The translations under genes were made by a program, and so were the position numbers. From sequence record PP989838.1: a stretch of DNA of 64,000 nucleotides. One strand, written 5' to 3'. The DNA is from Escherichia phage VTCCBPA_211. Positions 1 to 64,000 of this stretch are shown piece after piece. The notes under the pieces were generated by a model, which was not told where the DNA came from, searched no databases, and worked only from the letters and a program-made list of their open reading frames with translations. How positions within the stretch are numbered: position 1 is the stretch's first letter; every line of letters begins with the position of its first letter.

Positions 1-10138: not shown

Positions 10139-10320
10139 ATAAGTATAAAGTTCTGTTTAAAGATACTAACGACGCTGGTGATATGCGAGCTATGGACCTA
10201 GATGCTGACATGTTTAACTTCTCTGATGGCAAAGTGGCCTTCTTTCAGGGAAGTGAAGCTGTTGCAGTGTTTGAGAGTGCAGCAATCTGCGGTGTAATCA
10301 AAATCTTTATTACAGAGTAA
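10135..10320 (+). CDS. hypothetical protein (61 aa)
   Basis: ORF. Confidence 0.3.
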   Translation: MNKYKVLFKDTNDAGDMRAMDLDADMFNFSDGKVAFFQGSEAVAVFESAAICGVIKIFITE

Positions 10321-10389
10321 TCTGCTTTAGCCTCTTCGAAAGAGGAGGCTAGTTCGGATAAACTAAACAAACCAACAAAGGTATAGATA

Positions 10390-10809
10390 ATGTCAGAAGT
10401 AATTTACGTAGCAACTTATGGTTCTCTTCGTCGCGGTCAAGCTAACTATCTAGTTAATGACCGAGCTGGTGCTAAGTCAATTGGTGAAGGTTGGACTGAA
10501 GACAACTTTGATCTGTTCCGTTATGGTGGTTCCTACTTCCCAAGCATCTCTCTCGCACACAGCAATAACAATAAGCCTGTTCGTGTAGAAGTGTTTGCTA
10601 CTGACAAAGCAGGTCTGGAAGGCCCATATGACCGACTGGAAGGTTACAATAAGCATAGTCCTGAAGATAGTTTCTACAACAGATCTCTGATCAACGTCAA
10701 GATGGATTCAGGGGAGGTTGTTGAATGCTATATCTACCATATCGACGAAGAACAAGATGTTCTGGTTGAATCTGGCGACTGGTCAGAGTATCTGAAAAGT
10801 GAATCTTGA
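10390..10809 (+). CDS. gamma-glutamyl cyclotransferase-like (AIG2/GGCT family) protein
   Basis: N-terminal YVATYGSLRRG motif (YGSL) and size typical of the AIG2/GGCT fold. Confidence 0.5.
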   Translation: MSEVIYVATYGSLRRGQANYLVNDRAGAKSIGEGWTEDNFDLFRYGGSYFPSISLAHSNNNKPVRVEVFATDKAGLEGPYDRLEGYNKHSPEDSFYNRSLINVKMDSGEVVECYIYHIDEEQDVLVESGDWSEYLKSES

Positions 10810-11002
10810 GAAAAGGCAGGCTCTTCGGAGACTTGAAGCCAAGTATTTAATGCTACGGTGCAAAATCAACCGACATGAACGTTTCGTTGAAGCTGCACAA
10901 ACCAAAAACTTTGAATCATCAGTGGAGATGTTCAAGACCCAACTTTCTTTTTATAGGAAAGAACAGGAACAAGTGTGGGATGAAATTCGTTCGTTCTACT
11001 AA
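10799..11002 (+). CDS. hypothetical protein (67 aa)
   Basis: ORF. Confidence 0.3.
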   Translation: MNLEKRQALRRLEAKYLMLRCKINRHERFVEAAQTKNFESSVEMFKTQLSFYRKEQEQVWDEIRSFY

Positions 11003-11028
11003 GCTCAAGGATTCCAAGGAGGAAGAGC

Positions 11029-12276
11029 ATGTCAAAGATCATTTTGGGAGACACAGGTTGTAAGGAATGTATCTCTCATGGTCGTGATAAAACCCACAAC
11101 CACATGATTCTCTTCCGTAACGAAGAGACTGGTGAGGAGTGGGGAAGTTGTAACCGTTGTGGGAATTACGAAGTGTTCGAAAAGGGCACTACACCTACTC
11201 CAAACGAGAAGAAAGAGTTATCCCCTGAAGAGTTGAGAGAAGTCTTAGATGATTGCTTAGAGCTTCCTCAGGGTGAACTTACTCGCCGTTTAATCCCTAA
11301 AGCTGTATCAGAGCGGTTTGAGTGTCGTATTGGCCTCAGTCAAACTGATGGTCAGACACCAGACAGTTACTTCTTTCCTCGTGAACGTGATGGAAACATT
11401 GTCGGATACGAGGTTAAGCTGCTAGATAGTAAGAAGTTCTATTACGTCGGCAGTGTGAAAGAAGCAGATTTGTTCGGTATGGCACAAGCTCAACGTGGAG
11501 ATGTGTACAACAAGAAGCTGTTCATTTTTGAAGACCCGCTATCCTGTATGTCAGGTTTCCATGTCCTTACAGCTTTTACAAATGCAACAAATATTAAACC
11601 AGCATGTGTTTCTTTACCGTTCGGTGCAGGTTCAATCTCTTCTGTGTTGTCTCGTAACCGAGACTTCGTAAATGGTTTTGAGGAGGTTGTGCTCTGCATG
11701 GACAACGATGATGCAGGTGAGATAGCTTTAACAAAAGGTCGTTCTTTATTCCCTCATGTTAAGTTTGCTCGTATTCCTAAAGGAACTTTCCCATACAACG
11801 GTGTGGAGAAAGAGATTAAGGATGCGAATGACATGCTTCTGTCTGGTCGTGGTCAAGAGTTATTCAACATTCTCAAGTACTCAGCAAAGCGGGAATCTCC
11901 TGCTGGAGCTGTAACAATCTTTGATTGTCTTGATGATGCTCTGAAGAAAGCGGAGTGGGGTATCCCATATCCGTGGAAGACTCTGAATGAGATGACCTTC
12001 GGTATTCGATGGGGAGAGGTGGTAGCAATTGGTGGTGGAGTAGGGAGTGGTAAAACACTCATTGCTCACGAGCTGGTTGCTCATCTGTGCTTAGAGCATG
12101 GTTTTAATGGAGGTGGCTTCTTCTTGGAAGAGAAGGTAGGCATGTCTGTTAAGAACATTGCTGGTAAGTCAGCATCAATTCCTTTCCACCGACCTGATGT
12201 TGAATATGATGAGGAGGATTTGCGTAATGAAGCACTTCGTTATGCAGACAAATTCTTCTTGTATGACAACTTCGGT
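11029..12276 (+). CDS. DNA primase-helicase (T7 gp4-like), exon 1
   Basis: N-terminal Zn finger CKEC...CNRC, TOPRIM-like VVLCMDNDDAG, Walker A GGGVGSGKT; ends at YDNFG, matching T7 gp4 HLYDSFA; strong AAGGAGGA SD. Confidence 0.8.
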
Positions 12277-12997
12277 TAACACAATGGCCGAAGTAAAACT
12301 AGGTGAATTCAGGGAAAGCTAAGTCGAAAGATATGCCAATCCTGAGCGAAGCCCTTCTCCTCCTATAGCACAAGGAGGTAATTCATGAAACGAATCACAG
12401 GATACGAAAACTACACCATTTCTGAAAACGGTGAGGTTTTTAATAACAGAGGTGCTCAATTAAAACCTTTTGTGAATAAAGGCAGAAATGAGTACTTGAG
12501 AGTGACACTAAGCTGTAGAGGGAAATCTAAACATTTTCTTGTTCACAGATTGGTTGCTCAAGAATACCTTAAAGATTTTAACCCGAATCTCCAAGTAGAC
12601 CACATGGATGGTGACAGTAGAAACAACCACCACTCAAACCTCCAAATGGTTACTTGCAAAGAAAATAACTCACTTGCTTCACAAAGAGAGTGGGAAAAGG
12701 GTGGTAATCAAAAACATTCTGATGATACAGTAAGGGAGGCCATAAGGCTTTCTCTAGATATGTCAACAGATAAGGTTGGGGAATTACTAGGTATCTCAGG
12801 GAGACAAGTCAGACGATACAGAAGTTTGACAAGTCGAAGATTTGTTGGAGAAGGGAACGTGCAGAGACTATCCGAAAGGAGTACACTGGAAGCTAATGAC
12901 AGTGGAAGCGCCTAGCCCCTTAACAGGGTGATGATATAGTCCAATCCCGTGGGAAACTGCGGGCAGTAGCCATGATGCTACGGGTAAAGGAGTTGCG
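12277..12997 (+). mobile_element. group I intron in the primase-helicase gene
   Basis: P1: exon end CTTCGGT pairs with internal guide GGCCGAAG including the U-G wobble at the splice site; P4-like TCAGGGAAAG / AATCCTGA; R-like CAGAGACTA and S-like GATGATATAGTCC; G at 12997 before the in-frame exon 2. Confidence 0.6.
12385..12915 (+). CDS. HNH homing endonuclease (intron-encoded)
   Basis: HNH-family motifs (FLVHRLVAQEYL ... DHMDGDSRNNHHSNLQ); sits inside the intron with an AAGGAGGT SD. Confidence 0.8.
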   Translation: MKRITGYENYTISENGEVFNNRGAQLKPFVNKGRNEYLRVTLSCRGKSKHFLVHRLVAQEYLKDFNPNLQVDHMDGDSRNNHHSNLQMVTCKENNSLASQREWEKGGNQKHSDDTVREAIRLSLDMSTDKVGELLGISGRQVRRYRSLTSRRFVGEGNVQRLSERSTLEANDSGSA

Positions 12998-13558
12998 TCC
13001 TTTATTGAATTATTGCAAAATGAATGGGAAGACATTAAACAGTGTATCCGTTTCTGGGTAGTTGAAAACCAGTGTAAGTTCATCATCCTTGATAACATTA
13101 CCGCTCTGGTGTCTCATTTAACACCTTCAGAGATTAACACTGAAATCAGTAAGATTGCTTCCGAGCTTGCTGGTATGTGTAAAGAGTTAGACTTTACCGC
13201 TTTCGTGCTATCTCACCTTAATGCTCCGGCAGGTGGTGCTCCTCATGAAGAAGGTGGACAGGTACGTGAAGTACAGTTCACTGGCTCTCGTTCTCTTATG
13301 CGTTGGTGTCAGTGTATCATTGGCTTTGAGCGTGACAAGCAAGCTGACGGCTTAGCTAAGAACCTCTCAGTCATTCGATTACTGAAAGAACGTAACTACG
13401 GTCAGACAGGTGTATGTTATACTAAGTATATCAGTGAAACCGGTAGACTTGTAGAAAGGGAAGACTTTGAAGTTGATGAAGATAATCCATTCGTTTTAAC
13501 TAACGGAGAGGATGCAGCTTCTCTCGTCAACCAAGCAGATGGAGCTTCACCGTGGTAA
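12998..13558 (+). CDS. DNA primase-helicase, exon 2 (helicase C-terminal part)
   Basis: [14 protein letters not shown] (Walker B-like, compare T7 DVIILDHISIV) and downstream helicase motifs; reading frame is open upstream of the track start; exon start inferred from the splice prediction. Confidence 0.7.
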
Positions 13559-14109
13559 AGAAAAAGAAGAAAGTGTTTGCATTCGATATCGAGAGTAATG
13601 CACTGTACGATGACATAACTAAAGTATGGTGTATTTATATCTTCGATGTTGAAACTGGTGAAAGGTGGGGCTATCGGCCTCACCAAATTGAAGATGGGAT
13701 TCGTAAACTTACAGAAGCAGATGTACTGGTGGGTCACAATATTATTGACTTCGACCTTTGTGCTCTGAAGAAGATGTATCCCAATCTGATTAACTATCGT
13801 TTTAACGTCTTCGACACTTTATGTCTTAGTCGATATCTTAAACCTGACCGTATTGGTGACAGTCCTGAGTATCCGAAAGGCGACCCTAGACGTGGCCCAA
13901 GAGGTCATGGTTTGAAGCAGTGGGGTGAGTTCTTAGGAGAGCTTAAGGGCGATTATGGTGAGCAAGAGGAAGCATGGGATGCTTTCACTGAAGATATGTT
14001 TACTTATTGTGAACAGGACGTTAACTTAACTGTTAAGGTTTATCTTTTCTTGTGTGAGCTCACGGGATTTGACCCTTACGACCCACCTTCATTATATTGG
14101 AAAATGTAA
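13552..14109 (+). CDS. DNA polymerase I family 3'-5' exonuclease domain protein (separately encoded)
   Basis: Exo I FDIESN, Exo [12 protein letters not shown], Exo III YCEQDV; collinear with the T7 DNA polymerase N-terminus; ends in a stop after the exo domain. Confidence 0.75.
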
Positions 14110-14110
14110 A

Positions 14111-15481
14111 ATGATTGTTATCCCGATTAACCAAATTGAAGATAAGGTTGCTCAACAACCTGATATCACTGTTGGTCGTCACTTCATTGAACAGTTGATT
14201 AACAACAATTTAGTTCCAGACGGTATCTGTCCCATCATTACTGGTGGGGCTGTTCGTGATGCTGTTCTTAACAATATAGCACCACATGACATTGATATCT
14301 TTATTGTCAGAGGGCAGCTTCCTGCTGGTAGAAACACTTTCACATCAACTGACCGTTGGCAAGCTCTTGGAAGAGAGATTGAAAGTAATGTGAAGGAATG
14401 GCTAGAGTCGCAAGATATTGAGTATTCATCACTTCTTGCTGAAGCTACAAACGAATCCTATGCGGGGGGTTCTCAATTAACATTCACTGATATTATTGAG
14501 TTTCAGTGGAATGGGGTTCGTATCCAATTCATGTTTAATTATCCTACTTCTATTGAAGAGATATTGGATAATTTTCCTATGATGTGCCGTGGTGCGATGA
14601 CTCTTGACAACCTATTCATGACTCCTCATGGATATTTGGCTATGACCGCTCCTTGCCCGGTGGTTGTTTCTAGTCGTGAAATCAGATACGTTCACAAAAA
14701 GTGGCCTAATTCACAAGTGTTAAGATTCTCAGCTCCATCTGTTGCATATCAATATATGGCCCAAACTCGATACCTTCCTACACCTCAGCCAGTTAGTCAT
14801 CTGGTTAGTGGATTAGGTCAGGTTTCTCTTATTGAGGATACAACAAGTGCTCAATATTGTGTTAACCGAGACATGAGTCTATTCTTTGGAATCCCTTATG
14901 AAGAGATTCTATTAATGTCAAGCGTTCACGGGTCTGGTCAGATTAGTGCGTATTGGTCTGAAGGGTTGACAAATTTAACGACTAACACGGGTGGTGATCT
15001 GCTTGGTCGAGAAGATGAACCTAACCGACACAATGCAATTGAAGGGGTTTTTGTAGCCCCTGCAATGCGTAGAGCACAAGAGTCACGAAGAGTAAGCCCT
15101 ACTCGTAGAGCATCTTTTGAAGAAGCTCTCGGTGTTACAAGTGATTCTATGGAGCGATGGATGGCTAGACCCTCTCGTGGTCGACCAAATGGTTTAACTG
15201 TTAGCGCACGTCAGTTCTCTGGTCAGGGTTTTGCTGTCGGTGATATCAACGCACCTGTTAGGGCTGTGTGGACTGATGAAGGTGTGGCCCAAGATGTGGT
15301 AGGCAGTCTCTCCGATCTTGATACTCCTTCTCATGAGGAACTCGCTGAGGCTGTCAGCCGCAATCTCGCTGATCGCTTTATTACTAACAACCCTGAAGTA
15401 TTAGAACCTCAAACCCGTACAGTTCGGTTTGCTGATGAAGCGGGTCGTGGAATCTCTTTTGACGTAGAAACAAATAACTAA
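14111..15481 (+). CDS. nucleotidyltransferase (CCA-adding enzyme / poly(A) polymerase head-domain-like)
   Basis: GGAVRDAVL...PHDIDIFIV matches the GGxVRD...DxD signature of class-II tRNA nucleotidyltransferases; ATG at 14111. Confidence 0.45.
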   Translation: MIVIPINQIEDKVAQQPDITVGRHFIEQLINNNLVPDGICPIITGGAVRDAVLNNIAPHDIDIFIVRGQLPAGRNTFTSTDRWQALGREIESNVKEWLESQDIEYSSLLAEATNESYAGGSQLTFTDIIEFQWNGVRIQFMFNYPTSIEEILDNFPMMCRGAMTLDNLFMTPHGYLAMTAPCPVVVSSREIRYVHKKWPNSQVLRFSAPSVAYQYMAQTRYLPTPQPVSHLVSGLGQVSLIEDTTSAQYCVNRDMSLFFGIPYEEILLMSSVHGSGQISAYWSEGLTNLTTNTGGDLLGREDEPNRHNAIEGVFVAPAMRRAQESRRVSPTRRASFEEALGVTSDSMERWMARPSRGRPNGLTVSARQFSGQGFAVGDINAPVRAVWTDEGVAQDVVGSLSDLDTPSHEELAEAVSRNLADRFITNNPEVLEPQTRTVRFADEAGRGISFDVETNN

Positions 15482-15490
15482 GGAATAAGA

Positions 15491-16024
15491 ATGAGTTTAC
15501 TAGGAAGTATTGAACTGCACGATGTAATTGACAATGGCTATCTGAATGCGGAGCATAAATATGTTAACGCTGCTAGTGTGGATATCCGTATTGGTGATAC
15601 TATCCTTGTTGAAGAACAGGCTGATGGCATCGTTGATATTGATGCGAAAGAGAATCTTCAGTGGAAGGAAGTAAAGATTCCTGAAGAGGGTTTGGTTATC
15701 ACTCCGGGTCAGTTCTTCTTGGCTCACTCCATGGAGGAGTTTAATCTTCCAGATAACATCTCAAGTCTGTTTGTCCTACGTTCATCTATGGCTCGTTGTG
15801 GTTTGAACCACCTCCACGCCGGGTGGGCAGACGCAGGGTTTAACAGCAGTAAGCTGACATTTGAGTTCCATAACGTAACCAAGCATCATAGCTTACGAGT
15901 TCGTGCTGGTATGCGTGTTGGTCAGATGGTGATGTTTGAGCACTCTCATGCAGGGGAACATTCCTATGCAGTGAAGGGTCGTTATAATAACTCTGAAGGT
16001 GTAGTTGCATCTAAAGGTGTGTAA
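15491..16024 (+). CDS. dcd: dCTP deaminase family protein
   Basis: SVDIRIG, LRSSMARCGL, GWADAGFNSSKLTFEFHN, GMRVGQMVMFE and C-terminal VVASKGV align with E. coli Dcd. Confidence 0.65.
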   Translation: MSLLGSIELHDVIDNGYLNAEHKYVNAASVDIRIGDTILVEEQADGIVDIDAKENLQWKEVKIPEEGLVITPGQFFLAHSMEEFNLPDNISSLFVLRSSMARCGLNHLHAGWADAGFNSSKLTFEFHNVTKHHSLRVRAGMRVGQMVMFEHSHAGEHSYAVKGRYNNSEGVVASKGV

Positions 16025-16231
16025 ATGACTGAAGAAGAGTTCCAAGAACTGAAAGGTTTGACTACCGAGGTTCAATTAAAAGCTATGACATTTGGTCGAG
16101 CATGTCATCGATTTGATACTTGTGATGAAAGCAGTAAAGAAGCTTGTAAGAGTTATATGGATAAGAAGCACCTTGAATGGGGTAAAGCTTCTAATGATCT
16201 TTATGACTACATGAAGGGTTTAGTAAAATGA
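16025..16231 (+). CDS. hypothetical protein (68 aa)
   Basis: ORF. Confidence 0.35.
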   Translation: MTEEEFQELKGLTTEVQLKAMTFGRACHRFDTCDESSKEACKSYMDKKHLEWGKASNDLYDYMKGLVK

Positions 16232-16425
16232 AAAAGTGGATTGTTCGTGTACATGATAACACGACTGGAGAGTTAGTAGCTGTAGATTTTGTTAATACTC
16301 GAGACCACGCCCGTAGGGTCAAAAACCAATACAAGTCTACTTTTAGACTCAATAAGGTTACAATAGGAAAAGCTTTCGTAAACAGTGAAGGTGCTTTTCT
16401 TTCCAATAGTAAGGTTTATTATTAA
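16228..16425 (+). CDS. small paralogous protein family member A (65 aa)
   Basis: Shares W..., TR..AR..KK and C-terminal YY pattern with the next two ORFs and with 18319..18528. Confidence 0.45.
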   Translation: MKKWIVRVHDNTTGELVAVDFVNTRDHARRVKNQYKSTFRLNKVTIGKAFVNSEGAFLSNSKVYY

Positions 16426-16634
16426 TGAGACCAATCACTATGAGAAAATTTTGGTTAGCAAAGATTGAGTGGGCATCAGGTGGCATGACTATGACTGCAC
16501 TACCCACTCGCCAACAAGCTCGAGATTTTAAAAAGACTATGCTTACTGGTGACGTGGTCAATAGTATCAGTATCCATAAGGCCAAGGAGTATTCTTCTGG
16601 TCGTGTTTATATCAGCGGAAAGGTGCATTACTAA
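16425..16634 (+). CDS. small paralogous protein family member B (69 aa)
   Basis: Paralog pattern; start overlaps upstream stop (TAATGA). Confidence 0.45.
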   Translation: MRPITMRKFWLAKIEWASGGMTMTALPTRQQARDFKKTMLTGDVVNSISIHKAKEYSSGRVYISGKVHY

Positions 16635-16843
16635 TGAAAAAGATGTGGGCTATTCATGTTGTTTGGGATCTTGAGCAACACATGAGAAAAGATAGCATCA
16701 AATTGTTTGACACTCGCAAAGAGGCTCGTATTGCTAAGAAACAGTTGAAGACTCTGGGCACAATAGTAAAAAGCGCTGACATACATCGCTGGTATGAAGG
16801 CCCTAACACTGGTTCTTTTATGTCTAAAGTAATTTACTACTGA
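16634..16843 (+). CDS. small paralogous protein family member C (69 aa)
   Basis: Paralog pattern; coupled start. Confidence 0.45.
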   Translation: MKKMWAIHVVWDLEQHMRKDSIKLFDTRKEARIAKKQLKTLGTIVKSADIHRWYEGPNTGSFMSKVIYY

Positions 16844-16867
16844 TTGGTAGTAGATATGATAACTCTC

Positions 16868-16876
16868 AAATGTATA
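16868..16876 (+). promoter_or_regulatory. promoter-like motif AAATGTATA (near-consensus TAATGTATA)
   Basis: In intergenic region about 40 nt upstream of the ATG at 16916. Confidence 0.4.
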
Positions 16877-16915
16877 TAGAGTACAATAAGAATTTGTATT
16901 TTACAGGAGAGAGTT

Positions 16916-17245
16916 ATGTTAGATTTGAGTAAAGTGGCCCCGCCCACTGAAGAGATTACAAAATCCAAGGTGATGCAACAGTTTTATCATCGTGATATGC
17001 TTGGTCGCTTTATCAAGAATCGTGATGTTGTTGCTTGGTCTATTGGTAATCAGGGGTATCTGTTGAAGGTTCTTCAGGTTACAGGTTCAACTGCTAAGCG
17101 AGTTAAGGTGTATGACCCTGAAATGGGGCGTTCTAAGTCAGTAGACCCACAGAACTGCATCGTAATTACCCAGCAGGTAATGGATAATATTGCACGTAAC
17201 GTTGCTAACTCAGTTGAACTTGATGGAGAAAACCCAAATGCATAA
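16916..17245 (+). CDS. hypothetical protein (109 aa)
   Basis: ORF downstream of a promoter-like AAATGTATA motif. Confidence 0.4.
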   Translation: MLDLSKVAPPTEEITKSKVMQQFYHRDMLGRFIKNRDVVAWSIGNQGYLLKVLQVTGSTAKRVKVYDPEMGRSKSVDPQNCIVITQQVMDNIARNVANSVELDGENPNA

Positions 17246-17801
17246 GAATGTCTTTGATTTACCTGAGATTGGTCGTGACAGTTATAGCATGTTAGACCGG
17301 TCCGACCTATCAATCTCTCGCCTTGAAACGATGCAAGGTATGATTAGTGGAAACAGCCTAGAACACATCCTGAGCTGCTTACAAGCTAACATGGAACTCT
17401 TGCATATCAAAGCTAAAAACTACCACTGGAACGTCTCTGGTGCAGGATTTCAGGGTGTTCATGGTATGTTTGACGAGCTGGAAGATTACGCACGACAGGT
17501 AGGAGATCGTATTGCTGAACGTATGCGTTACCACTGTGTTAAAGTGGATGCTACAGCAGCTAACTACCTCTCTCATGCTTGGTTCTCAGAGGGTAATGCT
17601 GATCTAGACATGGACGGTATGCTCTCTGATATGTGCATGACCTTGATGTGTATTATTGAGAAGATGGATGAGTTTGATGGCGATTTAGCCACCTACCCTG
17701 TCGATCAGAGTATGCTTCAAGAAATTAATGAAGGTCTTGGCAAGTATTGCTACTTCGTCAAGAGCAACATGTCCCACTCAAGTGGTGATGTGTCTTACTA
17801 A
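17238..17801 (+). CDS. Dps-like ferritin-fold protein
   Basis: LHIKAKNYHWNVSGAGFQGVHGMFDELEDYARQVGDRIAERM matches the Dps signature; ATG at 17238 with GGAGA SD. Confidence 0.6.
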   Translation: MHKNVFDLPEIGRDSYSMLDRSDLSISRLETMQGMISGNSLEHILSCLQANMELLHIKAKNYHWNVSGAGFQGVHGMFDELEDYARQVGDRIAERMRYHCVKVDATAANYLSHAWFSEGNADLDMDGMLSDMCMTLMCIIEKMDEFDGDLATYPVDQSMLQEINEGLGKYCYFVKSNMSHSSGDVSY

Positions 17802-17861
17802 AACCTCCGCCCTGTCTCCTAACCCGAGGTGGGGCGAACTTATTTATAAGGATATAGATAT

Positions 17862-18041
17862 ATGTTATCAGCAATCGTATGGGGTATTTGGGCTATCTTT
17901 ATTGGTGGTGGTATTTATTGGGCTTCTGGTAAGCTTATTGAAGAAACCCCTGATAAGAAAGGTGAGATTCAAACAGCATCAACTATCATGGTTATCGTAG
18001 CTGTTGTTATCCCATTCCTGCTTCACCTCCTGACTGCATAA
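17862..18041 (+). CDS. small two-helix membrane protein (59 aa)
   Basis: Two hydrophobic segments (AIVWGIWAIFIGGGIYWA and IMVIVAVVIPFLLHLL); preferred over the overlapping 17728..18000 frame, which runs into the Dps gene. Confidence 0.3.
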   Translation: MLSAIVWGIWAIFIGGGIYWASGKLIEETPDKKGEIQTASTIMVIVAVVIPFLLHLLTA

Positions 18042-18049
18042 GGATTTAC

Positions 18050-18322
18050 ATGACTAAAGTAATTAAGTTTTATAGTGATCAGTGTGCTCCATGTAAAGCA
18101 ATGGCTCCTACCTTTGAGAAGGTTGTTAAGGAGTTTGATGTAGAAGTGGAAGAGATTAACATCCTTGAAGGTGATGGTCGTGAACAAGCTGTTAAGTATG
18201 GTGTACGAAGTATCCCTGCTTTCGTTGTACCTGACCGTAACAGTGGTGCACACTACAGCCTCTCTGGTATGCAGACCGAAGCAAACCTGAAAGCATTCTT
18301 AACTACTGCCCTAGGTGTTTGA
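18050..18322 (+). CDS. thioredoxin
   Basis: CAPC active-site motif in a thioredoxin-sized protein (90 aa). Confidence 0.7.
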   Translation: MTKVIKFYSDQCAPCKAMAPTFEKVVKEFDVEVEEINILEGDGREQAVKYGVRSIPAFVVPDRNSGAHYSLSGMQTEANLKAFLTTALGV

Positions 18323-18528
18323 TTATGAAAAAATATTGGACGGTGGTATATTACCTCTACCAAGACCCGGCTATACCTGTTACAGAGCACTTTGCTACTC
18401 GTAAAGATGCTCGCCGTTTTAAGAAGGCTCTTAAGATGGCCCCAAAGATTTATAGTAAAGTAAGCTTACATAAATCAACATTGTCAGAGATGGGAACCTT
18501 AGTGGTTTATTATGTAAAAGAATATTAA
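18319..18528 (+). CDS. small paralogous protein family member D (69 aa)
   Basis: Same pattern as 16228-16843 ORFs (TRKDARRFKK ... VVYY). Confidence 0.45.
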   Translation: MIMKKYWTVVYYLYQDPAIPVTEHFATRKDARRFKKALKMAPKIYSKVSLHKSTLSEMGTLVVYYVKEY

Positions 18529-18543
18529 TAAGGAAATTCACGG

Positions 18544-19200
18544 ATGAATGAACAATTACAAGCAACATTAATCGAAGCTATGGGAAGTGATCGTAGCGTA
18601 GTAAACGCAGCTCGAGTTTCCTTTGGCGTAACCCGTGAAGGTGATTTAAATGAACGTGATGAACGTCTCATCAACTTCCTCGCAAGAGAGAAGCATGTTA
18701 CTCCATTCCGACACCCACAAGTCAGTTTCCGATGCAAAGCACCTATCGCAATTGCGAGACAGTTGGGCAAGCATCAGGTTGGATTCTCGTGGAACGAAAT
18801 GTCCCGGCGGTATAAAGATGGAGCAGTTGAAGTCTTCATCCCTAAAGAGATTTTTGCGAGACCTTCGGACCTCCATGCAGGTTCAGGGGTTCAACTCATC
18901 GATGGAGAACGAGCTGAAGCGTTAATGTTGATTAATGATGCATATGAAGCTTCTCTAGCAGCATATGACAAGTTGATTGAATTCATTGCACCAGAGCAAG
19001 CTCGATTTGTTCTTCCTCAGGGGATGATCACTGAGTGGGTATGGACTGGTTCTTTGTATGGCTGGTTTGAGTTATGTCGTCAGCGACTCTCCTCTCACGC
19101 TCAATATGAAGTTCGAGTGTTTGCTAAATCTCTGGATGAAGAGATGGCTAAACTTTACCCAATCTCATGGGCAGCTCTGAAGAAAACTTTGGAGAATTAA
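18544..19200 (+). CDS. thyX: flavin-dependent thymidylate synthase ThyX
   Basis: ThyX-like architecture with an RQRLSSHAQ segment corresponding to the ThyX RHR...S motif. Confidence 0.65.
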   Translation: MNEQLQATLIEAMGSDRSVVNAARVSFGVTREGDLNERDERLINFLAREKHVTPFRHPQVSFRCKAPIAIARQLGKHQVGFSWNEMSRRYKDGAVEVFIPKEIFARPSDLHAGSGVQLIDGERAEALMLINDAYEASLAAYDKLIEFIAPEQARFVLPQGMITEWVWTGSLYGWFELCRQRLSSHAQYEVRVFAKSLDEEMAKLYPISWAALKKTLEN

Positions 19201-19334
19201 TGTTGGAAGAAGATGACGATGTGTTCTGCACCAAGTGTGGGATGACAGTTGATGATGCATATGACCCAAGTGTAGAAATCTGCCCTTGTTGTGGAGTATG
19301 TGAATATTGCTGTTCCCACAACTCAGAGGATTAG
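19200..19334 (+). CDS. small Cys-rich zinc-ribbon protein (44 aa)
   Basis: CTKCG ... CPCCGVCEYCC; start overlaps thyX stop. Confidence 0.3.
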   Translation: MLEEDDDVFCTKCGMTVDDAYDPSVEICPCCGVCEYCCSHNSED

Positions 19335-19346
19335 CAGGAATTTCTG

Positions 19347-19580
19347 ATGAAAATCAAACATATTACAGATATTCAGGAGGCATTTAGGATGCTTCCTCGA
19401 AGAGAGAAGGATAAGATTAAAAAGCTTATTCAAGTTTATGGTCATACATCTAAAGATGATGTAGACTATATGCCTTCTACTTTCGTAGAGTGTGGGATTG
19501 CTCGCGGTTTCACATTCGACCATAAAGTGTTTCAGCAATTCGTTGACCACTGGAGAAAAGATGGAAAAGAAAGTCTGTAG
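19347..19580 (+). CDS. hypothetical protein (77 aa)
   Basis: ORF. Confidence 0.35.
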   Translation: MKIKHITDIQEAFRMLPRREKDKIKKLIQVYGHTSKDDVDYMPSTFVECGIARGFTFDHKVFQQFVDHWRKDGKESL

Positions 19581-19746
19581 CTTCTGTAAGAAAGAAAAGC
19601 CGATCATCAATTTTAAGCCCAATCCTGTGACTGGTTTGTCTCATGTTATGTGCCACTCCTGTAGGACATACCTTGAAACAAAGCACACTATCAATAGGTT
19701 GCACTATTATCACCCAACAACATTCAAATTTAAGGTTGTGAAATGA
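19561..19746 (+). CDS. small zinc-finger-like protein (61 aa)
   Basis: ATG at 19561; CSFC...CHSC pairs. Confidence 0.3.
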   Translation: MEKKVCSFCKKEKPIINFKPNPVTGLSHVMCHSCRTYLETKHTINRLHYYHPTTFKFKVVK

Positions 19747-19946
19747 AAACTTTGTGGACTCTTGACTGCCAAGACGAGGACGGAGAGCGTTGGACTTGGA
19801 AATATTTCCTAGGGAAACCGACACCTGATAATCCTGCTTTGGATTGTGCTTCATATGAAGACGCCAAGAAATTGGTAAACGGAGAGAAAGTTCGGTCTCC
19901 GGATAATGAAGTTATGTACTTTTTAACAGAACGGAAATTTTCATAA
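19743..19946 (+). CDS. hypothetical protein (67 aa)
   Basis: ORF. Confidence 0.35.
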   Translation: MKTLWTLDCQDEDGERWTWKYFLGKPTPDNPALDCASYEDAKKLVNGEKVRSPDNEVMYFLTERKFS

Positions 19947-20269
19947 TGATCGATGGTAATACATTTAGGACTTCAAATGGAAGTGAAATAAGTCCCGCTG
20001 AAGTAATCAATCGGCATAGAAGGCAATTGATCATCCATTCCTATTTGTATTACTGGTTGGATGACCCTATCTGGTCTGATGATAAATGGCAACAAGTTGC
20101 TAATGATCTAGTGGAGCTACAAGCCCTGTATCCAGAACCTACCGGAGTCTTTGACAACGAGTTTAAAGATTGGGATGGTTCTACAGGTATGCATCTCCCA
20201 CATAACGAAGCTGTTGCTTGTATGGCGACAGCTGTTTACAGACTTCATAAAGAGGTTAACGTCGCATGA
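19946..20269 (+). CDS. hypothetical protein (107 aa)
   Basis: ORF. Confidence 0.4.
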   Translation: MIDGNTFRTSNGSEISPAEVINRHRRQLIIHSYLYYWLDDPIWSDDKWQQVANDLVELQALYPEPTGVFDNEFKDWDGSTGMHLPHNEAVACMATAVYRLHKEVNVA

Positions 20270-20449
20270 GCGTAGTTTATGTTCTAGAAAGATACGCTGA
20301 AGATCGCAACAGTATTGTTGCCATATTTAAATATGCCCGGATGTTGAGGACATTTTGAATGTGACTCACTTAACTGATGTTGATAAAATCAAAGACCTCA
20401 TCAGGAATGACAATGCCCACATAGGTGACTCTCTGTGGTCTCTTACTGA

Positions 20450-20647
20450 ATGGACATTGTGGTGAAGTGCTCTAAATGTGAAGGAACAAACCTTCATTTA
20501 AGTAACAAGGTTATCAGAGAGCTTGCCAAAGGCTCTCCAACCAAAGGGAAGAACAAACGATTTACTAACGTCAGGGTTTACACAGCAATCTGTAAAGATT
20601 GTTTAACTACTGAGTGTCATTACGAAGAAATTGGAGAGCGTAAATGA
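20450..20647 (+). CDS. small zinc-ribbon protein (65 aa)
   Basis: CSKCEG ... CKDC. Confidence 0.35.
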   Translation: MDIVVKCSKCEGTNLHLSNKVIRELAKGSPTKGKNKRFTNVRVYTAICKDCLTTECHYEEIGERK

Positions 20648-21387
20648 GTCGTCGTCAATCACGGAAAGAATCACGGAAAGACCTTCGTCGGGAAGCACTT
20701 GTCACTCGTAAGGGTAAGCGAGAGTTTGAAGAGGTGGTTTTAGCAAAGCCTGTAGTCCCTCAGAACCAGTTTCAGTCTGAGCTACTCAATGCTATTAAGA
20801 CTAAACAAGTTGTGTTCACAGACGCTCCTGCGGGCTGTGGTAAGACCTTTGTAATCACTTCCACAGTTATTGATGCACTGAAGAGCGGTAAGATTCAGAA
20901 GATCATTCTGAGTCGACCTTCGGTTGGCATGGGCAATTCTCTTGGGCTACTTCCGGGAGGAATGCGTGAGAAGTTTGAACCATACCTGATGCCTATCATT
21001 GATGTTATCACTCAGCGATATGGTAAGGGGTTCTATGAATGCCAACTTGGTAACAGTAACATTGAGTTCGTACCTCTGGAATATCTCCGTGGTCGTTCTT
21101 TCAATGATGCTATTGTTATTGTTGATGAGTTCCAGAATACCACTAAAGATGAAGCCTTCTCAATCATGACTCGATTGGGAGAAACCTCTCAGCTGTTCTG
21201 CATGGGTGATACAAACCAGCATGATATGCGTGGTCGTGAGAGTGGTCTTACTTGGGCTACTAATTTTATTGATGAACACGATCTGTATGAGTTCGCTGAG
21301 ATTGTAGACGGCGAATCAGATGACATTGTTCGTTCTGGTTTCTGTAAAGCCATTGTTAAAGCTATGGAAAAGGAACAAGATAAATGA
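20644..21387 (+). CDS. phoH: PhoH-like P-loop ATPase
   Basis: Walker A DAPAGCGKTF and Walker B-like IVIVDEFQN, PhoH-like length. Confidence 0.65.
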   Translation: MSRRQSRKESRKDLRREALVTRKGKREFEEVVLAKPVVPQNQFQSELLNAIKTKQVVFTDAPAGCGKTFVITSTVIDALKSGKIQKIILSRPSVGMGNSLGLLPGGMREKFEPYLMPIIDVITQRYGKGFYECQLGNSNIEFVPLEYLRGRSFNDAIVIVDEFQNTTKDEAFSIMTRLGETSQLFCMGDTNQHDMRGRESGLTWATNFIDEHDLYEFAEIVDGESDDIVRSGFCKAIVKAMEKEQDK

Positions 21388-21569
21388 AAGTCGCTTTAGT
21401 TATCCGAGATTGTGGTGATGGTTCAGCAACCATCGACTTCTACAAAAATATCGAACGAGCGTGTTTTGAGTGTGAAGAGTTCAATGAAGACACCTGCATG
21501 AATGATGGAGAACCTACTATCATTGACGTTCCTGATGATTTTGTACCACCGGGAGGGTGGAGTGAATAG
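21384..21569 (+). CDS. hypothetical protein (61 aa)
   Basis: ORF. Confidence 0.3.
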   Translation: MKVALVIRDCGDGSATIDFYKNIERACFECEEFNEDTCMNDGEPTIIDVPDDFVPPGGWSE

Positions 21570-21759
21570 CACTCAAGAGTTAGTGATAGAAGAGATTAAA
21601 GCTCAGATAGTTGATAAACTCTCTATCAGGGTTGATTCTAAAGACACCAAATGCTCTGGTATATTGAAGATAGAACTTCTTTACAATGGAGAAGTTATTT
21701 CCTTTGATGAGGTATATGCCTCTGATATTAAATACTTAGCAGAGTTTTAATAGCATCCA

Positions 21760-21768
21760 TAATGTATA
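21760..21768 (+). promoter_or_regulatory. promoter motif TAATGTATA
   Basis: Exact motif 36 nt upstream of the ATG at 21805. Confidence 0.5.
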
Positions 21769-21804
21769 CTCCTTAGTGTACACTGATATATTAAGGAGTT
21801 TTAA

Positions 21805-22128
21805 ATGGCAGATCATGTAGGAAAGAGAGATTATGCACAAGAAAGACGTACCGCAATTGCCCGTGGTGAAACAGGCGTTGGGAGCAAGAGCGGAGATGCT
21901 CAGCGCCACCGTGCACGTCGCATCGTTGAAAAGCGCGATGGAAAAGCTGCTGTCAGAGGTAAAGATGTTGGACACAAACGAGCCATCAAGTCAGGAGGCT
22001 CTAATGCGTCAAGCAACTTACGTGTTGAAACAGTCAGCGGAAATCGTTCAGCTGGCGGCAAAAGTGGAGATCGAGCTGGGAAGGCAGCTGGTGCTGCTAA
22101 GCGAAAAGGAGCTTTAAGCTCATCGTAA
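21805..22128 (+). CDS. highly basic Lys/Arg/Gly/Ala-rich protein (107 aa)
   Basis: Own TAATGTATA motif upstream, AAGGAG SD, strong terminator downstream; preferred over the overlapping 21833..22117 frame. Confidence 0.5.
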   Translation: MADHVGKRDYAQERRTAIARGETGVGSKSGDAQRHRARRIVEKRDGKAAVRGKDVGHKRAIKSGGSNASSNLRVETVSGNRSAGGKSGDRAGKAAGAAKRKGALSSS

Positions 22129-22133
22129 TATAA

Positions 22134-22163
22134 GGCTACCCAAATGGGTGGCCTTTTCTTTTA
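22134..22163 (+). terminator. rho-independent terminator
   Basis: GGCTACCC-AAAT-GGGTGGCC hairpin followed by TTTTCTTTT. Confidence 0.6.
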
Positions 22164-22196
22164 TATAAACCAAATTAAACTTCTTAGGTAATAAAT

Positions 22197-22448
22197 ATGT
22201 CTATTGTAAAATCTGTAAATATCATTGATGTAATGTCTAACAATCGTATGGTTAAATGGAAGTTCACCAATAATCACGGCATTGCTAATATCATTGCAAA
22301 CCAGATTAGTCATAACCCAAAAACAGCTCGTACTAACGTAATCCTACGTGGTGCTGATGGTAAATTCATTTCTTATAAGAATAAAGGTGTAGAGAAAGAA
22401 TTCCGTGTTGCAGTAGAAAACCTCATCCCATTCCCTAAAGGATTTTAA
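22197..22448 (+). CDS. hypothetical protein, paralog pair member 1 (83 aa)
   Basis: Shares KTARTNVILRGADGKFISY...LIPFPKGF with the next ORF. Confidence 0.45.
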   Translation: MSIVKSVNIIDVMSNNRMVKWKFTNNHGIANIIANQISHNPKTARTNVILRGADGKFISYKNKGVEKEFRVAVENLIPFPKGF

Positions 22449-22449
22449 T

Positions 22450-22734
22450 ATGAATAAATTAGCTATGGTTCAAATTCGAGACACTTTCCCTCTGCGTGAG
22501 AATATGAAACCACGCACTTGGTCTTACCTGCTAGCTGAGAGTAAGACTATCAACAAATATTTTGTAGAGATTGGTTGTATCCCAACCAGTATTACTTTGC
22601 TTCCTCATAAAACAGCTAGAACTCATGTGATGCTACGTGACAGCAAAGGTAAGTTTATCTCTTACCGTGATGAACGAATCAATAGCGATATCAAAAATGC
22701 TATGGAATCTTTAATGCCGTTCCCAAAAGGTTAA
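22450..22734 (+). CDS. hypothetical protein, paralog pair member 2 (94 aa)
   Basis: KTARTHVMLRDSKGKFISY...LMPFPKG. Confidence 0.45.
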   Translation: MNKLAMVQIRDTFPLRENMKPRTWSYLLAESKTINKYFVEIGCIPTSITLLPHKTARTHVMLRDSKGKFISYRDERINSDIKNAMESLMPFPKG

Positions 22735-22897
22735 GTTATGAAAGAGTACATCTATGTAGGACAGCGCTGGTTTGGTGATGAATGGGAAGGTGGTTACAGC
22801 GTTGTGAAAGCTTTTAAGTCTGAAGAAGATGCCAAGGCATGGGTCTTAAAAGATGACGTTGGCGAGAGAACTTACATTGAAGTAGAGGTGGAGTAAA

Positions 22898-23320
22898 ATG
22901 CCATTACCAACTAGACACCAAAACCGTTTCCTAGTTCTTAAGTGGGATGATATCGAAATGAATCTCACTGAACATGAACTGGATTTGTTCCATGAGCTTT
23001 TGTCAGAGATTCGCTCTGGTATTCCTGAACGTCAGTATGTAGTTATCAGTGATAAACATCCTCAAGAGTTTGAAGAAGCTTGGGGTATGAAGTTAGCTTA
23101 CATTCAGAGAGCTATCCGAGAAAGAGAAGAAGTCGCTAACCAAAGGGTTGTGGCTCATTTAGTACGAGAGCAACCTCGTGAAGCTAGGGCTAACCATGCA
23201 CCACCTCCACCTACTCCTCGGATAGTTGTTAACGGGGCGGTTAGGGCTTACAGTTATGAAGCTACCATATCAGATATGATAGAAGATAACCAAGCATTTA
23301 CAGATTTACTTTACCAATAA
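22898..23320 (+). CDS. hypothetical protein (140 aa)
   Basis: ORF. Confidence 0.4.
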   Translation: MPLPTRHQNRFLVLKWDDIEMNLTEHELDLFHELLSEIRSGIPERQYVVISDKHPQEFEEAWGMKLAYIQRAIREREEVANQRVVAHLVREQPREARANHAPPPPTPRIVVNGAVRAYSYEATISDMIEDNQAFTDLLYQ

Positions 23321-23336
23321 TTTAAAGGAGTATAAA

Positions 23337-24682
23337 GTGAGCAACCCGGACGCTCTTCCATTTTTGACAGAGATGACTGTCGCTGATATAATCTCTAAGC
23401 AAGCAAAGCACGGAGTGAGTTTCAACCGAAGAAATGCTCGGTGGTATGTTCACCTCCTTAAAGAGATTATTGTTAATATTGACAGAGAGTTGATTCCTCT
23501 CTTACCTAAGATGAGATTAGACGGCTCTACTTATATGAAGCCGTTTAAGAAGTCTGGAGCTTTACAGAAGTGGCCTCAAGCTTATTGTGATAGGGTTGGG
23601 CTGAAGAGAGAAGATATTGGTGGAGCTTTCACCTGTGTCGAATATGTAGACTTTGACCCATCGAAAGATGCACGAGTTAAAGAAGCTCTTATGGATGAGG
23701 GCTTTCTTCCTCCAGAGTTTAATGTATCTAAGAAGCCTTGGAATACTTTCGAAATTAAGAAAGATATGAGAAAGTATGGAACATACCAAGCATGGTATAC
23801 TGCTTGGATGCGAGGCAATGCTAAGCAGAAGCAGACAGCCGAGATGGTTGACGCTGATATTAAGAAGTTCTTAGAAAAGCATTTCAGGTTTAAAACTAAG
23901 AACTATATGAAGGCTTACGTATTTGGTTTGGGATTAAACCCTAATCGTCGTAATCCTGTAACGTTTGATGAGATTAAGAAAGCGCTAGCCACATCAAACA
24001 AGTGGCCTACAGCTCCTACAAACCTCGAGGAGACTCTTGAAGAAGGGTTAGGGGGTGAGCTAGGGAGTGTCGGAAGTTTGCTTAAGAGACGCGTTGTAGC
24101 GGCTCACAGGCTAGGTCTTATCAGTGGACTTATAGCAAAGGAACGCGAAGATGGTAAACTTTCGGCAGAAGCTAACAGCTGCGCTACGCCGACTTTTCGA
24201 TTCAAACATCGTATCGTGGTTAATATTCCCTCCCGTGGTCTGTTTGGTCACGAGTGTCGCAGTTTGTTTGAGTCTGACTATAACTCAGACAGTGATCACT
24301 CTCGTCCTTTCGTTATTACTAACGCTGTTCCTGATGGTTGTTATATACGAAAAGGTACTAACGTAATTTACGAGAAAGGTAAGCCGGGGAAGAAAGACAA
24401 ACCTGTAGGCGCTTACAAATATTACATACCCGCTGGTAAAGAAGTATTCTTAGGGTATGATGGTTCTGGACTTGAACTTCGTATGTTAGTGCATTATCTT
24501 GTGAAAGAGTGCCTTGACATGATGGAAGAAGCCAAAGCAGAGAACGATAAAATTAAGTATCTAAGGGCTGAGAAAGGTTTAGAGGCTGCTTATACTTATC
24601 GAGAGGTTCTTCTCTCAGGTGATATCCATTCCCACAACCAGAAACTAGCTGGCCTACCAACTAGAGATAATGCAAAGACGTT
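23337..24682 (+). CDS. DNA polymerase I family polymerase domain, exon 1
   Basis: Motif A LGYDGSGLELRML and start of motif B RDNAKTF, collinear with T7 DNA polymerase; GTG start with AAAGGAG SD. Confidence 0.75.
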
Positions 24683-25370
24683 TAACACAATGGGCGTCTA
24701 TAAATTCCTTTAATTCGGTGGACATCTAGAACAGATAATACCGAGCCAAGCCATCCAATCTGCCTTGAAGACAAGGAGGTGGATTATGATTTGCAGGATT
24801 TGTAAAGAAGATAAAAGCGAAGACAATTTCCACAGAAACAGAACAAACGTGACTGGACTAGACTACAGGTGTAAAGCTTGTAGGAGAGAAGAAGCACGAA
24901 TTGGAAGAGAGAGCAATTACTTCCAACACTACTGTAGAGGAAAGAAATCTGAATGTAAGATAAAGGGTTATGATTTTGACTTAACTCCAGAGTTCTTAGA
25001 AGAGATTTGGACAGGATATTGTCCAATATTTGGTGTAGAAATCTCAAGAGCTTCGGAAGGAAGAGGATCTCACAACTCAGCACATTTGGACAGAATAGAT
25101 TCAAGTAAGGGTTACCTAATAGGTAACGTATCTTGGATTAGCGGCAGAGCAAACCGTATAAAATATGATGCTACTGCTAAAGAGCTTAGATCTATTGCAG
25201 ATTGGATGGAAGGTGTAACGACTAGTCGTGATGAGTTTAGCGACGTAGGGCCAAGCGGCTCGAAACAAGGAACCTCTTAAAAGAGGAAGAGATAGTCTGC
25301 TCTGCATGGGGACATGCAGCAGTTCATAAGAGAACGGGGGGAGTGGTAGCGTACTCCCTTGAACATCAGG
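24683..25370 (+). mobile_element. group I intron in the DNA polymerase gene
   Basis: Begins with the same 11-mer TAACACAATGG as the helicase intron; guide GGGCGTCT pairs with exon end AGACGTT; R-like AACGACTAG and S-like AAGAGATAGTCT; G at 25370; splicing restores KTF-IYGFLYGAG. Confidence 0.6.
24786..25280 (+). CDS. HNH homing endonuclease (intron-encoded)
   Basis: HNH motifs (HLDRIDSSKGY ... NVSWISGRANRIK), Cys pairs; ATG at 24786 with AAGGAGGTGG SD. Confidence 0.75.
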   Translation: MICRICKEDKSEDNFHRNRTNVTGLDYRCKACRREEARIGRESNYFQHYCRGKKSECKIKGYDFDLTPEFLEEIWTGYCPIFGVEISRASEGRGSHNSAHLDRIDSSKGYLIGNVSWISGRANRIKYDATAKELRSIADWMEGVTTSRDEFSDVGPSGSKQGTS

Positions 25371-25869
25371 TATCTATGGATTTCTATATGGGGCAGGCGC
25401 AGCTAAGATTGGAGAGATTGTTGGAGGAGGCGCTCAAGAGGGTGAAATTCTCAGAGAACGTTTCTTAGCAGAATGCCCTTGTATCCCAATTGTCTTGGAG
25501 AGAGTACAAGCTCGTGCAGAAACAGGCACTCTTGAAGGTGTGGATGGTCGTAAGTTGACCATGAGACGGGATGCCACTGGTAAAGTTATGGTTCATAAAG
25601 CACTAAACACTTTACTTCAGAGTGCGGGTGCTATTGTCATGAAATATTCTATTCTCTTCACAAACAAGTGGGTAGATCAGCAGAACATTAGGGGTAACAA
25701 AGTAATTGACTACCATGATGAAGCTCAGTGGTCTGTTAACCGTAACGATGTTGATAAGATGAAAAAGATAGCTGAGACTTGTGTCAAGAAGGCGGGTGAG
25801 TACCTAAACATGCACTGTGAGCTAGCTTCTGATTGTAAAATCGGACTGAATTGGATGCAAACTCACTAA
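25371..25869 (+). CDS. DNA polymerase I family polymerase domain, exon 2
   Basis: In-frame YGFLYGAGAAKIGEIVGGG (rest of motif B) and motif C VIDYHDEAQW; the reading frame is open upstream of the track ORF. Confidence 0.7.
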
Positions 25870-26039
25870 ACACAGAACTGAAAGAATAGAATACAAATGA
25901 ACTAGTCTTATTGATTAGTTCATAATAAGGAGATTGAAGTGGAAGAGATGCCATCGGATTGGTGTTATCGTCAGAGCGCCATCTGTAATGAACAAGGACG
26001 TCCTGATGAAGCTGAGTTTTATTTAGAACTAGCTGAACT

Positions 26040-26234
26040 GTGGAAAGAACGAGAGGAGAAAGAGTGATGGAAGGTATCTACCGTAAGCCACCTCCGAAGT
26101 ATAACATCCTTTACACTGACGCAACAGGTGAGTTTAGAAGTGTGTTAGTTTACACGGATGAAGAACGAAACCAAATGGTTGCTGCTATTGAAGCCAATGG
26201 TGGTACAATCATGCGAATTTATAACATAACATAA
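26040..26234 (+). CDS. hypothetical protein (64 aa)
   Basis: ORF. Confidence 0.35.
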   Translation: MERTRGERVMEGIYRKPPPKYNILYTDATGEFRSVLVYTDEERNQMVAAIEANGGTIMRIYNIT

Positions 26235-26425
26235 GGAATATCAATGACTGCTTCTGAATTAAAAGAAACCCTATCCACCGAAGAAGGTAAAGCTTTCTTC
26301 TTATCTCAAGTACACTCTATGGGTAAAGATGCCCTTCGCCAAGCAGTCGTTGAGCTTACTGGTGTAGTGATTGACTTGAGTATTGAAAACGAAACACTTG
26401 AAGCTAAAGTGAACAGTTAAATAAG

Positions 26426-26450
26426 AAGCTGCCTTCGGGCGGCTTTTCTT
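26426..26450 (+). terminator. rho-independent terminator
   Basis: AAGCTGCC-TTCG-GGCGGCTT hairpin followed by a T-rich run. Confidence 0.5.
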
Positions 26451-26466
26451 GTCTAAAGGATTTGAC

Positions 26467-26859
26467 ATGAATATTGGTTTAGATTACGATGACACTTACA
26501 CCTCAGATAAAAAGCTGTGGCGCTCTGTGGTGGCATTAATGCAAGAAAAGGGCTACGATGTACGCTTTGTAACTTATCGCTTTGCAGAGCCTAATGGGTA
26601 TGATAATTATGACATTAAGATTGATGCAGAGTGTTTGCAGATTCCTATCATCTTTTGTAATGGTGTGCAGAAGGATGAGGTGTGTCGACAGTTAGGTTTC
26701 TTCGTCGATATCTGGATTGATGACTTCCCTGTTGGAATCCCCAAAAAGGACCACCTAGACGGTATGCTGAAGGGCGTAAGACTTAATGACCTTAGGGCAG
26801 CACCTCCTGTAGAAATAGCCGCTCCTGTGTACTCTGAAGAGCCTCTGGTTATACGTTAA
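26467..26859 (+). CDS. HAD-superfamily phosphatase-like protein
   Basis: N-terminal DYDDT (DxDxT) and C-terminal FFVDIWIDDFP; ATG at 26467 with AAAGGA SD. Confidence 0.4.
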   Translation: MNIGLDYDDTYTSDKKLWRSVVALMQEKGYDVRFVTYRFAEPNGYDNYDIKIDAECLQIPIIFCNGVQKDEVCRQLGFFVDIWIDDFPVGIPKKDHLDGMLKGVRLNDLRAAPPVEIAAPVYSEEPLVIR

Positions 26860-26871
26860 TAAGGAAATTAA

Positions 26872-27093
26872 ATGATTTGGATTCACACTTATAGAATTGG
26901 GAAGAAAGGGCTTACTACTATTCACACATCTGAAGATAGTGCTAAAGCATCTCAGGCTGTACTGAAAGGAAAAATCACACCTTATGTAGTCGCTGAAGAA
27001 AAGAAGAGTCCTCCAGTTCTGGAATACTTAGGAACAGGTAAAGCTTATACAGCACTGGATGTTATTAACAATAAACAAGGAGATGTGGCATAA
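26872..27093 (+). CDS. hypothetical protein (73 aa)
   Basis: ORF. Confidence 0.35.
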   Translation: MIWIHTYRIGKKGLTTIHTSEDSAKASQAVLKGKITPYVVAEEKKSPPVLEYLGTGKAYTALDVINNKQGDVA

Positions 27094-27095
27094 AA

Positions 27096-27311
27096 ATGGA
27101 ATACATTGATAAATACTCAAGTGAAGATTCAACAGACGCTGAAGTTTTGTTCATACTAAAAACTGACTGTCTTGAACATGGTCAACTTATCAATTTCATT
27201 GAGTTGGCAAAACTTAAAGAAGAGATAGATCAACTATACAGTGATGAGCAATCCAGATTACTTTCTCTATCCCTTCTAGGTGATTTAACTTGCGACGGGT
27301 GCACTATCTAA
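27096..27311 (+). CDS. hypothetical protein (71 aa)
   Basis: ORF. Confidence 0.35.
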   Translation: MEYIDKYSSEDSTDAEVLFILKTDCLEHGQLINFIELAKLKEEIDQLYSDEQSRLLSLSLLGDLTCDGCTI

Positions 27312-27320
27312 GAGGTCTTT

Positions 27321-27824
27321 ATGGCTGAAGTTTATTTTGCAGGGGATGGTCACTTAGGCCATCGCAACATCTGTAGTTTTCGTAAGCAATTTAAAACCAT
27401 CGAAGAACACGACAAAGCAATCCTAGCTGCATTTGATCATGTAACTAAGCGTGATAAAATCTTCTTTACCGGTGATTGGGTGTTTGAAAAGTATGCCCTT
27501 GATATCATCGCTGAAGTAAGAGGAGAGAAGCATCTAGTCTTAGGGAACCATGACAGGTTAGAACTTCTCCCTGATATGATGAAAGTCTTCCGTAGAATCT
27601 CTGGTGATTATAAATATAAAGAGTTTTGGGTAACTCATATTCCTATTCACACTGATGAGATGAGAGGGAAGTTTAATATTTATGCTCATACTCATAACCA
27701 CGTAATTGATGATTGGAGATATTTCTGTACATCAATGGAGCAAATTAACTATAAAGCTGTTTCTCTGCAAGAGATTAGGAAGGTCTTTGATGAAAGAAGA
27801 AAAGAACAAGATCTCATTATTTAA
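27321..27824 (+). CDS. metallophosphoesterase (calcineurin-like phosphatase)
   Basis: GDGHLGH, GDWVFE and LGNHD motifs. Confidence 0.55.
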   Translation: MAEVYFAGDGHLGHRNICSFRKQFKTIEEHDKAILAAFDHVTKRDKIFFTGDWVFEKYALDIIAEVRGEKHLVLGNHDRLELLPDMMKVFRRISGDYKYKEFWVTHIPIHTDEMRGKFNIYAHTHNHVIDDWRYFCTSMEQINYKAVSLQEIRKVFDERRKEQDLII

Positions 27825-28230
27825 AGAACCTGTAGTTTATAAAGACTCTATCAGAGATCAGTATAATGAGATGTTAAAGAAACAATCTGATTCTAATCTT
27901 CGTTATCAGAGGATAGTAGAACAAACTAACTTTAAAGGTTTACTTGAATGGTAACTTATATCCTTTACTTTTTAGCTTTCTTAGGAATAATCTTTTTATC
28001 TATTATTCTTGAATTTGGTTTAAGTAAGTTAGTTAATTATTTAGGTAATAAGTAATTATTATTCTTTTAAATAGAGAATCAAAGTCCCTAGGAGTCCCTA
28101 CAACCTAAATCAAGGATTCCTTAATTCTCTATTTTTATCTCGCAGGTGGCTCCTGCCCTTCGGTACTTGCAAGGGATTCTGTGAATTGCCCAATATACAA
28201 GCCTGCAATAACTTTATCAGCTATACAATA

Positions 28231-28239
28231 TATACATTA
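28231..28239 (-). promoter_or_regulatory. TAATGTATA motif in antisense orientation
   Basis: Reverse complement of TATACATTA; points away from the SSB-like gene toward the upstream plus-strand operon. Confidence 0.3.
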
Positions 28240-28302
28240 CTAGTGTGATATATCTACTACCAAAGATACTTATATTATATAGTACTCTTATCGGTATAAG
28301 CG

Positions 28303-28311
28303 TAATGTATA
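28303..28311 (+). promoter_or_regulatory. promoter motif TAATGTATA
   Basis: Exact motif in the 416-bp intergenic region, about 60 nt upstream of the ATG at 28371. Confidence 0.5.
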
Positions 28312-28370
28312 CTATACATAACCGCTCAAAGAGAGCAACAATCTTTCAAATTAAATAAGGAAATTAAAAT

Positions 28371-29117
28371 ATGTCTATGATTCCAACTATCGCAACTGCT
28401 TCCCGTAAATCCAACTACGATGTAATCCCTGATGGTGAGTACGAAGCACGTATCGTTCGTGTAGTAGGTTTGGGTGTTCACAATCGTGACCCTTGGATTG
28501 ACCCGAAGACCAAAGCAGTAACTCCTAAGAATCCGGCTTTCCGTATGGATTTAGCTTTCGAGCTGATTGGTGTTGATGCTACTGGTAAAGATTCCGATGG
28601 TAAGGCATTAGAACCACGTCCGGCTTGCCAGTTCAAGAGCTATGATGTAAACCCACGAGCTAAGAACTCTGGTATTCTTGATCTTTGCAAGATGATTGAC
28701 CCAAGTATTCAAGCACTGAAAGGTGATCTGTCTTGGTTCAAGGATGTTCTGTTAGGTCAGCCTGTTAACATTCTGGTTAACTCTTACACTAACAAAGCTG
28801 GTGAAGTTAAAAACTCCATCAAGACCATTTCTCCAATCCCAACCAAATATCGTGCAGCAGTTGGTGAAGCTCGTAGTCCTCTGGTATTCTTCGAACCATA
28901 TGCTGAAACCGACGAGAACGTAGCATCCTATCAACTGATGTTCCCGTTCCAGCGCAACCTGCTTACTCAAGCTAATGACGCTAAGAACATGCCTCTGGCT
29001 GGTCGTGAAATTACTCGTGCTTCTGAAACAGAGCAGAAAGAAGCTACTCCTTCAATCCCTACGATTGATAAAGAGCCTGCTTCTACTTACGAAGACGACA
29101 ACGATAGCCCATTCTAA
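28371..29117 (+). CDS. probable single-stranded DNA-binding protein (T7 gp2.5-like)
   Basis: Acidic C-terminal tail ending in Phe (YEDDNDSPF); flanked by a TAATGTATA motif and a strong terminator. Confidence 0.4.
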   Translation: MSMIPTIATASRKSNYDVIPDGEYEARIVRVVGLGVHNRDPWIDPKTKAVTPKNPAFRMDLAFELIGVDATGKDSDGKALEPRPACQFKSYDVNPRAKNSGILDLCKMIDPSIQALKGDLSWFKDVLLGQPVNILVNSYTNKAGEVKNSIKTISPIPTKYRAAVGEARSPLVFFEPYAETDENVASYQLMFPFQRNLLTQANDAKNMPLAGREITRASETEQKEATPSIPTIDKEPASTYEDDNDSPF

Positions 29118-29139
29118 GTAACTCTCCTTGTTATAGCTT

Positions 29140-29163
29140 AGCCACCTTCGGGTGGCTTTTTTC
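29140..29163 (+). terminator. rho-independent terminator
   Basis: AGCCACC-TTCG-GGTGGCT hairpin followed by TTTTTT. Confidence 0.7.
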
Positions 29164-29410
29164 GTTGGAGACAATATGCAAAGTACATTAAGTGATAATG
29201 TAGGGTTTATCATTTTCTCAGCTCTTGTATTCTTTGGTGGTATGAAGTTTAACGAGTACCAAACAGACAGCAGTAATCTGGACAAAGAGAAGCACCAGCA
29301 AGAGTTAGAGATTGAAAGAAGTAGGGCAGCTGATGAAGTTGCTCAGAGGGTTCTTACCGGTTTGTCTAACTGGAAGAAGAACACGGAAACTATTTATAAA
29401 GAGATGCATT

Positions 29411-30700
<1,290 letters not shown>

Positions 30701-30704
<4 letters not shown>

Positions 30705-31594
30705 ATGAAGAAGTAAAAGCTTTAAAGAAAGCTCTTGCAATTAAAATCAAACATTTAAATTTCATCAGAGATGAGTTGGAGGAGCTATCCAACTTATCAG
30801 GGTATGAGTTACAGAATGAGCTTGTAGAGTTTCAAATCAATATTGATGGCGGTAAATACGTAGAAACAACTAGAGCGATTTTACCTAAAGTTACTGGTAA
30901 CAAAACTTCTCCAGTAGACTACTCACATGACCACACGGAGCAATTAGAAATGGAATCTCAAGGCAATTCAGCACTGACTAATATGGTGGAATGCTCCCAA
31001 TATAAACCTTTAGTGGTAATTCTTAATGGGCCTCCGGGTTGTGGTAAAGATACGATAGCTAGTGCTTGGGTAAATGCACACTCACACCATCATGGATATT
31101 CAACCAAGTCTTTCAAGGAGCCGATGTATAATGTAGCTGCTGCTGCATTGGGTATGCCTATAGAAAACTTTCTAGCACTCTATGAAGATCGTGAATGGAA
31201 AGAAAAGCCTAGACCAGAATGGGGAGGGAAGTCTGTAAGAGATTTGATGATCTCCACAAGTGAAGACTTCTTAAAACCTATGTTTGGCAACAACCATATG
31301 GGGAATCTTGCTGTAGAGAGCATCAAACAAGAAGGGCTGGGTCAGGACGACATTATTGTTTTCACTGACGGAGGCTTTGATGCAGAGGTACGAGAACTAG
31401 AAAAGAATTTCAATGTCCAAGTTGTCCAAGTGTTGAGGGATGGTTGTTCTTTCGATGGAGACTCTCGCTCGTACATTGAAGGAGAGCAGAGAAAAACATA
31501 TCTGCTATTTAATGACTCAACTGTTGAATCAGCAGTGTCAGATTTAGATTGGATTGTCGCTCAAGCTCAGGATGATATTTATGGAAGAAGTTAA
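30701..31594 (+). CDS. P-loop kinase (dNMP kinase-like)
   Basis: Walker A LNGPPGCGKDT after a coiled-coil N-terminus. Confidence 0.5.
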
Positions 31595-32399
31595 GCTCCC
31601 TGAAATTGCTCTAGTGGATGCTGACGTTCTTCGATATGAAGTAGGTGCTCTTACTCAGGAGCATCCCTTTCTTGACACAGGACGTGTTCCAGTTGATTAC
31701 AATTTCATGATTGAACGGCTTCAGTATAAGATTGATACAATCATAGCTCGGTCAGGTTGTAGTAAGGTTGTGTTCTACTTCAGCGAAGGTGGTAACTTCC
31801 GTTTCGATGTTGCTAAGCAACAAGACTACAAGGCAAACAGACCTCCCGGAGAAAGACCTTTTCACTGGCAAAACGTTGGTGATTACATTAAAGGTAAATA
31901 TGAATACATAGACGTATTTGGGAGAGAGGCTGATGATGCACTAGCTGAAAGGCAACGCAGAGATAAGAACACTATCATCTGTACTAGAGACAAGGATTTG
32001 TTGATAACTCCCGGATGGCACTACCGTTGGGCTTGTGGAGAAAGACAGAAAGAAGTTCCTCCTCACTATGTATCTGATTTAGTTTCATGGCAAAACTTCT
32101 TCTATCAAATGTTGATTGGAGATGGTACAGATAATATCCCCGGATGTGGAGAACGTAAAGAAGTTATGTGGGGTGGTAAGCTCCAGCTTCGACGTCAAGG
32201 AATAGGGAAGAAAGCAGCAGCTAAACTGTTGGCTGGTGTTACAGATAAGTGGACCATGTATCATATAGTACGAATGGAATATTATAAGAAGTTCGATACT
32301 GAAGATGAAGAGAAGATGCTTGAGAATGCTCGGCTGCTCTTTGTTGGTCAGACTCCGGAAGACCTATTTGATTGGTCGTGGTTAAATAAATCTTGGTAA
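31581..32399 (+). CDS. 5'-3' exonuclease (T7 gp6-like, FEN family)
   Basis: YKANRPPGE, GREADDALA, CTRDKDLL and GDGTDNIPG align with conserved blocks of T7 gene 6 exonuclease. Confidence 0.65.
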   Translation: MEEVKLPEIALVDADVLRYEVGALTQEHPFLDTGRVPVDYNFMIERLQYKIDTIIARSGCSKVVFYFSEGGNFRFDVAKQQDYKANRPPGERPFHWQNVGDYIKGKYEYIDVFGREADDALAERQRRDKNTIICTRDKDLLITPGWHYRWACGERQKEVPPHYVSDLVSWQNFFYQMLIGDGTDNIPGCGERKEVMWGGKLQLRRQGIGKKAAAKLLAGVTDKWTMYHIVRMEYYKKFDTEDEEKMLENARLLFVGQTPEDLFDWSWLNKSW

Positions 32400-32578
32400 T
32401 AAGGATATTATAATGGGTAAATTTGATTATCGTTCATATGATGAAAACTCCTCCAATCGTGAATCTCGTAAAGACCAAAAAATCAAGCATCAACTGTTTG
32501 ATCAGCGTACTGGTCGTATCCCTCGTGAGGGGAAAGTGAGTCATCGTGTAAACAAACGAGTTTGGGAAGAAGCTGATT

Positions 32579-32977
32579 ATGGCGAAGTCTGAGAAGACTC
32601 GTTGTAGTGGAATGTGGACTGAAGCTCGTTACAACTCTTTCATCAAGTCAGGGATTCGCTCTCTGACTAGAAAGTGGAAGCCCATGTTCGATGCACTAGC
32701 AGACGCCAAGACAGAGCAGAAGGTTAATCCAAAGACAGGCAGACTGGCAATGCACTTTAAGTGTGCCATGTGTGGTTCTGACCACCCTGTAAAGGATATG
32801 GCTATTGACCACATAGAGCCTATAGTTCCTCTTGACCATGAAGCAACTTGGGATGAAATCATCTCTCGTGCTCTGTGTGAGAAAGAAGGTTTTCAGGTTC
32901 TGTGTAAAGACCCTTGTCATAAGATTAAAACTAAGATGGAAAATGATGCAAGAAAACAATTCAAAAAAGGAAATTAG
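32579..32977 (+). CDS. HNH endonuclease (free-standing)
   Basis: CAMCGS...DHIEPIV...CKDPCHKIKT HNH/Zn motif. Confidence 0.7.
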   Translation: MAKSEKTRCSGMWTEARYNSFIKSGIRSLTRKWKPMFDALADAKTEQKVNPKTGRLAMHFKCAMCGSDHPVKDMAIDHIEPIVPLDHEATWDEIISRALCEKEGFQVLCKDPCHKIKTKMENDARKQFKKGN

Positions 32978-33200
32978 TGATGATCAAAAATCTACGCAAC
33001 AAGTGCTTCGCTTTCGCTATCGCAATTGGAGAGGCGAGGTTGCTGACCGGTCCGTTATTCCACTCCGAACCTCCGTTGCTAGCTCCCGTTTTCATAACGG
33101 TGGCAAACCTTGTTGGATTATGACAGCAATAGATGTAGAGAAAGATGAGATTCGAGAGTTCAAGCTCTCAGATATTATTCAATATTATGATTTAATTTAG
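32943..33200 (+). CDS. hypothetical protein (85 aa)
   Basis: ATG-start portion of track ORF 32832..33200; followed by the convergent terminator. Confidence 0.25.
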   Translation: MMQENNSKKEISDDQKSTQQVLRFRYRNWRGEVADRSVIPLRTSVASSRFHNGGKPCWIMTAIDVEKDEIREFKLSDIIQYYDLI

Positions 33201-33269
33201 GAGGGTATATGATTGAAGAATGCTGGGATGTATGACGAATTTGATGGTTTTTAAAACTTAGAAACAATA

Positions 33270-33307
33270 AAGCCCTCTTGGATTTCTCCTTGAGGGCTTT
33301 TCTTTTA
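33270..33307. terminator. bidirectional terminator between the convergent arms
   Basis: AAGCCCTC ... GAGGGCTT hairpin flanked by T-runs on both strands. Confidence 0.55.
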
Positions 33308-36300
33308 TCACTCCTTAGGTCGAACTCTTACACGGAGTCTCGATTGACGCTTACTGCGTTCAAGCTTCTCTGACAATGAGCCACGTTTAATCTTCGGCTT
33401 CCCTTCGTCATTAAACTTCTCCAAGAACTTCAAGTACTCAGTACGATTCGTTGTCTTGTAAGAAGGAATCTTAACATCAGGGTTCTCTTCGATTACACGT
33501 CTCATCTTCGCTACATCATCCCTACCAAGCAACTTACTCTTAGCCTGTTCAGCTGTAGAACCAAAGATCTTCTCCAGTGCCCTAGATTTGTTACCACCTG
33601 CGGAAGAAGCACCAAGTTTAGCAATGGCAGAGTAATCATCAGCACTAAACCAAGCTACTGGATTATCACCATACTTCTTCTTGTTTTCAGCAGCAGTCTG
33701 CAATGCACGCACAAAGCGACGGTTGTTACCAGCCTTATCTGCACCATGAACCCTGTCTAAAACTTCAGCCACACTAGCCAACTCATCCAAGCTCTTCCCA
33801 CTCAAGAAAGCTTTCTCTACTTTATCAGCAAAGACCTCTTCTTGTTGTTTAATGCTTTCCAAGATATCAGAATTTGCTTGAGATTTTTCATCATCAGGCA
33901 GAGCAGAACGAATCTTCTCCATCTCCAACTCTTCCTCTTGCAGTTTCTTAATATCAGAGTCAACCTTCTGAGCCTCCTCAACAGCCTTCCTAGTATCCGA
34001 ATCCAAGTTATCAAGCTTACCTTCAGTATTTCCAGTAACCTTAACAATCTCTTTCTCGATAGGAGTCATTGATTCGTACTTCTTAGCGAACTTCTCAACA
34101 TCAGCTTCGATACGAGAGCGAGCATTCTGATGTTCAGTCGGAGTCATAGGCTTCTCAAGAAGTGCATAACGGTTATCCATATAGGAACCAGCAAACGCTT
34201 CAGCATCCTCTCTAGATATGCCCTTATCTTCCATAGTACGCATCAGGCGGCGATGAATGTCATCACGTTGACGTTGTACTGCCATAAGGTCATTCTCACG
34301 CTCTTGGGCCGCTTTAAGCTCTTCACTGCGCTTAACTCTCTTGTCCACATCAAACTTACGGTTCATCTCTTCCGCTTGCTCATACATCTTGTTCCACTTA
34401 GCCTGACGAGCATCTTCCTCTGCATCAGTTAAACGACGCTGACGATCAAGGTAATCTGACTCGGCGTTGTGGATACGTTCAATATAACTACGGAACTTCT
34501 CTGGAGGAACTGGAGAGTTCTTATCGTGGTGAGCAGCCAACTGTTTCAGTGTACGAGATTCCTGAGCCTTACGAACAGGTTTAGGTAAACCTTCCATCAT
34601 CTTCTCAATCTCACTCTTCTGAGCTGCAATAGCCTCTAGAGTTTTACGTTCATTCTCAACAGCAGCTTTAGCATCCGAACGAGCCTGAGCCTTTTTCCTG
34701 AGTGTAGCAAGACGTTCTTCACGAGCCTGTAAATGCTTAGCAGCAGCTTCGTACTGAGAGTTCTTGTTAGCTTTGTTGAAGGCATTCACTTCTCTGTTAT
34801 AGGTGTTAATAAACCCATCCCAAATATCCTTCATCTGACCAACTTCCAAAGCCTCTTCCCTACCAGCCTTCTCTGAAGATTTAAACTTTCCATCTACAAA
34901 GTCATTCATCAATTTACGCATAGCGTCTTTCTGAGCAGGACGTAAAGGTTCTGCATCAATCAAAGTATCAATCTCAGACTGAAGCTCTTTCTTCTGGTCA
35001 ACCAGCTTAGGAGCATTCTTGTTATCGAAAGCTTTATTCTCTTCTAGAGCTTGTTGGTACAGTCTATCAAACTCATCTTCACGCTGCTTCTGATACAACC
35101 TTTCAGCACGACGTTTCAGACTATCCAAGTTAGTTACGTTCCCACCTAAACCTTTCTCTTCAGCACGTAATGCCTTAGTAGCAATGTCTTCTGGCAGACC
35201 ACGTTCTTTAACCCATTCAGCAAAGTTAGTTCGTACAGTGTTGTTCTTAGCAGTAGCAATACCTTGCTGAGAAGCCAGCTGGTTACGAGCCATCTCTTCA
35301 TGACGTTCAGTGTTGATAGCATTATCTTCCCGACGAATACGCCGCATCAACTCCAAAGGGTCTCCCTTGTAAGCCAAGAAGTTTTCAGCAGTAGCTTTAG
35401 CTTTAGCAGCCTTAGAGTATAAAGATTTAGCAAAACGTGTTGCACGATCTTTAGCAACTTGACGAGCAGTGCTTGACATAGCAGCTAGGAATTCTACACC
35501 ACTTTCCGGTTTAACATCCTGTACAGCTTCCTGAGGAGCTTTAGGGGAACGGGTAGGTAATGGATCAGCTTGTCTTAGAGAACTAGCTTTGACCATATCA
35601 TTTGAGTCAACCAAATTATGGTTACGCAAAAACTGTTGCTCAGCCGGGGTGAACTGATTTAGGCGAAGGGCAATGTTGCCATTTAAATCTTGAGAAAGTA
35701 TCCCATCTTCAGCATAGTGAGAGAGAGATTCTTTAGTAACAGAAGATGCATCCTCTGATGAAGCCTTTTGGCCCTCTTCTTGAGCACGTTGCTGCTCTGT
35801 TGCACGGCGCTCCTCTAAAGGATTACGAGCAGGAAGAGGTTCAGCCTGTGGAGCTTGTTCAACAGGAGCTTCTTGAGCAGCCAATGCCTCTTCTTCAGCG
35901 CGACGCTGTTCAGCCTGACGGATAGCACGTCTTTGAGCAACTAAATCACGAGCCGTAAGAGGGGCTTCTTGAGGAGCAGAAGAAGGAAGATTTTCTTCCG
36001 TCACAGTACTAGAAGAAGGCTCCCGAACCGGTTCGGTTTCCACGTCATTTTGCGTCTTAAAATTAATGTCATCAACAGCTGGTTCTTCTTCCATCTTAGT
36101 GCGAGCTTCATCAGCAGCGGATTTAGCACGAGCAACTTCCAAATCACCACGAGCTAGAGAGCGGATAGCTTCACTGTTAGATTCTTGTTGCTTAACACGT
36201 TGAGAGCGAGCACGCTGAGAAGAGAAGCGATTCAGAGCATATTTAGCAGCACCAAGAGTGTTCATTACCAGACTAGGTGAAGAAGCCTCACGGAAGCCAT

Positions 36301-37888
36301 CATCAGTCAGGGAAGTCCAGCCACGATCTTGGTTGCTCATGAATTTAGCTGTATTGTTCAGAGTGTAAGCATCTTGGATAGGATTAAAACCTTCAGGCAT
36401 ACCTTTCAGTTTCTTCAACCCACCAATAGCTTTCTTCATCTCTGGAGAAACATTATCAGCCATCTTCTGTAGTTCAGCAGCTTTCTCTACAAAGTTATTA
36501 AAGTCTTCACCATCACGAGCTTTGAATCGATTTGCTTCATTATAGAAAGTCTTGTAAGCATCAATGAAATCACGGTCAGCTTGTGTGCGATTCTTAACGT
36601 CAAGTGGACTACCGGTGAAGTGCCCAGATGCTCTAAGAGAAGTTAATTCACGATCTAGGTTGTCTAGAACATCTGTAAGGGCTTTCGTGTTGTCTTTGGT
36701 GTAATCAGCCATTGCATCCTTCATAGCAACAGCCTGCTTCTGGTTGTGCTCGTTATCAGCGAATGCTTTACCACGAGTCTTAGCAGGAGAAGCTAAAGGG
36801 TTGAGGCCCGGAATGTTGGAATGTTCTTTCTGAACGGAAGCAGCTTTCTCAGCACGAGCTTGGTCAGTATTAAGAATACGCTGAGCAGCAGGAGAATCTA
36901 CAGCAACAGCATCTGTAATACGGAATCCATTCTCATCTAGAAGGTTCAGAGCAGAAGCAGCGTTAGCAGTTTCAGCTTTAGAGTAAGCCTCTTTCAGCTC
37001 ATCAATATTCTTAGCACTACGAATCAGTTCATCATCAGCAGCAATATCAGTCTTCGCATACTCTGGAGTGTTCCTGAAGACAGCAGAATCCGGACGGCTA
37101 ATCAAACCATGAACCCCACCAACTGCACCACCAAATGCAGCACCCATAGCTCCTTCTTCGATAACACCTTCCAATGTCTTAGCTAGATCATTGTCATCAC
37201 CATACTTGTTCTGCGCTTCAGCAGCACCTATAAGAGCTCCGCCCTTAGCACCAGCCACTGCGTTAGTAGCAACGTTCTGACCAATACGTCCAAGTGTGGA
37301 CTCAGCTGTACCAACAGCACCCGGAAGGATTCTCATAGCCGCGTAGTTAGCACCACCAACTAAAGCTGCATCTAGAATAGACTTATCTTCTCCCTCTTCA
37401 GGGGTTTGGTCTGCATACGCACGACCTGTCTCACGACCTGCGATGATAGCAGCAGCCGCCAATGGGTTAGCAACAGTCATGCCGATATCACCAGCAACGC
37501 CAGCATACTGACCAACAGTTTTACCAATCCCATCCTCAATCTTATCCATACGTTCTTTCAGAAGGTTCTGAGAGTTCTCTTGGATACGCTTACCATAACT
37601 AGTTTGTGCTCCAGCTAGATTCTCACCAATCTCAACTAAACCACCAATACCTTTAGCAGCACTAGCTGCGATGTTTGCACCACCAGATTGAAGAGCATTT
37701 GACACACCTTGAGCAAACTCACCTATAGCACCACGTTCTTCTTGTTGTGGTTGTGCTGCTGGTTGTTCCTCAGGAATAGAGCCACCTGCTGCCTTATATT
37801 GTTCTCTCATTTGAGCCTGCTGCTCTGGAGAGGCATTCAGATACGCAGGAGCTTTGGAAGCTTCTTCCCACGGTTTAATGTTAGCCAT
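33308..37888 (-). CDS. large internal virion / ejection protein (about 1526 aa, coiled-coil rich)
   Basis: Start set to the ATG at 37888 (MANIKPWEE) with AAAGGAGA SD just downstream of a TAATGTATA motif; last gene before the convergent terminator. Confidence 0.45.
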   Translation of the reverse strand: MANIKPWEEASKAPAYLNASPEQQAQMREQYKAAGGSIPEEQPAAQPQQEERGAIGEFAQGVSNALQSGGANIAASAAKGIGGLVEIGENLAGAQTSYGKRIQENSQNLLKERMDKIEDGIGKTVGQYAGVAGDIGMTVANPLAAAAIIAGRETGRAYADQTPEEGEDKSILDAALVGGANYAAMRILPGAVGTAESTLGRIGQNVATNAVAGAKGGALIGAAEAQNKYGDDNDLAKTLEGVIEEGAMGAAFGGAVGGVHGLISRPDSAVFRNTPEYAKTDIAADDELIRSAKNIDELKEAYSKAETANAASALNLLDENGFRITDAVAVDSPAAQRILNTDQARAEKAASVQKEHSNIPGLNPLASPAKTRGKAFADNEHNQKQAVAMKDAMADYTKDNTKALTDVLDNLDRELTSLRASGHFTGSPLDVKNRTQADRDFIDAYKTFYNEANRFKARDGEDFNNFVEKAAELQKMADNVSPEMKKAIGGLKKLKGMPEGFNPIQDAYTLNNTAKFMSNQDRGWTSLTDDGFREASSPSLVMNTLGAAKYALNRFSSQRARSQRVKQQESNSEAIRSLARGDLEVARAKSAADEARTKMEEEPAVDDINFKTQNDVETEPVREPSSSTVTEENLPSSAPQEAPLTARDLVAQRRAIRQAEQRRAEEEALAAQEAPVEQAPQAEPLPARNPLEERRATEQQRAQEEGQKASSEDASSVTKESLSHYAEDGILSQDLNGNIALRLNQFTPAEQQFLRNHNLVDSNDMVKASSLRQADPLPTRSPKAPQEAVQDVKPESGVEFLAAMSSTARQVAKDRATRFAKSLYSKAAKAKATAENFLAYKGDPLELMRRIRREDNAINTERHEEMARNQLASQQGIATAKNNTVRTNFAEWVKERGLPEDIATKALRAEEKGLGGNVTNLDSLKRRAERLYQKQREDEFDRLYQQALEENKAFDNKNAPKLVDQKKELQSEIDTLIDAEPLRPAQKDAMRKLMNDFVDGKFKSSEKAGREEALEVGQMKDIWDGFINTYNREVNAFNKANKNSQYEAAAKHLQAREERLATLRKKAQARSDAKAAVENERKTLEAIAAQKSEIEKMMEGLPKPVRKAQESRTLKQLAAHHDKNSPVPPEKFRSYIERIHNAESDYLDRQRRLTDAEEDARQAKWNKMYEQAEEMNRKFDVDKRVKRSEELKAAQERENDLMAVQRQRDDIHRRLMRTMEDKGISREDAEAFAGSYMDNRYALLEKPMTPTEHQNARSRIEADVEKFAKKYESMTPIEKEIVKVTGNTEGKLDNLDSDTRKAVEEAQKVDSDIKKLQEEELEMEKIRSALPDDEKSQANSDILESIKQQEEVFADKVEKAFLSGKSLDELASVAEVLDRVHGADKAGNNRRFVRALQTAAENKKKYGDNPVAWFSADDYSAIAKLGASSAGGNKSRALEKIFGSTAEQAKSKLLGRDDVAKMRRVIEENPDVKIPSYKTTNRTEYLKFLEKFNDEGKPKIKRGSLSEKLERSKRQSRLRVRVRPKE

Positions 37889-37926
37889 AACGTCTCCTTT
37901 TATAAATAAAAATGTCCTACCCCCTA

Positions 37927-37935
37927 TATACATTA
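37927..37935 (-). promoter_or_regulatory. promoter motif TAATGTATA (minus strand)
   Basis: Motif then AAAGGAGA SD then ATG at 37888. Confidence 0.5.
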
Positions 37936-37955
37936 TAGAAGGCAGGACTTAGGTC

Positions 37956-39635
37956 TTATTGAGTGAACCAGCTAGTATCTGAAGAATCGGATAAAGCACC
38001 ACCCTTCAATTTAGGAGGCTTGTCATCAGGGAATGTTTTATCATGAACTTTACTGTGTCCACGAGACCATTCTTTAAACTCTTCAGTAGTGAGTCGAACA
38101 GAGCCAGGAGCAAAAATAGAGTTAGCAGCTCTGATAGCATTTTCAGGAGCCAAACCACTGTCAAGAATCAAAGATTCCACTAGAGGGGCTACTTGGTATT
38201 TAGTTGCCTCTTTATCAATTTCTTGAATCTCTGTACCAAGTGCTTTAAGCCACTTAATGTTTGCTTCGGTTGGGCCTTGACCTGCCATCATCTGAATCTT
38301 GTTCAACTTGTTGTTAACCCAATCTGGATCACCTGTAAGCTCATTCATAACTTCTCCGTTAATAGAAGCTAAACCACCCTGAATAAGTTTAGTCAAGTTC
38401 TCAATAGCAGCACGTTGCTGAGCTGAGTTCTCTTGAGAGTTTGCACCAGTTCCTAGTTTAGAAATAGCAGCTTCTGTAGGAGCCATCCACTTGTTTCGAG
38501 AAGCTAGGACATTAATAACAGGACGATAAGATTGCTGTAGCTTATCTCGTAAGTTAGGGGTAATACCACCAAGCTCCTCTGTTTTTTCCCACTTGGGAGA
38601 TGTTCTACGAACATTGTGTTCCTTCTTGAACAAAAGGTTGTCACGAACAATCTCACCACGAGCTTCTGCCAGAGCTAATTGGTTTTCCAAAGTAGCCTTA
38701 CGATTTCTCTCAGCAGATTCTTCACTGATAGCTTGACGTCTATCCCACTCAGCATTCTGACGTCTTTCACGCTCAGCGTATAAAGCTTCCTGTTGAAGAG
38801 GGTCTTTAGCTCTCATCTTCAGAAGAGAAGGGTCTCCGCTTGCGATAGCAGCAGCAATGGAGTCTTGAGAGAAACCTTGTTCAACCAATGCATCACGGTT
38901 AGCTTCTAGTTGTTTCTTAGTCTCATCTTGGTTAGCCATACCTTGACCAATTTGGAAAGCTTCAATTGGAGACTTACCTGACATGATTGAAAGACCTACA
39001 CCCATTAAGCCTGTGTAGAAACTAGAGTTCTGATAGAACGGCTCTTTCTGTAACTTATTCCAAGCCTCTGAAGGGTCTTTAGCTTTTGCAATCTGCATGA
39101 TATCAGAGTTAACACGTTCTTGATCTTTTGCACGAGTAGCCCCAGCCATGCCTTCACTAGTGTCCTGACTTTGAGCAAGAGTGGTAACAACACCTTGTGC
39201 CTGCTCTACTTGAGAAGGAGTAAACTCTGTAGGACCATCTTCGAGAGGCTTAGTCGGAGGCGTCACCGGAAGAGGGTCGCTAGGCATAAGTCCCGCATCT
39301 TGTAAACCTTGATCAGTGGATAGGTTAGGATTAGCTGCTACAGGAGCTGGTTCCCCAACATCAATGCCCTGAAGGCTTGTTGGAGTTCCTCGATTCTGTT
39401 GTTCCATAAGACGTTGCTGGAATCCCGGATTCACCATAGCATTCTGATCTTCTTCTGCCTGAGAGACAAGGCCAGCAAGAGATGAAGGTACAGCAGGACG
39501 TTGGTACATAGAAACATCTGATGTCTGAATAGGTCTAGCCATATAAGGAGAGGCCGAAGCCGCTCCCGGATTAACACCATAGAAAGTATTTCTCGGGTCA
39601 CGACTCCTGACCTGAGCGTAAGTTGTCTGTTGCAT
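37956..39635 (-). CDS. internal virion protein (559 aa)
   Basis: Long ORF with AGGAGA SD in the structural operon. Confidence 0.4.
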   Translation of the reverse strand: MQQTTYAQVRSRDPRNTFYGVNPGAASASPYMARPIQTSDVSMYQRPAVPSSLAGLVSQAEEDQNAMVNPGFQQRLMEQQNRGTPTSLQGIDVGEPAPVAANPNLSTDQGLQDAGLMPSDPLPVTPPTKPLEDGPTEFTPSQVEQAQGVVTTLAQSQDTSEGMAGATRAKDQERVNSDIMQIAKAKDPSEAWNKLQKEPFYQNSSFYTGLMGVGLSIMSGKSPIEAFQIGQGMANQDETKKQLEANRDALVEQGFSQDSIAAAIASGDPSLLKMRAKDPLQQEALYAERERRQNAEWDRRQAISEESAERNRKATLENQLALAEARGEIVRDNLLFKKEHNVRRTSPKWEKTEELGGITPNLRDKLQQSYRPVINVLASRNKWMAPTEAAISKLGTGANSQENSAQQRAAIENLTKLIQGGLASINGEVMNELTGDPDWVNNKLNKIQMMAGQGPTEANIKWLKALGTEIQEIDKEATKYQVAPLVESLILDSGLAPENAIRAANSIFAPGSVRLTTEEFKEWSRGHSKVHDKTFPDDKPPKLKGGALSDSSDTSWFTQ

Positions 39636-39648
39636 ATTTATCTCCTAA

Positions 39649-40617
39649 TTAAGAACTAGCCATCCCGCCAATCACCCCTCCAGCCAAAGCACCCCAAGGA
39701 CCAAAGGAAGAGCCAGCTGCTGCACCACTCATAGCTCCACCAAGGAAACCACCACTCCCACCAGATGTTTTAGTAGTTGTAGTTTGTCCGAGAGCACCGT
39801 TAAGTACACCTGCTGCACCGAGTTGGTTGTTGATATCTTGCCATCCCCAATTAGCTGCGTTCTGAGCATTCTGGTAGGCATTATCATATTCATTCTGTTG
39901 TTGCTGTTGTTGCTGCAACCCAGCCTTCCATTGGTTTAATATTTGCTGTTGAGATAAATCAGCACCTTGTTGACCTAAGTTGGAAAGGTTAGAACCGATA
40001 GTAGAAAGACCTGATAGAGCAGCTGCCTGATTCTGTCTATTACCAGATAGGATGCTTTCAGCTTGACTGATAGCTGAGTTATAGGCACTGTTGGTAATAT
40101 CTGTTGCTTGACTTTGCATCTGATTCAGAGCATCGCCTTGGGCAAAAGATTTAGCCATACGAGCACCTGAACCTTGTTGACCGGCAAACTGTTGAGCCAA
40201 CTGAGGAAGAGCATTACGTGCCAAGTTCTGTTGAACCTGTTCATTATTAGCTGTAATGGCTGCTTGCACAGCGTCATCATCATACAGTTGACCAGCGAGA
40301 GCACCAATCTGTTCTCCAGTAATCCCACCTTGTCCAGAGAGGCTCTGATAGCCTTTATAGGCATTATCTAGATAACCCAAGCCTTGACCTGCTGCATCCA
40401 TGTATTGCTGTGAGAGAGTGCCTAGAGCGCCAGATTGTGCTAGGTTATTAAGTGCCTCTGTCTGATTGTTATTAAACCCTACATTATCTCGATAAACATA
40501 ATCCCCTGAACTAGTATTGCCAATTTGCTTGTTAAGCTGGTCGATATACTGTTGAATGTATTCAGGGCGAATCATTTGGGAAGTAGTTTTACTACCTCCG
40601 CCTCCGAATAAAGCCAT
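39649..40617 (-). CDS. Gln/Asn/Gly/Ala-rich virion protein, paralog 1 (322 aa)
   Basis: Low-complexity Q/N/G/A composition; N-terminus MALFGGGGSKTT and FNNNQTEALNNLA shared with the neighbour. Confidence 0.45.
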   Translation of the reverse strand: MALFGGGGSKTTSQMIRPEYIQQYIDQLNKQIGNTSSGDYVYRDNVGFNNNQTEALNNLAQSGALGTLSQQYMDAAGQGLGYLDNAYKGYQSLSGQGGITGEQIGALAGQLYDDDAVQAAITANNEQVQQNLARNALPQLAQQFAGQQGSGARMAKSFAQGDALNQMQSQATDITNSAYNSAISQAESILSGNRQNQAAALSGLSTIGSNLSNLGQQGADLSQQQILNQWKAGLQQQQQQQNEYDNAYQNAQNAANWGWQDINNQLGAAGVLNGALGQTTTTKTSGGSGGFLGGAMSGAAAGSSFGPWGALAGGVIGGMASS

Positions 40618-40629
40618 ATTAAATCTCCT

Positions 40630-41682
40630 TTAGTTTGCTCCGAATGCCCCTAAGACACCGCCTAAGATATTATTACCCGTTGTGGATAACCAGTTAGACT
40701 GACCTCTCTGTTGAGAAAGATTAGAACCTCCAATCATAGGTCCAGCCATTCCAGATTGCCCACCTGAGTTGTTATAGGAACTCCAAGCATTCTGAGTCTG
40801 TTGATTAGGAGAGAAAGCACCCATACGACCTGCAATACCTAACCCAGTGATACCAGCACCGAGAATCTGCTGCCCTGTGTTAATGCCCGGAGCGGCATTC
40901 TTAATTGTGTACCCAGCCATCGGGCTTACACTGTTTAATACATTAAGTTGGTTGTTAAGCTGATTCCACCCATACTGTTGAGAGCCAATAGCGTTCTGCC
41001 AATTAATATCAGCTTGAGCCTGAGCTTGTTGCTGTTGTAGATTACCAGCCATGAGTTGATTCTGGATAGCTTGTTGAGTTGCCTGAACACCTTGAGCACC
41101 AAGATTGAGATTCTGTCCAGCCAATCCTGACTGAGCACCAAGTAACCCTCTCTGGAAGTTTTGGTCTTGTTGAAGAGCGTTGATTCCCATATTCTTGCCG
41201 CTAATAGTACGAGCTAAGTTTGTATTAGCACTATTCAGAGCAGCACCTTGAGCAGCAGCTCTACGGAGAGAACCTGAATCAGAACCATTTCCGAGAGACA
41301 CGTTGGAAGCTGCCTTACTAGTAGCTTGGGCAAGAGCTGAGCTATTCAAACCTTTACTAAAGTTATTAACCCCTTCAGCCGTTACTCCACCACCATTGAC
41401 AATATTTTGATACTGCTGTGCAAGAGAGTTTAATTGGTCCAACCCTTGCTGTGTACGTGGTGTATACATATCAGCCAATTGCTTTTGAGTAGTAGAAGCT
41501 GCTAAGTTGTTCAGAGCACCTTGTTGGTTGCCATTAAACCCAGCCAGCTGTTGGGAGATGAATCCCGGATCGTTGTTCTGCATATTCTGAGCATTAGCAA
41601 CAATCTGCTTCAGCAGGGCATCAACCTGAGAGGAAGGAGCCACTGTGGTTTTGCTAGAAGCCGATTTTCCAAATAAAGACAT
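40630..41682 (-). CDS. Gln/Asn/Gly/Ala-rich virion protein, paralog 2 (350 aa)
   Basis: MSLFGKSASSKTT and FNGNQQGALNNLA; same composition. Confidence 0.45.
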   Translation of the reverse strand: MSLFGKSASSKTTVAPSSQVDALLKQIVANAQNMQNNDPGFISQQLAGFNGNQQGALNNLAASTTQKQLADMYTPRTQQGLDQLNSLAQQYQNIVNGGGVTAEGVNNFSKGLNSSALAQATSKAASNVSLGNGSDSGSLRRAAAQGAALNSANTNLARTISGKNMGINALQQDQNFQRGLLGAQSGLAGQNLNLGAQGVQATQQAIQNQLMAGNLQQQQAQAQADINWQNAIGSQQYGWNQLNNQLNVLNSVSPMAGYTIKNAAPGINTGQQILGAGITGLGIAGRMGAFSPNQQTQNAWSSYNNSGGQSGMAGPMIGGSNLSQQRGQSNWLSTTGNNILGGVLGAFGAN

Positions 41683-41701
41683 AAGTCCTCCTTAATGACT
41701 A

Positions 41702-42484
41702 TTACTTAACACCAATGCTAGCCAAACGTCTAAGCACTGCTTGTGTTTGTGGACTGTACTGAGAACCTGCCGCATGTGGTGCACTTGCTCTCTGAACTGT
41801 TTGAGAAGTAGGAGGTTTACCAGCAAGCATAGCAGCTACTCCTAATACTGCATTACCAAAGTTCTGTTGGGGCTTCTGGTCTTCACCTTCCTGCACTTCA
41901 TCAGAGTAAAATTCTACTGGATTTCCACCTAAAGCGCCTGTCTTAGAAGCAGCAATCTCTGCCTGAGTTGGAGCTTGTGCGGCCTTCTCTCTATCTAGCA
42001 AGTCAGGGCTAAATTGATTGGCTGGTTGAACAGCTTGTAAAGCCCCTACAGGGTTAGCAATCTGAGAAGCTGCATCACCATAGAAAGGAAGAAAGTGTTT
42101 ATTGTTCATGGAGTCAAGAGCCTGAGGGGTAAACCCTTTCTTACCAGCGAACATCTGCTTAGCACCACCAGTTCCCTCTGAGTAGCCAACCATTGCCTTC
42201 TTAACATCGCCATTAAAAGCTTTCAGGTTGTCTCTGATGTAACGAGCACCCATATCGATATTCTTGGCTGGGTCAAGCCTATCTTCTAACTTGTAACCAT
42301 AATCTTTAGCTAACCCTTTACTGATCTGCATCAAACCAACAGGACCAGTTCCGGAAGCCACCTTAGGACGACCACTAGACTCCCTTTGAATTACAGCATG
42401 AATCAAAGCAGCTGGAATACCATACTTCTTTGAAGCCTGTTGAACCATCGGGTCTAGTTCTTCTATACCCATTCTAATTGCCAT
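41702..42484 (-). CDS. virion-associated lytic transglycosylase (SLT domain)
   Basis: QRESSGRP (catalytic Glu context), GLMQI and downstream SLT motifs. Confidence 0.65.
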   Translation of the reverse strand: MAIRMGIEELDPMVQQASKKYGIPAALIHAVIQRESSGRPKVASGTGPVGLMQISKGLAKDYGYKLEDRLDPAKNIDMGARYIRDNLKAFNGDVKKAMVGYSEGTGGAKQMFAGKKGFTPQALDSMNNKHFLPFYGDAASQIANPVGALQAVQPANQFSPDLLDREKAAQAPTQAEIAASKTGALGGNPVEFYSDEVQEGEDQKPQQNFGNAVLGVAAMLAGKPPTSQTVQRASAPHAAGSQYSPQTQAVLRRLASIGVK

Positions 42485-42493
42485 AAGTTCTCC

Positions 42494-43528
42494 TTATTGT
42501 ATGCTTCTAAAAATTTTCCTAGCATCTAGGACTGGAACCTGAAGGGAGATAGCCCCACCACCACCCATATCGTAGTTTCTATCCCACTGGAACATATATC
42601 GACCATACCCTGTACCAAAAGAAGAGCCGTTCATCGTATGAGATCTAGCATGTTGGAAATACCAACTCCCCGCCTGACCTCTAATAGAACCTGCTCCGTT
42701 TGTCAGAGGTATCATAGGATATGTAAGTCCAGTATTCCCTCCACTCATAGCCATAAAACGATCAACCATAAAAGGTGTTCTGTAAGTAGAAAATACACAC
42801 TGAGAACCATTAGGTGAATATATGTTTAATCCACCATTGTGAGTAGGAACACCAGCCCCATTACAGAACACTGCAACTCTCACATTATTGATTGTTCCTG
42901 TTTGGTTGTTGTTTCCGTTATTGTAGGTTCTGTTTTGGTAAACCCTGATATTACGACTCCCAGCATCATAGAGTAAACCTTGTCCTCCAGACCAGTTAGC
43001 AAATACGGAAGCTCTAGACATATCAAAACCACTGATTGCTGGTATTTTCATAGAGCCATTAATATTTCCTTCCCAAGCCCAAATACATTGACCAACAACT
43101 CCAGCATCTGATATAGAGAAGTAATCAGCTGTGTTTGAAAATGTTATCCCGTAGTTTCTATTAGCTCTGGGCCATATTTGATATACATTGAAAGCCACGT
43201 CAAACAATGGGTTACTTCCCGGATTCATATTTAAACTAACCCTGAAAGTCGAGTTATTAATGATGCTGATGTTATTCACAACATACACATCAGGGACAAG
43301 GTTAGGAGGAACCTCCCATTGCCAACACAGAGAGCCAGTAGGGACTACAACTATTTGACCTGAGCCATTCCATCCAGAAATAGGGAAATCCCTACTTCCT
43401 CCGTTAAAGTTATAATTACCGCTTACTCTGTTCTTAAATTGAGGGAAAGTAGAACCACTGTCAATAAAAAGCTCAGCCGGAGAAGCTGGTCCCGGCCCGG
43501 CTGGCGTTGTCCATATTCCATATGCCAT
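42494..43528 (-). CDS. tail-associated structural protein (344 aa)
   Basis: Asn/Gly/Ser-rich beta-type composition within the tail gene block. Confidence 0.35.
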   Translation of the reverse strand: MAYGIWTTPAGPGPASPAELFIDSGSTFPQFKNRVSGNYNFNGGSRDFPISGWNGSGQIVVVPTGSLCWQWEVPPNLVPDVYVVNNISIINNSTFRVSLNMNPGSNPLFDVAFNVYQIWPRANRNYGITFSNTADYFSISDAGVVGQCIWAWEGNINGSMKIPAISGFDMSRASVFANWSGGQGLLYDAGSRNIRVYQNRTYNNGNNNQTGTINNVRVAVFCNGAGVPTHNGGLNIYSPNGSQCVFSTYRTPFMVDRFMAMSGGNTGLTYPMIPLTNGAGSIRGQAGSWYFQHARSHTMNGSSFGTGYGRYMFQWDRNYDMGGGGAISLQVPVLDARKIFRSIQ

Positions 43529-43529
43529 A

Positions 43530-44501
43530 TTACCAAGTCCCTATTCTAATACGAAGCGTACCACTTCCATCATAGAAGTCTATACGGCTACCATTCATCC
43601 ACAACCGGTTACTACCAGAACCAGCCCCTAATTGGAAATCACCACCAACAGTCAGTCTCCAGTTTGTACCACTCATGGCCCCTGCTGTAATCTTATTAGC
43701 TGATAGGCTTACAATCTGAGCATTCTGTATTGATACATTATCAATCTGTGCCCATTGAATCCTAGCATTAGCAATCATAGCAGTTGTGATATTGACATTC
43801 TTTATGTCAGCGAACTCCATTCTAGCTCTTCCATTCTCAAATACAAAAGGGGTATTCCCTGTCGTACCATTACCTACGATGAACTTGTTAGCTGTTACTT
43901 GGAATTGGCTGTTTGTTCCATTGTTAGTTAACTTGACCCCAGCATATCTTCCGTTGACTGTAGAGTTAACACCCCACGTAGCTTCATACTCAGAAAGCTT
44001 CATATATTGAGAGAGGCTTCCATTAATATTTTGAATCTCTGTCTGAACTAAAGCAATCTCTTGACCTTGGTCGTTGACAATACCTTCTACCGTTTGAATC
44101 TTAGTTGTGTTACCTTCAATACTTGTTTTAAAGCCAGATACAGTGCTTTCTAATTTTACAGGAGGTTGAACAGAATTATCCCAAATATCTTCAGTGGAGA
44201 GATTCCCCATCTGTGTTATAATATCTGCGATAGCTGTTTCAATCTCTGTGGTAATTCTGTTCTCAAGCTCATCAAATTGTAGATTCATCGCATGAAGAGC
44301 TTTGATACGAACATCAATCTCATCGTGAATCTCATCAATAGCTTGGAACATTTGGTTAGTAGCTGTACTGACTTTCTGTAGCTCGTCATATACGGCTACG
44401 TTATATGTTTCTGTGTCCTGTACATTATTGAGAAACCCAACGTTGTACGGGAGTGTGGTGTTATTACGACCAGTGTTCTTACGAAAACCACCTGCACCCA
44501 T
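43530..44501 (-). CDS. tail fibre-like protein
   Basis: ATG at 44501 with GGAGG SD; N-terminal coiled coil then Asn/Thr/Gly-rich C-terminal region. Confidence 0.4.
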   Translation of the reverse strand: MGAGGFRKNTGRNNTTLPYNVGFLNNVQDTETYNVAVYDELQKVSTATNQMFQAIDEIHDEIDVRIKALHAMNLQFDELENRITTEIETAIADIITQMGNLSTEDIWDNSVQPPVKLESTVSGFKTSIEGNTTKIQTVEGIVNDQGQEIALVQTEIQNINGSLSQYMKLSEYEATWGVNSTVNGRYAGVKLTNNGTNSQFQVTANKFIVGNGTTGNTPFVFENGRARMEFADIKNVNITTAMIANARIQWAQIDNVSIQNAQIVSLSANKITAGAMSGTNWRLTVGGDFQLGAGSGSNRLWMNGSRIDFYDGSGTLRIRIGTW

Positions 44502-44544
44502 AAGTTCCTCCAAAACAATAAAAGGGGCACGAAGCCCCTTGTTG

Positions 44545-47500
44545 TTATCTCCGTCCGCCAACAGCAAACTCTATCGTTAACCCATTGATAGCAGCATTAC
44601 TGTTAACATCATTATCTATAACATTATAGAAAAGGTATGGATGGTTCAGTCTCACTGAGACATGCCTGTCAACACCGATTGTATAAGTCTTAGATATGTG
44701 TGGGTGTCCATATTCATTTGAGAATTGACTACCTCCAGCTTCAAAGGTATAAGTGCCTGAGCCGGTTGTCTGAGGACGGAATCTGTTAATATGCTTCTGA
44801 TTCCACTCATTTGTCACATTATCAAAATCTAGACCAGTTCTCTCCAACCTCATCTCCAGAGGCTTCTCTATAACAACATCATTTAACCTGTCATAGAAAT
44901 AATCAAGAGCACCTACATCCACTTGGTAGAATCCCCTCAAGAACGAACCTACTACCGTAACCCTCTGTCTAAAGTTTGTTGCATCCTTTCTCCAAACAAG
45001 CTCTTTGATGGATTGGTCATCCCAAGTGATTTCTTGGAAGTCAGACCAGATTGGACCTCTTTCTAAAACAGGAGGATCAACCAGACCAATACACTGAGCA
45101 TATGGGATAGTACGGAAAGACCAGGTATCAAACTCATAATTCCATACAGCAGCTTTGGTGCAAGCGAAGCTTTCTTTTGGTTCTCCCGGACCTACATACA
45201 GAACCCAAACTTCTTTTTTATCCTGATGCAAGTGTACTCGAGTTGCTAGAGGGTTAACCAGACACACCTCGTTAATCAGCATGTTCTTGACACGATTAGA
45301 TGCAATTGACTTCTTGGTTGCACCATTGTGTAAGATTACATCGTTCTGAGTAACTACGAAGTGGCTACCTTCTACTTCAACCACACACTCAGGAGCAAGG
45401 ATACCAGAATCGTTAAAGAGCTTCTTGAACATTAGAGGCTGGTACGTGTTATTAGTCGGAGAACCAATATACGTTTCAAACTCTGTATAAACGAACAAGT
45501 AGTCTTTAAGAGGTAAGATATCAATCAAGCTGCCGTTAGAGTCAGCTAAGTCAATGTAACCAGCATATCCATTTTCTAAAGCCTGAGTCTGTCCTACGAT
45601 GTTAGAAGCTAAGTCTGAAGACACAACTCGATCATAGGCAAAGTCATCCCACAGTGTAGGGGCTTTGTTCTCGTTGGCAAAGTTAGACCAACGAAGACGA
45701 AGCGGGTAGTTAGTGGTAACACCAGAAGCATTAGCCTCTCTCATATTCAGAGCAAAAAGACGGTTGTTAAAAGATCTTACTCTCTCACATTTCCAGTTAA
45801 ACTTCTTGACTGAAGGGTTTCCATCATTATCAACAACTGTTTGCTCACCCCACCCCGGAAGGTCTACAAAGTATTCTGATTCGAATTCTTTTACCTGAGG
45901 AGTTTCATAGTGAGTTGTAGCAACTGCACAGTTAGAGATAACAGCGTGATACCAAGGATAGTCATCAAAAGCATCGTAATCCTTCTGAGTCATCTGACTG
46001 ACAGTACATGTTACGTTAATCTCTCCTTTACGAAGAGCAACCAGTTTGATAGATTTACCAGTAACTGAGGTTGTAGAAACATAACCAGTTTTATCAACAG
46101 ACCACTGATAAGAGTAATCACCTTCTGGAGAAGCCGTAGCTGTAATGACAATCTCTTCACCAACGTCAAGAGAAGCGCTGACAATATCTAAGGTTACAGA
46201 TGACAGAGGGGTTGCCAGTAAAGAAGCTCTTGCAAAACCTTCAATGTCATTCACGTTAGAGTAATCATAGAAGTTGTTACCTTCATACATCCCTGACGTA
46301 TCTATACCAGATGTAGGCTCAGCAAAATAGGTTACTTCCTCGCTTTCAGGAGGAGTTACTACTTCCTCGTCTTGAGTTTCTACTGACTCTGGCACAGGAG
46401 CAGCAAATGCCATAGCACTTGTTCTCATTGCCCTTCCAGCTAAATCCACACGTACAGTACAGACAGCAACTCTGTTACCTTCTTCAGTGGTAGCTGTAAT
46501 CTCAGTAAAGCCAGCAAGTAAAGCATTTATTGTCCCTTGTGTGCTAGTCCCCGATACTGTTGCAATATTTGGATTAGAAGAGGTCCAAGTAATATTTTGA
46601 TTAGGGGCGTTAGCAGGAGAAAGGGTAGCAGTTAAGATGTACTGAGAACCTCTACTCACAGTAACATCTGACTGGCTTAAAGAGATACTATCAATCTGAG
46701 GGATAGAAACAATCTCACAAGAAGCAGTCTTAGTCCCGTTATCAGCAGTGATTGTTACATTACCTTCTCCATTCGCTGTAATGACAGCAGTTAAAGAGTT
46801 GGCGTTAGGAGTTACAGATACAATAGAAGCGTTATTGCTGGACCAAGTTACAGGAGTTTTGCCAGTAACAGCCGTGAGAGTAGTAGTCCCTCCTTTACGA
46901 ATTGTAACAGTGTCTTGACTCAAGAAGATGCCTGAATCACCATCGATGATATTAACAGCAATCTGAGCCACTACAGAGTCATCAGCAGTAGAGATAGTTA
47001 CTACAAGATTACCTTCTCTCTCAAAAGATGTTAGAGTAGCAAGTTTAGAATCGTTAGGGTCTACTGTAATACTTCCATAAGATGAGTTACTAACTTCCCA
47101 AACAAGATCGATATTATTAGCATCAGCAGGAAGAAGAGAAACCTCTAGATTCTTGGTCTGATTGAAGTTCATTGAGATAGTTGATTCTTTAGGAACGATC
47201 TGAGAAACAACTGGATAAATCTTAATTGAGGCAGAAGCCTTCTTAGTGACTGTAGCAACCTTACGGCTAATATCAGTCAAGCTTTCATCTGTCAGTTTGT
47301 ATAACTTCTTATCCGTACCTACAACAAGAAAGCTATTACCTGCGCTATAATAATCGAAAGGCATAGAAACGAAAGACAGAGGGGTTAAATCCTTATCTTC
47401 ATCTACATAAGAAAGAGGGGCATTGCCCCCCGTCTTAAATACTCTCTGCTCAACAAATCGAGCATTTATAGCATTAGTGAAAGCATTAGGAGCTAAGTCT

Positions 47501-47562
47501 GTCGGAGCCTGATCAGCGATAACGCCTACAGCACCTAGTGACTTTATTGGATACAGCGCCAT
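44545..47562 (-). CDS. large tail structural protein with Ig-like (BIG2-type) domains (1005 aa)
   Basis: Internal tandem Ig-like segments; TAAGGAGGAA SD. Confidence 0.45.
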   Translation of the reverse strand: MALYPIKSLGAVGVIADQAPTDLAPNAFTNAINARFVEQRVFKTGGNAPLSYVDEDKDLTPLSFVSMPFDYYSAGNSFLVVGTDKKLYKLTDESLTDISRKVATVTKKASASIKIYPVVSQIVPKESTISMNFNQTKNLEVSLLPADANNIDLVWEVSNSSYGSITVDPNDSKLATLTSFEREGNLVVTISTADDSVVAQIAVNIIDGDSGIFLSQDTVTIRKGGTTTLTAVTGKTPVTWSSNNASIVSVTPNANSLTAVITANGEGNVTITADNGTKTASCEIVSIPQIDSISLSQSDVTVSRGSQYILTATLSPANAPNQNITWTSSNPNIATVSGTSTQGTINALLAGFTEITATTEEGNRVAVCTVRVDLAGRAMRTSAMAFAAPVPESVETQDEEVVTPPESEEVTYFAEPTSGIDTSGMYEGNNFYDYSNVNDIEGFARASLLATPLSSVTLDIVSASLDVGEEIVITATASPEGDYSYQWSVDKTGYVSTTSVTGKSIKLVALRKGEINVTCTVSQMTQKDYDAFDDYPWYHAVISNCAVATTHYETPQVKEFESEYFVDLPGWGEQTVVDNDGNPSVKKFNWKCERVRSFNNRLFALNMREANASGVTTNYPLRLRWSNFANENKAPTLWDDFAYDRVVSSDLASNIVGQTQALENGYAGYIDLADSNGSLIDILPLKDYLFVYTEFETYIGSPTNNTYQPLMFKKLFNDSGILAPECVVEVEGSHFVVTQNDVILHNGATKKSIASNRVKNMLINEVCLVNPLATRVHLHQDKKEVWVLYVGPGEPKESFACTKAAVWNYEFDTWSFRTIPYAQCIGLVDPPVLERGPIWSDFQEITWDDQSIKELVWRKDATNFRQRVTVVGSFLRGFYQVDVGALDYFYDRLNDVVIEKPLEMRLERTGLDFDNVTNEWNQKHINRFRPQTTGSGTYTFEAGGSQFSNEYGHPHISKTYTIGVDRHVSVRLNHPYLFYNVIDNDVNSNAAINGLTIEFAVGGRR

Positions 47563-47571
47563 AATTCCTCC

Positions 47572-48375
47572 TTAGCTAATACGTCTCCAAATGTGAGCTG
47601 CTCTGAATGGTGGCAAAGTGTTAATAGGTTGACGAGAGATATCATCACGACCAAGACTTACACTACCAGAGATTGTATGAGTGTGAGTATCATTATCAGT
47701 TCTCTGACTATATCCACCACCCGGACTATACCAGTTTGGCGAGCTGTTATGACCACTAGCATCTCCACGACCAAATACCATATTGTGACTGTGAGTATTA
47801 CTGGATAGAGAGAAGCTGGAGCCATTAACTGTCATCAAAGGTACGTTCTCAGTTCGAATGGTATTGAAGACACGACCACCAGTACCACCTGCTTGGAACT
47901 CAACTCTCTGAGCATTAGGAACAGAGCCATCAGGGTTTACTACACCAGTACCCATAATGACACCAGTCACTTTAGCCCAAGAACCAAACCCTAAGGAGAT
48001 TGAGTCACCGGGGTTAATATCTTCTTCAGTGATGTAGTAAGAACCAATTCGATAGAGCTTATTCTCCATCCAGTTCTTCATGAACGCTTCCATCTGACCT
48101 TTAGTAACAACGTCCTTGTCACCAGTTCCCGGAGTAACGTTCTTGATCATAAGACCACCAACATCCATTGCATCACCAGTAAACTTGAGCTTCTCTGACA
48201 TAATCTTAAAGGTGTCAGAATCTATATCAACCGGTTCTGTAACATTGGGGAATGTGTTCTGTAACGTTTGTTTAATGAGGCGGATTTGAGCCGCCCCTTC
48301 GTAGATGTAATCCCTGTCTCTAGGATAGAGTGGGTTTAAGTCGGTAATAACTACCGCATTAGTTTCGATAGCCAA
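47572..48375 (-). CDS. tail-associated structural protein (267 aa)
   Basis: ORF with TTG start after GGAGGTG SD; Gly/Ser/Thr-rich. Confidence 0.35.
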   Translation of the reverse strand: MAIETNAVVITDLNPLYPRDRDYIYEGAAQIRLIKQTLQNTFPNVTEPVDIDSDTFKIMSEKLKFTGDAMDVGGLMIKNVTPGTGDKDVVTKGQMEAFMKNWMENKLYRIGSYYITEEDINPGDSISLGFGSWAKVTGVIMGTGVVNPDGSVPNAQRVEFQAGGTGGRVFNTIRTENVPLMTVNGSSFSLSSNTHSHNMVFGRGDASGHNSSPNWYSPGGGYSQRTDNDTHTHTISGSVSLGRDDISRQPINTLPPFRAAHIWRRIS

Positions 48376-48387
48376 AAGGCACCTCCA

Positions 48388-48879
48388 TTAATATTTACCT
48401 TCGGTGTAAAGATTAGCTTCTGCAACTCTTCTATTATGAAGACCCTGACTTCTCTGCTTCTCTCCCTTGACCGTTATTTTATCCCAACGAAGAAATTCGG
48501 AATAAACATCCCCCTTAACATCTCCATTGATTACCTTCCTTAACTTAGATGTGCTCAAAGCCCCACTGCCAACATTGAAGTTGAAAGAAGTGAGTGCATC
48601 AAACTCATGAACTAGTAAAGGAACCTTTATGTTCTTCTGAGTAGCACGAACAGAGTCTTGTGTGTCTCTATCTAGCAGAGCTAGACAATCCTCTATAGAA
48701 TACGTTAATCCTTGTCTAACCGGATAACCATTCATATCGCGCGTAGCCCCTACACATATAGTCCAGATACCTGCGGAATCTTTATAAGCCTTGGTTCTCA
48801 TACCCTCATGCTTCATGATGAATTCCATTCCAGCTGGGCTTAAGTTTAGTTGTACAGGTGGCAATGCGACGTTATCCAT
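48388..48879 (-). CDS. endolysin (T4-type lysozyme, GH24-like)
   Basis: Lysozyme-type catalytic region (MKHEGMRTKAYKDSAGIWTICVG); AAAAGGAGG SD. Confidence 0.7.
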   Translation of the reverse strand: MDNVALPPVQLNLSPAGMEFIMKHEGMRTKAYKDSAGIWTICVGATRDMNGYPVRQGLTYSIEDCLALLDRDTQDSVRATQKNIKVPLLVHEFDALTSFNFNVGSGALSTSKLRKVINGDVKGDVYSEFLRWDKITVKGEKQRSQGLHNRRVAEANLYTEGKY

Positions 48880-48908
48880 TTCTAACCTCCTTTTGTAGTC
48901 CCTTTAAA

Positions 48909-49127
48909 TTAAGGTAGTATCTTTCTCAGAGCGTTAGATTCAGCATCAGGGCAAATAACAACCAAGTTGTTTTGAATAGTTCTCTGCTTACATTGAGAAC
49001 TAAGCTTCTCAACAGGAGCTGGTGCTGTGACTAATGGATGGACTGCGTTAACAGGAACTGCTGTAGAAACCACAACCCCTGCACCTAAACAGACTAAACC
49101 GTAAACAGCTTGTTTCATCATTTTCAT
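48909..49127 (-). CDS. small protein with N-terminal hydrophobic anchor or signal (72 aa)
   Basis: MKMMKQAVYGLVCLGAGVVVSTAV; lies directly upstream of the endolysin. Confidence 0.4.
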   Translation of the reverse strand: MKMMKQAVYGLVCLGAGVVVSTAVPVNAVHPLVTAPAPVEKLSSQCKQRTIQNNLVVICPDAESNALRKILP

Positions 49128-49220
49128 TTACGTATCTCCTATGTATTAACCTCTTGGGATATATTAGTTTCATTACCTACTAGCTCTAGTTACTACTAAA
49201 GCCCCCGAAGGGGCAATAGA

Positions 49221-51401
49221 TTATTTACCAGATTTTAACTCTGATACCTCTTTCTTAAGATCTTCGATCTGTTTCATAAGTTCGAGGATAGCTTCGTGAT
49301 GGAGGGCGGCAGCAACACCATAAGTATCAACTGCTTTAGTGTCTTCTACAACTGTACCATCAACAAGTTCTGTCTCCCCAATATTCTTAACTGCATCAGG
49401 GAATACAGTTTCAACATCCTGAGCAACAAAGCCAAAACCAGTAGGGTTGCCAGTAGTTTTGAGGTTCCAAGAAACACCTTTAATCTGCTTCATCTTATCC
49501 AGAGGGTTATCTATCCGTTGGATGTTCTCTTTAATTCGAATATCAGAAGAAGGGTTTACTGTAGCGTACACAGCACCAGCAAAACGAGTCTGGTACGTAC
49601 CATCGCTCATCAGCTGAGAGTAATAAGCATAGCTGCTACCAATCTTCAATTCTACAACTGAGACTCGAGTTTTGTCAGCACCTGTACCAAAACTATTACC
49701 CCAATGTTCAAACCAAGCTTGATCTCTAGCTCTGCTCCCTCCAGGTATTACTGACATACCTAAAGTCTGGGTTCCGGGTTCCGTACTCGTAATTCTCAGT
49801 CTCCCTGTGCCTACATAAATCTCATTGGTACTATTAGAGAAGTCAAACTTCATATTACCACTTCGAATAGAACCACCACTTGGGAGTACGAAAACTCCAC
49901 CATCGGTAAAATCATAAACCTGAGTAACATTCTTGGTTTTATTAAAGACGTTCATACGTCCTACGTAAGTACCGCCAACCTCACCATTAGCTCTTAAAGA
50001 AACCTGAGCTTCAGTGTCCCCACCTACTAGGTACTGAGAACGCAGTTCTCCACCATTTACAGTTGTTCCAGAATTAGGAAGGGTAGTATCTTGATTAATA
50101 ACAGCCCAAGACGTATTAGCAGCAGTAAATCCACCGTGTGCACGGATAGTCCAAACACCAACAACGTGACTTGGGTAAACTTCGGTTGTAGAATCACGCC
50201 CGTATACGGAGTTGCCGTCGGATAGCTTGAATGTAACGGAACCTGTGGCGATCGTCCCTCCGCTGGTTATATGTGCGGTGTTAAGCAGTCCTGGTTTGAA
50301 TGCCCCGCTGGCTGCCGATGGACCCATGGTTTGGAATAGCCCTGCTACATTGGGAGCAGCGTTCTCCCTAATCATACCATTGTTATTCGACACACCACCG
50401 TCACCACGAGCAAACAGGCCAGAGACAGAATCAGCCCCCGTGAACCCGTTAACGCCGTTCTTCTGAACACCGTTCCTGTCAGGTACACGGAACGTTGTTT
50501 CTCCGTCACCAAGTGAATACTTGCCGCGATTGGCTGGGTCTGCAAGCCACTCCGCATCACTGACAGGAGTTAGAAGCTGTGCATAAGCCCACAAGTCAGG
50601 GTAATCAGCACGATTAAGAAGTTGTCCATCAGACAGCACTTCAAAAGCTGGGATAAAAGCTCGACTATCTCGTAAGTGGAAATCACCAATACCAAAGTTA
50701 GAGATACCACTCATCGTAGGACCACCAGAGCCACCACCACTGTTTCGAAGCTGTCTCAAAGTAACCGCATCACAATCACCAACTGCATCAGGGACGGTTA
50801 CTGGTTGAGTGAAAGTAACTTTCTGTGTGAGCTGTTTGATATCAGAGTTAATTCCTGTACGAGTAACACCAATAGTCCGACCTTTGGAGTCTTTAACGTA
50901 AGAACCAATCGCAGCGAAAGGTAAATCCTCAATCTCAGGGCGGTATCGTTTAGAATAAACAGGGTACTTAGTTTCTACCCCAGAGTCATTCTGGTCAACA
51001 ACCTGAAGACGACCAGCGGAATGAATCTCTACACCTTGAACTGAAGAGGCATAACTACCAATCTTGATTGAGTTATCAGTAGTCACTTTCATCATATCCA
51101 CAGACTCTACACCATTAGCACCAGTAGAGCGGAATGGAGTATCATTAACAACCCAAGGGTCTTCTCGGAACAAAGCACCGGACATGATAGGTTGAATTGA
51201 ATCCAGCACAAAATCTTTAGATGCACCTTCTGCTTTAGTTTGGTAAGTAGCAGCTGCGTCAGTTTTCTGTAAATATTTTCCGGTGAGATCAACAGCACCA
51301 GCCTGTCCATCTACAGTAGAAACACCAACAACAGCCGCATCTCTGGTTACAACTACATGAGGCATCATTATGCCAGATTTGGGCATTAATTCTCTAGACA
51401 T
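49221..51401 (-). CDS. tail spike / tail fibre with C-terminal intramolecular chaperone (peptidase S74-like) domain
   Basis: C-terminal SSDIRIKENI ... KGVSWNLK ... GFVAQDVETVFPDAV ... coiled-coil tail typical of self-cleaving chaperone domains. Confidence 0.65.
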   Translation of the reverse strand: MSRELMPKSGIMMPHVVVTRDAAVVGVSTVDGQAGAVDLTGKYLQKTDAAATYQTKAEGASKDFVLDSIQPIMSGALFREDPWVVNDTPFRSTGANGVESVDMMKVTTDNSIKIGSYASSVQGVEIHSAGRLQVVDQNDSGVETKYPVYSKRYRPEIEDLPFAAIGSYVKDSKGRTIGVTRTGINSDIKQLTQKVTFTQPVTVPDAVGDCDAVTLRQLRNSGGGSGGPTMSGISNFGIGDFHLRDSRAFIPAFEVLSDGQLLNRADYPDLWAYAQLLTPVSDAEWLADPANRGKYSLGDGETTFRVPDRNGVQKNGVNGFTGADSVSGLFARGDGGVSNNNGMIRENAAPNVAGLFQTMGPSAASGAFKPGLLNTAHITSGGTIATGSVTFKLSDGNSVYGRDSTTEVYPSHVVGVWTIRAHGGFTAANTSWAVINQDTTLPNSGTTVNGGELRSQYLVGGDTEAQVSLRANGEVGGTYVGRMNVFNKTKNVTQVYDFTDGGVFVLPSGGSIRSGNMKFDFSNSTNEIYVGTGRLRITSTEPGTQTLGMSVIPGGSRARDQAWFEHWGNSFGTGADKTRVSVVELKIGSSYAYYSQLMSDGTYQTRFAGAVYATVNPSSDIRIKENIQRIDNPLDKMKQIKGVSWNLKTTGNPTGFGFVAQDVETVFPDAVKNIGETELVDGTVVEDTKAVDTYGVAAALHHEAILELMKQIEDLKKEVSELKSGK

Positions 51402-51404
51402 TTA

Positions 51405-51431
51405 AATCTCCTTAAAGCTCCCCGAAGGGAG
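51405..51431 (-). terminator. hairpin (attenuator or processing site) between the tail fibre and tail spike genes
   Basis: GCTCCC-TTCG-GGGAGC hairpin immediately before the SD of the spike gene; short U tract. Confidence 0.35.
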
Positions 51432-51441
51432 CGTTGTTAGT

Positions 51442-54012
51442 TTACTCAGAAGGCATTTCAACACGAACTGAGATAAAAGCATCACTCGGGATATCAATAG
51501 GATCACCGTCAGAGAAACCTTCTATCTCATTTCTAGCAAAAACCGGAGAGGTTGGATGGGTTCTGTGATAGGTTTTAACTAAAATAGAACCATCTTCTTT
51601 AATCCCATAATCCAGCCAAACCCTAGGTTGTTTGTTGCGATCAGTAGGAATTTCAAAGCCGCCGTCGATGCCTCCCCATTTTGCATCTGCGTTTAAGCCA
51701 AGGCAGCCGGTAATCAAGTACTCACCAACACCTTGCCGAATGACATTAACCCCCTCAGATTCCTCGTTCGTCTCATATCGACCGTTTGAGTAAATATTAA
51801 CTATCGGAGATGCCGCTTTGATAAATCCGTTTACATCAGTAGTGGTGTTTTTGTTTGTAAGACAATGGACATATTTTATTGTTCCGTCTGCAATCTTTAT
51901 TGCGTAAGATATACGACCATATCCTGAGGCTTCGCCACCAGATCCTGCATAGGACACACCGTGGGCAATCCAGAAGTTAGTATCCTCTGGCTGCATATAC
52001 CAGTAGCAGTTAAACATATCTAAAGTAAACAGGCCATTCCCGGAGGCATGTTGGACACGATCACCAGCACCACCTACGCCTGAATTTGCTGGAGTGTTAC
52101 TTAGCGCTCCAATATTGAACCTTGCACCAGCAGCATCTCCAGCCCCTGTCCCACCATTAGCAACAGGTACATTATCCAGAGTAGAAACACTTCCCAACCC
52201 TAAATTAGATCGGGCACTAGCAGTATTATTCGCTCCAGTACCACCATTGGCAATTGGTATGATATCTAGAGTAGCTGTTGGACCTAAACCAAGGTTAGCA
52301 AGTGCCTCACTGGCTGTAGATGCTCCAGTACCACCCGCTTCTATAGATACTGGATTAGGTGTCCAGCTCTCAGAGGAGAGATCACTTCTCTCTTGTACAA
52401 TAAAGTACCCATCATCCCTTAATACAATCCTGTTTAACAGGTTCGGGGAGAAGATAAATGCATGATTGTTTTGACTGGTAAATGGGTTTATTTTTAAAAC
52501 ATCACGAATCCCATCTACGGTTGTAGATCCAGTCCCTCCTTGAGAGATGGATAACGGCGTTGTGAGTCCAGATAAAGATGTAATGTCAGAGTTTGCACCA
52601 GAAGCGGCAGCACCTAAGATAGATCTGGAGATGTTTACGTTTCCTGTAATCTCATCAGGAGCTTGATTGTTTACAGTAACAACATAAGGTTTCTGAGCTT
52701 GTACAGACCCATTGTACTGAGAGTCTTTGTCAGAATCTGGTGCTCTTATCGCCTCCCCTCCAGTCCAATCAGGAAGTCGAATGTTGATAAAATTAGTAGA
52801 ATCCGCATCGGTAACACCATCTGCTAGCTTACCCCAAGAGAAGTATTGTTTAGCCCCTGCTTGCCATTCAGTTTCAGAAACAACAGGAAGTTGTCCACTG
52901 ACAAGAGATGGACCTAAATCTGAAGCAGATTCTTTAGATACTAGACGACCGTCAGCTGGAAGAACGCCCGGATAGGAGATATTCTTCGTTGGGTCATAAG
53001 GGAACATTACCATCTCACCAAGATATAGAGAAGGGTTTCCTGTTGGAATGGTAATGTCAATGTTACCACTGGAATCCGGAGAGCGAGAGTTAACGGTAAG
53101 GATTCGACCTTCAGTCTTAACAGGGGTTAGTGTTTTGTTAGCAGCAACAGTATAAAATTCATACTTAGTAGCTTCCCAAACTAAAACCTTCTCACCAACT
53201 TGGCGATACTGAGCATCAGCATCAGCTTCTGCTTTTGATTGGTACGTCTTGGTAGTTTTGTCAAGCTTATCGTTAATCTCTTGACGGCTATATTGAGCAA
53301 CGTTCAGAACGTTCCCTAAACCAACTGTTCCCTTGTTGATTGTTAGAGCAACTTCTCCATCAAGAGCTGGACCATCGTTAATAGAAACAGAACGAACAGA
53401 TGGAATTAAATTAGCAATACTCTCTAGAGTGGTTTTGTGGACGGTATTGTCATCTTTGTCAACATAGAAACCTAAATCACCTAGCTCCGGAACACCAGTA
53501 GGTGCTGTATCCAAATCTTTAACAGAACCATCCTTTCCGGGATCACCTTCTGGAATACCTAAAGAGATTACACCAGTGTTCGGATTAAAAGAACCAGTAG
53601 CTTGACTTCCCGGAGGAAGTGTAGTTACATCAACGGACATTCCCAACAGAACATCAAGCTGTTTCTGAACTTCAATAAGTTTCTGATTAATTAAAGCAAC
53701 AGCATTATTAGCATCAGATACTGCTGCGTTGGTCTGAGCGATTAATGCCATTAGGCGAGCATCTTGATCTTTAAAATCCTGCTTAAGATCTTCAATATCC
53801 TGCTTCATCAGAACACCCTGCTGATACAGACGTTCTACTTCAGCGATCAAGTCATCAATTGTACCAAACTTAGACTCTGCTAGCAGTGCCCAATATTTGG
53901 AGTCAGCTGCGTATTCTGCTGCTTGCTTATAAGCTCCGATAGAGCCTTCCGTAGCACCAAACTGCCCAACGTTATTCACTGCATCAGGTGCTTGGTTATT
54001 ATAAACGATCAT
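51442..54012 (-). CDS. tail fibre protein with phage fibre repeats
   Basis: N-terminal coiled coil; four copies of a GGTGA...A..NLGLG repeat. Confidence 0.65.
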   Translation of the reverse strand: MIVYNNQAPDAVNNVGQFGATEGSIGAYKQAAEYAADSKYWALLAESKFGTIDDLIAEVERLYQQGVLMKQDIEDLKQDFKDQDARLMALIAQTNAAVSDANNAVALINQKLIEVQKQLDVLLGMSVDVTTLPPGSQATGSFNPNTGVISLGIPEGDPGKDGSVKDLDTAPTGVPELGDLGFYVDKDDNTVHKTTLESIANLIPSVRSVSINDGPALDGEVALTINKGTVGLGNVLNVAQYSRQEINDKLDKTTKTYQSKAEADADAQYRQVGEKVLVWEATKYEFYTVAANKTLTPVKTEGRILTVNSRSPDSSGNIDITIPTGNPSLYLGEMVMFPYDPTKNISYPGVLPADGRLVSKESASDLGPSLVSGQLPVVSETEWQAGAKQYFSWGKLADGVTDADSTNFINIRLPDWTGGEAIRAPDSDKDSQYNGSVQAQKPYVVTVNNQAPDEITGNVNISRSILGAAASGANSDITSLSGLTTPLSISQGGTGSTTVDGIRDVLKINPFTSQNNHAFIFSPNLLNRIVLRDDGYFIVQERSDLSSESWTPNPVSIEAGGTGASTASEALANLGLGPTATLDIIPIANGGTGANNTASARSNLGLGSVSTLDNVPVANGGTGAGDAAGARFNIGALSNTPANSGVGGAGDRVQHASGNGLFTLDMFNCYWYMQPEDTNFWIAHGVSYAGSGGEASGYGRISYAIKIADGTIKYVHCLTNKNTTTDVNGFIKAASPIVNIYSNGRYETNEESEGVNVIRQGVGEYLITGCLGLNADAKWGGIDGGFEIPTDRNKQPRVWLDYGIKEDGSILVKTYHRTHPTSPVFARNEIEGFSDGDPIDIPSDAFISVRVEMPSE

Positions 54013-54021
54013 ATTATCTCC

Positions 54022-54774
54022 TTATACACGAGAAGTACGAATACCATAAATATCAGGCAAGCTGCTCTGAAGACGAGTCATGTTATTCGGAATTGCGATA
54101 GGTGAACCTGAGTACTCTTGTTTCTTATTCTGCTCTACCATTTCATCAAGGATAGCTTTTCCTAATGCTGACCATTTCTGGACTCCGTTATCATCTTGAA
54201 CAAACAAGCAAGCATGACGTAGAGTGAAATACAGAAGAAGTTCTGGTGCAATAGTAAGGATAGCACTGGTATCTGTATCTTCGTGGAATTCCGGTGGGTC
54301 TGCATAATAACTAAGAATTACTGAGTTTTCTGCTGGAATCAAAGGGCTTCCATCATCAGGGTAGTGCGGAGTATCTGCTTCGATGCTAGGGTAGAAAATG
54401 AAACGACTACCGAAACGAGCAAAGTTAACAGGTTGGTTATTCCAGTGAGATGGGTTAATTGTTCCATGCTGTCTACGATAGCTAATCTCTTCAGGAGAGG
54501 TTACTTGGAAGATTGTACCATCTTTGGCTCTCATCATCCATTGAGCTTCTAAGTAATCAGGAGGAATATAAGCCACTCCATCTTTGATATCTAAATACAC
54601 TTCTTTTTCCAGAGGAGGGATACGTAAGTTACGATAAATCTCTTTCTCTGCAAAGTTAATAAAGTTTGGAATTTGATTAACAAATTCGTCATCGTCCCTA
54701 TCTGCCCAGAGGGCCACGGCCTTCTTTAGCCACCCATAGGTATTGATGGGGTATTGAACATCTGGCATTGCCAT
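54022..54774 (-). CDS. virion structural protein (250 aa)
   Basis: First gene after a terminator plus TAATGTATA motif; ACAAGGAGGA SD. Confidence 0.4.
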   Translation of the reverse strand: MAMPDVQYPINTYGWLKKAVALWADRDDDEFVNQIPNFINFAEKEIYRNLRIPPLEKEVYLDIKDGVAYIPPDYLEAQWMMRAKDGTIFQVTSPEEISYRRQHGTINPSHWNNQPVNFARFGSRFIFYPSIEADTPHYPDDGSPLIPAENSVILSYYADPPEFHEDTDTSAILTIAPELLLYFTLRHACLFVQDDNGVQKWSALGKAILDEMVEQNKKQEYSGSPIAIPNNMTRLQSSLPDIYGIRTSRV

Positions 54775-54807
54775 AGGTTGTCCTCCTTGTTATATGTAGA
54801 CAAAGAA

Positions 54808-54816
54808 TATACATTA
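54808..54816 (-). promoter_or_regulatory. promoter motif TAATGTATA (minus strand)
   Basis: Just downstream of a terminator, about 40 nt upstream of the ATG at 54774. Confidence 0.5.
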
Positions 54817-54840
54817 CACACTGGCTTGTATAGGTCTTAA

Positions 54841-54870
54841 AACGAAAAAACCCCGCCCGAAGGCAGGGTC
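54841..54870 (-). terminator. rho-independent terminator after the capsid/Ig-like genes
   Basis: CCCTGCC-TTCG-GGCGGGG hairpin followed by TTTTTTCGTTTT on the minus strand. Confidence 0.65.
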
Positions 54871-54875
54871 TAGTT

Positions 54876-55388
54876 TTAAGCAGGTGTTACACCAGTAAAA
54901 GTGCATGTTGCATTGATAGACGGAGTATCTTTCAAACTTGCTTGAACAGTAACTTCGCCACTTGCAGCAGCATCTAAGGTTAACGCACCAGCGGCGCTTA
55001 CTGTACCAGCTTCTATAGGGGTTACAACAAACGTGTAATCCGCAGCAGCAGAATTAGTTACAGTAAACATGGTAGTGAAATTAGTGGAGGAACCACCAGT
55101 TTTACCCGTAATTGGACCCTTAGCTACAATAGTAGGAGCAGGAGCAACAATTTCAGAAATGGTTGCTGTACCAGAAACACCTTCTAAAGTTGCAGTAATG
55201 GATACATCAGTGGATTGAGACGCACTCGGAGCAGTATACAAACCCGACTGAGTGATAGAACCACCTCCTGTCACTGACCAAGTAAAGCCAGTTGTTTCGG
55301 TAGAACCATCACTTTTCTCCGCGCTTGCAGTGAACTGCCGAGTAGCCCCTGTCTCTAGACTTGCTAAAGACGCAGGGCTAACAGTCAC
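54876..55388 (-). CDS. Ig-like (BIG2-type) capsid decoration domain, probably expressed as a -1 frameshift extension of the major capsid protein
   Basis: BIG2-like sequence; frame is -1 relative to the capsid gene and open for about 30 codons upstream of its GTG; no SD before the GTG. Confidence 0.5.
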   Translation of the reverse strand: MTVSPASLASLETGATRQFTASAEKSDGSTETTGFTWSVTGGGSITQSGLYTAPSASQSTDVSITATLEGVSGTATISEIVAPAPTIVAKGPITGKTGGSSTNFTTMFTVTNSAAADYTFVVTPIEAGTVSAAGALTLDAAASGEVTVQASLKDTPSINATCTFTGVTPA

Positions 55389-55399
55389 ACTGTCTACTG

Positions 55400-56458
55400 T
55401 TACGCCGCCGCCTTTCCCGCAGCAGTGAACAGAACGCCGGAAGCATACGGGTTGCGGTGACGCAGACCAACTTCCATTTCAATCATCCACTTCTCGTAAG
55501 AACCGTCTTTAGCCAGTTCAGTACGTTTCGGAGCACGCAGAACCATCTGGGTCCAGTCAGCGCTACGGAAGAAGTAAACTGCATCAGTAGGCATCCAACG
55601 GTTAACGATGATTTTGTAGCTCTGGCCCAGCGGGTCAGTGATGCTGTTAACTTCGTAGATGAACTGCTTGGTGTTCTCAAAGATACGTTTACGTGAACCC
55701 TGAGTGTTCTCTTGCAGGCCAGCGAAGATTTTAGCATGAGCCGGGTTAATCATGATGATATCTGCTTCAGAACCAGCGGTGTACAGTTGCAGAGTCATAT
55801 CAAAGATATCTGCTTCATCAAAGCCGATGTTAGTAGCCGGGTTAGATGCGTTCTGTGCAACTTTAACAGTGATTGCACCAGTATCCGGGTCAGCAGGACC
55901 GTTCTTGGTTTTGTCAACAACGCCACCAGTCAGACCGCCGTGAGCACACAGGAACTGGAAAGCACCAGTCTTACGAGCTGCATGGGCGTCGTTCTTACCA
56001 ATCTGAGCCGGATCAGCGGCAGAGTTAGTCAGGTACTGATCAGCCAGAACGTCGGTACGAGCCTGACCGGACAGAAGGATTTTCTCGAGGTCACGCTTGA
56101 TCTCTTTACCTTTCTTCTCCAGCTGATACATCAGTTCACGACCACGACCGTAGTTAGCGGTGGTGTTAGCAGTATCAGAAACACGAACAACCTTACGCAG
56201 AATCTGAGTAACGTTAGATTTGATAACAGTCGGTTTCATTTCGCCGTCTTCAGCACGAGAGCCTTCGACGTGTGCGTTATTACCGTCAACGCTTGCCAGT
56301 GCATCGGTCTGCCAGCTAAAGATAGTCTGGTTGATAGACTCTTTACCGGTCATAGATACGAACGGGGTATCCTGAGGGGACAGAACAGAAATCCAGTTAG
56401 CAAAAGAAAGTTTTTTACCATTCTGGTCATACGATACAAATAAAGTTGGATTAGCCAT
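55400..56458 (-). CDS. major capsid protein
   Basis: Position after the scaffold gene, 352 aa, strong SD; contains a G GGA AAG heptamer five codons before the stop. Confidence 0.65.
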   Translation of the reverse strand: MANPTLFVSYDQNGKKLSFANWISVLSPQDTPFVSMTGKESINQTIFSWQTDALASVDGNNAHVEGSRAEDGEMKPTVIKSNVTQILRKVVRVSDTANTTANYGRGRELMYQLEKKGKEIKRDLEKILLSGQARTDVLADQYLTNSAADPAQIGKNDAHAARKTGAFQFLCAHGGLTGGVVDKTKNGPADPDTGAITVKVAQNASNPATNIGFDEADIFDMTLQLYTAGSEADIIMINPAHAKIFAGLQENTQGSRKRIFENTKQFIYEVNSITDPLGQSYKIIVNRWMPTDAVYFFRSADWTQMVLRAPKRTELAKDGSYEKWMIEMEVGLRHRNPYASGVLFTAAGKAAA

Positions 56459-56499
56459 GTTATGTTAGCTCCTATACTATTAATAATTTAATTTGTCGA

Positions 56500-57576
56500 T
56501 TAATCTACGAGGAATTTGAATGCGTCTTCGTGACTAACGCGACCCTCTGCGAATGCCTTGGCAACCTTAGCGTTGTCGGGCTTATTGGAAGTGCGAGACT
56601 TTGCAGCATCAGACTTCACAACCTTGCGTGGAGCACCGGGACGTTTGATCTTAGCCATCACCTGTTGCTTACCTTTATCAAATTGGTATGCTTTATGGAG
56701 AGCTAGGAAAATAGACGGACGGTTTTCCTTCAATACTTCTTCTTCAGTAGCACCTAAGTCAATTGCGTATTGCATTAAGTTTTGATATAAGTTTTCATCC
56801 CAATTTGGAATCTCACGTTTCAGAATATTAACACATTCAATACTCTTGGCTTGGAAAGCTTCCTGCTCTTTAGCTGCTGCTTCCTGCTTAATACGGACCT
56901 GAGCCTGTTCAAGCTGGTTACGACGAGCTGTGTACTTCTCTAGGAAACGTTTGTTTTCAACATATGCTTGAGGATCTTCTACTGCAAGCTTGTCCCAATC
57001 AAAACCGTTATAATCTTCAATTACTCGGTCTGCTTCTAAAGACGCTAGTTCTAATACATCCTTCAAACCTACTACACGTTCCTCGAATGCTTCCATATGA
57101 CGCTGAAGAGTTGATTCTCGTTCTGTCATATCAGCACCAGTAAGATAGCCATTAGAAAGTTCTTCAATAGTCATCTCACGTCCATCAGGAAGGGTGATAA
57201 CGGTTTCGTAGTCTACATCAAAGACTTCACCTTCACCGTCAGCAGAATCATCTTCATACTCTGCATCGCTTGAATCTTCTTCCTCTTGTTCTTCTGCTTC
57301 AGAGGATTCATCTTCATCTTCTTCGACTTCGCCTTCCTCTTCACGATCTTCCCAACCATCTTCATCTTCGAACTTAAGCTCATCGCTTTCACCGAGAAGG
57401 TCGGTATCAAAGTCAAATTCGTCACCGGTTTGTTCCGGGAACTCATCGTCAATGTCCACTTCTGGTTCTTGTTCAGATTCTAATCGACCAAGCTCTTCTT
57501 TAAAAGAACCTTTCAGGTCATCCAGTTGGAGGAAAGATTTAAAATCGTTCGGGTCAATATAATTATCTTGTGGCAT
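56500..57576 (-). CDS. scaffolding protein
   Basis: Highly acidic N-terminal region and helical C-terminus; between portal and capsid. Confidence 0.5.
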   Translation of the reverse strand: MPQDNYIDPNDFKSFLQLDDLKGSFKEELGRLESEQEPEVDIDDEFPEQTGDEFDFDTDLLGESDELKFEDEDGWEDREEEGEVEEDEDESSEAEEQEEEDSSDAEYEDDSADGEGEVFDVDYETVITLPDGREMTIEELSNGYLTGADMTERESTLQRHMEAFEERVVGLKDVLELASLEADRVIEDYNGFDWDKLAVEDPQAYVENKRFLEKYTARRNQLEQAQVRIKQEAAAKEQEAFQAKSIECVNILKREIPNWDENLYQNLMQYAIDLGATEEEVLKENRPSIFLALHKAYQFDKGKQQVMAKIKRPGAPRKVVKSDAAKSRTSNKPDNAKVAKAFAEGRVSHEDAFKFLVD

Positions 57577-57812
57577 TATGAAACATCTCCTGCACTGTTG
57601 ATAGCAGCTTTTATGACCTCTTTTAAGCTACCCACCATTTTATACTTTTGATAACAATCTTCGCGTTTCTTATTCTCATGAGGTTCGGTTTGAACTATCT
57701 CTGTCATGAGTCTTTCTTTCAATGCCTCTAATGCTGCGTCAAGACTGCCGTTAAGATTGAGAGCCGCCAAAGCGGCGGCGTGCTCTTTATTGAATTGATG
57801 CCTAATGTTCAT
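57576..57812 (-). CDS. hypothetical protein (78 aa)
   Basis: ORF coupled (TAATG) to the scaffold gene. Confidence 0.35.
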   Translation of the reverse strand: MNIRHQFNKEHAAALAALNLNGSLDAALEALKERLMTEIVQTEPHENKKREDCYQKYKMVGSLKEVIKAAINSAGDVS

Positions 57813-57821
57813 TCGACGTCC

Positions 57822-60065
57822 TTACTTTTTACTTCCAAGACGTTTGCCTGGAATCCGTGAATCTTTGAGAGAAGCTTGTTGCTCTTTCTTAGTTACATTA
57901 GCTTCTTTCTTTTGGAGTTCCAAAGTTTTATCCTGAACACGAGCTTGCTGAACAATCTTCTCTTGGTCTACCTGATGAGACATAACCATCTGCAATTCTT
58001 TCAGTACAGATTCATACTGACGGACCTGCTGTTGCATAAGAGCTAACTTGTGCTTAGCTTGTTCCAGAGTAGCATTGTTATCCTCTTTACGGTTTTCCAG
58101 AGTCATTGCATCTGCTGCATTTTCTTGCTTGAACTGCAACTCTTCCTGACGCAGACTTAATTCATCCGCAGCTTTCTGCTGTTCGAATGTAGTACGTTCA
58201 CGTTGGTCGAATGCATCAGCAATCATCTTCTGAGAAGAAGCCTGTACGTTCTCAACCTGAGCTTTAGTCATCTCGAGCTGGAGGATTTCCATCGGAGAAG
58301 GTTCTGGAGGTTGATACTGTTCCAGAGGCAGAAGGTATTTATGCGTATCTTTAATACCCATCAACTCAAAGATCTGTGCAGTCATGTAACGGTCTTGCTC
58401 CAAACCAAAGAGAGGTGCTAACTGTGCATCCGCTGCAATCAGCTGTTTCAAGCTAATTAGTTTCTGTGCACGTTCTGCTTTCTCGTTAGGAGAGATAGCT
58501 ACAACAACTTGGAGGTTGTGACGAGCTGGTAATTGTTTTGGATTTACCTGAATCATACCACGAGGGGTTTGTACCTCAATAGGAACTTCACCATTTTCTC
58601 TGATAAGGCTGTAAATACCACGCATCAATTCAACCATACCGTTGTGAGCGATGTTACGACATACCATACGGAGACGGTTCTGTGCAGCATTCATCATCAA
58701 GCCTACGGTTGCATAAGCGTTATCATTCTTAAACACATCGGGGTTGATCCCCATACCTAGTTTGGTTACACCGGTACGTGTCTCTTTAAGCTCCTCAGAC
58801 ATGCCTAGAAGGCCGTCAATACCTTGAGGTAGGTTATGGTATGGGAACAGGTCAATAGCGTCCTGACGTTCCATTTCAACCACTCCACCGGGACGGTTAT
58901 CAAGCAGAGAGCGACGGTCGTATGCACCAACAAGAGCTTTGTATCGACCATAGTTAGCATTGTTGACATTATCAATATAACCACGAACTAACGCGGTACG
59001 TAAATCTTGAATATCTTTCGTAATGTCATAGACCGATTGACCATAGAAGGAACCCGGAATCGGATATGGACAGAAGGTTACAAACGGAATGTGAGTTACT
59101 TCTTCAGTGTGAAGGATATGCTCACCAGCTTGGATAACCTGATAGAGTTTAGACTCTTTATTCTTATCTAGAACACCAGTACGAATGTAGTGCTCATAAA
59201 CCCAAACCATAGAAGAGATATCTTCAGTGTCGACACCAATATCAGCATCAATATCCTGACGCCAGTCAGTACGAGACCAAGCAACTGTAGATTGAGTGGT
59301 ATCCATCGTATCTGTCCAGTCGTTGAATGCTTCAATCTCATCTTTAGGGAAGCCCATAGCAACCAGATCTTCTTTAGAACGACGTACACGATGACAGAAG
59401 TATTGTGCATCTGCAAAAGAGGTAGCATGTTCATCAACAAAGATTTGCTCTGAAGGAACATATTCAACTTTCACACGTTTAACAGTTTGTTCGTAAGTAA
59501 CTTTAACATCTACTGTACCATCTTCATTTTCTTCAGTGAAGATTTCCAGATTCTTGAGTCCACCAGCTTCTAATCCCTGAACATATGCAGCCAATGCTTC
59601 CGGTGGTACACCTTCAGCCTCTTCAGTTTGGGTAGAAGTTTGTTCATCCCAATAGTACTTGATAAAAGAGTTACGAGTAACCAGACATTCTTGTGCAGCA
59701 GAAGAGATAATGTTGTATCCCGGATTGTCACGCAGAAGAATTTGGTTAACTAATTTAGTTGCTACATCAGCAGCATCAGAATCCTGTTGGTTGTCAGCTA
59801 CGAAAGTAACTGCTTCATCACCAGAACAGAATACGTTAATAATATCTTGCAATGTACCGTTAACAGATTCCCAAACAGTACGATCTACCCAACTAGAGCT
59901 GCCAGCAGTTACTGGTGCAGGTAAGTTACCATAGAAATATTCCCAAGCTTCACGAGCATAGCCCTTAACAGCCATGTCCACGTAACCTTGAGCGTAATTA
60001 AAACGACGTTGAAGGTCAACACGTAACTCGTCCAACACCTCTTCACTATATTTTTGCTTAGCCAT
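57822..60065 (-). CDS. portal protein
   Basis: 747 aa ORF directly downstream of the terminase; basic C-terminal tail. Confidence 0.6.
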   Translation of the reverse strand: MAKQKYSEEVLDELRVDLQRRFNYAQGYVDMAVKGYAREAWEYFYGNLPAPVTAGSSSWVDRTVWESVNGTLQDIINVFCSGDEAVTFVADNQQDSDAADVATKLVNQILLRDNPGYNIISSAAQECLVTRNSFIKYYWDEQTSTQTEEAEGVPPEALAAYVQGLEAGGLKNLEIFTEENEDGTVDVKVTYEQTVKRVKVEYVPSEQIFVDEHATSFADAQYFCHRVRRSKEDLVAMGFPKDEIEAFNDWTDTMDTTQSTVAWSRTDWRQDIDADIGVDTEDISSMVWVYEHYIRTGVLDKNKESKLYQVIQAGEHILHTEEVTHIPFVTFCPYPIPGSFYGQSVYDITKDIQDLRTALVRGYIDNVNNANYGRYKALVGAYDRRSLLDNRPGGVVEMERQDAIDLFPYHNLPQGIDGLLGMSEELKETRTGVTKLGMGINPDVFKNDNAYATVGLMMNAAQNRLRMVCRNIAHNGMVELMRGIYSLIRENGEVPIEVQTPRGMIQVNPKQLPARHNLQVVVAISPNEKAERAQKLISLKQLIAADAQLAPLFGLEQDRYMTAQIFELMGIKDTHKYLLPLEQYQPPEPSPMEILQLEMTKAQVENVQASSQKMIADAFDQRERTTFEQQKAADELSLRQEELQFKQENAADAMTLENRKEDNNATLEQAKHKLALMQQQVRQYESVLKELQMVMSHQVDQEKIVQQARVQDKTLELQKKEANVTKKEQQASLKDSRIPGKRLGSKK

Positions 60066-60090
60066 CGATTCTCTCCCTCGGTTGATAGCT

Positions 60091-60121
60091 TAAATAAAAG
60101 AAGGGAGGACAAACCTCCCCC
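60091..60121 (-). terminator. hairpin terminator upstream of the portal gene
   Basis: GGGAGG-loop-CCTCCC hairpin with T-runs on both sides. Confidence 0.45.
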
Positions 60122-60291
60122 TTGTTTTTCTTTCTAGCTGCACTTAAGGTAGCAAATCACCTATATTTCTTAACCACAAGACTAAAAGGGAGGTCGTAGC
60201 CTACTCTCCACAACAAGCCGCCAGAATGCTTGCCCCCCTGTGCTAGAAAGGCTAATCTCTGGCCCAAACCTCTCTAGAAACTCTTAGGATT

Positions 60292-61833
60292 TTAGTAACT
60301 CTGATTCCATCTGCTTACGTTTGCCTCATACAGAGAAGCACTTCCGTAGCTAACGTCATGCTTAGAGCGACCACGATGTGTAACAGAGCACGCTGAATAG
60401 CGCATTGCATCCATTAAGTCATCATGTTCTTTAATAATCTTACCAACCTTACGGTGATATCTAGCTTTCTCTTCGAATAGCTTAGCATTAGCGGCTGTGT
60501 TAAAGATTTTAAAGCGTCCACTCATCATTCTTTCTCGGATATCTGTGATTCCCGGTTCTACAAAGAAGTTCTTTTTACCATCCATTCCAATTTTGTTGTA
60601 GAAGGTCTCACTCTGTACGTTAACTCCTGCATTCTTATAGAATTGAGCAACAGATGAACCGCTACCTTTCTCAATATTGTCCGCATCGTGCGGCAGGATG
60701 ACAGGAATCCACTGACCACGACCATTAATAGCTGGAGCATGATACACTGGAGTAAAGCCACCTTCTTTATATGAGTCGTAAACATAGATAGTATCCGTGT
60801 TTGCATCGTAAGCTGTCCAAACAGCAGCAGTCGGGTGATCAATACCAATATCAATTGCACAGACACGTTTCCACGTATCAGGAATTTCGAATGGTTCACA
60901 TTTAATTGTGTCATCCGATACATCATAAATCAAACCACTTCCTAACAATGGCATACCTTTCGAACGCATCTCTAACTGCCACGCTGGAATACCTTCAGTC
61001 ATATCTTTTATGTCTTGGTCAGTGATATGTCCACCTAGGTCTGCATGAGCATCCCACCAAGAAGCATTCTGGAAATATAGAGAACCTGTGTTCTCATCCC
61101 CTTCACCTTTCATAAATTTATCTACCAGTTCAGTTAAGCCGTTCTCTGGTGTAGCTGTAATTGTAACTAGACCTTTAGTTGTGAGTGTACGTGTGACGCA
61201 CTGTGCGAATATAGCCATAGACTCGTATGGATCTTCTTCGTCTAACCAAATGTAGTCAACTGTTGCACCCATCAATGTGTGTTCACCCTGTTGGGTTGAA
61301 CGGAATTCTAATGTACTTAAACCGTCAAACTCTCCTCTTTCGTTTTGATGTTTGATTTGTACGATTTGAAGTTTATTACCATCTCGTTCTATCGTGTCAA
61401 TGACGATAGCATCACGAGGAATGACACCTGTCCCCAATAAGTTTGTATCCTTTCCGATAGGTGTACCAAACAATTCCTTTTGCAATACTTTCCTTGTGGA
61501 ATCCCCTGTAATACCAACTGCCCATGCTAAGATAGGTCTTTTAAATTTATATCCTGTCCACCAAGTTGGGTAGCGACCTGTGACATGACAAGCAAACTCG
61601 TATGCCTCGCTGTAAGATTTACCAACACGGTTCGCTGCACACAAGAATCTAAAGCGATGCTTCAATCCTGCCGCATAAAATTTCTTTTGGAAGTCATACG
61701 CCTTGAAAGACAAAATCTTATTATACTTCCTCCATTGGTCACGCTCTTTCAACATATTCAATAGTGCTTTCTTTTCCTCTACACTAAGATTGTTACCAGT
61801 TAGAGCTTCATAAATTTGTTTATCTAATGACAT
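60292..61833 (-). CDS. terminase large subunit
   Basis: Walker A-like CAANRVGKS, Walker B-like DYIWLDEED, C-terminal nuclease region (AIDIGIDHP); GGAGGA SD. Confidence 0.8.
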   Translation of the reverse strand: MSLDKQIYEALTGNNLSVEEKKALLNMLKERDQWRKYNKILSFKAYDFQKKFYAAGLKHRFRFLCAANRVGKSYSEAYEFACHVTGRYPTWWTGYKFKRPILAWAVGITGDSTRKVLQKELFGTPIGKDTNLLGTGVIPRDAIVIDTIERDGNKLQIVQIKHQNERGEFDGLSTLEFRSTQQGEHTLMGATVDYIWLDEEDPYESMAIFAQCVTRTLTTKGLVTITATPENGLTELVDKFMKGEGDENTGSLYFQNASWWDAHADLGGHITDQDIKDMTEGIPAWQLEMRSKGMPLLGSGLIYDVSDDTIKCEPFEIPDTWKRVCAIDIGIDHPTAAVWTAYDANTDTIYVYDSYKEGGFTPVYHAPAINGRGQWIPVILPHDADNIEKGSGSSVAQFYKNAGVNVQSETFYNKIGMDGKKNFFVEPGITDIRERMMSGRFKIFNTAANAKLFEEKARYHRKVGKIIKEHDDLMDAMRYSACSVTHRGRSKHDVSYGSASLYEANVSRWNQSY

Positions 61834-61994
61834 GCTTCCTCCAGTTTAAAAATAGAAAAGGGAAAGTCCCTTCGTCAAAGAACCTCCCCTCTCCACTACA
61901 AGGGTACACTGCAAAAGAACATCGTGGCAATAAAAATATAACAATCCTCAGATTGCTAATCAGACGATCTTCGACAGCTCCCTGTTTCCTTTAC

Positions 61995-62468
61995 TTAACT
62001 CTCGTCCGCTTCCTCCCCCTTTTCAGCGTCCTCAGAGTTATCTTCTTCTGGAGGCATAACGTCAACACCAAGTGCTCCAGTCAAGAAGTCCTTGATTTGT
62101 GCATTCAATGATTCTTCGTTGATTACATTCTCTTCCTCAATCTTAACTTCAACAGAGGCCGCCTTAGGATATACCAGATCTGCAACTTTTGATGCAGCCT
62201 TGAATCTAAGATCGGGTGGAATATTAGGATCTTCGTAAATTTGAATTAACACTTCATCAGGAGACAAATGACTTGCAGCAACACGGTCCAACATTAATTG
62301 TGTCAGTTTACCTCTACTACCTCTGGGTCGTCCGAATTTATTTCCCTTTTGAAACTTCCCATTGCTTGGGTTCATACCACGGCTTTCGAGTTCTTCCGTT
62401 ACTCCGGGTAATCTTCCTGTAACCTCAGCTACCTGTGCAGGCGTGAGTTCTCCGTTTTCTCCAAACAT
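61995..62468 (-). CDS. probable terminase small subunit
   Basis: Upstream of terL; basic GNKFGRPRGSRGK motif; acidic C-terminus. Confidence 0.45.
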   Translation of the reverse strand: MFGENGELTPAQVAEVTGRLPGVTEELESRGMNPSNGKFQKGNKFGRPRGSRGKLTQLMLDRVAASHLSPDEVLIQIYEDPNIPPDLRFKAASKVADLVYPKAASVEVKIEEENVINEESLNAQIKDFLTGALGVDVMPPEEDNSEDAEKGEEADES

Positions 62469-62498
62469 TTTATACTCCTTCTACATTATCAACAACAC

Positions 62499-62520
62499 AA
62501 AAAGCCTCCCAACGGAGGCA
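62499..62520 (-). terminator. rho-independent terminator (minus strand)
   Basis: GCCTCC-GTTG-GGAGGC hairpin followed by TTTTT on the minus strand. Confidence 0.6.
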
Positions 62521-62524
62521 AACA

Positions 62525-63181
62525 TTACTTACAATCACCAACGGACAGGTTAAACATCTTACCTAGAGCAATCGTCTCACCTTCCCACGGAAGTTCTGCA
62601 CCCTTCTCTTCCTCTAAAAGAATAGAGCCGTCGACCAAAAATTTTTCGTAGTCTCGCAGTGCGTCGTCTACTAACTCACTCTTGTGAATCCACGTAATTG
62701 TTTCTGTACCATCCTCTTCGATTCGAACATCACGATGCCATTCATCTTTGGAGGTAATGTAATCATGGAGCATTTCATATTCAGCTTCTTCAATCATCTC
62801 AATCATTGCACGAGCATAGTCAGGGAGGTGATCATGTTTAGTAGATTCATATTCAACTACTTCTAGATTGGAAGGACACTTACGTTTAACTTCCTTTGCT
62901 ACAGTGAAATAATCTTTCACATCTTTCGCTTCTGTACGAGGAATCAAACCTTCCCATATTTCACGGGTTGAAGGAGCATAACCATACACAGAACCATGAG
63001 CCAGTTGTTTTGCCATCTCAACTCGGGACTTACCTCCAGTAGTTTCATGAACACGATTCAGATAGAGAACATCCTCTGATAAAGGACGGATCGAACCATT
63101 ATAAACAACCTCGCCTTTACATCCCATGTTCTCATAGATTGCATTCAGTGTATTAGTTCCTGTCATATTGTTATTCATCAT
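62525..63181 (-). CDS. hypothetical protein (218 aa)
   Basis: ATG at 63181 with AAGGAGAG SD; the longer track ORF would overlap the upstream gene. Confidence 0.4.
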   Translation of the reverse strand: MMNNNMTGTNTLNAIYENMGCKGEVVYNGSIRPLSEDVLYLNRVHETTGGKSRVEMAKQLAHGSVYGYAPSTREIWEGLIPRTEAKDVKDYFTVAKEVKRKCPSNLEVVEYESTKHDHLPDYARAMIEMIEEAEYEMLHDYITSKDEWHRDVRIEEDGTETITWIHKSELVDDALRDYEKFLVDGSILLEEEKGAELPWEGETIALGKMFNLSVGDCK

Positions 63182-63431
63182 TCTCTCCTTCAGTGTCAGT
63201 GTTATCACTATAACGATAATCTTTAAGTGTCTCAGCCTTGTAGGACACAAAGCATCTCATGTACAACCAGCCCAATGAACTAAGGTCCATCGTAGCATCA
63301 AAATCTTCATCGTCGTCCAAGTCTACCAATCTACCCAAACAACTCAATACTTCTCCTCCTTCTTCAAATACAAATGCACATTTTTCAGTGCGGAAGTAAG
63401 GAATCAACTCTGATAAAAAATCTAGAATCAT
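63171..63431 (-). CDS. hypothetical acidic protein (86 aa)
   Basis: ATG at 63431 with GAGGAG SD. Confidence 0.35.
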   Translation of the reverse strand: MILDFLSELIPYFRTEKCAFVFEEGGEVLSCLGRLVDLDDDEDFDATMDLSSLGWLYMRCFVSYKAETLKDYRYSDNTDTEGENDE

Positions 63432-63463
63432 TTTATATCTCCTCTGATATAAGAGAGTGATCA

Positions 63464-63670
63464 ACCCATAAAGGCGTACTCATCTAAAGGCCCACCCATG
63501 TATGAACCCATGTACGCTGAAGTAGTTCACTACGTTCAAGTAAAGGGCATGTCATAAAGGCACCCCCATAAAGGCTATGTCACGTTAAGGCCTATCCATC
63601 CATGTGCTATGTTTAAGCTTACCACATTTACTACATCTCCAAGTGGACTTATAAAGGGTGTGAACTCTTT
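63464..63670. repeat. cluster of short direct repeats (ATAAAGG-type iteron-like repeats)
   Basis: At least six copies of (C)ATAAAGG(C) plus repeated CCATGTA within about 200 bp of non-coding DNA. Confidence 0.4.
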
Positions 63671-63749
63671 CATCCCCGTAAGCTTTGCGTATCCGATAGT
63701 ACTCATGATCACATTTGAATTGCTTAATGATTAACTTAATTTTCCACAT
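63585..63749 (-). CDS. small zinc-ribbon-like protein (54 aa)
   Basis: CDH...CSKC pattern; overlaps the repeat-rich region, so it may be non-coding. Confidence 0.2.
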   Translation of the reverse strand: MWKIKLIIKQFKCDHEYYRIRKAYGDERVHTLYKSTWRCSKCGKLKHSTWMDRP

Positions 63750-63839
63750 AAGTTCTCTTTCAACCTTATATATAAGAGTTTAAAATTCTGATTTGACCGA
63801 ATGGGGCTAGGCGCTCGCCGCGTGTTTCTCAAAAAGGGG

Positions 63840-64000
63840 GAGTCCTCATTTAAAAAAAGGGTTATTGGCAATGCCTTTACCTTCCCTTTCAACGTTCCAC
63901 CTTTCCCCGTGCCTACTCCCCGTAATTATTCCCCCGTGTATACTACCCAATACATTACCTACCCGTTTATTTAGTTCCCCTTTACTGAGTGAGAGAAAGG
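63840..64000. repeat. pyrimidine-rich repeat tract
   Basis: Repeated CCTTT(C/A)C and CCCCGT(G/A) units in non-coding DNA at the window edge. Confidence 0.3.
63948..63956 (-). promoter_or_regulatory. near-consensus motif TAATGTATT (minus strand)
   Basis: One mismatch; at the head of the minus-strand late arm. Confidence 0.3.

Follow-up and report, generated by a model that had tools for sequence, protein, structure and literature searches.

A mobile group I intron, of the subgroup-IA type known from phages, very probably occupies positions 12277–13015 of the 64,000-nt stretch of DNA analyzed here (the window), within a gene for a T7 gp4-like primase-helicase; the source phage is a phiEco32-like Kuravirus. 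An initial annotation of the sequence had proposed that the primase-helicase gene is interrupted by a group I intron bearing an HNH homing endonuclease gene, and this proposal is supported by the absence of the insert from relatives, a covarying fold, an ORF-less sibling, and matches in Pfam and the PDB. The exons, the intron, and the parts of the intron described below lie on the plus strand, and a slash in a sequence marks an exon-intron or exon-exon junction.

The interrupted gene is essential and encodes a primase-helicase of the T7 gp4 type. Exon 1 (11029–12276; 416 codons) specifies the zinc finger, the TOPRIM primase, the helicase Walker A motif, and motif 1a; its last residues are ...YDNFG, with GGU as the final codon, and its DNA is 95% identical to phiEco32 gp75. 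The corresponding ORF (11029–12279) ends ...FFLYDNFG with a TAA at 12277–12279, and reading of the sequence confirmed the initial placement of this stop directly after YDNFG. Exon 2 (13016–13558, stop codon at 13556–13558) starts with QNEWEDIK and encodes Walker B (FIILDN) and motifs 3 and 4. The HNH ORF within the insert (12385–12915) and the Walker B region downstream of it were likewise found where they had been annotated. T7 gp4 structures matched the primase-helicase at E ~1e-32. The Pfam scores were 18 bits for Toprim_2 on exon 1 and 21.5 bits for DnaB_C on exon 2, under the respective cut-offs of 22.1 and 27.

Comparison with phiEco32 gave the exact limits of the insertion. Identity to phiEco32 is 95% on one flank and 91% on the other, phiEco32 has nothing equivalent to the intervening 739 nt, and the intron-less phiEco32 protein reads YDNFG/QNEWEDIK across the site. 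The empty site in phiEco32 gp75 is TATGACAACTTCGGA/CAGAACGAATGG (TTCGGA/CAGAAC around the junction). The ligated exons of the window are predicted to read ...TTCGGT/CAAAATGAA..., and the window junction differs from that of phiEco32 by three synonymous changes (A to T at -1, G to A at +3, and C to T at +6). Splicing at 12276/13016 is predicted to join codons GGU/CAA and to give a 596-aa product, ...YDNFG/QNEWEDIK..., identical to phiEco32 gp75 at 595 of 596 residues with zero gaps and aligning with T7 gp4 without a gap across the junction. The predicted ligated junction is uninterrupted in all 74 related GenBank records, and the insert is missing from each of them.

The terminal G of the intron, at 13015, is fixed by the intron-less allele, and the surrounding ...UUG/CAAAAYGA is conserved in the seven relatives that reach the 3' end (7/7) and in two ORF-less copies; a 3' splice site at G13015 makes the junction read YDNFG/QNEWEDIK. 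The initial annotation had instead ended the intron at G12997, 18 bases before the end of the block inserted relative to phiEco32. This misplaced 3' splice site led to an insert length of 721 nt in place of 739 nt and to a wrong spliced junction, in which 'SFIELL' is intron sequence (P9.2 plus the tail). Neither fallback site fits, G12982 being a linker base between P9.1 and P9.2 and G12961 lying within the 3' strand of P9. The accompanying argument from spacing close to that of T7 gp4 holds, but it is stronger with the corrected site, which gives a gapless alignment. Splicing of the same intron after G12997, with six extra residues in the product (junction GGU/CAAAAUGAA), is extremely unlikely. 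G12997 is indeed followed by an open frame that continues into exon 2, but the 18 nt in question are missing from intron-less alleles that are 95–99% identical, and G12997 occupies the final position of the P9.2 loop (GUUGCG, 12992–12997), with 12998–13006 forming the covarying 3' strand of that helix. Furthermore, lengths near the 3' end differ among relatives by non-multiples of three (the tail of one, L006, is a single base longer), UUG/CAAAAYGA is conserved in every copy, and only the 13015 site aligns without a gap to T7 gp4.

The insert contains the helices of a group I core. As initially noted, CTTCGGT at the end of exon 1 (12270–12276) pairs with GGCCGAAG, which begins at the 10th inserted base (12286), with a wobble between U12276 and G12287; this was confirmed by reading the sequence. 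P1 as a whole (12269–12294) joins ACUUCGGU of the exon (12269–12276) to GCCGAAGU of the internal guide (12287–12294), U12276-G12287 being the wobble at the 5' splice site and U12277-G12286 an additional possible pair. The wobble and two adjacent G-C pairs are retained in all eight family members. P10 appeared weak by eye, with two pairs in the window and at most two to three (exon 2 CAA with UUG or AUG 5' of the guide), and was therefore left out of the evidence. The 5' strand of P3, CUAGGUG (12299–12305), pairs with CGCCUAG (12909–12915), which includes the HNH stop codon; four of its seven pairs show compensatory changes, and 100% of the alignment cells are paired. The P4-like pairing of TTCAGGG with TCCTGAG that had been suggested is present and belongs to a P4-P5-P5a domain (12308–12346) made up of UUCAGGG with UCCUGAG (P4), AGC with GCC (P5), and the hairpin GUC-GAAA-GAU (P5a). 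P5 in the window consists of two standard pairs and an A-C mismatch, and P5a covaries, with GUC and GAU in some copies versus GGGA and UCCU in others.

P6 is formed by CCCUUCUCC (12352–12360) and GGAGAAGGG (12847–12855), the latter inside the HNH coding region, and closes a 486-nt loop containing most of the HNH gene. Five of its nine pairs show compensatory changes despite the coding 3' strand, and RNAalifold found P6 unaided. The R-like CAGAGACTA (12862–12870) and S-like GATGATATAGTCC (12930–12942) segments of the initial annotation are both there and hold the strands of P7: GAGACUA (12864–12870, A12865 bulged), in the conserved CAGAGACUA element, pairs with UAGUCC (12937–12942), within the conserved GAUGAUAUAGUCC element (12930–12942). 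Both segments align with high posterior probability to the consensus (CAGAGACUA and AUAUAGUC) of the Rfam group I intron family RF00028. P7 forms a pseudoknot with P3, and its 5' strand is invariant in all eight sequences. P8 is a hairpin (C-CCCU with AGGG-U-G, U12929 bulged; 12916–12930) with compensatory changes in three of five pairs. P9 (12946–12963), P9.1 (12966–12981), and P9.2 (12983–13006) all covary and are reproduced by the single-sequence fold; the minimum-energy fold of the ORF-deleted core reproduced every helix except the P7 pseudoknot.

Two peripheral hairpins, P7.1 (UCC-GAAA-GGA, 12871–12880) and P7.2 (CACUGG...ACAGUG, 12884–12904; compensatory changes in five of six pairs), lie between P7 and the 3' strand of P3. 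Such extra hairpins are marks of subgroup IA. P2, P7.1, and P7.2 are among the features by which group I introns are classified (PMC3984707). The intron is IA-like, and P2 is absent in the window variant.

The covariance-model search that had been suggested as a check of the intron returned RF00028 at E ≤ 0.1 but did not reach the Rfam gathering score of 50 bits. It gave two half-matches of 32.1 and 27.7 bits, corresponding to the 5' half (P1–P6) and the 3' half (P7–P9) on either side of the ORF, and a scan of the whole window at gathering thresholds yielded no match. These low scores are probably due to the 486-nt ORF-bearing loop and not to a damaged core. One ORF-bearing homologue, L011, matched RF00028 end to end at 42.1 bits. 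RF00028 was the only Rfam family to match anywhere in the 64-kb window at E ≤ 0.1.

Covariation was assessed on two alignments. With a plain MAFFT alignment, RNAalifold found P2, P3, P4, P5, P6, P7.1, P7.2, P8, P9, P9.1, and P9.2; compensatory changes were present in 31 of 72 pairs. P5a, P8, P9, P9.1, P9.2, and the P1/P2 region were out of register between two intron subtypes in this alignment, and these blocks were rebuilt by hand to produce a curated alignment of the window and seven metagenomic copies. The curated alignment had 96.6% of cells paired (36–43% with slid partners) and double changes in 37 of 90 pairs (5–9 when slid), and none of 500 shuffles reached the observed pairing and double-change values; these counts lean towards the structure because the alignment was hand-fitted to it. 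The uncurated alignment yields the same helices. P7 and P7.1 are invariant and therefore provide no covariation evidence. With a sole Rfam family match in the window and strong covariation, the observed pairings are more than chance.

Seven diverged metagenomic copies occur at the same site in primase-helicase genes. Relative to the window, their HNH sequences are 60–94% identical and their exon 1 sequences 54–100% identical; in L002 the exon 1 protein is identical to that of the window, and the HNH is just 94% identical. Intron lengths among the copies range from 737 to 744 nt and are not multiples of three. The two ORF-less copies (253 and 291 nt) share the exact insertion point, and their RF00028 scores are 86.3 and 86.2 bits (threshold, 50). 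The 253-nt intron (L023, from ERZ1034915 NODE_75; 86.3 bits) has the same exon protein sequence as the window. When the two introns are aligned, their 5' parts agree at 87 of 88 bases and their 3' parts are ~92% identical. Unlike the window intron, L023 has a short hairpin, CUAGGAU-ACA-UCCUAG, as its P6 and is without an endonuclease gene. The site is occupied in the window, in seven distinct metagenomic lineages, and in two ORF-less forms, and it is empty in 74 of 74 GenBank relatives. This is the sporadic distribution of a mobile intron, which is present in some genomes and absent from close relatives.

A metagenome scan with the 3' junction pattern returned 17 loci, of which only L023 was real; the other 16 were rejected, having neither the conserved P7 strand elements nor the 5' splice-site motif. 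No exact match to the window-type 5' junction pattern turned up in IMG/VR, and in the literature on phiEco32 or Kuravirus with introns we found no description of a primase-helicase intron. An intron at this site in the primase-helicase is not seen in GenBank phage records, and the element itself is of a kind ordinary for phages. One relative carries three introns in its primase-helicase gene. The window has a second group I intron, at 24683–25370, in the DNA polymerase gene.

The ORF at 12385–12915 encodes a 176-aa protein of the I-HmuI family of HNH homing endonucleases, with NUMOD4, HNH_3, and helix-turn-helix regions. Pfam scores were 36.3 bits for HNH_3 (cut-off, 24.8), 26.1 bits for NUMOD4 (cut-off, 23.4), and 20.6 bits for HTH_23, the last under its cut-off of 24.6. 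I-HmuI itself (PDB 1U3E) matched at E = 3.7e-12 with the catalytic DH..N..N motif aligned and VDHxDG...NN...NL kept. An exact-protein look-up found no identical protein on record. The last 69 nt of the gene also encode P6', P7, P7.1, P7.2, and P3', and its UAG stop codon lies inside P3'. A strong AAGGAGG is located 7 nt upstream of the ATG, and a hairpin of CCUCCU with AGGAGG (12359–12378; local fold, -9.0 kcal/mol) that shares two bases with P6 would bury this Shine-Dalgarno sequence. The pairing is kept in all eight relatives, with one-sided changes only and no double compensatory change, and the hairpin may have a regulatory role. A sigma-70 promoter scan was negative within the intron and thus lends no support to a separate promoter for the HNH gene there.

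We propose the following course of events on the basis of these sequence features. Exon 1, the intron, and exon 2 would be transcribed as one pre-mRNA, in which the intron would fold with P1 and its U12276-G12287 wobble, the P3/P7 pseudoknot, P4–P6, P8, and the peripheral P7.1/P7.2 and P9.1/P9.2. Free guanosine bound in P7 would bring about cleavage after U12276, and the freed exon 1 would then attack after G13015, giving the GGU/CAA ligation and the 596-aa protein. In a mixed infection, the HNH endonuclease would presumably nick or cut the allele that lacks the intron, close to the insertion site, and repair from the intron-bearing genome would copy in the intron together with flanking exon bases. 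Since the HNH ribosome-binding site lies in a hairpin and the 3' end of the gene overlaps the ribozyme core, translation is probably restrained, sparing splicing.

Other explanations of the insert were weighed. An intein was ruled out by the stop codon at the junction, an insert length that is not a multiple of three, and the absence of a Hint domain. The gene might be truly split by a free-standing HNH insertion with no splicing, polypeptides of 416 aa and ~181 aa assembling into a working enzyme. Exon 1 does end at a stop codon, a TTG-initiated ORF (13013–13558) exists, and genes fractured by homing endonucleases are known from metagenomes (PMC2677866). This arrangement is nevertheless exceedingly improbable: the sequences on either side of the HNH gene make up a full group I core, conserved through compensatory changes among relatives with exon identities of only ~55%, the TTG at 13013 has no Shine-Dalgarno sequence ahead of it, and ORF-less copies of 253 and 291 nt that interrupt the same base and score 86 bits with RF00028 would be senseless for a mere endonuclease insertion.

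We also think it very unlikely that the intron is a decaying relic, splicing itself inefficiently or needing a protein helper, from which little full-length helicase would be made. Loss of P2, the mismatch in P5, and Rfam scores under the threshold point in that direction, but every core helix is preserved along with the U-G wobble and the terminal G, and the exons, which encode the replicative helicase in phages of this type, are intact (595/596 identical to phiEco32). In addition, the same P2-less core recurs in a metagenomic contig of 68 kb with, per its record name, a coverage of 916, which suggests a viable variant. It seems very unlikely, if conceivable, that the element serves as a switch and is not purely a passenger, with splicing efficiency setting the ratio of primase-only to full primase-helicase protein, in a loose parallel to the two T7 gp4 forms. 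The intron opens with a UAA codon, and exon 1 (416 aa) covers the zinc finger, all of the TOPRIM primase, and the Walker A portion of the helicase, so that an unspliced message could supply a primase-only protein.

For a specialist, there is nothing surprising in the primase-helicase intron. Its host gene and site, in a T7 gp4-type primase-helicase of phiEco32-like phages, are new among the replication genes that group I introns have invaded, and the states captured at this one site are the empty site, an ORF-less intron, a full HNH intron, and an internally deleted HNH intron. The relatives at the primase-helicase site offer a convenient natural series in which to follow how homing endonuclease genes are gained and lost in cycles and, because P6', P7, P7.1, P7.2, and P3' are all translated, one suited to the study of coding sequence coexisting with ribozyme helices. 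The primase-helicase should be annotated as a two-exon gene, join(11029..12276, 13016..13558), and not as two fragments and an endonuclease; the DNA polymerase gene also needs a two-exon annotation.

Helicase genes interrupted by group I introns occur in the staphylococcal myoviruses K, G1, Romulus, and Remus (PMC5526547). Those phages and their helicase family are unrelated to the ones considered here, and no sequence similarity between the introns was detected. A parallel in organization is provided by the DNA polymerase introns of the Bacillus phages SPO1 and SP82 (I-HmuI and I-HmuII), in which a group I intron in a replication gene likewise carries an HNH gene with NUMOD4, HNH_3, and a C-terminal helix-turn-helix. 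The window HNH shows ~35% protein identity to the SP82 and CampHawk copies, but its host gene encodes a primase-helicase, not a DNA polymerase, and belongs to a podovirus of a Gram-negative host. I-HmuI reportedly nicks one strand, a result attributed to Goodrich-Blair and Shub.

The T4 td, nrdB, and nrdD (sunY) introns, classic members of IA2, resemble the window intron in a P1 with a GGU/...GGCC-type guide, the P3–P9 core, P7.1/P7.2 between P7 and P3', P9.1/P9.2 extensions, and an endonuclease gene in a peripheral loop. In td, the ribosome-binding site of the I-TevI gene is in a hairpin, as in the window intron. The T4 intron endonucleases are of GIY-YIG and related types, families distinct from the I-HmuI-like HNH proteins. 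Unlike the T4 introns, that of the window has no P2 and has a 9-bp P1 instead, and its ORF lies within the P6 loop and continues across P7, P7.1, and P7.2 into P3'. Intron ORFs that extend into the core are tightly controlled (PMC3984707).

Similarity in sequence was found with group I introns in the DNA polymerase genes of T7-like and other enterobacterial phages (Vi06, Aeromonas MQM1, Kuravirus KBNP1711 and Bas89, and Gamaleyavirus Bas93/94). Some records of this group annotate an intron or endonuclease at the matching place. These introns differ from that of the window in host gene and site, and their endonuclease genes are unrelated or distantly related to the window HNH. The likeness is limited to core pieces of ~90 nt, in which the P7-P3'-P8-P7' core (window 12854–12946) is 74–87% identical and P1–P5 (window 12283–12353) ~85% identical.

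The gene split by the insert corresponds to phiEco32 gp75, annotated as "DNA primase/helicase." By megablast, 11029-13558 matched 98 GenBank phage records, nearly all from Escherichia or Shigella phages of the phiEco32 group (Kuravirus, Gordonclarkvirinae), at 98-99% identity in the matched parts; each match was split in two and accounted for only 71% of the query. Local blastn of the whole window gave collinear matches to phiEco32 with a clean break at the insert, window 673-12275 corresponding to phiEco32 62070-50464 and window 13016-16028 to phiEco32 50462-47507. At the break, intron-less phiEco32 reads ...TTC GGA CAG AAC GAA TGG... (YDNFG-QNEWEDIK), and the window reads ...TTC GGT (739 nt) CAA AAT GAA TGG.... 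The insert therefore comprises 12277-13015, with G13015 as its last base. Joining 12276 to 13016 yields a 596-aa protein that is identical to gp75 at 595 of 596 residues with zero gaps. This protein matched T7 gp4 structures (E ~1e-32), and its alignment with T7 gp4 (segment FHLYDSFAEAETDRLL) is gap-free across the junction. A 100-nt probe of the ligated junction aligned over its full length, unbroken, to 74 GenBank records (best, 98/100), none of which has an intron or any interruption at this precise position.

The group I intron proposed in the initial annotation is supported, with its boundaries corrected to 12277-13015. As described there, the helicase ORF (11029-12279) closes with FFLYDNFG-TAA, Walker B (FIILDN) lies in frame downstream of the insert, and CTTCGGT (12270-12276) is complementary to GGCCGAAG from the tenth inserted base, with U12276 facing G. 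The proposed core elements TTCAGGG/TCCTGAG, CAGAGACTA (12862-12870), and GATGATATAGTCC (12930-12942) are likewise present in the sequence. The 3' end had been set at G12997, which is instead the final nucleotide of the P9.2 loop; of the two fallback sites, G12982 joins P9.1 to P9.2 as a one-nucleotide linker, and G12961 belongs to the P9 3' strand. The six residues SFIELL that the G12997 end would add to the protein represent the P9.2 3' strand and intron tail, open in frame by chance.

P1 (12269-12277/12286-12294) has 9 bp including U12277-G12286 and is followed, with no P2 in the window, by P3 (12299-12305/12909-12915) and P4 (12308-12314/12340-12346), with P5 and P5a between the P4 strands. 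Relatives at metagenomic loci L004-L011 have an 8-bp P2 and a P1 of only 4 bp. P6 (12352-12360/12847-12855) closes the ORF-bearing loop, and P7 (12864-12870/12937-12942) has A12865 bulged. P7.1 (12871-12880) and P7.2 (12884-12904) are hairpins typical of subgroup IA, which includes the T4 introns, and the intron is IA-like in this respect. P8 (12916-12930), P9 (12946-12963), P9.1 (12966-12981), P9.2 (12983-13006), and a tail (13007-13015, GAAUUAUUG) complete the intron. The P9.2 loop has a GUWRCG-like motif (window 12992-12997) that is kept across the intron family as GUUGCG, GUAGCG, or GUAACG and may be a tertiary-contact loop.

No GenBank phage record carried this primase-helicase intron, and resemblance to other group I introns of phages, most of them located in DNA polymerase genes, was confined to two core pieces of ~70-90 nt. 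Searching a large metagenomic protein set with the HNH protein identified 11 homologues (59-94% identity). Every fetched contig had the HNH gene between the 5' and 3' primase-helicase parts, as far as the short contigs reached. Seven distinct loci allowed the intron ends to be placed; lengths there were 737-744 nt and not multiples of three, and all seven introns finish ...UUG, followed by exonic CAAAAYGA. After removal of the ORF, RNAalifold on a plain MAFFT alignment recovered P2, P3, P4, P5, P7.1, P7.2, P8, P9, P9.1, and P9.2, together with P6, a long-range helix enclosing the loop with the ORF; compensatory change was seen in 31 of 72 pairs. In a curated alignment, the register of several hairpins was mended by hand, and P1 and the P7 pseudoknot were added. 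Standard pairs then occupied 96.6% of 681 cells (versus 36-43% when partners were slid) and both-sided changes occurred in 37 of 90 pairs (versus 5-9), values reached by 0 of 500 shuffles; hand curation biases this alignment towards structure, and the uncurated one agrees in direction. When the window's own core was folded without the ORF, the minimum-energy structure contained the same helices, the pseudoknot excepted.

In the covariance-model search suggested in the initial annotation, Rfam returned no match in the window at the gathering threshold, and E-value mode returned only two matches in all 64 kb, both to the group I intron family RF00028. They span P1 to P6 (12267-12552, 32.1 bits) and P7, P3', P8, P7', and P9 (12741-12963, 27.7 bits) and are halves of one intron parted by the ORF. 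Scanning metagenome contigs with a 3'-junction pattern and IMG/VR with a 5'-junction pattern revealed two ORF-less copies at the same site. The first (L023; 253 nt, 7977-8229, minus strand, on a 68-kb contig) has the window's P2-less form, and its exons encode ...FFLYDNFG and the following 14-residue stretch exactly as in the window. From the exon 1 end through P4' to the P6 start, 87 of 88 aligned bases are identical to the window, and the 3' part is ~92% identical; differences, several of them compensatory, fall mainly in P7.2, P8, P9, P9.1, and P9.2, and a short neat hairpin replaces the ORF-bearing P6. In the second (L015; 291 nt, 2157-2447, minus strand), the endonuclease gene has been deleted internally, leaving its Shine-Dalgarno sequence, ATG, and final codons. 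Each copy scored 86 bits on RF00028, far over the gathering score of 50 bits, which strongly supports RF00028 membership for the window's ribozyme core.

The HNH ORF was confirmed at 12385-12915 by Pfam HNH_3 (36.3 bits; cut-off, 24.8) and NUMOD4 (26.1 bits; cut-off, 23.4). It matched I-HmuI (PDB 1U3E) at E=3.7e-12 with the catalytic motif VDHxDG...NN...NL in place, and its best phage matches were I-HmuI-type proteins of no more than 37% identity. I-HmuI, I-BasI, and I-TwoI are nicking enzymes; by analogy with I-HmuI and its relatives, the activity would most likely be a strand-specific nick near the insertion site. The protein is probably an active homing enzyme for this site, although confidence in this is somewhat lower than in the intron interpretation. 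Its gene starts in the P6 loop, runs through P6', P7, P7.1, and P7.2, and stops with UAG inside P3'; the P6 3' strand covaries despite being coding. The gene's AAGGAGG and CCUCCU (12359-12364) form the two strands of a hairpin that all 8 sequences retain, conservation being its sole support. Expression of intron ORFs that extend into the core is tightly controlled (PMC3984707), and the hairpin is consistent with such control. Beside the insertion site, the window and phiEco32 differ by three synonymous changes (GGA to GGT, CAG to CAA, and AAC to AAT). All intron-bearing copies share the T at -1, which the U-G wobble requires, and the A at +3, which can extend P10; the +6 change is not universal, the base being C in L002, a Logan contig from ERR1302956.

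A second group I intron is probable in the DNA polymerase gene (24683-25370, 688 nt), where it interrupts Pol A motif B between RDNAKTF and IYGFLYGAG. Its 5' end reads GACGU followed by UUAACACAAUGGGCGUC, with a U-G wobble in P1; its last base is G25370, and bases 2-12 (UAACACAAUGG) recur as bases 1-11 of the primase-helicase intron. Its removal by splicing would give a 614-aa gapless alignment with phiEco32 gp53. On Rfam it had only a weak 19.4-bit match in the 3' part, and only its 3' core resembled introns of Pectobacterium and Klebsiella phages; no GenBank phage record had this element. Its ORF (24765/24786-25280) has an HNH-like motif, AHLDRID...GN, and no Pfam match at E<=0.01. Compared with phiEco32, exon 1 is 95% identical, but exon 2 (25371-25869) is only 69% identical in protein and 70% in DNA and looks like a tract from a diverged donor that came with the intron by co-conversion or recombination. 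The last hairpin of this intron is capped by a GGUAGCG loop (~25346-25353) similar to that of P9.2.

A small gene of its own (13552-14109, Pfam DNA_pol_A_exo1) encodes the polymerase 3'-5' exonuclease, as in phiEco32. This gene is followed (region 13552-15481) by a gene annotated as nucleotidyltransferase in phiEco32, with the polymerase domain ~9 kb off; this layout is normal for the genus and not caused by introns. Segments 38017-38732, 49215-50576, 62876-63552, 27312-27798, and 19203-19550 had no blastn match in phiEco32. The 1.36-kb segment sits in the tail-fibre region, and the others could hold further mobile genes.

The primase-helicase site is empty in 74/74 cultured relatives. The intron is present there in several metagenomic lineages, with only 54-60% identity to the window in the exon 1 protein and 60-68% in the HNH protein. 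In L002, the closest intron-bearing relative, the exon 1 protein is identical and the HNH protein only 94% identical. Patchy occupancy together with ORF-less and ORF-deleted forms is what a homing element passing through gain and loss would be expected to show. L002 also has an Endonuclease_7-family ORF (4170-4613) between the helicase and polymerase exonuclease subunit genes; it is absent in the window, where these genes overlap (13552-13558). In related metagenomic phages, the primase-helicase gene also contains further ORF-less group I introns (L007, 749-1059 and 2303-2617; L008, 1028-1338 and 2582-2838; L012, 269-567; L015, 1612-1926; RF00028, 26.6 to 62.1 bits), around residues 332-342, beside Walker A, and around residue 496 in the window protein numbering. 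L007 has three introns in one gene.

Known phage intron host genes include those for DNA polymerase, ribonucleotide reductase, thymidylate synthase, and terminase (PMC3984707), and phage DNA-metabolism genes have long been recognized as hosts of endonuclease-bearing group I introns. No description of an intron in phiEco32-like phages was found in the literature searched, and the insertion is therefore a new site for a known kind of element. Staphylococcal myoviruses likewise have helicase genes reported to hold group I introns (PMC5526547).

Follow-up and report, generated by a model that had tools for sequence, protein, structure and literature searches.

How does a phage proofread its DNA when the exonuclease and polymerase halves of its T7-like replicase are encoded in two genes some 9 kb apart? 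The question is raised by Escherichia phage VTCCBPA_211 (PP989838.1), of which a stretch of 64,000 nucleotides (the window) was analysed; positions below count from its first letter. The phage is a Kuravirus (phiEco32-like) coliphage, its DNA being 92-94% identical to that of Kuravirus phages, with matching gene order. An earlier note on this DNA had suggested that proofreading is supplied in trans, or that the exonuclease has another role, either of which would be a reasonable reading of the arrangement. The explanation favored here, to which we assign a probability of roughly 0.78, is that a T7-type replicase is made as two polypeptides following an old fission in the interdomain linker, that the polymerase is completed by intron splicing, and that the two proteins form a non-covalent exonuclease-polymerase heterodimer that proofreads.

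The exonuclease gene

13552..14109, + strand: stand-alone 3'-5' exonuclease gene, predicted DEDDy/DnaQ-like, 185 aa, GTG start, TAA stop
11029..13558, + strand: primase/helicase gene in two exons, 11029..12276 and 13016..13558 (blastn against the uninterrupted gene of phage Paul)

The exonuclease domain is, as the earlier note had it, a stand-alone ORF of 185 amino acids with a genuine stop and recognizable Exo I, II and III motifs. The gene opens with a GTG, and its first 7 nt are also the last of the primase/helicase gene, stop included. The product is homologous to phiEco32 gp74 and to the T7 gp5 N-terminal domain; it matches Pfam DNA_pol_A_exo1 (PF01612) with an E value of 3e-8 and 34.1 bits (curated cut-off 23.6), and the PHROG family "DNA polymerase exonuclease subunit" with E 2e-79. 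The sequence alone matches T7 gp5 residues 3-178 (E 5.5e-12) and a profile (HMM) of its family matches residues 2-189 (E 8e-38). The collinearity with the T7 gp5 N-terminus that had been claimed earlier is borne out by an alignment reaching T7 residues ~2-203.

In Exo I, D12 and E14 align with D5 and E7 of T7, Exo II is represented by H62-N63...D68, and Exo III by Y152-x3-D156. The catalytic motifs of this half are directly observed to be intact, with D12, E14, N63, D68 and D156 invariant, and Y152 98% conserved, in 55 members of the stand-alone family. An AlphaFold2 (AF2) model has a pLDDT of 94.8, and its top 27 Foldseek matches are all to the T7 gp5 exonuclease domain. Sequence and model together place the protein among the DEDDy (DnaQ-like) exonucleases of family A polymerases, which have an RNase H-like fold, and exonuclease activity is predicted for it.

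The polymerase gene and its intron

23337..25869, + strand: DNA polymerase gene, intron-interrupted, with a GTG start and an AAGGAG Shine-Dalgarno
23337..24682, + strand: exon 1, the first 448 codons and two bases of codon 449; it encodes the thumb, motif A of the palm and the opening half of motif B, up to ...RDNAKTF (alignment to Paul and SGF2, whose genes are uninterrupted; splice reconstruction)
24683..25370, + strand: probable group I-type intron in motif B, 688 nt (insertion absent from Paul, SGF2 and L011)
24786..25280, + strand: putative intron-encoded endonuclease ORF, 164 aa, HNH/endonuclease VII-like (PHROG matches), with its own AAGGAGG ribosome-binding site
25371..25869, + strand: exon 2, encoding the remainder of motif B (IYGFLYGAG), the fingers, motif C (HDE) and the C-terminus (Paul/SGF2 alignment; splice reconstruction)
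12277..13015, + strand: second putative group I-type intron, 739 nt, in the primase/helicase gene (blastn against Paul; RF00028 matches of 32.1 and 27.7 bits)
12385..12915, + strand: HNH_3/NUMOD4 ORF in the primase/helicase intron (Pfam HNH_3 and NUMOD4)

The polymerase gene had been described as intron-interrupted, and the 688-nt insertion is indeed missing from Paul and SGF2. By alignment to Paul and SGF2, exon 2 starts at 25371 and not at 25495, the first TTG of the ORF. Precise removal of the intron restores the 1845-nt ORF of relatives, encoding 614 amino acids with the length and register of the uninterrupted genes of Paul, SGF2 and L011 (a metagenomic Kuravirus contig). The match of the spliced product to PF00476 spans the exon junction (E 8e-21, 74.8 bits; cut-off 34.3). 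The spliced product matches T7 gp5 residues 490-697 (E 2.5e-36), and overall it covers T7 residues ~207 to 703-704, plus insertions. Motifs A (YDGSGLELR), B (RDNAKTF followed across the junction by IYGFLYGAG) and C (YHDEAQ) align with those of T7, and the motif B tyrosine at the position of T7 Y526 is present; across 77 homologs the key residues of the three motifs vary little or not at all, and the catalytic motifs of this half too are directly observed to be intact. Structure was modelled with AF2 on the uninterrupted protein P0060, 97% identical, as a stand-in for the spliced polymerase; the pLDDT is 92.6, and T7 gp5 is the best match among solved structures (Foldseek E 2e-26). By its motifs and model the 614-aa product is assigned as a T7-like family A DNA polymerase with motifs A, B and C intact.

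The boundaries of the intron are exact. The P1 pairing can be read directly from the sequence, with exon bases AGACGUU (24676-24682) paired with GGCGUCU (24693-24699); the final exon base is a U paired to G in P1, and the final intron base is G (25370). A conserved core element, GAAGAGAUAGUC, is present. In a search of 741 nt the Rfam model RF00028 matched at 19.4 bits (E 0.017), short of its gathering score of 50; the 495-nt ORF within the intron lowers this value. These features and the sub-threshold Rfam score make group I type probable. The 164-aa ORF has PHROG matches to endonuclease (E 7e-33), endonuclease VII (E 7e-26) and HNH (E 2e-9) families, and a Pfam search with it gave no match. 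Phages PT2 and PKM.Hi.22.6 have the same 5' end of the intron at this very position, and insertion here is indicated also by many metagenomic exon-1 products of ~450 amino acids. The motif-B intron, apparently mobile, is common to fused and split T7-type polymerases. As a separate observation, the polymerase gene of LUZ24 breaks off close to this intron site.

The intron of the primase/helicase gene has the same pattern of a P1 exon-U:G pairing and a 3'-terminal G. An origin of both introns by duplication of a single element was considered and rejected, as they have in common only the first ~14 nt, which are the P1 loop TAACACAATGG. A further candidate concerned the 3' third of the polymerase gene, which is a different allele from that of Paul and SGF2 and might have been a co-conversion tract of the intron. 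This finds no support, since intronless L011 shares the same allele at 97-100% identity.

The interval between the two genes

18050..18322, + strand: phage-encoded thioredoxin, between the exonuclease and polymerase genes (Pfam Thioredoxin, E 2.5e-13)

From the exonuclease stop to the polymerase start at 23337 are 9,227 nt, in agreement with the earlier estimate of about 9 kb. The interval had been said to consist of nucleotide-metabolism genes, which is only partly right; most of the roughly 27 ORFs are small and have no function assigned. The recognizable genes are dCTP deaminase, ThyX, thioredoxin, PhoH, a nucleotidyltransferase, a ferritin-like DNA-binding protein and an Nlig-Ia domain protein. 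The interval genes are conserved and have their own ribosome-binding sites.

Two terminator-like hairpins and one phage-promoter-like motif lie between the two genes, so that the exonuclease and polymerase may be expressed separately. A putative sigma70 promoter of perfect sequence is at 23364..23392. The phiEco32 promoter motif, TAATGTATA, occurs in five exact copies, which alone are suggestive; with one mismatch allowed it is not enriched (20 matches against 18 expected).

The phage thioredoxin may serve the T7-like polymerase as a processivity partner, a hypothesis already published for the related phage Privateer (PMC7881722). As to a loop for thioredoxin binding, residues 64-135 of the polymerase give a weak alignment with residues 290-357 of T7.

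Conservation of the split in relatives

The split is real and conserved, and is not an artefact. A stand-alone exonuclease is present in every close relative and in metagenomic relatives down to ~35% identity; none of 59 homologs (97% to ~34% identity) is longer than 247 amino acids, and all near-full-length polymerase homologs, again down to ~35% identity, are without an exonuclease domain. A contiguous exonuclease-polymerase gene is absent from Paul, SGF2, L011, the distant relatives L007, L010 and L008, Vp_R1 and LUZ24. The exonuclease gene and a polymerase-only gene are found on one contig, in the same order, in L011, L007, Paul, SGF2 and LUZ24, and those relatives compared whose exonuclease is ~50% identical keep the gene order. 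In L010 and Vp_R1 the exonuclease again follows the primase/helicase; the polymerase of L010 lies beyond the stretch compared, and that of Vp_R1 was not found in the 19 kb from the exonuclease gene to the end of the record.

The position of the break, at the interdomain linker, is conserved as well in relatives of the Kuravirus/Grimontviridae type, and LUZ24 shares it for the start of the polymerase. In the present phage the exonuclease reaches to about residue 203 of T7 and the polymerase picks up at about residue 207, with nothing missing or duplicated. The exonuclease ends at T7 203-204 in BUCT695, L007, L010 and Vp_R1, and the polymerase starts at ~T7 207 in BUCT695, L007 and LUZ24. Two of the checks that the earlier note had proposed came out in its favor: the two halves align to T7 gp5 with the break at the interdomain linker, and close relatives have the same split.

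The note had also named what would speak against a true split, namely an intron or recoding event that joins 14109 to a downstream exon, or a rearranged assembly, with relatives having a single contiguous gene. A cryptic intron, recoding or protein trans-splicing could in principle unite the halves, and the one observation pointing that way is that two replication genes of this phage contain introns. Such a join, or an assembly rearrangement, is scarcely credible, the same split being present in numerous phages and metagenomic contigs whose sequences were determined independently. Stops in the exonuclease frame, just before 13552 and repeatedly after 14109, exclude frameshift or read-through, and the next ORF is an unrelated nucleotidyltransferase in a different frame. 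A long intron is excluded, as an RNA-family search gave no intron-like match near 14110, at the 3' end of the exonuclease gene, and 9 kb of conserved genes intervene. A split intein is likewise excluded, neither protein having residues to spare; there is no room for intein halves because the exonuclease fold uses all 185 residues and the polymerase starts at the domain boundary.

Conservation extends to the upstream junction. The exonuclease gene begins within, or directly at, the end of the primase/helicase gene in the present phage and in six relatives (Paul, SGF2, L007, L010, L011 and LUZ24). This points to coupled translation, with exonuclease and primase/helicase made in matching amounts, and it could be taken to mean that the exonuclease reaches the replisome through the primase/helicase and not by docking on the polymerase. 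This we judge very improbable. T7-like phages also have gene 5 after gene 4, so that retention of an ancestral order explains the adjacency with no new interaction; moreover, Vp_R1 has an 81-nt gap between the two genes, and in L008 another ORF lies between them.

How the two proteins may work together

The favored explanation, a proofreading heterodimer of exonuclease and polymerase, would run as follows. Long ago an ancestral gene would have been split in its interdomain linker, at about residues 204-207 of T7 gp5, into an exonuclease gene and a polymerase gene. The exonuclease gene would have kept its place beside the primase/helicase gene, overlapping its stop codon, and the polymerase gene would have come to have its own start codon and Shine-Dalgarno, with ~9 kb of accessory genes now between the two. 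RNA splicing of the mobile motif-B intron would yield the 614-aa polymerase, and the 185-aa and 614-aa proteins would then bind each other non-covalently to make an enzyme like T7 gp5, its smaller subunit proofreading the 3' end made by the larger. The gene architecture and its conservation are matters of observation; for the mechanism, a non-covalent heterodimer that proofreads as T7 gp5 does is the most likely.

A different view would have the exonuclease act as a free enzyme outside proofreading, for example in host DNA degradation, recombination or end processing, with the polymerase working without editing. The genes are, after all, 9 kb apart and may be in different transcription units, and the Privateer paper lists the protein simply among "two exonucleases" (PMC7881722). 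We nevertheless regard this as unlikely: apart from its own stand-alone family, the protein is closest to the proofreading domains of T7-like polymerases and is collinear with them, the break falls exactly at the domain linker, and an exonuclease-less T7-like polymerase accompanies the protein in every genome in which both genes could be examined. In addition, the exonuclease domain is structurally required by family A polymerases (PMC10201439).

The fission itself may or may not have been neutral. There is a slim chance that it was not, and that translational coupling of the exonuclease to the primase/helicase, with the polymerase in a separate downstream transcription unit, sets the ratio of exonuclease to polymerase or tethers proofreading to the helicase. 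Were this so, replication fidelity would be tunable during infection.

Comparison with known systems

Separate exonuclease and polymerase genes are already known for phiEco32, all Kuravirus-like phages and the LUZ24 group. The separation is stated explicitly for Kuravirus-like phages (PMC9965538), and PMC3517423, citing Savalia 2008, reports the split for phiEco32 and the LUZ24 group. In the literature the two-gene arrangement is already a hallmark of phages of the phiEco32/Kuravirus-like, Grimontviridae and LUZ24-like groups, and the family already has a name in annotation libraries. phiEco32 gp74 and its polymerase, and the pairs of Kuravirus-like phages (Paul, SGF2, NJ01 and YF01 gp70/gp49), are like those described here in length (185 and 614 amino acids), order after the primase/helicase and spacing of ~9 kb. 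The present phage differs from Paul and SGF2, which lack both introns, in its 688-nt polymerase intron and 739-nt primase/helicase intron, and from L011 at least in having the polymerase intron.

In the LUZ24 group (Bruynoghevirus) the corresponding products are gp25, "DNA polymerase part I", and gp34, "part II". There also the exonuclease gene overlaps the primase/helicase stop, the polymerase-only protein starts at ~T7 207, and upstream ATP-grasp/GGACT genes are held in common; the LUZ24 polymerase breaks off within motif B. The exonuclease-polymerase gap, however, is only 2.3 kb, and the proteins are ~33% identical to those of the present phage.

Among solved structures, T7 gp5 is the nearest to either half. 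The two systems agree in Exo I-III and in motifs A, B and C, IYGFLYGAG is identical, and thioredoxin is available in both systems, being phage-encoded here. T7 gp5 is a single chain of 704 amino acids, whereas the present phage has two chains, of 185 and 614; its polymerase has ~95 extra ordered residues in the thumb/palm region, and the T7 TGR motif is TFR.

For the motif-B intron, the closest parallels are the group I introns of PhiI/W31, SPO1 and Pf-WMP3 (PMC3428280), which are likewise of a self-splicing type and have an HNH ORF, a location in a highly conserved polA region, a P1 exon U:G pair and a 3'-terminal G. The sites given in that paper are 674, 676 and 881; the present site, in motif B, corresponds to about E. 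coli Pol I residue 760.

As functional analogies only, two enzymes of other families resemble the proposed heterodimer. In the family C E. coli Pol III alpha-epsilon pair (PMC2528190) the proofreading part is a separate, tightly bound subunit, and in the split family B polymerase of PhiKZ (DNAP-N/DNAP-C; PMC13648687) it is the N-terminal part that is separate and tightly bound.

A parallel within T7-like family A is the split PolA of S-SBP1-like cyanophages, in which exonuclease and polymerase domains are again separate gene products and for which AlphaFold2 predicts that the exonuclease-polymerase complex is preserved (PMC10201439, Czernecki et al. 2023). That fission is recent and due to a +1 frameshift, and its genes are adjacent and overlapping; the fission considered here is old and common to several phage groups, with genes kilobases apart. 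The present phage, its two genes not being adjacent, does not belong to the recent S-SBP1 type. It is a usable example for questions of the exonuclease-polymerase complex, proofreading in trans and thioredoxin-dependent processivity.

A separately encoded exonuclease

The polymerase of this phage is encoded in pieces within a region (bases 13000-26000) that matched about 200 phage records in a DNA search. The best of these come from Kuravirus (phiEco32-like, Gordonclarkvirinae) coliphages, among them Paul, SGF2, NJ01 and 172-1, with 92-94% DNA identity over 82-93% of the query. The region corresponds to the module for replication and nucleotide metabolism in a Kuravirus-type phage, with everything on the + strand. 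The parts of the polymerase are:

13552..14109, +, exonuclease gene (exo), 185 aa, GTG start with GGAG ahead of it
23337..24682, +, exon 1 of the polymerase gene (pol), by alignment with Paul and SGF2
24683..25370, +, pol intron, 688 nt
25371..25869, +, pol exon 2, by the same alignment

Exo shares its first 7 nt with the end of the primase/helicase gene, TAA stop included, and the two are probably translationally coupled. Stop codons occur in the exo frame directly upstream of 13552 and repeatedly past 14109, and the next ORF (ATG at 14111), a nucleotidyltransferase, is in a different frame; exo thus stands as a complete gene with its own stop, as the earlier note had held.

The exo protein matches Pfam DNA_pol_A_exo1 above threshold, two PHROG families of "DNA polymerase exonuclease subunit" (E 2e-79 and 8e-38), and the single-chain T7 polymerase, gp5, over residues 3-178 (E 5.5e-12); a profile built from exo homologs aligned with T7 gp5 over residues 2-189 (E 8e-38). 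The AlphaFold2 model has a pLDDT of 94.8, and its best 27 solved-structure matches in Foldseek are all T7 gp5. Among 55 family members, the catalytic residues of Exo I (D12/E14), Exo II (N63/D68) and Exo III (Y152/D156) are invariant or nearly so. These residues and the gp5 alignments bear out the motifs, and the collinearity with the T7 N-terminus, that had been read from the sequence.

The polymerase gene and the introns

Alignment of pol with its 1845-nt counterparts in Paul and SGF2, which are uninterrupted, revealed a single insertion of 688 nt, confirming that the gene is intron-interrupted. Its boundaries were set by group I convention, with U as the final base of the exon and G as that of the intron. 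Exon 2 had been placed at 25495, where the open frame merely has its first TTG; the exon in fact begins 124 nt earlier, at 25371. The spliced ORF is 1845 nt (614 aa), aligns with T7 gp5 through motifs A, B and C (E 2.5e-36), and matches Pfam DNA_pol_A (74.8 bits) across the splice junction; the exon-1 ORF alone gave no match in the Pfam search. An uninterrupted protein (P0060) 97% identical to pol was modeled in its place with a pLDDT of 92.6 and T7 gp5 as best structural match. Relative to gp5, pol gains about 95 residues around its thumb and palm, which the model folds with confidence.

The insertion cuts motif B between ...RDNAKTF and IYGFLYGAG. Its P1 helix would be 7 bp (exon AGACGUU, guide GGCGUCU), with the final exon U able to pair with G; the last intron base is G, a conserved GAAGAGAUAGUC core element is followed by a hairpin, and a 164-aa HNH/endonuclease VII-like ORF has its own ribosome-binding site. 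The U-G pairing, 3' G, core element and HNH-type ORF together favour a group I assignment; against the Rfam group I model the intron scored 19.4 bits (E 0.017, small search), which is below threshold. Aeromonas phage PT2 and Grimontviridae phage PKM.Hi.22.6 share this intron 5' end, at the same codon, the LUZ24 pol gene likewise breaks off inside motif B, and many metagenomic "exon 1" products of about 450 aa share the end point of exon 1 here. PT2 is T7-like with a fused exo-pol gene, whereas the pol carrying this intron here is split. By these shared sites, the motif-B intron is a mobile family moving between fused and split T7-type polymerases. Intron sites described previously (674, 676 and 881, E. 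coli Pol I numbering; PMC3428280) differ from it. Beside the insertion site, the gene differs from that of the Kuravirus contig L011 by only two synonymous changes (AAG ACG vs. AAA ACT), which give stronger P1 pairing.

The 3' third of pol (~24500..25869, CDS nt ~1170-1845) has 57-83% identity to Paul and SGF2 and 97-100% to L011, so that two distinct alleles of this segment exist among Kuraviruses; since L011 is intronless, intron and mosaicism are not linked.

A second group I-type intron (12277..13015, 739 nt) lies in the primase/helicase gene (11029..13558), and contains this ORF:

12385..12915, HNH_3/NUMOD4 endonuclease

Its scores against Rfam RF00028 (32.1 and 27.7 bits) are below threshold, and in P1 exon CUUCGGU is paired with GCCGAAG. 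The first 11 nt (TAACACAATGG) are identical in the two introns and the remainder is unrelated. Introns are nowhere mentioned in the 2023 Kuravirus comparative paper.

Position and conservation of the break

Local alignments with T7 gp5 place the exo C-terminus at T7 residue 203-204 in this phage, Vp_R1, BUCT695 and two metagenomic relatives (the LUZ24 exo C-terminus aligns less cleanly), and the pol start at about residue 207 in this phage, LUZ24, BUCT695 and metagenomic relatives, with an N-terminal W-x-x-x-F/L aligned with T7 W207-SESLEAV. Jointly, exo and pol span the entire T7 frame. By these alignments the break is at the linker joining the exonuclease and polymerase domains of gp5; in a distant metagenomic lineage with a 247-aa exo (L008) it seems to lie slightly further in.

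In Paul and SGF2 the annotation puts an exonuclease of 184-185 aa (labelled "DNA polymerase" in SGF2) and a polymerase of 614 aa at the corresponding positions. Among 5.8 billion proteins searched, 59 exo homologs came up at identities from 97% to ~34%, the longest 247 aa. Near-full-length pol matches down to ~35% identity are all exo-less proteins, and fused architectures occur only among more distant, partial matches. In L011 (pol 97% identical) exo is ~9 kb upstream of pol. In the more distant contig L007 (exo 51% identical), exo abuts primase/helicase and is followed by dCTP deaminase, ThyX and, 8.3 kb downstream, pol; L010 (49%) shares this order as far as ThyX, the stretch examined ending before pol. 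LUZ24 has the same order with an exo-pol gap of 2.3 kb. In Vp_R1 exo follows primase/helicase, and no pol gene was found within 19 kb of it. Judged by homology and gene order, the split is real and conserved.

Splitting of exo and pol into adjacent genes has been described for T7-like PolAs of the S-SBP1 type, with a preserved complex predicted by AlphaFold2 (PMC10201439). The split seen here, as a matter of genome layout, had already been published for phiEco32 and the LUZ24 group (PMC3517423) and for Kuravirus-like phages (PMC9965538). The earlier note's observation holds, with corrections on two points, where exon 2 starts and what the intervening DNA contains: the spacing of 9 kb stood, and its description as nucleotide-metabolism genes held only in part. 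The interpretation as a split polymerase is supported.

L011 also has a separate 5'-3' exonuclease (PF02739) further downstream, at 18472..19293, so that each of the three Pol I-type activities has its own polypeptide in this phage group, a point also made in PMC9965538.

Surrounding genes and putative transcription signals

Four paralogous ORFs of 65-69 aa (16228..16425, 16425..16634, 16634..16843 and 18319..18528), three in tandem, have a common TRxxARxxKK-like motif and in most cases an aromatic YY/HY end. A tandem pair of paralogs, 22197..22448 (83 aa) and 22450..22734 (94 aa), has in common the motif KTART.V.LR...GKFISY......PFPKG. The 107-aa product of 19946..20269, labelled "NAD-dependent DNA ligase" in relatives, consists of nothing but an Nlig-Ia domain, which binds NAD+ (Pfam E 2.7e-35), and cannot act as a ligase by itself.

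Between exo and pol are two hairpins resembling terminators (17808..17836 and 22132..22155) and, at 21760 (+), an exact TAATGTATA motif; the two genes may therefore be transcribed separately. We take TAATGTATA to be the phiEco32 sigma-factor (gp36-dependent) promoter element. The window has five exact copies (21760 and 28303 on +; 28231, 37927 and 54808 on -), with ~0.5-1 expected by chance for a 9-mer, and no enrichment with one mismatch allowed.

A perfect sigma70 consensus promoter (23364..23392, +; TTGACA, 17 nt, TATAAT, extended -10 TG) sits 27 nt within the pol ORF, the sole 12/12 match in the 64-kb window, both strands included. Paul, SGF2 and L011 have it unchanged, and more distant relatives lack it; transcripts starting there would be without the pol start codon.

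Likely origin and function of the split enzyme

Because gene 5 follows gene 4 in T7-type phages, the simplest history would be fission at the linker, after which accessory genes accumulated between the two parts while exo kept its ancestral position. Most likely, we infer, the two polypeptides reassemble as a T7 gp5-like enzyme whose small subunit edits 3' mismatches. Strict conservation of catalytic residues in the stand-alone exo family argues for this mechanism. It is further supported by the exo-less T7-like pol that accompanies exo wherever both genes are examinable, by the clean break at a domain linker, and by the reported structural need of family A polymerases for the exo domain (PMC10201439). 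No biochemical test of a Kuravirus or LUZ24 exo/pol pair was found in the literature.

The replication module also includes, with its T7-like polymerase:

18050..18322, phage-encoded thioredoxin

This may be a dedicated processivity factor, a role proposed for thioredoxin in the related phage Privateer (PMC7881722); T7 borrows thioredoxin from its host, whereas this phage has its own gene. For reassembly and editing by exo and pol, Pol III alpha-epsilon and the split PolB of PhiKZ are supporting, working precedents from other polymerase families.

Follow-up and report, generated by a model that had tools for sequence, protein, structure and literature searches.

The window analysed here, namely the whole stretch of 64,000 nucleotides from Escherichia phage VTCCBPA_211 (sequence record PP989838.1), is a Kuravirus genome, that is, one of a phiEco32/SU10-like podophage within the Gordonclarkvirinae. 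The gene under study encodes a nucleotidyltransferase, and the 2.6 kb around it are 95.5% identical to Escherichia phage PGN6866 and 94.5% identical to SU10. The ORF lies on the plus strand, runs from the ATG at 14111 to the TAA at 15479–15481 and specifies 456 amino acid residues. A preliminary description made from the sequence alone had reported an ORF at 14111–15481 with a GGAVRD...DIDIF motif, and both are borne out, the motif corresponding to residues 45–66 of the product. The GTG at 14054, the start of a longer version that overlaps the upstream gene, is not supported, since all relatives begin with MI(V/K/T)IP. The gene, its parts and its direct neighbours are as follows.

13552–14109, plus strand: 3'-5' exonuclease subunit of the T7-type DNA polymerase, encoded as a separate gene; its stop lies 1 nt before the transferase ATG
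14111–15481, plus strand: nucleotidyltransferase gene, 456 aa plus stop; ortholog of SU10 gp074 and phiEco32 gp73; PHROG 12715
14111–14725, plus strand: conserved catalytic core (aa 1–205), class II-like head and start of the neck, according to the alignment and the AlphaFold2 model
14243–14308, plus strand: motif A (aa 45–66), GGAVRDAVLNNIAPHDIDIFIV, with G45, G46, R49, D50, D60, D62 and F64 invariant in 24 sequences
14483–14548, plus strand: beta-hairpin (aa 125–146) with the candidate third metal ligands D127 (always D/E) and Q139 (invariant), an inferred assignment
14573–14593, plus strand: position of motif B (RRDFTINA), which reads F155-P156-M-M-C-R-G; no RRD, P156 invariant
14675–14707, plus strand: family motif REIRYVHKKWP (aa 189–199), at the position of class II motif D (EDxxR)
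14726–14965, plus strand: helical region (aa 206–285), confidently folded in the AlphaFold2 model and poorly conserved outside the Gordonclarkvirinae
14966–15220, plus strand: first half of the tail (aa 286–370), disordered, Arg-rich, pI 11.3
15221–15478, plus strand: second half of the tail (aa 371–456), acidic, pI 4.2, with a weakly predicted helix and beta-hairpin at aa 408–454
15491–16024, plus strand: dCTP deaminase, 9 nt downstream of the transferase gene and its invariant downstream neighbour across the family

The gene is already known: it belongs to the core genes of a well-sampled phage subfamily, and its orthologs, which share 78–96% identity with the window protein, are annotated as "nucleotidyltransferase" and listed in PHROGs and RefSeq. 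The match to the PHROG 12715 "nucleotidyltransferase" profile has an E-value of 4e-260 and covers residues 1–456 of the window protein and positions 1–457 of the profile. Most orthologs also carry the precomputed Pfam label PF26128.2, but a local Pfam-A search gives no such match even at E≤10. Searches of the window protein against NCBIfam and PADLOC returned no matches, and no functional study of this transferase family or of PHROG 1614, the related family discussed below, was found in the literature. The ortholog in SU10 has been detected by mass spectrometry and is listed there among the early gene products (PMC4281155), while the literature on relatives assigns the block of replication and nucleotide-metabolism genes to the middle class.

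Fold and family assignment

With the window protein alone, the sole Pfam match is PF01743 (the PolyA_pol head), which at 15.7 bits falls below the 23-bit cut-off and stops at profile position 37–85 of 126, and a phmmer search of the PDB yields noise only. PF01743 is also the top Pfam match in 19 of 24 diverse family members, and when the family profile is compared with the PDB a CCA-adding enzyme ranks first (6ibp, E = 1.4e-3). Using hhalign, the family matched a five-sequence class II profile with 89% probability (E = 2e-6) in an alignment that is reliable only around motif A, and the family profile matched the single sequences of E. coli Cca and PAP I weakly (16% and 6% probability, respectively). 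The sequence similarity to class II enzymes is confined to about 35–70 residues around motif A. The AlphaFold2 model, built from a 31-sequence alignment, is confident for residues 1 to about 280–285 (pLDDT mostly 73–95), with lower values in the loops 71–80 and 112–121, about 61 over residues 271–280 and values below 50 for residues 285–406 and 432–456. In a Foldseek search of the PDB the top 36 matches (E-values from 6.5e-6 to 5e-4) are all class II CCA-, CC- or A-adding enzymes, whose head/neck fold is present in the window protein. The stand-alone CCA-head protein NP_344798.1 of Streptococcus pneumoniae (PDB 2la3) differs in being bacterial, 191 residues long and without a tail, and matches the window protein much more weakly than full-length class II enzymes do.

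The preliminary description had recognised the head signature of class II tRNA nucleotidyltransferases and poly(A) polymerases in the N-terminal motif, and PF01743, the family profile, hhalign and the match of the AlphaFold2 model all agree with this. Its statement that about 350 residues are unassigned stands only in part, as the model adds about 220 further folded residues (to about residue 285) and predicts about 170 residues to be disordered. In both profile and structure comparison the class II enzymes are the best match, and the protein is not placed in another Pol-beta family such as the antibiotic transferases. The aminoglycoside and lincosamide transferases (ANT/Lnu/Lin) are not its best structural or profile match, and neither a defence-profile match (PADLOC) nor the best fold match points to CD-NTases or other defence-system nucleotidyltransferases. 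These comparisons bear on a quite different reading, in which the enzyme would nucleotidylate a protein or small molecule, or make a signalling or alarmone-type nucleotide, for takeover or counter-defence, with the tail as its targeting element. We consider it unlikely, given that the class II enzymes are clearly the best match in structure and sequence and that PADLOC and NCBIfam give no match; the charge of the protein does not discriminate here, because the head plus neck of E. coli Cca is equally acidic.

Conserved core and active site

When 1.84 billion representative proteins were searched exhaustively with phmmer, no more than 31 matched, all of the same family; in cultured phages this family is present in 97 records, each from Escherichia/Shigella Gordonclarkvirinae. 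Residues 1 to about 205–210 are the only part common to the whole family, whose distant members have 274–340 residues and whose Gordonclarkvirinae members carry variable tails of 170–270 residues. The dN/dS ratio is about 0.10 for the core (aa 1–205), 0.2–0.4 for aa 206–285 and 0.2–0.45 for the tail (aa 286–456). The invariant residues in the alignment of 24 diverse members are M1, G45, G46, R49, D50, D60, D62, F64, I128, Q139, P156, Y193 and K197, while position 127 holds D or E throughout. Motif A, consisting of GGxVRD and then DxD on the next strand (aa 45–62, GGAVRDAVLNNIAPHDID), is found in 80 of 80 family members, and the pattern R-[DE]-x-x-Y-x-x-[KR..]-K within the motif at aa 189–199 in 71 of them. 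The positions taken as equivalent to motifs B and D were assigned from the order of secondary structures, the topology and manual comparison.

As far as the sequence can tell, the G-G...R-D / D-x-D metal and triphosphate site is intact and under strong purifying selection, and the protein is best read as a truncated nucleotidyltransferase of class II derivation that appears to be active. It seems very improbable that it lacks catalysis and serves the replisome as a mere scaffold. A scaffold would be suited by the invariant Q139, which may occupy the presumed position of the third carboxylate, and by the long disordered tail, a typical trait of hub proteins; however, GG, R49, D50, D60 and D62 are invariant across members with 25–40% identity to the window protein, and together with the dN/dS of 0.10 this is the pattern predicted by catalysis, not by scaffolding.

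Loss of the determinants for CCA addition

In class II enzymes, the RRD of motif B recognises the ribose 2'-OH and confers NTP specificity, the EDxxR of motif D is the amino-acid template that selects CTP or ATP, and the helical body and tail domains (e.g. PF12627) bind and measure the tRNA. None of the 80 family members has RRD at the position of motif B or EDxxR at that of motif D, while the controls, E. coli Cca (RRD at 90) and PAP I (RRD at 160), were positive for both. Moreover, Pfam detects no PolyA_pol_RNAbd (PF12627), body/tail, HD or Arg-rich C-terminal domain in the window protein even at E≤10. E. coli Cca is composed of PolyA_pol, PolyA_pol_RNAbd and HD, and E. coli PAP I of PolyA_pol, PolyA_pol_RNAbd and an Arg-rich C-terminus (PF12626); from the latter architecture the window protein shows only the sub-threshold head match. 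Class II CCA enzymes and PAP I (PF01743; PDB 3aql, 1miv, 4wby, 3h37 and 1ou5) have about 400 folded residues and contain both RRD and EDxxR, whereas the window protein has about 285 folded residues, lacks both motifs and carries a disordered tail of 170 residues. A body/tail domain is likewise absent from the MenT/AbiEii toxins, which are small enzymes with a Pol-beta fold and extend tRNA 3' ends by nucleotides.

ARAGORN and Rfam confirm that there are no tRNA genes in the window, as first noted from the sequence, and the only tRNA of SU10, tRNA-Arg(TCT), encodes its own CCA. These results speak to the function first proposed for the gene, the addition of CCA and repair of tRNA 3' ends damaged by host defence nucleases. 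The proposal has in its favour that the nearest structural relatives are CCA-adding enzymes, that motif A is a perfect class II signature and that small phage proteins related to it frequently carry the annotation tRNA nucleotidyltransferase (PMC7693777). Nevertheless, it is not supported, with RRD and EDxxR missing in 80 of 80 members and no RNA-binding body or tail on a folded part of only about 285 residues; it is also opposed by the disordered and lineage-specific tail, by the lack of tRNA genes in the window and the self-encoded CCA of the SU10 tRNA, by the placement in a replication operon and by the fact that the host already has Cca. It is unlikely that the window protein is a true CCA-adding enzyme, and we doubt just as much that it restores damaged tRNA ends. 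Several GenBank records carry the label "CCA-adding enzyme"; with the specificity motifs and tRNA-binding domains gone, this label should not be taken to mean that CCA is added to tRNA.

The disordered C-terminal tail

The second half of the tail (aa 371–456) is found only in Kuravirus, with alternative C-termini in subclades, and the search of 1.84 billion proteins gave no homologs of the tail outside close relatives, which makes it lineage-specific. The tail is translated, because the coding-type pattern of GC1 far above GC3 (0.64 vs 0.29) is kept. The Arg-rich C-terminus of PAP I resembles the Arg-rich segment of the tail in character only and is not homologous to it. In every pairwise comparison dS of the tail-coding part (14966–15478) is 2–5 times lower than that of the core (0.10–0.32 vs 0.29–0.78). 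The region shows mosaic blocks with 84–100% identity to SU10, which are typical of recombination, and recombination is the likely cause of the low dS. An overlapping element at the nucleotide level may also play a part but is less favoured in view of this mosaic, since there is no overlapping ORF of at least 40 aa on the plus strand (one of 46 aa lies on the minus strand, at 15194–15334) and no Rfam match in the tail-coding region. In the metagenomic relatives P0047, P0049, P0053, P0057, P0059, P0060 and P0063, the tails are otherwise unalignable and end in aromatic-x-aromatic (…RSEW, …EYDF, …REVW, …RWQW, …GWTF, …TWDW and …RFNF), which may be a short docking motif. The C-terminus of the window protein, …GISFDVETNN, is unlike these ends.

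Genetic organization around the transferase gene

The gap of 1 nt between the exonuclease and transferase genes suggests translational coupling. The order primase/helicase, exonuclease subunit, transferase and dCTP deaminase is the same in Kuravirus, Nieuwekanaalvirus, Suseptimavirus and the window, and also in two metagenomic relatives whose transferases are only about 25–28% identical to the window protein. The DNA polymerase domain is encoded about 9 kb downstream of the transferase, with ThyX, thioredoxin (annotated in SU10), PhoH and an Nlig-Ia domain in between. An obligate pairing of transferase and exonuclease was rejected, as Vibrio phage Vp_R1 has a 50%-identical exonuclease subunit and no adjacent transferase.

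Several further features of the window were observed. The primase/helicase gene is split by an insertion of 739 nt (12277–13015) located exactly between codons 416 and 417 of the intact SU10 ortholog, and its exons (11029–12276 and 13016–13555) are 99.8–100% identical to SU10. The insertion contains an HNH_3/NUMOD4 homing-endonuclease ORF (12385–12915, plus strand) and two sub-threshold group I intron matches (RF00028, 12267–12552, E = 3e-6, and 12741–12963, E = 6e-5), and is probably a mobile group I intron. The gene for the T7-type DNA polymerase is also split, residues 1–453 of the SU10 protein corresponding to 23337–24707 and residues 450–614 to 25372–25866. The break falls just after the segment matching residues 490–519 of T7 polymerase, and the 3' exon is only 69% identical to SU10. 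The interruption (24708–25371) holds an Endo VII/HNH-like endonuclease ORF (24765–25280, plus strand, PHROG 3322) and a weak group I intron match (25105–25319, E = 0.02). The ORF at 19946–20269 (plus strand), labelled "DNA ligase" in relatives, encodes a stand-alone Nlig-Ia domain of 107 residues (PF22745, E = 2.7e-35) and not a complete ligase; Nlig-Ia is the NAD+-binding domain Ia of NAD-dependent ligases. A ferritin-like (Dps-type) domain protein, labelled "DNA binding protein" in relatives, is encoded at 17190–17801 (plus strand) within the replication block and also occurs in the distant relative L005. In addition, the ORFs at about 1433–10500 (plus strand) are collinear with the SU10 block for COOH-NH2 ligase, amidoligase and glutamine amidotransferase, including a RimK-like ATP-grasp enzyme and gamma-glutamyl cyclotransferase, and form a predicted peptide- or metabolite-modifying cluster, which is kept in distant relatives (GATase_6 and GGACT in L005 and L006).

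The sister family PHROG 1614 and a possible role in DNA metabolism

When viral models were searched with Foldseek, the best matches after the own ortholog were proteins of 137–255 residues named "poly A polymerase head domain" or "nucleotidyltransferase", from Providencia PS3, Aeromonas phiAS7, Pseudomonas LKD16, Pectobacterium PP2, Dickeya Ninurta, Vibrio ICP1 and others. ORF16 of LKD16 matches PHROG 1614 with E = 1e-39, and the window protein matches it with E = 1e-6 over aa 34–155 only. LKD16 ORF16 sits between the helicase and DNA ligase genes, and its homologs in at least 225 phage records adjoin ligase or polymerase genes. In T7-like phages of Pectobacterium, the small transferase gene lies between those for primase/helicase and DNA polymerase (PMC7693777). 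PHROG 1614, which comprises phiKMV gp16/LKD16 ORF16 and the proteins of gh-1 and PP2/PP47 (Autographiviridae), resembles the window family in being head-only, with GGAxRD...DIDxxF and no RRD, in its profile match (E about 1e-6 to 1e-7) and structure (TM about 0.4–0.6), and in its location inside a T7-type replication operon by helicase, ligase or polymerase genes. However, its proteins have only 137–255 residues, no long disordered tail and a different C-terminal half, they belong to a different PHROG, and their genes are not beside an exonuclease subunit or dCTP deaminase, unlike the window gene. The two are related sister families and not one family. Head-only class II transferases recur in T7-type replication operons as a larger group, of which the window gene forms one branch.

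Such a genetic context raises the question of whether the substrate could be DNA. The transferase would then be an enzyme of the replication module that processes ends or acts like a terminal transferase, and so aids the repair or tolerance of nuclease damage, or that takes part in a covalent DNA modification; in this way it would add to the marked restriction resistance of these phages. The gene order described above is invariant down to members with about 25% identity to the window protein, with the exonuclease gene ending 1 nt before the transferase, in phiKMV- and T7-like phages the PHROG 1614 genes adjoin those for helicase, ligase or DNA polymerase, and the ribose 2'-OH sensor is lost in the window family. 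The authors of the BASEL study reported the Gordonclarkvirinae as remarkably RM-resistant and pointed to the transferase gene together with dCTP deaminase as a possible route of modification (PMC11990801). Moreover, a 2026 preprint linked the phiKMV operon gp14–17 to ligase-dependent break repair; by gene position this operon contains the small transferase, but the transferase is not mentioned there, so that the preprint does not implicate it. Against a role in DNA metabolism, synteny across one viral lineage may reflect vertical inheritance only, and Vp_R1 has the homologous exonuclease subunit with no transferase beside it. Furthermore, the presence of ThyX and dCTP deaminase is explained by ordinary dTTP supply, the DNA modification is putative only, and the Kuravirus "ligase" consists of just the 107-residue Nlig-Ia domain. 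Family X DNA polymerases and terminal transferase share the Pol-beta catalytic palm, but the likeness in action on DNA ends comes from the genomic context only, and Pol X enzymes are poorer structural matches. On balance, we hold a DNA-directed role to be the main, though rather doubtful, alternative.

Probable function

The explanation that we favour, with a probability of about 45%, is that the product is a template-free tailing or end-modifying transferase acting on a nucleic-acid 3' end, its substrate being chosen via the tail or a partner. All class II enzymes characterised so far, to our knowledge, add NMPs to a nucleic-acid 3'-OH in the absence of a template, and by analogy the window enzyme would do the same, most probably on RNA. 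With the amino-acid template and the tRNA ruler lost, it could not count out C-C-A, because it is the EDxxR template and this ruler that would specify the sequence, and it would act instead as a short-tailing or end-modifying enzyme. The choice of substrate would come from the Arg-rich/acidic disordered tail or from a partner protein and not from a built-in RNA-binding domain. Several points weigh against this explanation. The loss of RRD removes the NTP specificity of class II enzymes, which would leave room for a dNTP as donor and for DNA as acceptor; the invariant Q139 may hold the position of the class II third carboxylate, which is unusual for an active polymerase-type site; the window protein has no recognisable nucleic-acid-binding domain; and a role on DNA would account for the strict linkage to replication genes no less well than a role on RNA. 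That the core is acidic was rejected as an argument against nucleic-acid binding, in view of the equally acidic head/neck of E. coli Cca. Tailing of RNA is a possible, putative activity of the window enzyme.

The value of the present results is negative and organisational, and as a sequence feature the transferase gene is ordinary. A bolder idea, which we offer as speculative and rather improbable, is that the head-only class II transferases of the window family and PHROG 1614 are conserved accessories of the T7-type podophage replisome that act on DNA or primer ends, not on tRNA, and underlie the unusual tolerance of Gordonclarkvirinae and Phikmvvirus to restriction and CRISPR. Such accessories might trim or fill broken ends for phage-encoded break repair, or install a change in DNA at the level of the nucleotide. 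If an action on DNA ends or a contribution to nuclease resistance proves true, this would reveal a new use for the CCA/PAP catalytic module, and it would be relevant to therapeutic Kuravirus and phiKMV phages.

Follow-up and report, generated by a model that had tools for sequence, protein, structure and literature searches.

Among sequenced relatives, the thioredoxin gene of a phiEco32-like Escherichia phage follows nucleotide-metabolism genes and not the T7-like DNA polymerase

The thioredoxin encoded in the 64-kb stretch of Escherichia phage DNA analysed here (the window) has a distribution among related phages that follows, as judged from gene content, the genes of nucleotide metabolism and not the T7-like DNA polymerase encoded in the same arm of the genome. 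Our preferred, though still tentative, reading is that the protein acts as a thioredoxin in redox reactions and, by way of the host ribonucleotide reductase (RNR), supports the supply of dNTPs. Host thioredoxin acting as the clamp of T7 DNA polymerase is the textbook case, and the original prediction had proposed that the phage protein may take over this part and free the phage from its need for host trxA or, alternatively, may serve ribonucleotide reduction. The comparison among relatives leaves the first interpretation somewhat disfavoured: a shortened loop of the thioredoxin-binding type is present in the polymerase, but it does not co-occur with the phage thioredoxin. The second interpretation fits better, as the thioredoxin tracks the dNTP genes, with the reservation that the phage encodes no RNR and would need that of the host.

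Over the 8 kb between positions 14000 and 22000, the window shares 93–96% nucleotide identity with Kuravirus genomes, including those of Escherichia phages Paul, NJ01, 172-1 and CHD5UKE1, and its gene order is that of the annotated Paul and phiEco32 genomes. The window belongs with these phiEco32-like podophages of the C3 morphotype, which have genomes of ~77 kb. The thioredoxin gene is the ortholog of phiEco32 gp65 (96.6% amino-acid identity), which has been on record since 2008 with the annotation 'thiol-disulfide isomerase and thioredoxin', and the same gene is carried by the Kuravirus and C3 phages SU10 (gp65), Paul (gp067), 7-11 and Privateer. A tblastn search found the gene in 126 phage records, mostly from Escherichia (92), followed by Proteus (8), Salmonella (7), Cronobacter (6) and a few others. 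Mass spectrometry of SU10 identified the product from 4 peptides, with 52.8% coverage; the thioredoxin and a Dps-domain protein, both abundant in that experiment, were among the few middle genes common to all five C3 phages sequenced at the time (PMC4281155). A coupling of the C3-phage thioredoxin to the T7-like polymerase was put forward in 2021 by the authors describing Privateer, who class the thioredoxin under stress response (PMC7881722). Because both the gene and the polymerase idea have been published, we regard the thioredoxin gene and the polymerase-coupling hypothesis for this phage group as already known.

Table 1. Positions of the thioredoxin gene, its neighbours and the polymerase genes in the window
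Feature	Position	Strand	Description
3'-5' exonuclease subunit, separate gene	13552..14109	+	Pfam PF01612; PHROG 38876/403; phiEco32 gp74 type
dCTP deaminase (DCD)	15491..16024	+	Nucleotide-metabolism module found with the thioredoxin
Dps-like ferritin-fold protein	17238..17801	+	Constant neighbour of the thioredoxin in related phages
AAGGA ribosome-binding site	18040..18044	+	5 nt 5' of the thioredoxin ATG; read from the sequence
Thioredoxin gene	18050..18322	+	ATG start, 90 aa; CAPC at residues 12-15; cis-Pro at 56
ThyX flavin-dependent thymidylate synthase	18544..19200	+	Pfam PF02511, E = 1.8e-43; two genes downstream of the thioredoxin
DNA polymerase exon 1	23337..24682	+	Residues 1-448 and two bases of codon 449; thumb, palm motif A YDGSGLELR, first half of motif B RDNAKTF
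Thumb-tip segment homologous to the T7 thioredoxin-binding domain	23505..23666	+	Codons ~57-110; between helices H and H1; hhalign, MAFFT, AF2
688-nt insertion in motif B	24683..25370	+	Between RDNAKTF and IYGFLYG; HNH ORF 24765..25280
DNA polymerase exon 2	25371..25869	+	Remainder of motif B IYGFLYG, fingers, motif C YHDE

The thioredoxin protein matches the Pfam Thioredoxin profile (PF00085) with E = 2.5e-13 and 50.4 bits against a cutoff of 23.5, over profile positions 22-102 of 103. As the match begins at position 22, the protein is without the N-terminal beta1-alpha1 unit of bacterial thioredoxins. It is assigned to PHROG 22 ('thioredoxin domain') and aligns with residues 24-105 of E. coli TrxA in searches against PDB chains (E = 1.8e-7). 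The AF2 model, built from a 15-sequence alignment, has a mean pLDDT of 92.3 and a beta-alpha-beta-alpha-beta-beta-alpha topology, and the folds closest to it are E. coli TrxA structures (TM 0.81, rmsd 2.1 A, 28-29% identity), not glutaredoxin or NrdH. All features used to define the thioredoxin family, namely a score above the PF00085 threshold, a CxxC pair combined with a cis-proline (I55-P56) and the thioredoxin fold, are found in the phage protein, which bears out the original prediction that the phage encodes its own thioredoxin with a CAPC motif. The scores remain below the NCBIfam equivalog cutoffs (49.1 bits vs 96.8 for TIGR01068 and 34.8 vs 138 for NF006898), and from the sub-cutoff TIGR01068 score we classify the protein as a member of the superfamily and not as a canonical TrxA. 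The ribosome-binding site of the gene overlaps the stop codon of an upstream 59-aa ORF. An exhaustive profile search collected 17,837 proteins of the thioredoxin superfamily, given without gene context, many of which are similarly short (80-92 aa).

The residues invariant in the alignment of the phage thioredoxin family are C12, P14, C15, A19, P20, R53, the cis-proline P56 and G73, the last corresponding to G92 of E. coli thioredoxin. Judged by the invariance of C12, P14, C15, P56 and R53 across the family, the CxPC redox site is under selection. With E. coli TrxA the protein has in common the core fold, the CxPC pair, the cis-proline and equivalents of R73, I75 and G92; it differs in overall sequence (28-31% identity), in the missing beta1-alpha1 unit and in having Ser for Gly74. 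The active site reads QCAPC in place of the canonical WCGPC, so that W31 of the E. coli protein is not kept. The buried Asp26 of E. coli thioredoxin tunes the active-site cysteine, and at the corresponding position the phage family has an invariant lysine, Lys6. Because of this replacement and of the lost tryptophan before CxxC, the redox properties of the phage protein may differ from those of canonical thioredoxins.

The thioredoxin gene lies in a cluster for dNTP metabolism, with the order dCTP deaminase, Dps-like protein, thioredoxin and ThyX. In phiEco32 the thioredoxin is likewise placed between the Dps-like gene and ThyX; unlike phiEco32, the window has an extra 69-aa ORF (18319..18528; PHROG 4939, absent there in phiEco32) separating the thioredoxin from ThyX. 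This ORF and two further 69-aa ORFs (16425..16634 and 16634..16843) appear paralogous, having in common a (T/S)RK(D/E)AR..KK motif and a Y-rich C-terminus, and a similar pair of ORFs is found further on (22197..22448 and 22450..22734). At 17808..17836, directly 3' of the Dps-like gene and before a small membrane ORF and the thioredoxin, an 11-bp GC-rich stem-loop precedes a run rich in T; it may act in the middle operon as a terminator or as a processing site. Between the exonuclease and dCTP deaminase genes, a 475-aa ORF (14054..15481) has no Pfam match and is assigned to PHROG 12715 'nucleotidyltransferase' (E = 4.6e-260), while the LUZ24 annotation has no gene so named. Elsewhere in the window, at 3601..8244, is a cluster of phiEco32-type COOH-NH2 ligase, amidoligase and glutamine amidotransferase genes that is common to LUZ24-like contigs; an amidotransferase and a RimK-domain protein are annotated at the matching position in LUZ24.

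Searches for RNR found no NrdA, NrdB or NrdD matches in the 64-kb window or in positions 1-50 kb of phiEco32, and no RNR Pfam match among the large ORFs. A published comparison also describes Kuraviruses as lacking RNR (PMC7881722).

The DNA polymerase gene (23337..25869, + strand) begins ~5 kb downstream of the thioredoxin on the same strand. It is interrupted, and its exon borders were placed by reference to the Paul gene, which is continuous and codes for 614 aa; once spliced, the product shares 97% identity with P0016, a database protein without the interruption. Its best sequence match in the PDB is T7 gp5 (phmmer E = 2.5e-36 vs 5e-9 for the Klenow fragment), and the AF2 model of P0016 (pLDDT 92.6) likewise has T7 gp5 as its best fold (Foldseek E = 3.4e-26 vs ~3e-16 for Bst and Taq). 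An alignment of 72 sequences of the polymerase family matches T7 gp5 in hhalign with probability 100 and E = 1e-95. The family A motifs of the spliced product are YDGSGLELR, RDNAKTFIYGFLYG and YHDE, with a tyrosine at the position of T7 Y526. By these sequence and fold comparisons the enzyme is a T7-like family A polymerase (CDD cd08643; cluster 5 of PMC10201439), and the claim that such a polymerase is encoded in the same arm as the thioredoxin is upheld.

The polymerase starts at about T7 residue 205 and therefore has no fused N-terminal exonuclease domain, which makes it a split subtype of T7-like PolA; the exonuclease/polymerase split is already recorded in the annotations of phiEco32 and LUZ24. 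Split T7-like polymerases with a half-size thioredoxin-binding domain (TBD) were described in a survey of PolA enzymes in 2023 (PMC10201439). With T7 gp5 the window polymerase has in common a homologous thumb insertion between helices H and H1; it differs in the separate exonuclease, in a TBD-like segment ~23 residues shorter and in the interruption of its gene by an insertion bearing an HNH ORF. The closest parallels are the 'DNA polymerase parts I-III' of LUZ24 and the S-SBP1-like PolA (Czernecki et al. 2023), which have separate exonuclease and polymerase genes and a shortened TBD as well. The polymerase gene of LUZ24 is likewise broken by an endonuclease-bearing insertion. The split genes are adjacent in S-SBP1 and ~9 kb apart in the window, and LUZ24-like phages differ further in having neither the thioredoxin nor the dNTP-metabolism genes.

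The 688-nt insertion in the polymerase gene is preceded by U and ends in G, as in group I introns. A permissive scan of positions 24600-25450 with the group I intron model (Rfam RF00028) gave 19.4 bits and E = 0.019, below the gathering score, with a match that includes the GAAGAGAUAGUCU core; a scan of the whole window at Rfam gathering thresholds gave no match. From these features the insertion is probably a group I intron. Many relatives of the polymerase are N-terminal fragments of ~450 aa (P0028, P0030-P0032 and others), which suggests that other phages carry an insertion at this site too. Exon 1 has 90% and exon 2 70% nucleotide identity to phage Paul, with the boundary of the mosaic exactly at the insertion site, a pattern that would be expected if homing were accompanied by co-conversion or if the downstream part had been exchanged. 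A second interrupted gene is that of the primase/helicase, where an insertion at 12276..13015 carries an HNH ORF (12385..12915); the exons of this gene (11029..12275 and 13016..13558) have 97-99% nucleotide identity to the uninterrupted gene of Paul. This insertion begins with TAACACAATGG, identical to the first 11 bases of the polymerase insertion, and for that reason the two insertions look related.

The polymerase thumb bears directly on the proposal that the phage thioredoxin is the processivity subunit of the split T7-type polymerase, docked on a TBD-like thumb and making replication independent of host trxA. We consider this reading unlikely, if still the strongest of the alternatives. 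The original prediction had called for inspection of the thumb for a thioredoxin-binding insertion, naming a polymerase without such a loop as grounds for rejecting the proposal. A segment homologous to the TBD is present, although shortened, and the proposal is not refuted on these grounds. The segment (~53 residues) is flanked by a long thumb helix (residues 31-55) and a helix at 111-120 in the AF2 model of P0016, and aligns to T7 TBD residues 262-338 in both hhalign and MAFFT. Measured over the same alignment columns, the segment has 63 residues in the window polymerase vs 86 in T7. The C-terminal half of the segment is clearly related to T7, with GGAFTCVEYVDFDPSK in the window polymerase vs GAPYTPVEHVVFNPSS in T7.

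In a molecular-dynamics study of the T7 complex, thioredoxin is contacted by TBD residues E319, P325, T327, V329, E330 and Y265, the contacts on the thioredoxin side being K90, R73, I75, I72 and A93; T327, V329 and E330 contact I75 and R73 (PMC5984650). The window polymerase retains equivalents of T327, V329 and E330, and the phage thioredoxin retains R53 (= R73), I55 (= I75), P56 (= P76) and G73 (= G92), leaving a docking surface that looks intact. From this alignment, the thumb has a shortened TBD-like segment that could dock a thioredoxin, with nothing in our results to favour the phage protein over host TrxA as the partner. The location of both genes in the same middle-gene arm, the detection of both products by mass spectrometry in SU10 and the conservation of the thioredoxin across the C3-morphotype phages examined also agree with a role as processivity subunit. 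The C-terminal tail of the primase/helicase (13016..13558) is acidic, and its last residue is aromatic; we take this tail to resemble the C-terminal tail of T7 gp4, which contacts the polymerase thumb, and it counts in favour of the same reading.

Against the processivity role, the ~23 missing TBD residues include the region around T7 Y265, and the thumb segment is modelled by AF2 as a self-folded element with pLDDT ~90. The contact residues retained by the phage thioredoxin are those common to thioredoxins generally, whereas G74 is replaced by Ser and K90 by Leu. Among the aligned polymerases, the residue equivalent to T7 E330 (E, D or W) shows no pattern with respect to the presence of the thioredoxin. 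The thumb also has a second helical expansion after H1 (residues ~130-228, approximately nt 23724..24020), modelled with high confidence and comprising 101 residues vs 45 in T7 and 71 in LUZ24-like polymerases over the same alignment columns; this expansion could itself contribute to holding the DNA.

The relationship between the thumb segment and the thioredoxin was assessed by comparison across relatives. The N-terminal 311 residues of the polymerase matched 312 phage records by tblastn, including 154 from Pseudomonas (LUZ24-like), 13 from Aeromonas and 8 from Vibrio, and none of these three genera is represented among the tblastn matches of the thioredoxin; by tblastn, the thioredoxin was found in none of the 154 Pseudomonas records with this type of polymerase. 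Most contigs that the polymerase profile matched in IMG/VR were marine and T7-like, with the match confined to the fingers and palm; the close relatives were L004, L006 and L007 only. The thumb segment is 61-63 residues long in 13 of the 13 relatives aligned, including the LUZ24-like ones that lack the thioredoxin. The whole genome of LUZ24 contains the polymerase, the exonuclease and the primase/helicase, and no thioredoxin (profile search, E up to 1), ThyX, dCTP deaminase, Dps or RNR. The same holds for three LUZ24-like loci (L006, L093 and L094), where polymerase, exonuclease and primase/helicase are present and no thioredoxin, ThyX, dCTP deaminase, Dps or RNR is found within ~10 kb of the polymerase. 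The thioredoxin is also absent at the L091 locus. Co-occurrence of the thumb insertion and the phage thioredoxin thus fails across relatives, and since the segment has equal length in relatives without the thioredoxin, it is independent of the phage thioredoxin.

The thioredoxin was found only alongside the dCTP deaminase, ThyX and Dps-like genes, as in the window, phiEco32, Salmonella phage 7-11 and L090, with dCTP deaminase as its only such companion in the stretch of L004 that was examined. In all of these but L004, PhoH also accompanies the thioredoxin and these three genes. The set of dCTP deaminase, Dps-like protein, thioredoxin and ThyX recurs in L087, L090 and L095-L098, and the nearest metagenomic relatives of the thioredoxin are found in arrays of the form Dps-x-x-Trx-ThyX and DCD-Trx-x-Dps-NrdD. 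In two relatives that encode RNR, Aeromonas phage APT65 (L085) and L092, a short thioredoxin-like gene of 72-76 aa directly adjoins nrdB/nrdA; its product is 29-35% identical to the window thioredoxin, compared to 29% for E. coli TrxA, and is alike in architecture. The APT65 and L092 genes may or may not be orthologs of the Kuravirus thioredoxin, their identities (21-43%) being no higher than to E. coli TrxA. Matches in Achromobacter phages were not treated as orthologs, as these are N4-like Schitoviridae with a longer ORF, an N-terminal extension before WCGPC and a weak match (38% over 64 residues).

That the thioredoxin co-occurs with dCTP deaminase, ThyX, Dps-like and RNR genes makes a role in ribonucleotide reduction a better fit than a role at the polymerase. 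The protein is probably redox-active and part of a middle-gene module for nucleotide supply together with dCTP deaminase, the Dps-like ferritin, ThyX and PhoH. Under the preferred reading, the phage thioredoxin would be made in quantity after infection, and host thioredoxin reductase (TrxB) would use NADPH to maintain it in the reduced state. The reduced protein would then pass electrons to enzymes that form disulfides, above all the host class Ia RNR, NrdAB, and the raised flux of dNTPs would feed phage replication. As no RNR is encoded by the phage, the client would have to be the host enzyme. In E. coli, Trx1 or Grx1 serves as the reductant of NrdAB, and a weakness of the redox reading is that TrxA, TrxC and glutaredoxins are already available in the host.

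One phage thioredoxin has been studied experimentally, that of cyanophage Syn5, which is redox-active and raises genome replication (preprint 10.1101/2025.10.05.680603). The redox reading agrees with this precedent, with the conservation of the CxPC pair, with the gene's constant association with those for dNTP enzymes and with the adjacency to RNR genes in relatives. The window thioredoxin resembles the phage thioredoxins or glutaredoxins that serve RNR, such as T4 NrdC and the Syn5 protein, in being a small phage CxxC redox protein encoded among genes of dNTP synthesis. The window phage differs in having no RNR gene.

Structure predictions in comparable systems also tell against docking on the polymerase. 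For a split T7-like PolA whose TBD is half-size, AF2 did not place host thioredoxin on the polymerase (PMC10201439), and in Syn5 AlphaFold3 docked the host thioredoxin, not the phage thioredoxin, on the polymerase TBD (preprint 10.1101/2025.10.05.680603). The linkage of the thioredoxin gene to metabolism genes and not to the polymerase weighs on the same side. A specific form of the processivity reading, in which the thioredoxin would be the dedicated subunit of a three-part replicase made of polymerase, exonuclease and thioredoxin and would replace host TrxA on the shortened TBD, appears rather unlikely to us.

Another scenario, improbable in our view, is that the thioredoxin and the Dps-like ferritin form a pair for oxidative stress or iron handling that is not specific to RNR, acting for example against damage by peroxide, including that made in air by ThyX as a flavoenzyme, or keeping proteins of phage or host reduced while infection proceeds. 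The thioredoxin lies within one to four genes of the Dps-like gene in the window, phiEco32, 7-11, L090 and the loci of P0144 and P0148; the sharing of both proteins by the five C3 phages and their abundance in SU10 (PMC4281155) are in accord with such a pair, as is the stress-response classification by the Privateer authors (PMC7881722). However, no peroxiredoxin or other thioredoxin-dependent antioxidant enzyme was found in the window, and the peroxide role of ThyX is our own inference. Gene linkage cannot separate this scenario from the RNR reading, because the neighbourhoods always hold dNTP enzymes too. Dual use, with the phage thioredoxin both reducing RNR and docking on the polymerase thumb, is very unlikely: it can draw on the evidence for both component readings and on E. 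coli TrxA, a single thioredoxin that reduces RNR for the cell and serves the polymerase of T7, but it takes on the weaknesses of the processivity reading and is less parsimonious.

If a phage of this group did supply its own clamp, this would be a neat variation on T7 with a possible effect on host range. A three-part replicase would be the first demonstrated case of a virus-encoded thioredoxin as processivity factor, and it would explain why the thioredoxin is retained in all C3-morphotype coliphages despite the lack of RNR. The comparison among relatives favours a more ordinary function, that of assisting dNTP supply as a redox protein. We found nothing on the trxA dependence of Kuraviruses or phiEco32 in the searchable literature; Kuraviruses grow on E. 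coli K-12, for which trxA, trxB and grxA mutants exist, making the role of the phage thioredoxin accessible to experiment.

Follow-up and report, generated by a model that had tools for sequence, protein, structure and literature searches.

Gene 58 of a phiEco32-like coliphage: a known middle-promoter cassette with a putative cysteine-free HNH protein and a leader that may gate its translation

INTRODUCTION

A small phage gene that carries its own promoter, ribosome-binding site and terminator inside a long co-directional operon raises two questions: what kind of protein does it encode, and why should it have signals of its own? We analysed such a gene in Escherichia phage VTCCBPA_211 (PP989838.1), within a stretch of 64,000 nucleotides that is referred to here as the window. 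From the letters alone, an original prediction had described positions 21760 to 22163 as a self-contained and apparently highly expressed transcription unit for a very basic 107-aa protein, possibly a histone-like DNA-compaction protein or a transcription factor, and had pointed out that a second reading frame overlaps the gene.

RESULTS

Identity and genomic context of the locus

The DNA of the 2-kb stretch around the gene is shared at 90 to 95% identity with some 100 phiEco32-group phages of Escherichia (Kuravirus, Gordonclarkvirinae), and the open reading frame (ORF) at 21805..22128 on the + strand is the ortholog of phiEco32 gp58 (phi32_58), with about 94% protein identity. By sequence, the window is that of a phiEco32-like Kuravirus coliphage and the region is its gene-58 cassette. 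In phiEco32, phi32_58 is a hypothetical protein of 105 aa, encoded between the PhoH-like phi32_60 and the DNA polymerase phi32_53. The gene-58 product is likewise called hypothetical in the texts and tables on SU10 and YF01 and in those of Lavysh et al. 2022, and our literature search found no mention of phiEco32 gp58. Published lists count gene 58 among the genes that are common to all phiEco32-like phages plus 7-11 and GAP52.

A tblastn search found the gene in 250 phage records, 105 of them from Pseudomonas phages (mostly LUZ24-like) and 94 from Escherichia phages, with Aeromonas, Proteus, Salmonella, Cronobacter and Vibrio phages making up the remainder. The gene is syntenic across several genera and always lies in the nucleotide-metabolism and replication module, which runs from PhoH, Dps and ThyX to DNA polymerase. 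In LUZ24 the DNA polymerase is split in two, and gene 58 has its place between the parts, directly behind the 3'-5' exonuclease gene that bears the annotation 'DNA polymerase part I'. Adjacency to terminase or portal genes was never seen for gene 58: in phage Paul, terminase is located at 2.0-3.6 kb and the gene-58 homolog at 43.5 kb, about 40 kb apart, and its surroundings do not differ in the other genera examined. A Dps-like DNA-binding protein is encoded near gene 58. In EcoN5 and YF01, 164-aa Pfam-positive HNH genes, which are of the genuine homing type, are inserted beside it. Rfam and tRNA scans of the whole window gave no match.

The transcription and translation signals of the cassette, and the two overlapping reading frames, are as follows (positions in the window).

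21736..21763, + strand: weak sigma-70-like match TTAGCA-16-CATAAT, which scored 9/12 in a consensus scan and overlaps the phage promoter element
21760..21768, + strand: TAATGTATA, an exact match to the -10-like element of the gp36-sigma-dependent middle promoter P58
21768..21799, + strand: leader hairpin of 13 bp with a 6-nt loop, found as an inverted repeat with arms ACTCCTTAGTGTA (21768-21780) and TATATTAAGGAGT (21787-21799)
21775..21777, + strand: predicted P58 transcription start, from the published 6-8 nt spacing; the AATGTA centre at -11.5 puts +1 at 21775
21793..21798, + strand: Shine-Dalgarno (SD) sequence AAGGAG, read from the sequence, 6 nt before the ATG
21805..22128, + strand: coding sequence of gene 58, 107 aa, matching PHROG 4590 (1.4e-38); putative mini-HNH family protein without cysteine
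21833..22117, + strand: alternative-frame ORF of 94 aa, judged non-coding
22132..22164, + strand: intrinsic terminator or attenuator, with a 10-bp stem (6 G-C pairs, 22132-22155), a 4-nt loop and a TTCTTTT tract

The promoter is P58

The phiEco32 promoters of the middle and late classes are read by the host RNA polymerase (RNAP) carrying the phage sigma factor gp36, and they consist of a single element, tAATGTAtA, with transcription starting 6 to 8 nt downstream; AATGTA is centred at -11.5 (PMC12276001). Table S3 of Lavysh et al. 2022 gives the TAATGTATA promoters P13, P26, P40 and P58 of phiEco32 and their equivalents in five relatives. The exact motif that had been noticed in front of the ORF, TAATGTATA at 21760, is the middle promoter P58, already published for the orthologous sequence. 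In the SU10 supplement, 'acttataatgtatactccttagtgtacactgatatattaag' is given as the middle promoter that separates CDS56 from CDS57; from the motif onward it matches the window letter for letter. The element is identical in phiEco32, EcoN5, NJ01, ECBP2 and KBNP1711. In the window there are five exact copies of TAATGTATA against 0.62 expected, a number reached by one of 100 shuffles. The copy at 28303 (+) fits P40, those at 37927 (-) and 54808 (-) fit P26 and P13 by strand and gene order, and AAATGTATA at 16869 (+) fits P68. The phiEco32 promoter P58 and gene phi32_58 are reportedly also attributed to Pavlova et al. 2012. As for host promoters, sigma-70-like matches in the consensus scan showed no enrichment over shuffles; the SU10 paper notes, between CDS56 and CDS57, a sigma-70 promoter whose -35 is poor.

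The terminator and the cassette as a unit

The hairpin behind the gene has a predicted fold of -17.5 kcal/mol (z = -3.95), and none of 200 shuffles folds as well, which bears out the strong terminator that had been proposed. It is kept in phiEco32 and also in EcoN5, where it lies downstream of the inserted HNH gene. A hairpin also follows the orthologous gene in LUZ24, Vp_R1, SE131 and 4_4572, and it is GC-rich in every lineage examined. This terminator would end or attenuate the transcript, so that gene 58 would be made in excess of the downstream genes 57-41, and these genes would depend on read-through past it. The self-contained unit of the original prediction is thus real, with promoter element, ribosome-binding site, ORF and terminator all in place. 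Its signals are strong, as had been said, but high expression goes beyond what can be read from them. The promoter-gene-terminator cassette is a real insulated unit, it is largely ordinary for a phage, and it is already in the literature.

The frame starting at 21805 is the coding frame

The overlapping frame at 21833..22117 exists, and the two frames can be told apart. For the 21805 frame, the database yields 199 homologs with identities as low as about 55%, and its substitutions fall mainly on third codon positions (14 of 20 relative to phiEco32, 17 of 27 relative to EcoN5). It is open in LUZ24, Vp_R1, SE131 and 4_4572, whereas the alternative frame is open only in near-identical Kuravirus genomes and carries 3 to 8 stops in the same four phages. 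The alternative ORF has no Pfam or PHROG match. In mass spectrometry of a PEG phage preparation, 2 peptides covering 18.3% of the sequence identified SU10 gp56, given as 10.8 kDa. SU10 gp56 is the protein of the 21805 frame, of 10.83 kDa; the database for that search held annotated CDSs only. Peptides mapping to the alternative frame had been named as the result that would overturn the assignment, and the SU10 peptides effectively answer that point. The 21805 frame, together with its PHROG 4590 match, is settled by sequence as the coding frame, and the alternative frame is ruled out as coding by its lack of a family match and by its stops in distant homologs.

The protein is probably a minimal, cysteine-free HNH protein

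The 107 residues include 17 Ala, 17 Gly, 15 Arg and 11 Lys (56% for the four together), with a pI of 11.5 and a net charge of about +16, so the description as a very basic Lys-, Arg-, Gly- and Ala-rich protein was correct. Gene 58 has a G+C content of 51%, against 42.6% for the window, with 63%, 59% and 31% at codon positions 1, 2 and 3; the raised G+C follows from the amino acid composition. Alignments and models divide the protein into three parts.

21826..21921, + strand: N-terminal motif, residues 8-39, RDYxQERxTAxxRGETGxGSxSxDAxRHRARR, family-specific in alignments and predicted as two helices
21958..22059, + strand: putative HNH beta-beta-alpha core, residues 52-85, with His57, Asn71 and Asn80, and with Gly56 in place of the usual Asp
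22060..22125, + strand: Gly/Lys/Ala/Ser-rich basic tail, residues 86-107, predicted to be disordered (pLDDT <50 for residues 85-103)

The N-terminal motif is the best-conserved part of the family, with R34 and R38 each conserved at 95%, and in the tail composition is conserved while the sequence varies. By eye, the N-terminal motif was not recognised in other HNH proteins, a comparison made without a motif-only search. Also by eye, residues 37-85 look like an HNH motif minus all four cysteines.

The fold assignment draws on weak similarities that agree with each other. Neither the window protein nor the family profile gave a usable match to Pfam, NCBIfam or PDB sequences, and the protein stays below the Pfam HNH gathering threshold. 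Sub-threshold matches to Pfam HNH were obtained for 24 of 31 family members and to HNH_3 for 10 of the 31 (best E = 7.5e-5), and two distant members pass the gathering scores (P0221 scores 24.1 bits for HNH, where 21.4 is required, and P0196 scores 25.8 bits for HNH_3, where 24.8 is required). When the family was compared by hhalign with a canonical, cysteine-containing HNH (E = 7.9e-5), GKDVGHKRAIKSGGSNASSNLRVETVSGNRSAGG was aligned to a 34-letter stretch of it with the catalytic residues matched; His57, Asn71 and Asn80 fall on the DH, N and N positions. Two independent AF2 models give core pLDDT values of 83-90 and a beta-hairpin followed by an alpha-helix, which is the beta-beta-alpha-metal fold; the predicted order is helix 10-19, helix 30-45, strand 53-57, strand 72-76, a helix from 77, and the disordered tail. 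A Foldseek search of the PDB gave a best E of only about 1. Across 259 family sequences H57 is conserved at 98% and N71 and N80 at 95% each, where the mean column identity is 38%. From these alignments and models we infer that gene 58 encodes a minimal protein of the HNH (beta-beta-alpha-metal) nuclease superfamily that lacks cysteine.

Two features of the family are unusual. Cysteine is absent from the window protein and from 238 of 258 family members. The residue at position 56 is most often Asp (78% of the family), with Gly in 10% and His in 5%; Gly56 is found in the window protein, phiEco32, EcoN5, ECBP2 and SU10, and Gly also occurs in several unrelated lineages. An Asp or His before the catalytic His serves as second metal ligand in many HNH proteins, but this is not universal in the superfamily. 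The family is also small: a profile search of 1.84 billion representatives returned only 379 clusters, nearly all of 60-130 aa. Some proteins of about 790 aa carry the HNH-like domain; their N-terminal 700 aa had no Pfam or PHROG match, and the names of their homologs were uninformative. On one contig such a protein of about 790 aa is encoded near ThyX, RNR and PD-(D/E)XK genes.

The leader may mask the ribosome-binding site

The predicted AAGGAG ribosome-binding site is present at 21793-21798, and an anti-SD sequence, CTCCTT at 21769-21774, pairs with it in the leader hairpin. The 13-bp inverted repeat had been missed in the original prediction. When upstream sequence is included, the predicted folding energy of the leader is -17 to -24 kcal/mol and the whole SD is paired, and an RNA starting at 21775 has a predicted fold of only -1.6 kcal/mol. 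The predicted pairing of the gene 58 SD (P = 0.999) ranks first of 51 SD-bearing ORFs in the window, for which the median is 0.51 and only 2 of the 51 are at 0.95 or above. The last base of the anti-SD, 21774, immediately precedes the predicted +1 at 21775. A terminator scan gave no + strand terminator between 21300 and gene 58, so transcripts from P68 or earlier promoters should read into the gene. In such read-through RNA, the anti-SD would lock the ribosome-binding site in the 13-bp hairpin and translation would be silent. RNA made from P58 would begin just past the anti-SD, with +1 near 21775, and its ribosome-binding site would be free and translatable. The timing of gene 58 expression would be set at two levels. 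As modelled, the leader hairpin probably blocks translation of read-through RNA. This gating model rests on the predicted +1, and it would fail if transcription started upstream of 21769.

The hairpin could instead be a weak terminator, a processing or stability element for upstream transcripts, or a product of chance that does not gate translation at all. It is followed by TTTT, its z-score is only -2.5, with 3 of 200 shuffles folding as well, and it is AU-rich and almost invariant in Kuravirus, with no covariation within the genus. However, it went unflagged in the terminator scan, the SD is exactly what it pairs, with the top value of the 51 ORFs, its anti-SD stops at the base preceding the predicted start, and analogous designs built from other sequences occur elsewhere. 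We therefore regard an absence of gating as rather unlikely, although with a weight that should be taken seriously. The analogous designs are found in L015 and L018, two uncultivated viral contigs of 88-90 kb for which we found no cultured relatives. Their leaders have different SD and anti-SD sequences, with the anti-SD upstream of a guessed promoter-like TATTGTATA or AATGTATA and the SD free in RNA that would start from that element. The SD is also sequestered at a 7-11-like locus (L035, P = 0.97), whereas many distant homologs show no sequestration (predicted pairing P = 0.2-0.5).

DISCUSSION

Likely function of gp58

The gene 58 cassette has turned out to be a known unit, and its product is the part that needs explaining. 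On the evidence of the alignments, the models and the analogy with known nucleases, we consider it moderately likely that this time-gated gene encodes an HNH-fold, Mg/Mn-dependent endonuclease, either of low sequence specificity or structure-specific, that nicks or cleaves DNA; the endonuclease function is the least certain inferred part of our explanation. The Arg-rich N-terminal two-helix motif and the disordered basic tail would hold gp58 on DNA. The synthesis of gp58 would await an active phage sigma factor, and the protein would act in the replication, recombination or maturation phase. Gly56 may weaken catalysis in Kuravirus. A recurrent Gly at this position is what dispensable catalysis might produce, and it counts against a nuclease.

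Because of Gly56, the main rival on function is that gp58 is a catalytically dead HNH scaffold, acting as an abundant architectural or charge-neutralising DNA-binding protein, which would be the histone-like idea carried over to another fold. The pI of 11.5, the charge of +16 and the disordered Gly/Lys/Ala tail would suit such a role, as would the strong expression signals, the SU10 ortholog that is detectable by mass spectrometry in a PEG phage preparation, and the Dps-like protein encoded nearby; where a metal-ligand Asp would be usual, Kuravirus and about 10% of the family have Gly. However, H57, N71 and N80 are conserved at 95 to 98% where the family's mean column identity is 38%, a contrast that is difficult to account for if the protein has no catalytic role. 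A single Asn serves as metal ligand in some beta-beta-alpha-metal nucleases, such as I-PpoI and the Serratia nuclease. The SD-masking leader is moreover the device that T4 uses for harmful nucleases, and our searches gave no resemblance to HU, IHF, H-NS or Hc1. We consider an inactive scaffold improbable, but of the readings that compete with an endonuclease it has to be weighed first.

A second alternative is a packaging HNH protein of the HK97 gp74/GVE2 type, which would nick together with terminase to form the direct terminal repeats of about 190 bp. The best small structural matches were the GVE2 phage HNH protein and the Gme HNH nickase, Kuravirus genomes have 193-bp direct terminal repeats, LUZ24-like phages share both the gene and short terminal repeats, and the SU10 authors call end formation in these phages unexplained. 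But the gene never lies beside terminase or portal, it belongs to the middle (replication) class and not to the late class, and the zinc-ribbon cysteines that mark the gp74, GVE2 and Gme proteins are missing from the family. A packaging role thus seems to us quite doubtful.

A free-standing HNH homing endonuclease, that is, selfish mobile DNA, is very improbable. A small HNH-like gene with its own promoter, RBS-masking hairpin and terminator does resemble the T4 seg, mob and I-Tev genes, and its LUZ24 counterpart is flanked by the two parts of a split DNA polymerase. However, gene 58 is a core gene of all phiEco32-like phages plus 7-11 and GAP52, it is syntenic in 250 records and not sporadic, it has no extra DNA-recognition domain, and genuine 164-aa homing HNH genes insert beside it in EcoN5 and YF01. 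The homing explanation was rejected on core-gene status and on synteny across genera. An RNAP-binding transcription factor, for which one could cite the small size, the basic composition and expression from a phage-sigma promoter, is hardly credible given the HNH fold, the orthologs in 7-11-like and LUZ24-like phages with different transcription strategies, and the finding that RNAP isolated from cells infected with phiEco32 carried only gp36 and gp79 (PMC12276001), which argues against a stably RNAP-bound gp58.

The interpretation in the original prediction is therefore partly supported: it was partly right on DNA binding and wrong on the kind of protein. Nucleic acid binding is very likely. 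The histone-like identity does not hold, as neither sequence nor fold resembles HU/IHF, H-NS, Hc1 or Dps, and HNH fold and motifs were found instead; the transcription factor identity falls with the same fold and with the composition of the purified phiEco32 RNAP.

A possible link to genome nicks

Strand-specific nicks at TACT/RTGMC are present in phages like LUZ24, tf and Rembedalsseter, and the reports consulted on these nicks name no enzyme. One could speculate that PHROG 4590 (gp58/LUZ24 gp26), as a mini-HNH protein without cysteine that is kept in the replication module of the C3-type podoviruses and the Bruynogheviruses, is the missing phage nickase. It would make programmed single-strand breaks, at TACT/RTGMC in the LUZ24-, tf- and Rembedalsseter-like phages and at other sites in Kuravirus, such as the edges of the 193-bp terminal repeats, and it would be confined to the middle phase by the promoter-in-hairpin arrangement. 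We give this idea little credence at present. TACTRTGMC is not enriched in the window, with two exact occurrences (one per strand) and 34 with one mismatch against 46.7 expected, and no strand-specific over-represented 8- to 11-mers were found there; in view of both results the nickase idea stays speculative.

Significance

As P58 and its sigma factor have already been published, the cassette itself is no discovery. What we add is modest. First, a 'hypothetical' core gene of several podovirus genera is assigned to an unusual cysteine-free HNH fold, which gives a candidate for DNA nicking or processing in phages with unexplained ends and genome nicks. Second, the leader suggests a T4-style promoter-in-hairpin gate in phiEco32-type phages, driven by the phage sigma factor, and such a gate, if true, explains why a gene inside a long co-directional operon has its own promoter. 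Neither addition would overturn current views.

Comparison with known systems

The leader of gene 58 has a close parallel in T4, where genes e, soc, 49 (endonuclease VII), I-TevI/II/III and segB, like mobE of Aeh1, have a promoter inside an RBS-masking hairpin. T4 uses this device mainly for nucleases and lysis proteins, which are harmful if made early. In T4 the SD is masked on a long, upstream-initiated RNA, and RNA from a phase-specific promoter is without the 5' arm; for gene 58 the masking is predicted, and P58 RNA would be without the anti-SD if it starts at the predicted 21775. Unlike in T4, the gene-58 promoter is read by the phage's own sigma factor gp36 and not by gp55, it belongs to the middle and not to the late class, and its gating is predicted from sequence only.

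Among HNH proteins, the small stand-alone nicking enzymes GVE2 HNH (Geobacillus phage; PDB 5H0O), Gme HNH (Geobacter; 4H9D) and HK97 gp74 have two CxxC zinc-binding pairs and a DH dyad, whereas the gene-58 family is largely cysteine-free, has a unique RDY...RGE...RHRARR motif and a basic tail, and shows GH instead of DH in Kuravirus. The genes for GVE2 HNH and HK97 gp74 adjoin terminase, whereas those of the gene-58 family lie in the replication module. LUZ24 gp26 and tf gp29 (Bruynoghevirus) belong to the same family, with about 60% identity over residues 8-80 and a place in the replication module. They are annotated as hypothetical membrane proteins and have the DH dyad, unlike the phage studied here with its Gly56, and the 70 nt that precede the LUZ24 gene show no TAATGTATA promoter. 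The closest comparison is with the P58/phi32_58 locus of phiEco32 itself, which has the same promoter, leader and terminator; there is no real difference between the two, and this is the same element in a sister phage.

Apparent conservation at the ends of the gene 58 unit and insertions after the gene

The end of the transcription unit after gene 58, the orthologue of phiEco32 gp58, appears from sequence comparison to be conserved across genera. LUZ24, Vp_R1, SE131, and Aeromonas phage 4_4572 all carry a GC-rich hairpin 3' of the gene 58 orthologue, followed in most of them by a T-tract, despite unrelated flanking genes. The hairpins lie as follows.

L003 (LUZ24 locus), 4284-4310
L004 (Vp_R1 locus), 3792-3850
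L005 (SE131 locus), 3819-3850
L006 (4_4572 locus), 3816-3875

The junction of the gene 58 stop codon and the terminator is a hot spot for insertion, with three cases.

L002 (EcoN5 locus), 2600-3200
L052 (SU10 locus), 465-540
YF01, gp53/gp54

In EcoN5 and YF01, a 164-amino-acid, Pfam-positive HNH homing endonuclease has been inserted at this position, and in EcoN5 the inserted HNH gene still has, 3' of it, the final ~25 nucleotides of gene 58 as well as the terminator. In SU10 a different, unique gene occupies the junction, and gp56, the gene 58 orthologue of this phage, has no terminator directly 3' of it.

At the unit's opposite end, a palindrome directly follows the predicted start of P58, the gp36-dependent middle promoter of gene 58.

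21776-21783, + strand, palindrome GTGTACAC

It is kept in the uncultivated viral contig L015 and partly in another, L018 (GGTACAC), despite divergence of the surrounding leader, and may represent an initially transcribed or operator-like element.

Neighboring genes, related proteins, and annotation

Two small protein genes are found past the gene 58 terminator.

22197-22448, + strand, gp57 homologue, first gene past the terminator
22450-22734, + strand, second gene past the terminator

Their products are paralogous and share the ending ...KTARTxVxLRxxxGKFISY...N/ExLxPFPKG. The pair looks like a tandem duplication. Public annotations of the gene 58 orthologues and neighbors disagree with one another, and some of them seem to be mistaken. 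The label membrane protein is given to LUZ24 gp26 and UFV-P2 ORF33, the feature beneath the match in SeKF_80 is named "cytidyltransferase," the orthologue in Cronobacter phage A24 and one UniRef cluster are named HNH endonuclease, and several records give the gp57 homologue the name "autotransporter adhesin."

The gp58-like mini-HNH also occurs as the C-terminal domain of a family of ~790-amino-acid proteins (46 clusters), encoded on contigs of up to 128 kb.

P0210, P0218, P0222, P0241, P0258, and P0267-P0310, ~790-amino-acid fusion proteins; locus L008, 10001-12409

The ~700 amino acids preceding the mini-HNH had no match among Pfam or PHROG families. On one contig, the gene lies close to those for ThyX, a class II RNR, and a PD-(D/E)XK protein.

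Other gp36-type elements

The gp36-type motif occurs twice near the equivalent of the phiEco32 promoter P40.

28303-28311, + strand, exact TAATGTATA, P40-equivalent promoter
28231-28239, - strand, second exact TAATGTATA, 72 bp upstream of that promoter on the opposite strand

Both copies lie within an unusually long intergenic, non-coding stretch (~27955-28370, ~415 nucleotides). The second is oriented backwards, towards the preceding genes. A divergent or antisense gp36 promoter is one possible reading of this copy, and a component of an origin-like region is another.

The equivalent of the late promoter P13 is directly followed by TTCTTTGT.

54774-54816, - strand, P13-equivalent late promoter (TAATGTATA) and leader

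TTCTTTGT can form a duplex that includes two G-U pairs with the next gene's ribosome-binding site, ACAAGGAG (predicted Shine-Dalgarno pairing, 0.82; fold z = -0.67). This layout is the same as that of the gene 58 leader, but weaker.

Follow-up and report, generated by a model that had tools for sequence, protein, structure and literature searches.

The 688 nt at positions 24683–25370 of the DNA analyzed here (64,000 nt of Escherichia phage VTCCBPA_211, sequence record PP989838.1; hereafter, the window) are assigned, with a probability of roughly nine in ten, to a mobile, self-splicing phage group I intron of subgroup IA2, located inside the phenylalanine codon of motif B in the DNA polymerase gene. 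The window genome belongs to a Kuravirus (phiEco32/SU10-like, Gordonclarkvirinae), in which the family-A DNA polymerase is divided as in phiEco32, i.e., into an exonuclease subunit (13552–14109) and a polymerase subunit starting at 23337, and the polymerase region matches about 90 records of Escherichia and Shigella phages of the Kuravirus group at 87–95% identity. The polymerase exons, the intron with its open reading frame (ORF), and a related intron in the primase/helicase gene all lie on the plus strand.

The interrupted polymerase gene and same-site introns

Exon 1 (23337–24682) encodes the polymerase domain as far as the first two bases, TT, of the motif B Phe codon, and exon 2 (25371–25869) encodes the rest of motif B, motif C and the C-terminus, as placed by the intron-less alleles and the alignment with T7 DNA polymerase. 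Without splicing, the frame that opens at 23337 reaches a stop at 24711–24713 after ...RDNAKTFNTMGVYKFL, which agrees with the initial annotation, where the frame was described as cut in the middle of motif B (RDNAKTF followed by a stop). The same annotation proposed that joining T24682 to T25371, after G25370, restores the gene, and this is confirmed to the base. With positions 24683–25370 cut out, the nucleotides at the junction are ...AAGACGTT|TATCTATGG..., the split codon TT|T reads Phe, and the protein continues as ...RDNAKTF-IYGFLYGAGAAKIGEIVGG; the spliced gene comprises 1346 + 499 = 1845 nt and encodes 614 amino acids. Comparison with intron-less polymerase genes of related phages, which had been suggested as a check, returns the same length: the CDSs of the Kuravirus phages SU10 and SDYTW1-F1-2-2_3 are also 1845 nt long and collinear with the spliced gene with no gaps, and the spliced protein is almost identical to that of SDYTW1 across the junction. 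An intein is ruled out by the in-frame stops and the mid-codon junction.

The alignment with T7 DNA polymerase is free of gaps across RDNAKTF|IYGFLYGAG, and 19 residues, LPTRDNAKTFIYGFLYGAG, are identical. The earlier description of a match residue for residue is accurate for this segment and slightly overstated past it, since a few residues then differ (GAAKIGEIVG in the window versus GDEKIGQIVG in T7). The stretch of T7 gp5 that is aligned here is the O-helix with K522 and Y526, which would put the break in the codon for Phe524, or at approximately residue 760 of E. coli Pol I.

Eleven further introns occupy the identical codon position, eight of them in phage-database records of other groups and three in environmental contigs. 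The database carriers, collected by BLASTN with the insert and matching it over the full length or at both ends, are five members of the Autographiviridae (Aeromonas PT2, E. coli ULINTec4, Pectobacterium Jarilo, Erwinia phiEa100/phiEa1H and Ralstonia DU_RP_I), the unclassified Klebsiella phage RCIP0053, and two members of the Grimontviridae (Salmonella PKM.Hi.22.6 and Aeromonas BUCT695). The insert follows ...AAGACGTT in all of these database carriers and ends with ...AGG before T-ATx-TAy-G (site AAGACGTT|T...G|TATxTAyG), and its first 22 nt, TAACACAATGGGCGTCTATAAA, are identical in most, with one or two substitutions in phage records and at most four when the contigs are included. All helices are common to these introns; their ribozyme cores are 70–75% identical to that of the window over alignment columns, or 72–77% if matches are counted over the longer sequence, and two metagenomic Kuravirus-like contigs reach 84–94%. 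The window polymerase, compared over the flanking 261 amino acids, is 30–34% identical to those of the Autographiviridae carriers and 51% identical to those of the Grimontviridae carriers. No description of this site was found in the literature on phiEa1h and Autographiviridae polymerase introns, and no experimental test of any member of the same-site family was found in the searchable literature.

Fold of the ribozyme core

The secondary structure was derived from an alignment of 12 cores, i.e., those of the window, the eight database phages, one IMG/VR contig and two Logan contigs, in which the ORF segment was exchanged for an artificial GAAA. RNAalifold recovers P1, P3, P4, P5, P6a, P7.1, P7.2, P8, P9, P9.1 and P9.2, with compensatory changes at 42 of 71 pairs. 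Two additional helices returned by the program were not retained, the one at alignment columns 110–121 since it conflicts with P6 and P7, and that at 197–200/269–272, which was replaced by the 2-bp P9.0. When P9.0, P6 and the P7 pseudoknot are added to give the full structure, pairing holds in 96.9% of cells, as against 35–42% when partner columns are slid by 1–3, and 43 of the 72 pairs have changed on both sides; none of 500 shuffles reaches any of the observed measures.

Profiles built from the introns of the other phages match the window at 24683–24757 (E = 3.6e-22) and 25202–25370 (E = 1.1e-36), more weakly in the helicase intron (E = 0.1 and 1.4e-6), and nowhere else in the window. Rfam gives no match in the whole window at the gathering threshold; at a relaxed threshold, a partial Intron_gpI match appears in the polymerase intron (19.4 bits, E = 0.022), centered on AAGAGAUAGUCU and P9. 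The low score of the window copy is explained by the ORF of about 440 nt inside the P6a loop. The ORF-less copy from DU_RP_I, 243 nt long, is recognized as Intron_gpI (RF00028) with 62.9 bits versus a threshold of 50 (E = 8e-14), and this match provides an independent parse with P1, P3–P9 and no P2. The window intron possesses the features that define group I, namely a P3–P8 core with P, Q, R and S elements and the P3/P7 pseudoknot, a U-G wobble at the exon end in P1, and a terminal intron G, and its removal restores an intact gene; the same core rules out a group II intron. Introns of subgroup IA2 have P7.1 and P7.2 between P7 and P3', joined by G-U-A (PMC3428280), and the window intron shows P7.1-GUA-P7.2, lacks P2, and carries an ORF in P6a that runs into the core. 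The proposal of a group I intron with exact splice sites at 24683 and 25370 is thus borne out by alleles, fold, covariation and profiles alike.

P1 (24676–24699) consists of exon AGACGUU and intron UA (24676–24684) paired with UGGGCGUCU (24691–24699) around the loop ACACAA, and nine of nine pairs are kept in the 12 sequences. The guide GGGCGTCT at 24692–24699 pairs with exon AGACGUU, in accordance with the earlier observation of a guide complementary to its own exon end, and U24682 at the 5' splice site forms a wobble pair with G24693 that is kept in 12 of 12 aligned introns. In DU_RP_I, P1 covaries, exon AAGACCTT being matched by guide GGGGGTCT with a G-C to C-G compensation. AUG at 24690–24692 could, as read from the sequence, act as a P10 guide by pairing with the first exon 2 bases UAU (25371–25373). 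P1 is separated from P3 (UUCCUU, 24705–24710; AAGGAA, 25267–25272) by the spacer AUAAA only, P2 being absent; P3 is 100% paired, with five of six pairs changed on both sides. The in-frame UAA at 24711–24713, which closes the ORF beginning at 23337 and halts ribosomes that enter unspliced RNA from exon 1, lies in J3/4, and of the eight database relatives retrieved, seven have a first polymerase CDS that closes at the equivalent point, 30 nt past the start of the intron.

P4 (UCGGUG, 24715–24720; UACCGA, 24739–24744), which contributes the P and Q elements, is placed around P5 (UCU, 24725–24727; AGA, 24733–24735), and both helices, within 24715–24744, are supported by covariation. They are followed by P6 (GC, 24745–24746; GU, 25213–25214) and the 10-bp P6a, with 5' strand CCAUCCAAUC (24751–24760) and 3' strand GAUUGGAUGG (25200–25209), where 10 of 10 pairs covary. 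P6a encloses the start of the ORF, and 25200–25214 is dual-coding, as it also encodes the DWMEG of the ORF. The R-like and S-like elements of the initial annotation were located as GUAACGACUAG (25216–25226) and AAGAGAUAGUCU (25287–25298); they form P7 (GACUA, 25220–25224; UAGUC, 25293–25297), which is invariant in the 12 sequences and agrees with the Rfam parse of the DU_RP_I intron. P7.1 (GUCG/CGAC, 25225–25244) and P7.2 (GGGCC/GGCUC, 25248–25261) flank an invariant GUA linker (25245–25247), and the counted pairs of the two helices covary in eight of eight cases. The P8 hairpin, CCUCU-UAAA-AGAGG (25273–25286), presents the UAA of the ORF in its loop. The remainder, 25293–25369, comprises the 3' strand of P7, P9.0 (CU/AG), P9 (CUGCAUG/CAUGCAG with a GGGA loop), P9.1 and P9.2. 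For P9.1, a long-range GUUCA/UGAAC pairing was discarded in favor of a local hairpin that covaries (GG..CC in PKM.Hi.22.6 and BUCT695; GUC-GAAA-GAC in phiEa100). The terminal guanosine (omega-G) at the 3' splice site, 25370, is G in 12 of 12 aligned introns (column 270).

By the standard group I mechanism, the pre-mRNA would fold, and P1 would arise between exon AGACGUU and the guide GGGCGUCU, the splice site being marked by the U24682-G24693 wobble. Exogenous guanosine would attack after U24682, G25370 would next occupy the guanosine site in P7, and a short P10 (UAU with AUG) would align exon 2 for ligation, whereby the 614-residue polymerase would be restored. Unspliced RNA would yield only the truncated protein ending at 24711–24713.

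A putative PacI-like nuclease encoded in the intron

The intron ORF (24786–25280) encodes 164 residues with an N-terminal CxxC...CxxC zinc ribbon, and its assignment as a PacI-like HNH/His-Me finger endonuclease is based on PHROG and PDB profile matches and on a predicted fold. The ATG at 24786 is situated 8 nt 3' of the GGAGGT in the ribosome-binding site, and the Shine-Dalgarno sequence AAGGAGGT (24773–24780) lies in a local hairpin (minimum-energy fold –12.7 kcal/mol, z = –3.4) of a kind that leaves it wholly or partly paired in 12 of the 12 introns folded. A search of Pfam with the ORF, including the HNH models, gave no match, nor did a single-sequence search of the PDB; PacI was reached only by profile and fold searches. 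Among PHROGs, the ORF belongs with 'endonuclease' families (phrog_3322, E = 7e-33; phrog_1035, E = 7e-26). Metagenomes contain 189 homologues, with no precomputed Pfam domain in any of them except for one distant match, and in three of three contexts examined the homologue lies between DNA_pol_A fragments. Exact-protein look-ups with both possible starts returned no public contig; identity with the closest relatives is 94% (partial) and 81%.

Residues C3, C6, C79, L101, D102, R103, G109, Y110, N114, A122, N123, K126 and E133 are invariant in the family, and C29 and C32 nearly so. A profile of the family matches PacI (PDB code 3ldy) over its full length with E = 0.0038, such that LDRIDxxKGY..GN....RANRIK in the family aligns with VDRSDSFEGY..QN....ICNRIK in PacI and Tyr110 falls over PacI Tyr100. 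The AlphaFold model has a pLDDT of 87.3, and 3ldy_A is the sole significant Foldseek match (E = 4.7e-4, probability 1.0), with the HNH domains of Cas9, Gme, McrA and colicin below significance. The model contains the elements of a beta-beta-alpha-metal fold, i.e., strands 98–103 and 115–119 followed by a helix at 120–124. The position of the canonical catalytic His is occupied by the invariant Arg103 (LDR), and only the closest relatives retain His100. PacI, according to PMC5714182 and PMC3384342, is the founding member of group 20 of the His-Me finger nucleases, whose members lack the catalytic His and use a Tyr in its stead.

PacI (PDB codes 3ldy and 3m7k) is the best match by both profile and fold, and the two proteins have in common the motif xDRxDxxxGY...N...CN/ANRIK, an Arg where the catalytic His would be expected, and the conserved Tyr. 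They differ in that PacI is a bacterial restriction enzyme with an 8-bp site and two Cys4 zinc sites, while just the N-terminal CxxC...CxxC is left in the intron protein, and the similarity is weak, at 18% identity and a TM score of about 0.4. On the strength of sequence and model, the ORF is classified as a His-less, PacI-like member of the HNH/His-Me superfamily. The label 'HNH endonuclease' in the initial annotation thus holds at the level of the superfamily, by fold and by the PacI match, and does not extend to the Pfam HNH models or to the canonical His, where the protein has Arg. Since the canonical His is absent, nuclease activity is suggested only by analogy with PacI.

The ribozyme core encodes the last ~26 residues of the protein: DWMEGVTTS corresponds to the 3' strand of P6a, J6/7 and P7, and the frame reads on through P6, P7, P7.1 and P7.2. 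Residues 150–164 are of low confidence in the model.

The state of the ORF varies from one carrier to another. Most carry a homologue, with 37–65% amino acid identity to the window ORF (PT2 65%, ULINTec4 55%, BUCT695 54%), whereas Jarilo and contig L014 have a different ORF and DU_RP_I has none; the homologue is truncated to 81 amino acids in phiEa100, fragmented in PKM.Hi.22.6, and begins with ATA instead of ATG in contig L016. Such a range at a single site is the pattern expected from a homing cycle. It also bears on the strongest alternative, that the ribozyme splices and the window ORF is a decaying or domesticated remnant in an intron that is no longer mobile. Relatives at every stage of decay (L016, PKM.Hi.22.6, phiEa100 and DU_RP_I) and the missing canonical His would accord with this, but the window ORF is full-length, starts with ATG behind a good ribosome-binding site, keeps all residues that are invariant in the family, and yields a confident model; moreover, PacI is an active nuclease with the same His-less motif (PMC5714182). 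We consider a remnant ORF unlikely, though a good deal more credible than the two alternatives discussed below, and favor an intron that is still mobile.

In a mobile intron, the ORF would probably be translated at a low level, its ribosome-binding site being sequestered in the hairpin. The nuclease would cut intron-less polymerase alleles of co-infecting phages near the conserved site, and repair by recombination would bring the intron, along with a few bases of the adjoining exons, into the cut allele. Homing of this kind is suggested by the patchy distribution over unrelated phages, the series of ORF decay, and synonymous changes beside the intron. From –77 to +141 (218 nt), the window and the nearest intron-less allele, that of SDYTW1, differ only at –6 and –3; both changes are synonymous (AAG ACG versus AAA ACT), and both turn a mismatch into a G-C pair with the guide. 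The helicase intron displays the same pattern at –1, +2 and +5, and the substitution at –1 supplies the U that is required at the end of the exon. These flanking changes fit co-conversion during homing, selection for P1/P10 pairing, or both.

Relation to the helicase intron and to known polymerase introns

The second intron, of 739 nt, is found at 12277–13015 in the primase/helicase gene, with the junction ...AACTTCGGT|CAAAATGAA...; its removal leaves a 1791-nt gene that is 98.7% identical to that of phiEco32, and the region matches Kuravirus records at 98–99% identity. Its ORF (12385–12915) has Pfam matches to HNH_3, NUMOD4 and HTH. The initial annotation noted that the two introns start with the same 11 nt and that their ORFs have the same ribosome-binding context, and both points stand: TAACACAATGG has just two exact copies in the window, which start at 12277 and 24683 and directly follow the last exon base (chance expectation for an exact 11-mer on both strands of 64 kb, approximately 0.03), and ACAAGGAGGT precedes both ORFs. 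The 11-mer forms the upper part and loop of P1, i.e., U-A, ACACAA and U-G-G, the latter being the partners of U-A and the wobble G. Because it recurs in relatives elsewhere, either unchanged or altered at one to three bases, and the K1F intron, for instance, starts with TAACATCATGG, it represents a signature of the family and is no evidence of self-copying.

Alignment of the two introns, a check proposed in the initial annotation, went against a close relationship, as the cores are only about 59% identical, below the 70–75% shared by the polymerase intron with same-site introns of unrelated phages. The claim that one family has colonized two genes thus applies at the level of the structural subgroup only, both introns being IA2-like, without P2 and with the ORF in P6a, whereas the ORFs belong to unrelated families (PacI-like in the polymerase; HNH_3, NUMOD4 and HTH in the helicase). 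The structural likeness, the identical first 11 nt and the common ACAAGGAGGT might be taken to mean that one intron arose from the other by transposition within the genome, in either direction; however, the two cores are no closer to each other than either is to the K1F intron (56% for the polymerase core), and we regard such an origin as highly improbable. With cores ~59% identical, unrelated ORFs and a family-wide 11-mer, it is more likely that the two introns were acquired independently than that one spread inside the genome.

Least probable of all is that a free-standing homing endonuclease gene split the polymerase into halves that are translated separately and then assemble, for which there is precedent in fragmented phage ribonucleotide reductase genes (PMC3045599) and support in the database annotation of every relative as two 'DNA polymerase' CDSs with a small ORF between them, none as an intron, but the insert divides a codon midway along the O-helix, the earliest start in the frame of exon 2 is TTG at 25495, 41 codons downstream, and would delete IYGFLYGAGAAKIG..., the non-coding parts of the insert form a covarying group I fold, and an ORF-less version of 243 nt occupies the same site.

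A mobile group I intron with an encoded nuclease has several counterparts in phage polymerase genes. The polymerase intron of Pseudomonas phage LUZ24 (Ceyssens 2008) likewise interrupts motif B of a podovirus family-A polymerase, 5 nt downstream (KTFIY|AF), and has 669 nt with an endonuclease ORF. It differs in splice position and in its 5' half, matches the profile weakly in its 3' half (E = 2e-6), and carries an ORF of the EndoVII type (DHCH...CN) that is unrelated by BLASTP. ONT-cappable-seq has shown that it splices in vivo (PMC10914365).

Group I introns with HNH-type endonucleases have been reported in phage family-A polymerase genes at sites 674, 676 and 881 in E. coli numbering (PMC3428280). 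Those of Pf-WMP3, SPO1 and Bastille (I-PfoP3I, I-HmuI and I-BasI) share this general organization, and that of Pf-WMP3, which splices in vivo and in vitro, is also IA2 without P2, with an ORF extending from P6a into the core (PMC3428280); they differ from the window intron in their site, 674, and in their endonuclease families. The introns of PhiI and W31 were the first group I introns reported in T7-like phages (Bonocora and Shub 2004, as cited in PMC3428280). Together with that of K1F, they form a group (endonuclease I-TslI) that resembles the window intron in subgroup IA2, absence of P2, an ORF in P6a, a family-A polymerase as host gene, and the start UAACAUCAUGG, and a sequestered ribosome-binding site is reported for PhiI and W31 (PMC3428280). 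In contrast to the window intron, they interrupt motif C, after AWVH (position 881 of E. coli Pol I), instead of motif B, their core is about 56% identical, and their HNH family is a different one.

Viewed against these systems, the polymerase intron is an ordinary mobile element of a well-established type, while the same-site family to which it belongs is widespread and un-annotated. Neither window intron occurs in any of the ~90 Kuravirus records that match these two genes in a collection of 50,697 phage records, and a search of the literature on introns in phiEco32 and Kuravirus found nothing relevant. We tentatively suggest, at rather less than even odds, that mobile group I introns have here invaded the Kuravirus lineage for the first time on record, that an O-helix-site family moves between Autographiviridae, Grimontviridae and Gordonclarkvirinae, and that the nuclease is the first homing endonuclease of the PacI type (Tyr for His), a class that is biochemically uncharacterized.

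The general understanding of group I introns is unchanged by these data. In annotation, single spliced genes should take the place of split genes with 'hypothetical proteins', both for the polymerase and helicase in this phage and for the polymerase in at least seven named phages of the public databases. The PacI-like nuclease, with a target in a conserved polymerase motif, might prove to be a new rare-cutting or nicking enzyme. One ribozyme is found at one O-helix codon in polymerases that are ~30% identical, with an ORF that is present, absent or different, and this variety therefore makes the family a compact natural series for the homing cycle, from invasion through decay to loss, and for the horizontal flow of introns between coliphages employed in therapy collections.

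Overlap of the ribozyme core and the endonuclease C-terminus

In the polymerase intron (24683–25370, plus strand), the ribozyme core and the C-terminus of the HNH endonuclease (open reading frame 24786–25280, 164 aa) share a dual-coding stretch at 25200–25280. The conserved C-terminal peptide of the endonuclease family, DWMEGVTT, is coded by the 3' strand of P6a, J6/7 and P7, and its conservation is probably due to constraints on the RNA rather than on the protein. Residues 150–164 of the endonuclease are modeled with pLDDT below 50.

The genes interrupted by the two introns

The family-A DNA polymerase is made from two genes with about 9 kb between them, one for the 3'-5' exonuclease subunit (13552–14109) and one for the polymerase subunit (23337–25869). 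The same two-gene arrangement is annotated in phiEco32, and the split between exonuclease and polymerase is therefore independent of the intron.

Compared with the intron-less gene of SU10, the polymerase gene is a mosaic: identity is 96–100% as far as approximately nucleotide 1140 of the gene, and falls to 55–82% from there to the gene end (segment 24477–25869 compared with SU10 3678–4382). Identity to the polymerase gene of SDYTW1, which is likewise intron-less, is 80–100% over the whole gene. The intron site follows about 200 nt downstream of the boundary with respect to SU10, and this boundary may mark an old co-conversion or recombination tract. At the helicase intron, the flanking exon positions (12274–12276 and 13016–13021) differ from phiEco32 by three synonymous changes, at -1, +2 and +5, of which the change at -1 (GGA to GGT) yields the exon-terminal U that is required at a group I 5' splice site.

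Related introns and endonucleases

A copy of the polymerase intron with 90% identity is present at 36–724 of a 1310-bp Logan contig (SRR27212853), where the host gene is a Kuravirus-like polymerase. The start codon of its endonuclease has been mutated to ATA, and the called open reading frame of 143 aa is truncated at the N-terminus. A more distant endonuclease homologue, with 66% identity, is found at 2920–3570 of a 67-kb Logan contig (ERR13868546), within an intron-like insert that is flanked on each side by a DNA_pol_A fragment and adjoins a primase-helicase gene; at its 5' end this insert fits the profile of the polymerase-intron family only weakly.

Profile matches to the same family were also obtained in the DNA polymerase regions of Klebsiella phage RCIP0053 (OR532847; 1371–1579, 1819–2493 and 2886–3491) and Aeromonas phage PT2 (1501–2178 and 2597–3172). 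On the basis of these matches, group I introns of this family appear to number three in the polymerase region of RCIP0053 and two in that of PT2; all are carried in the annotation as hypothetical proteins or split polymerase.
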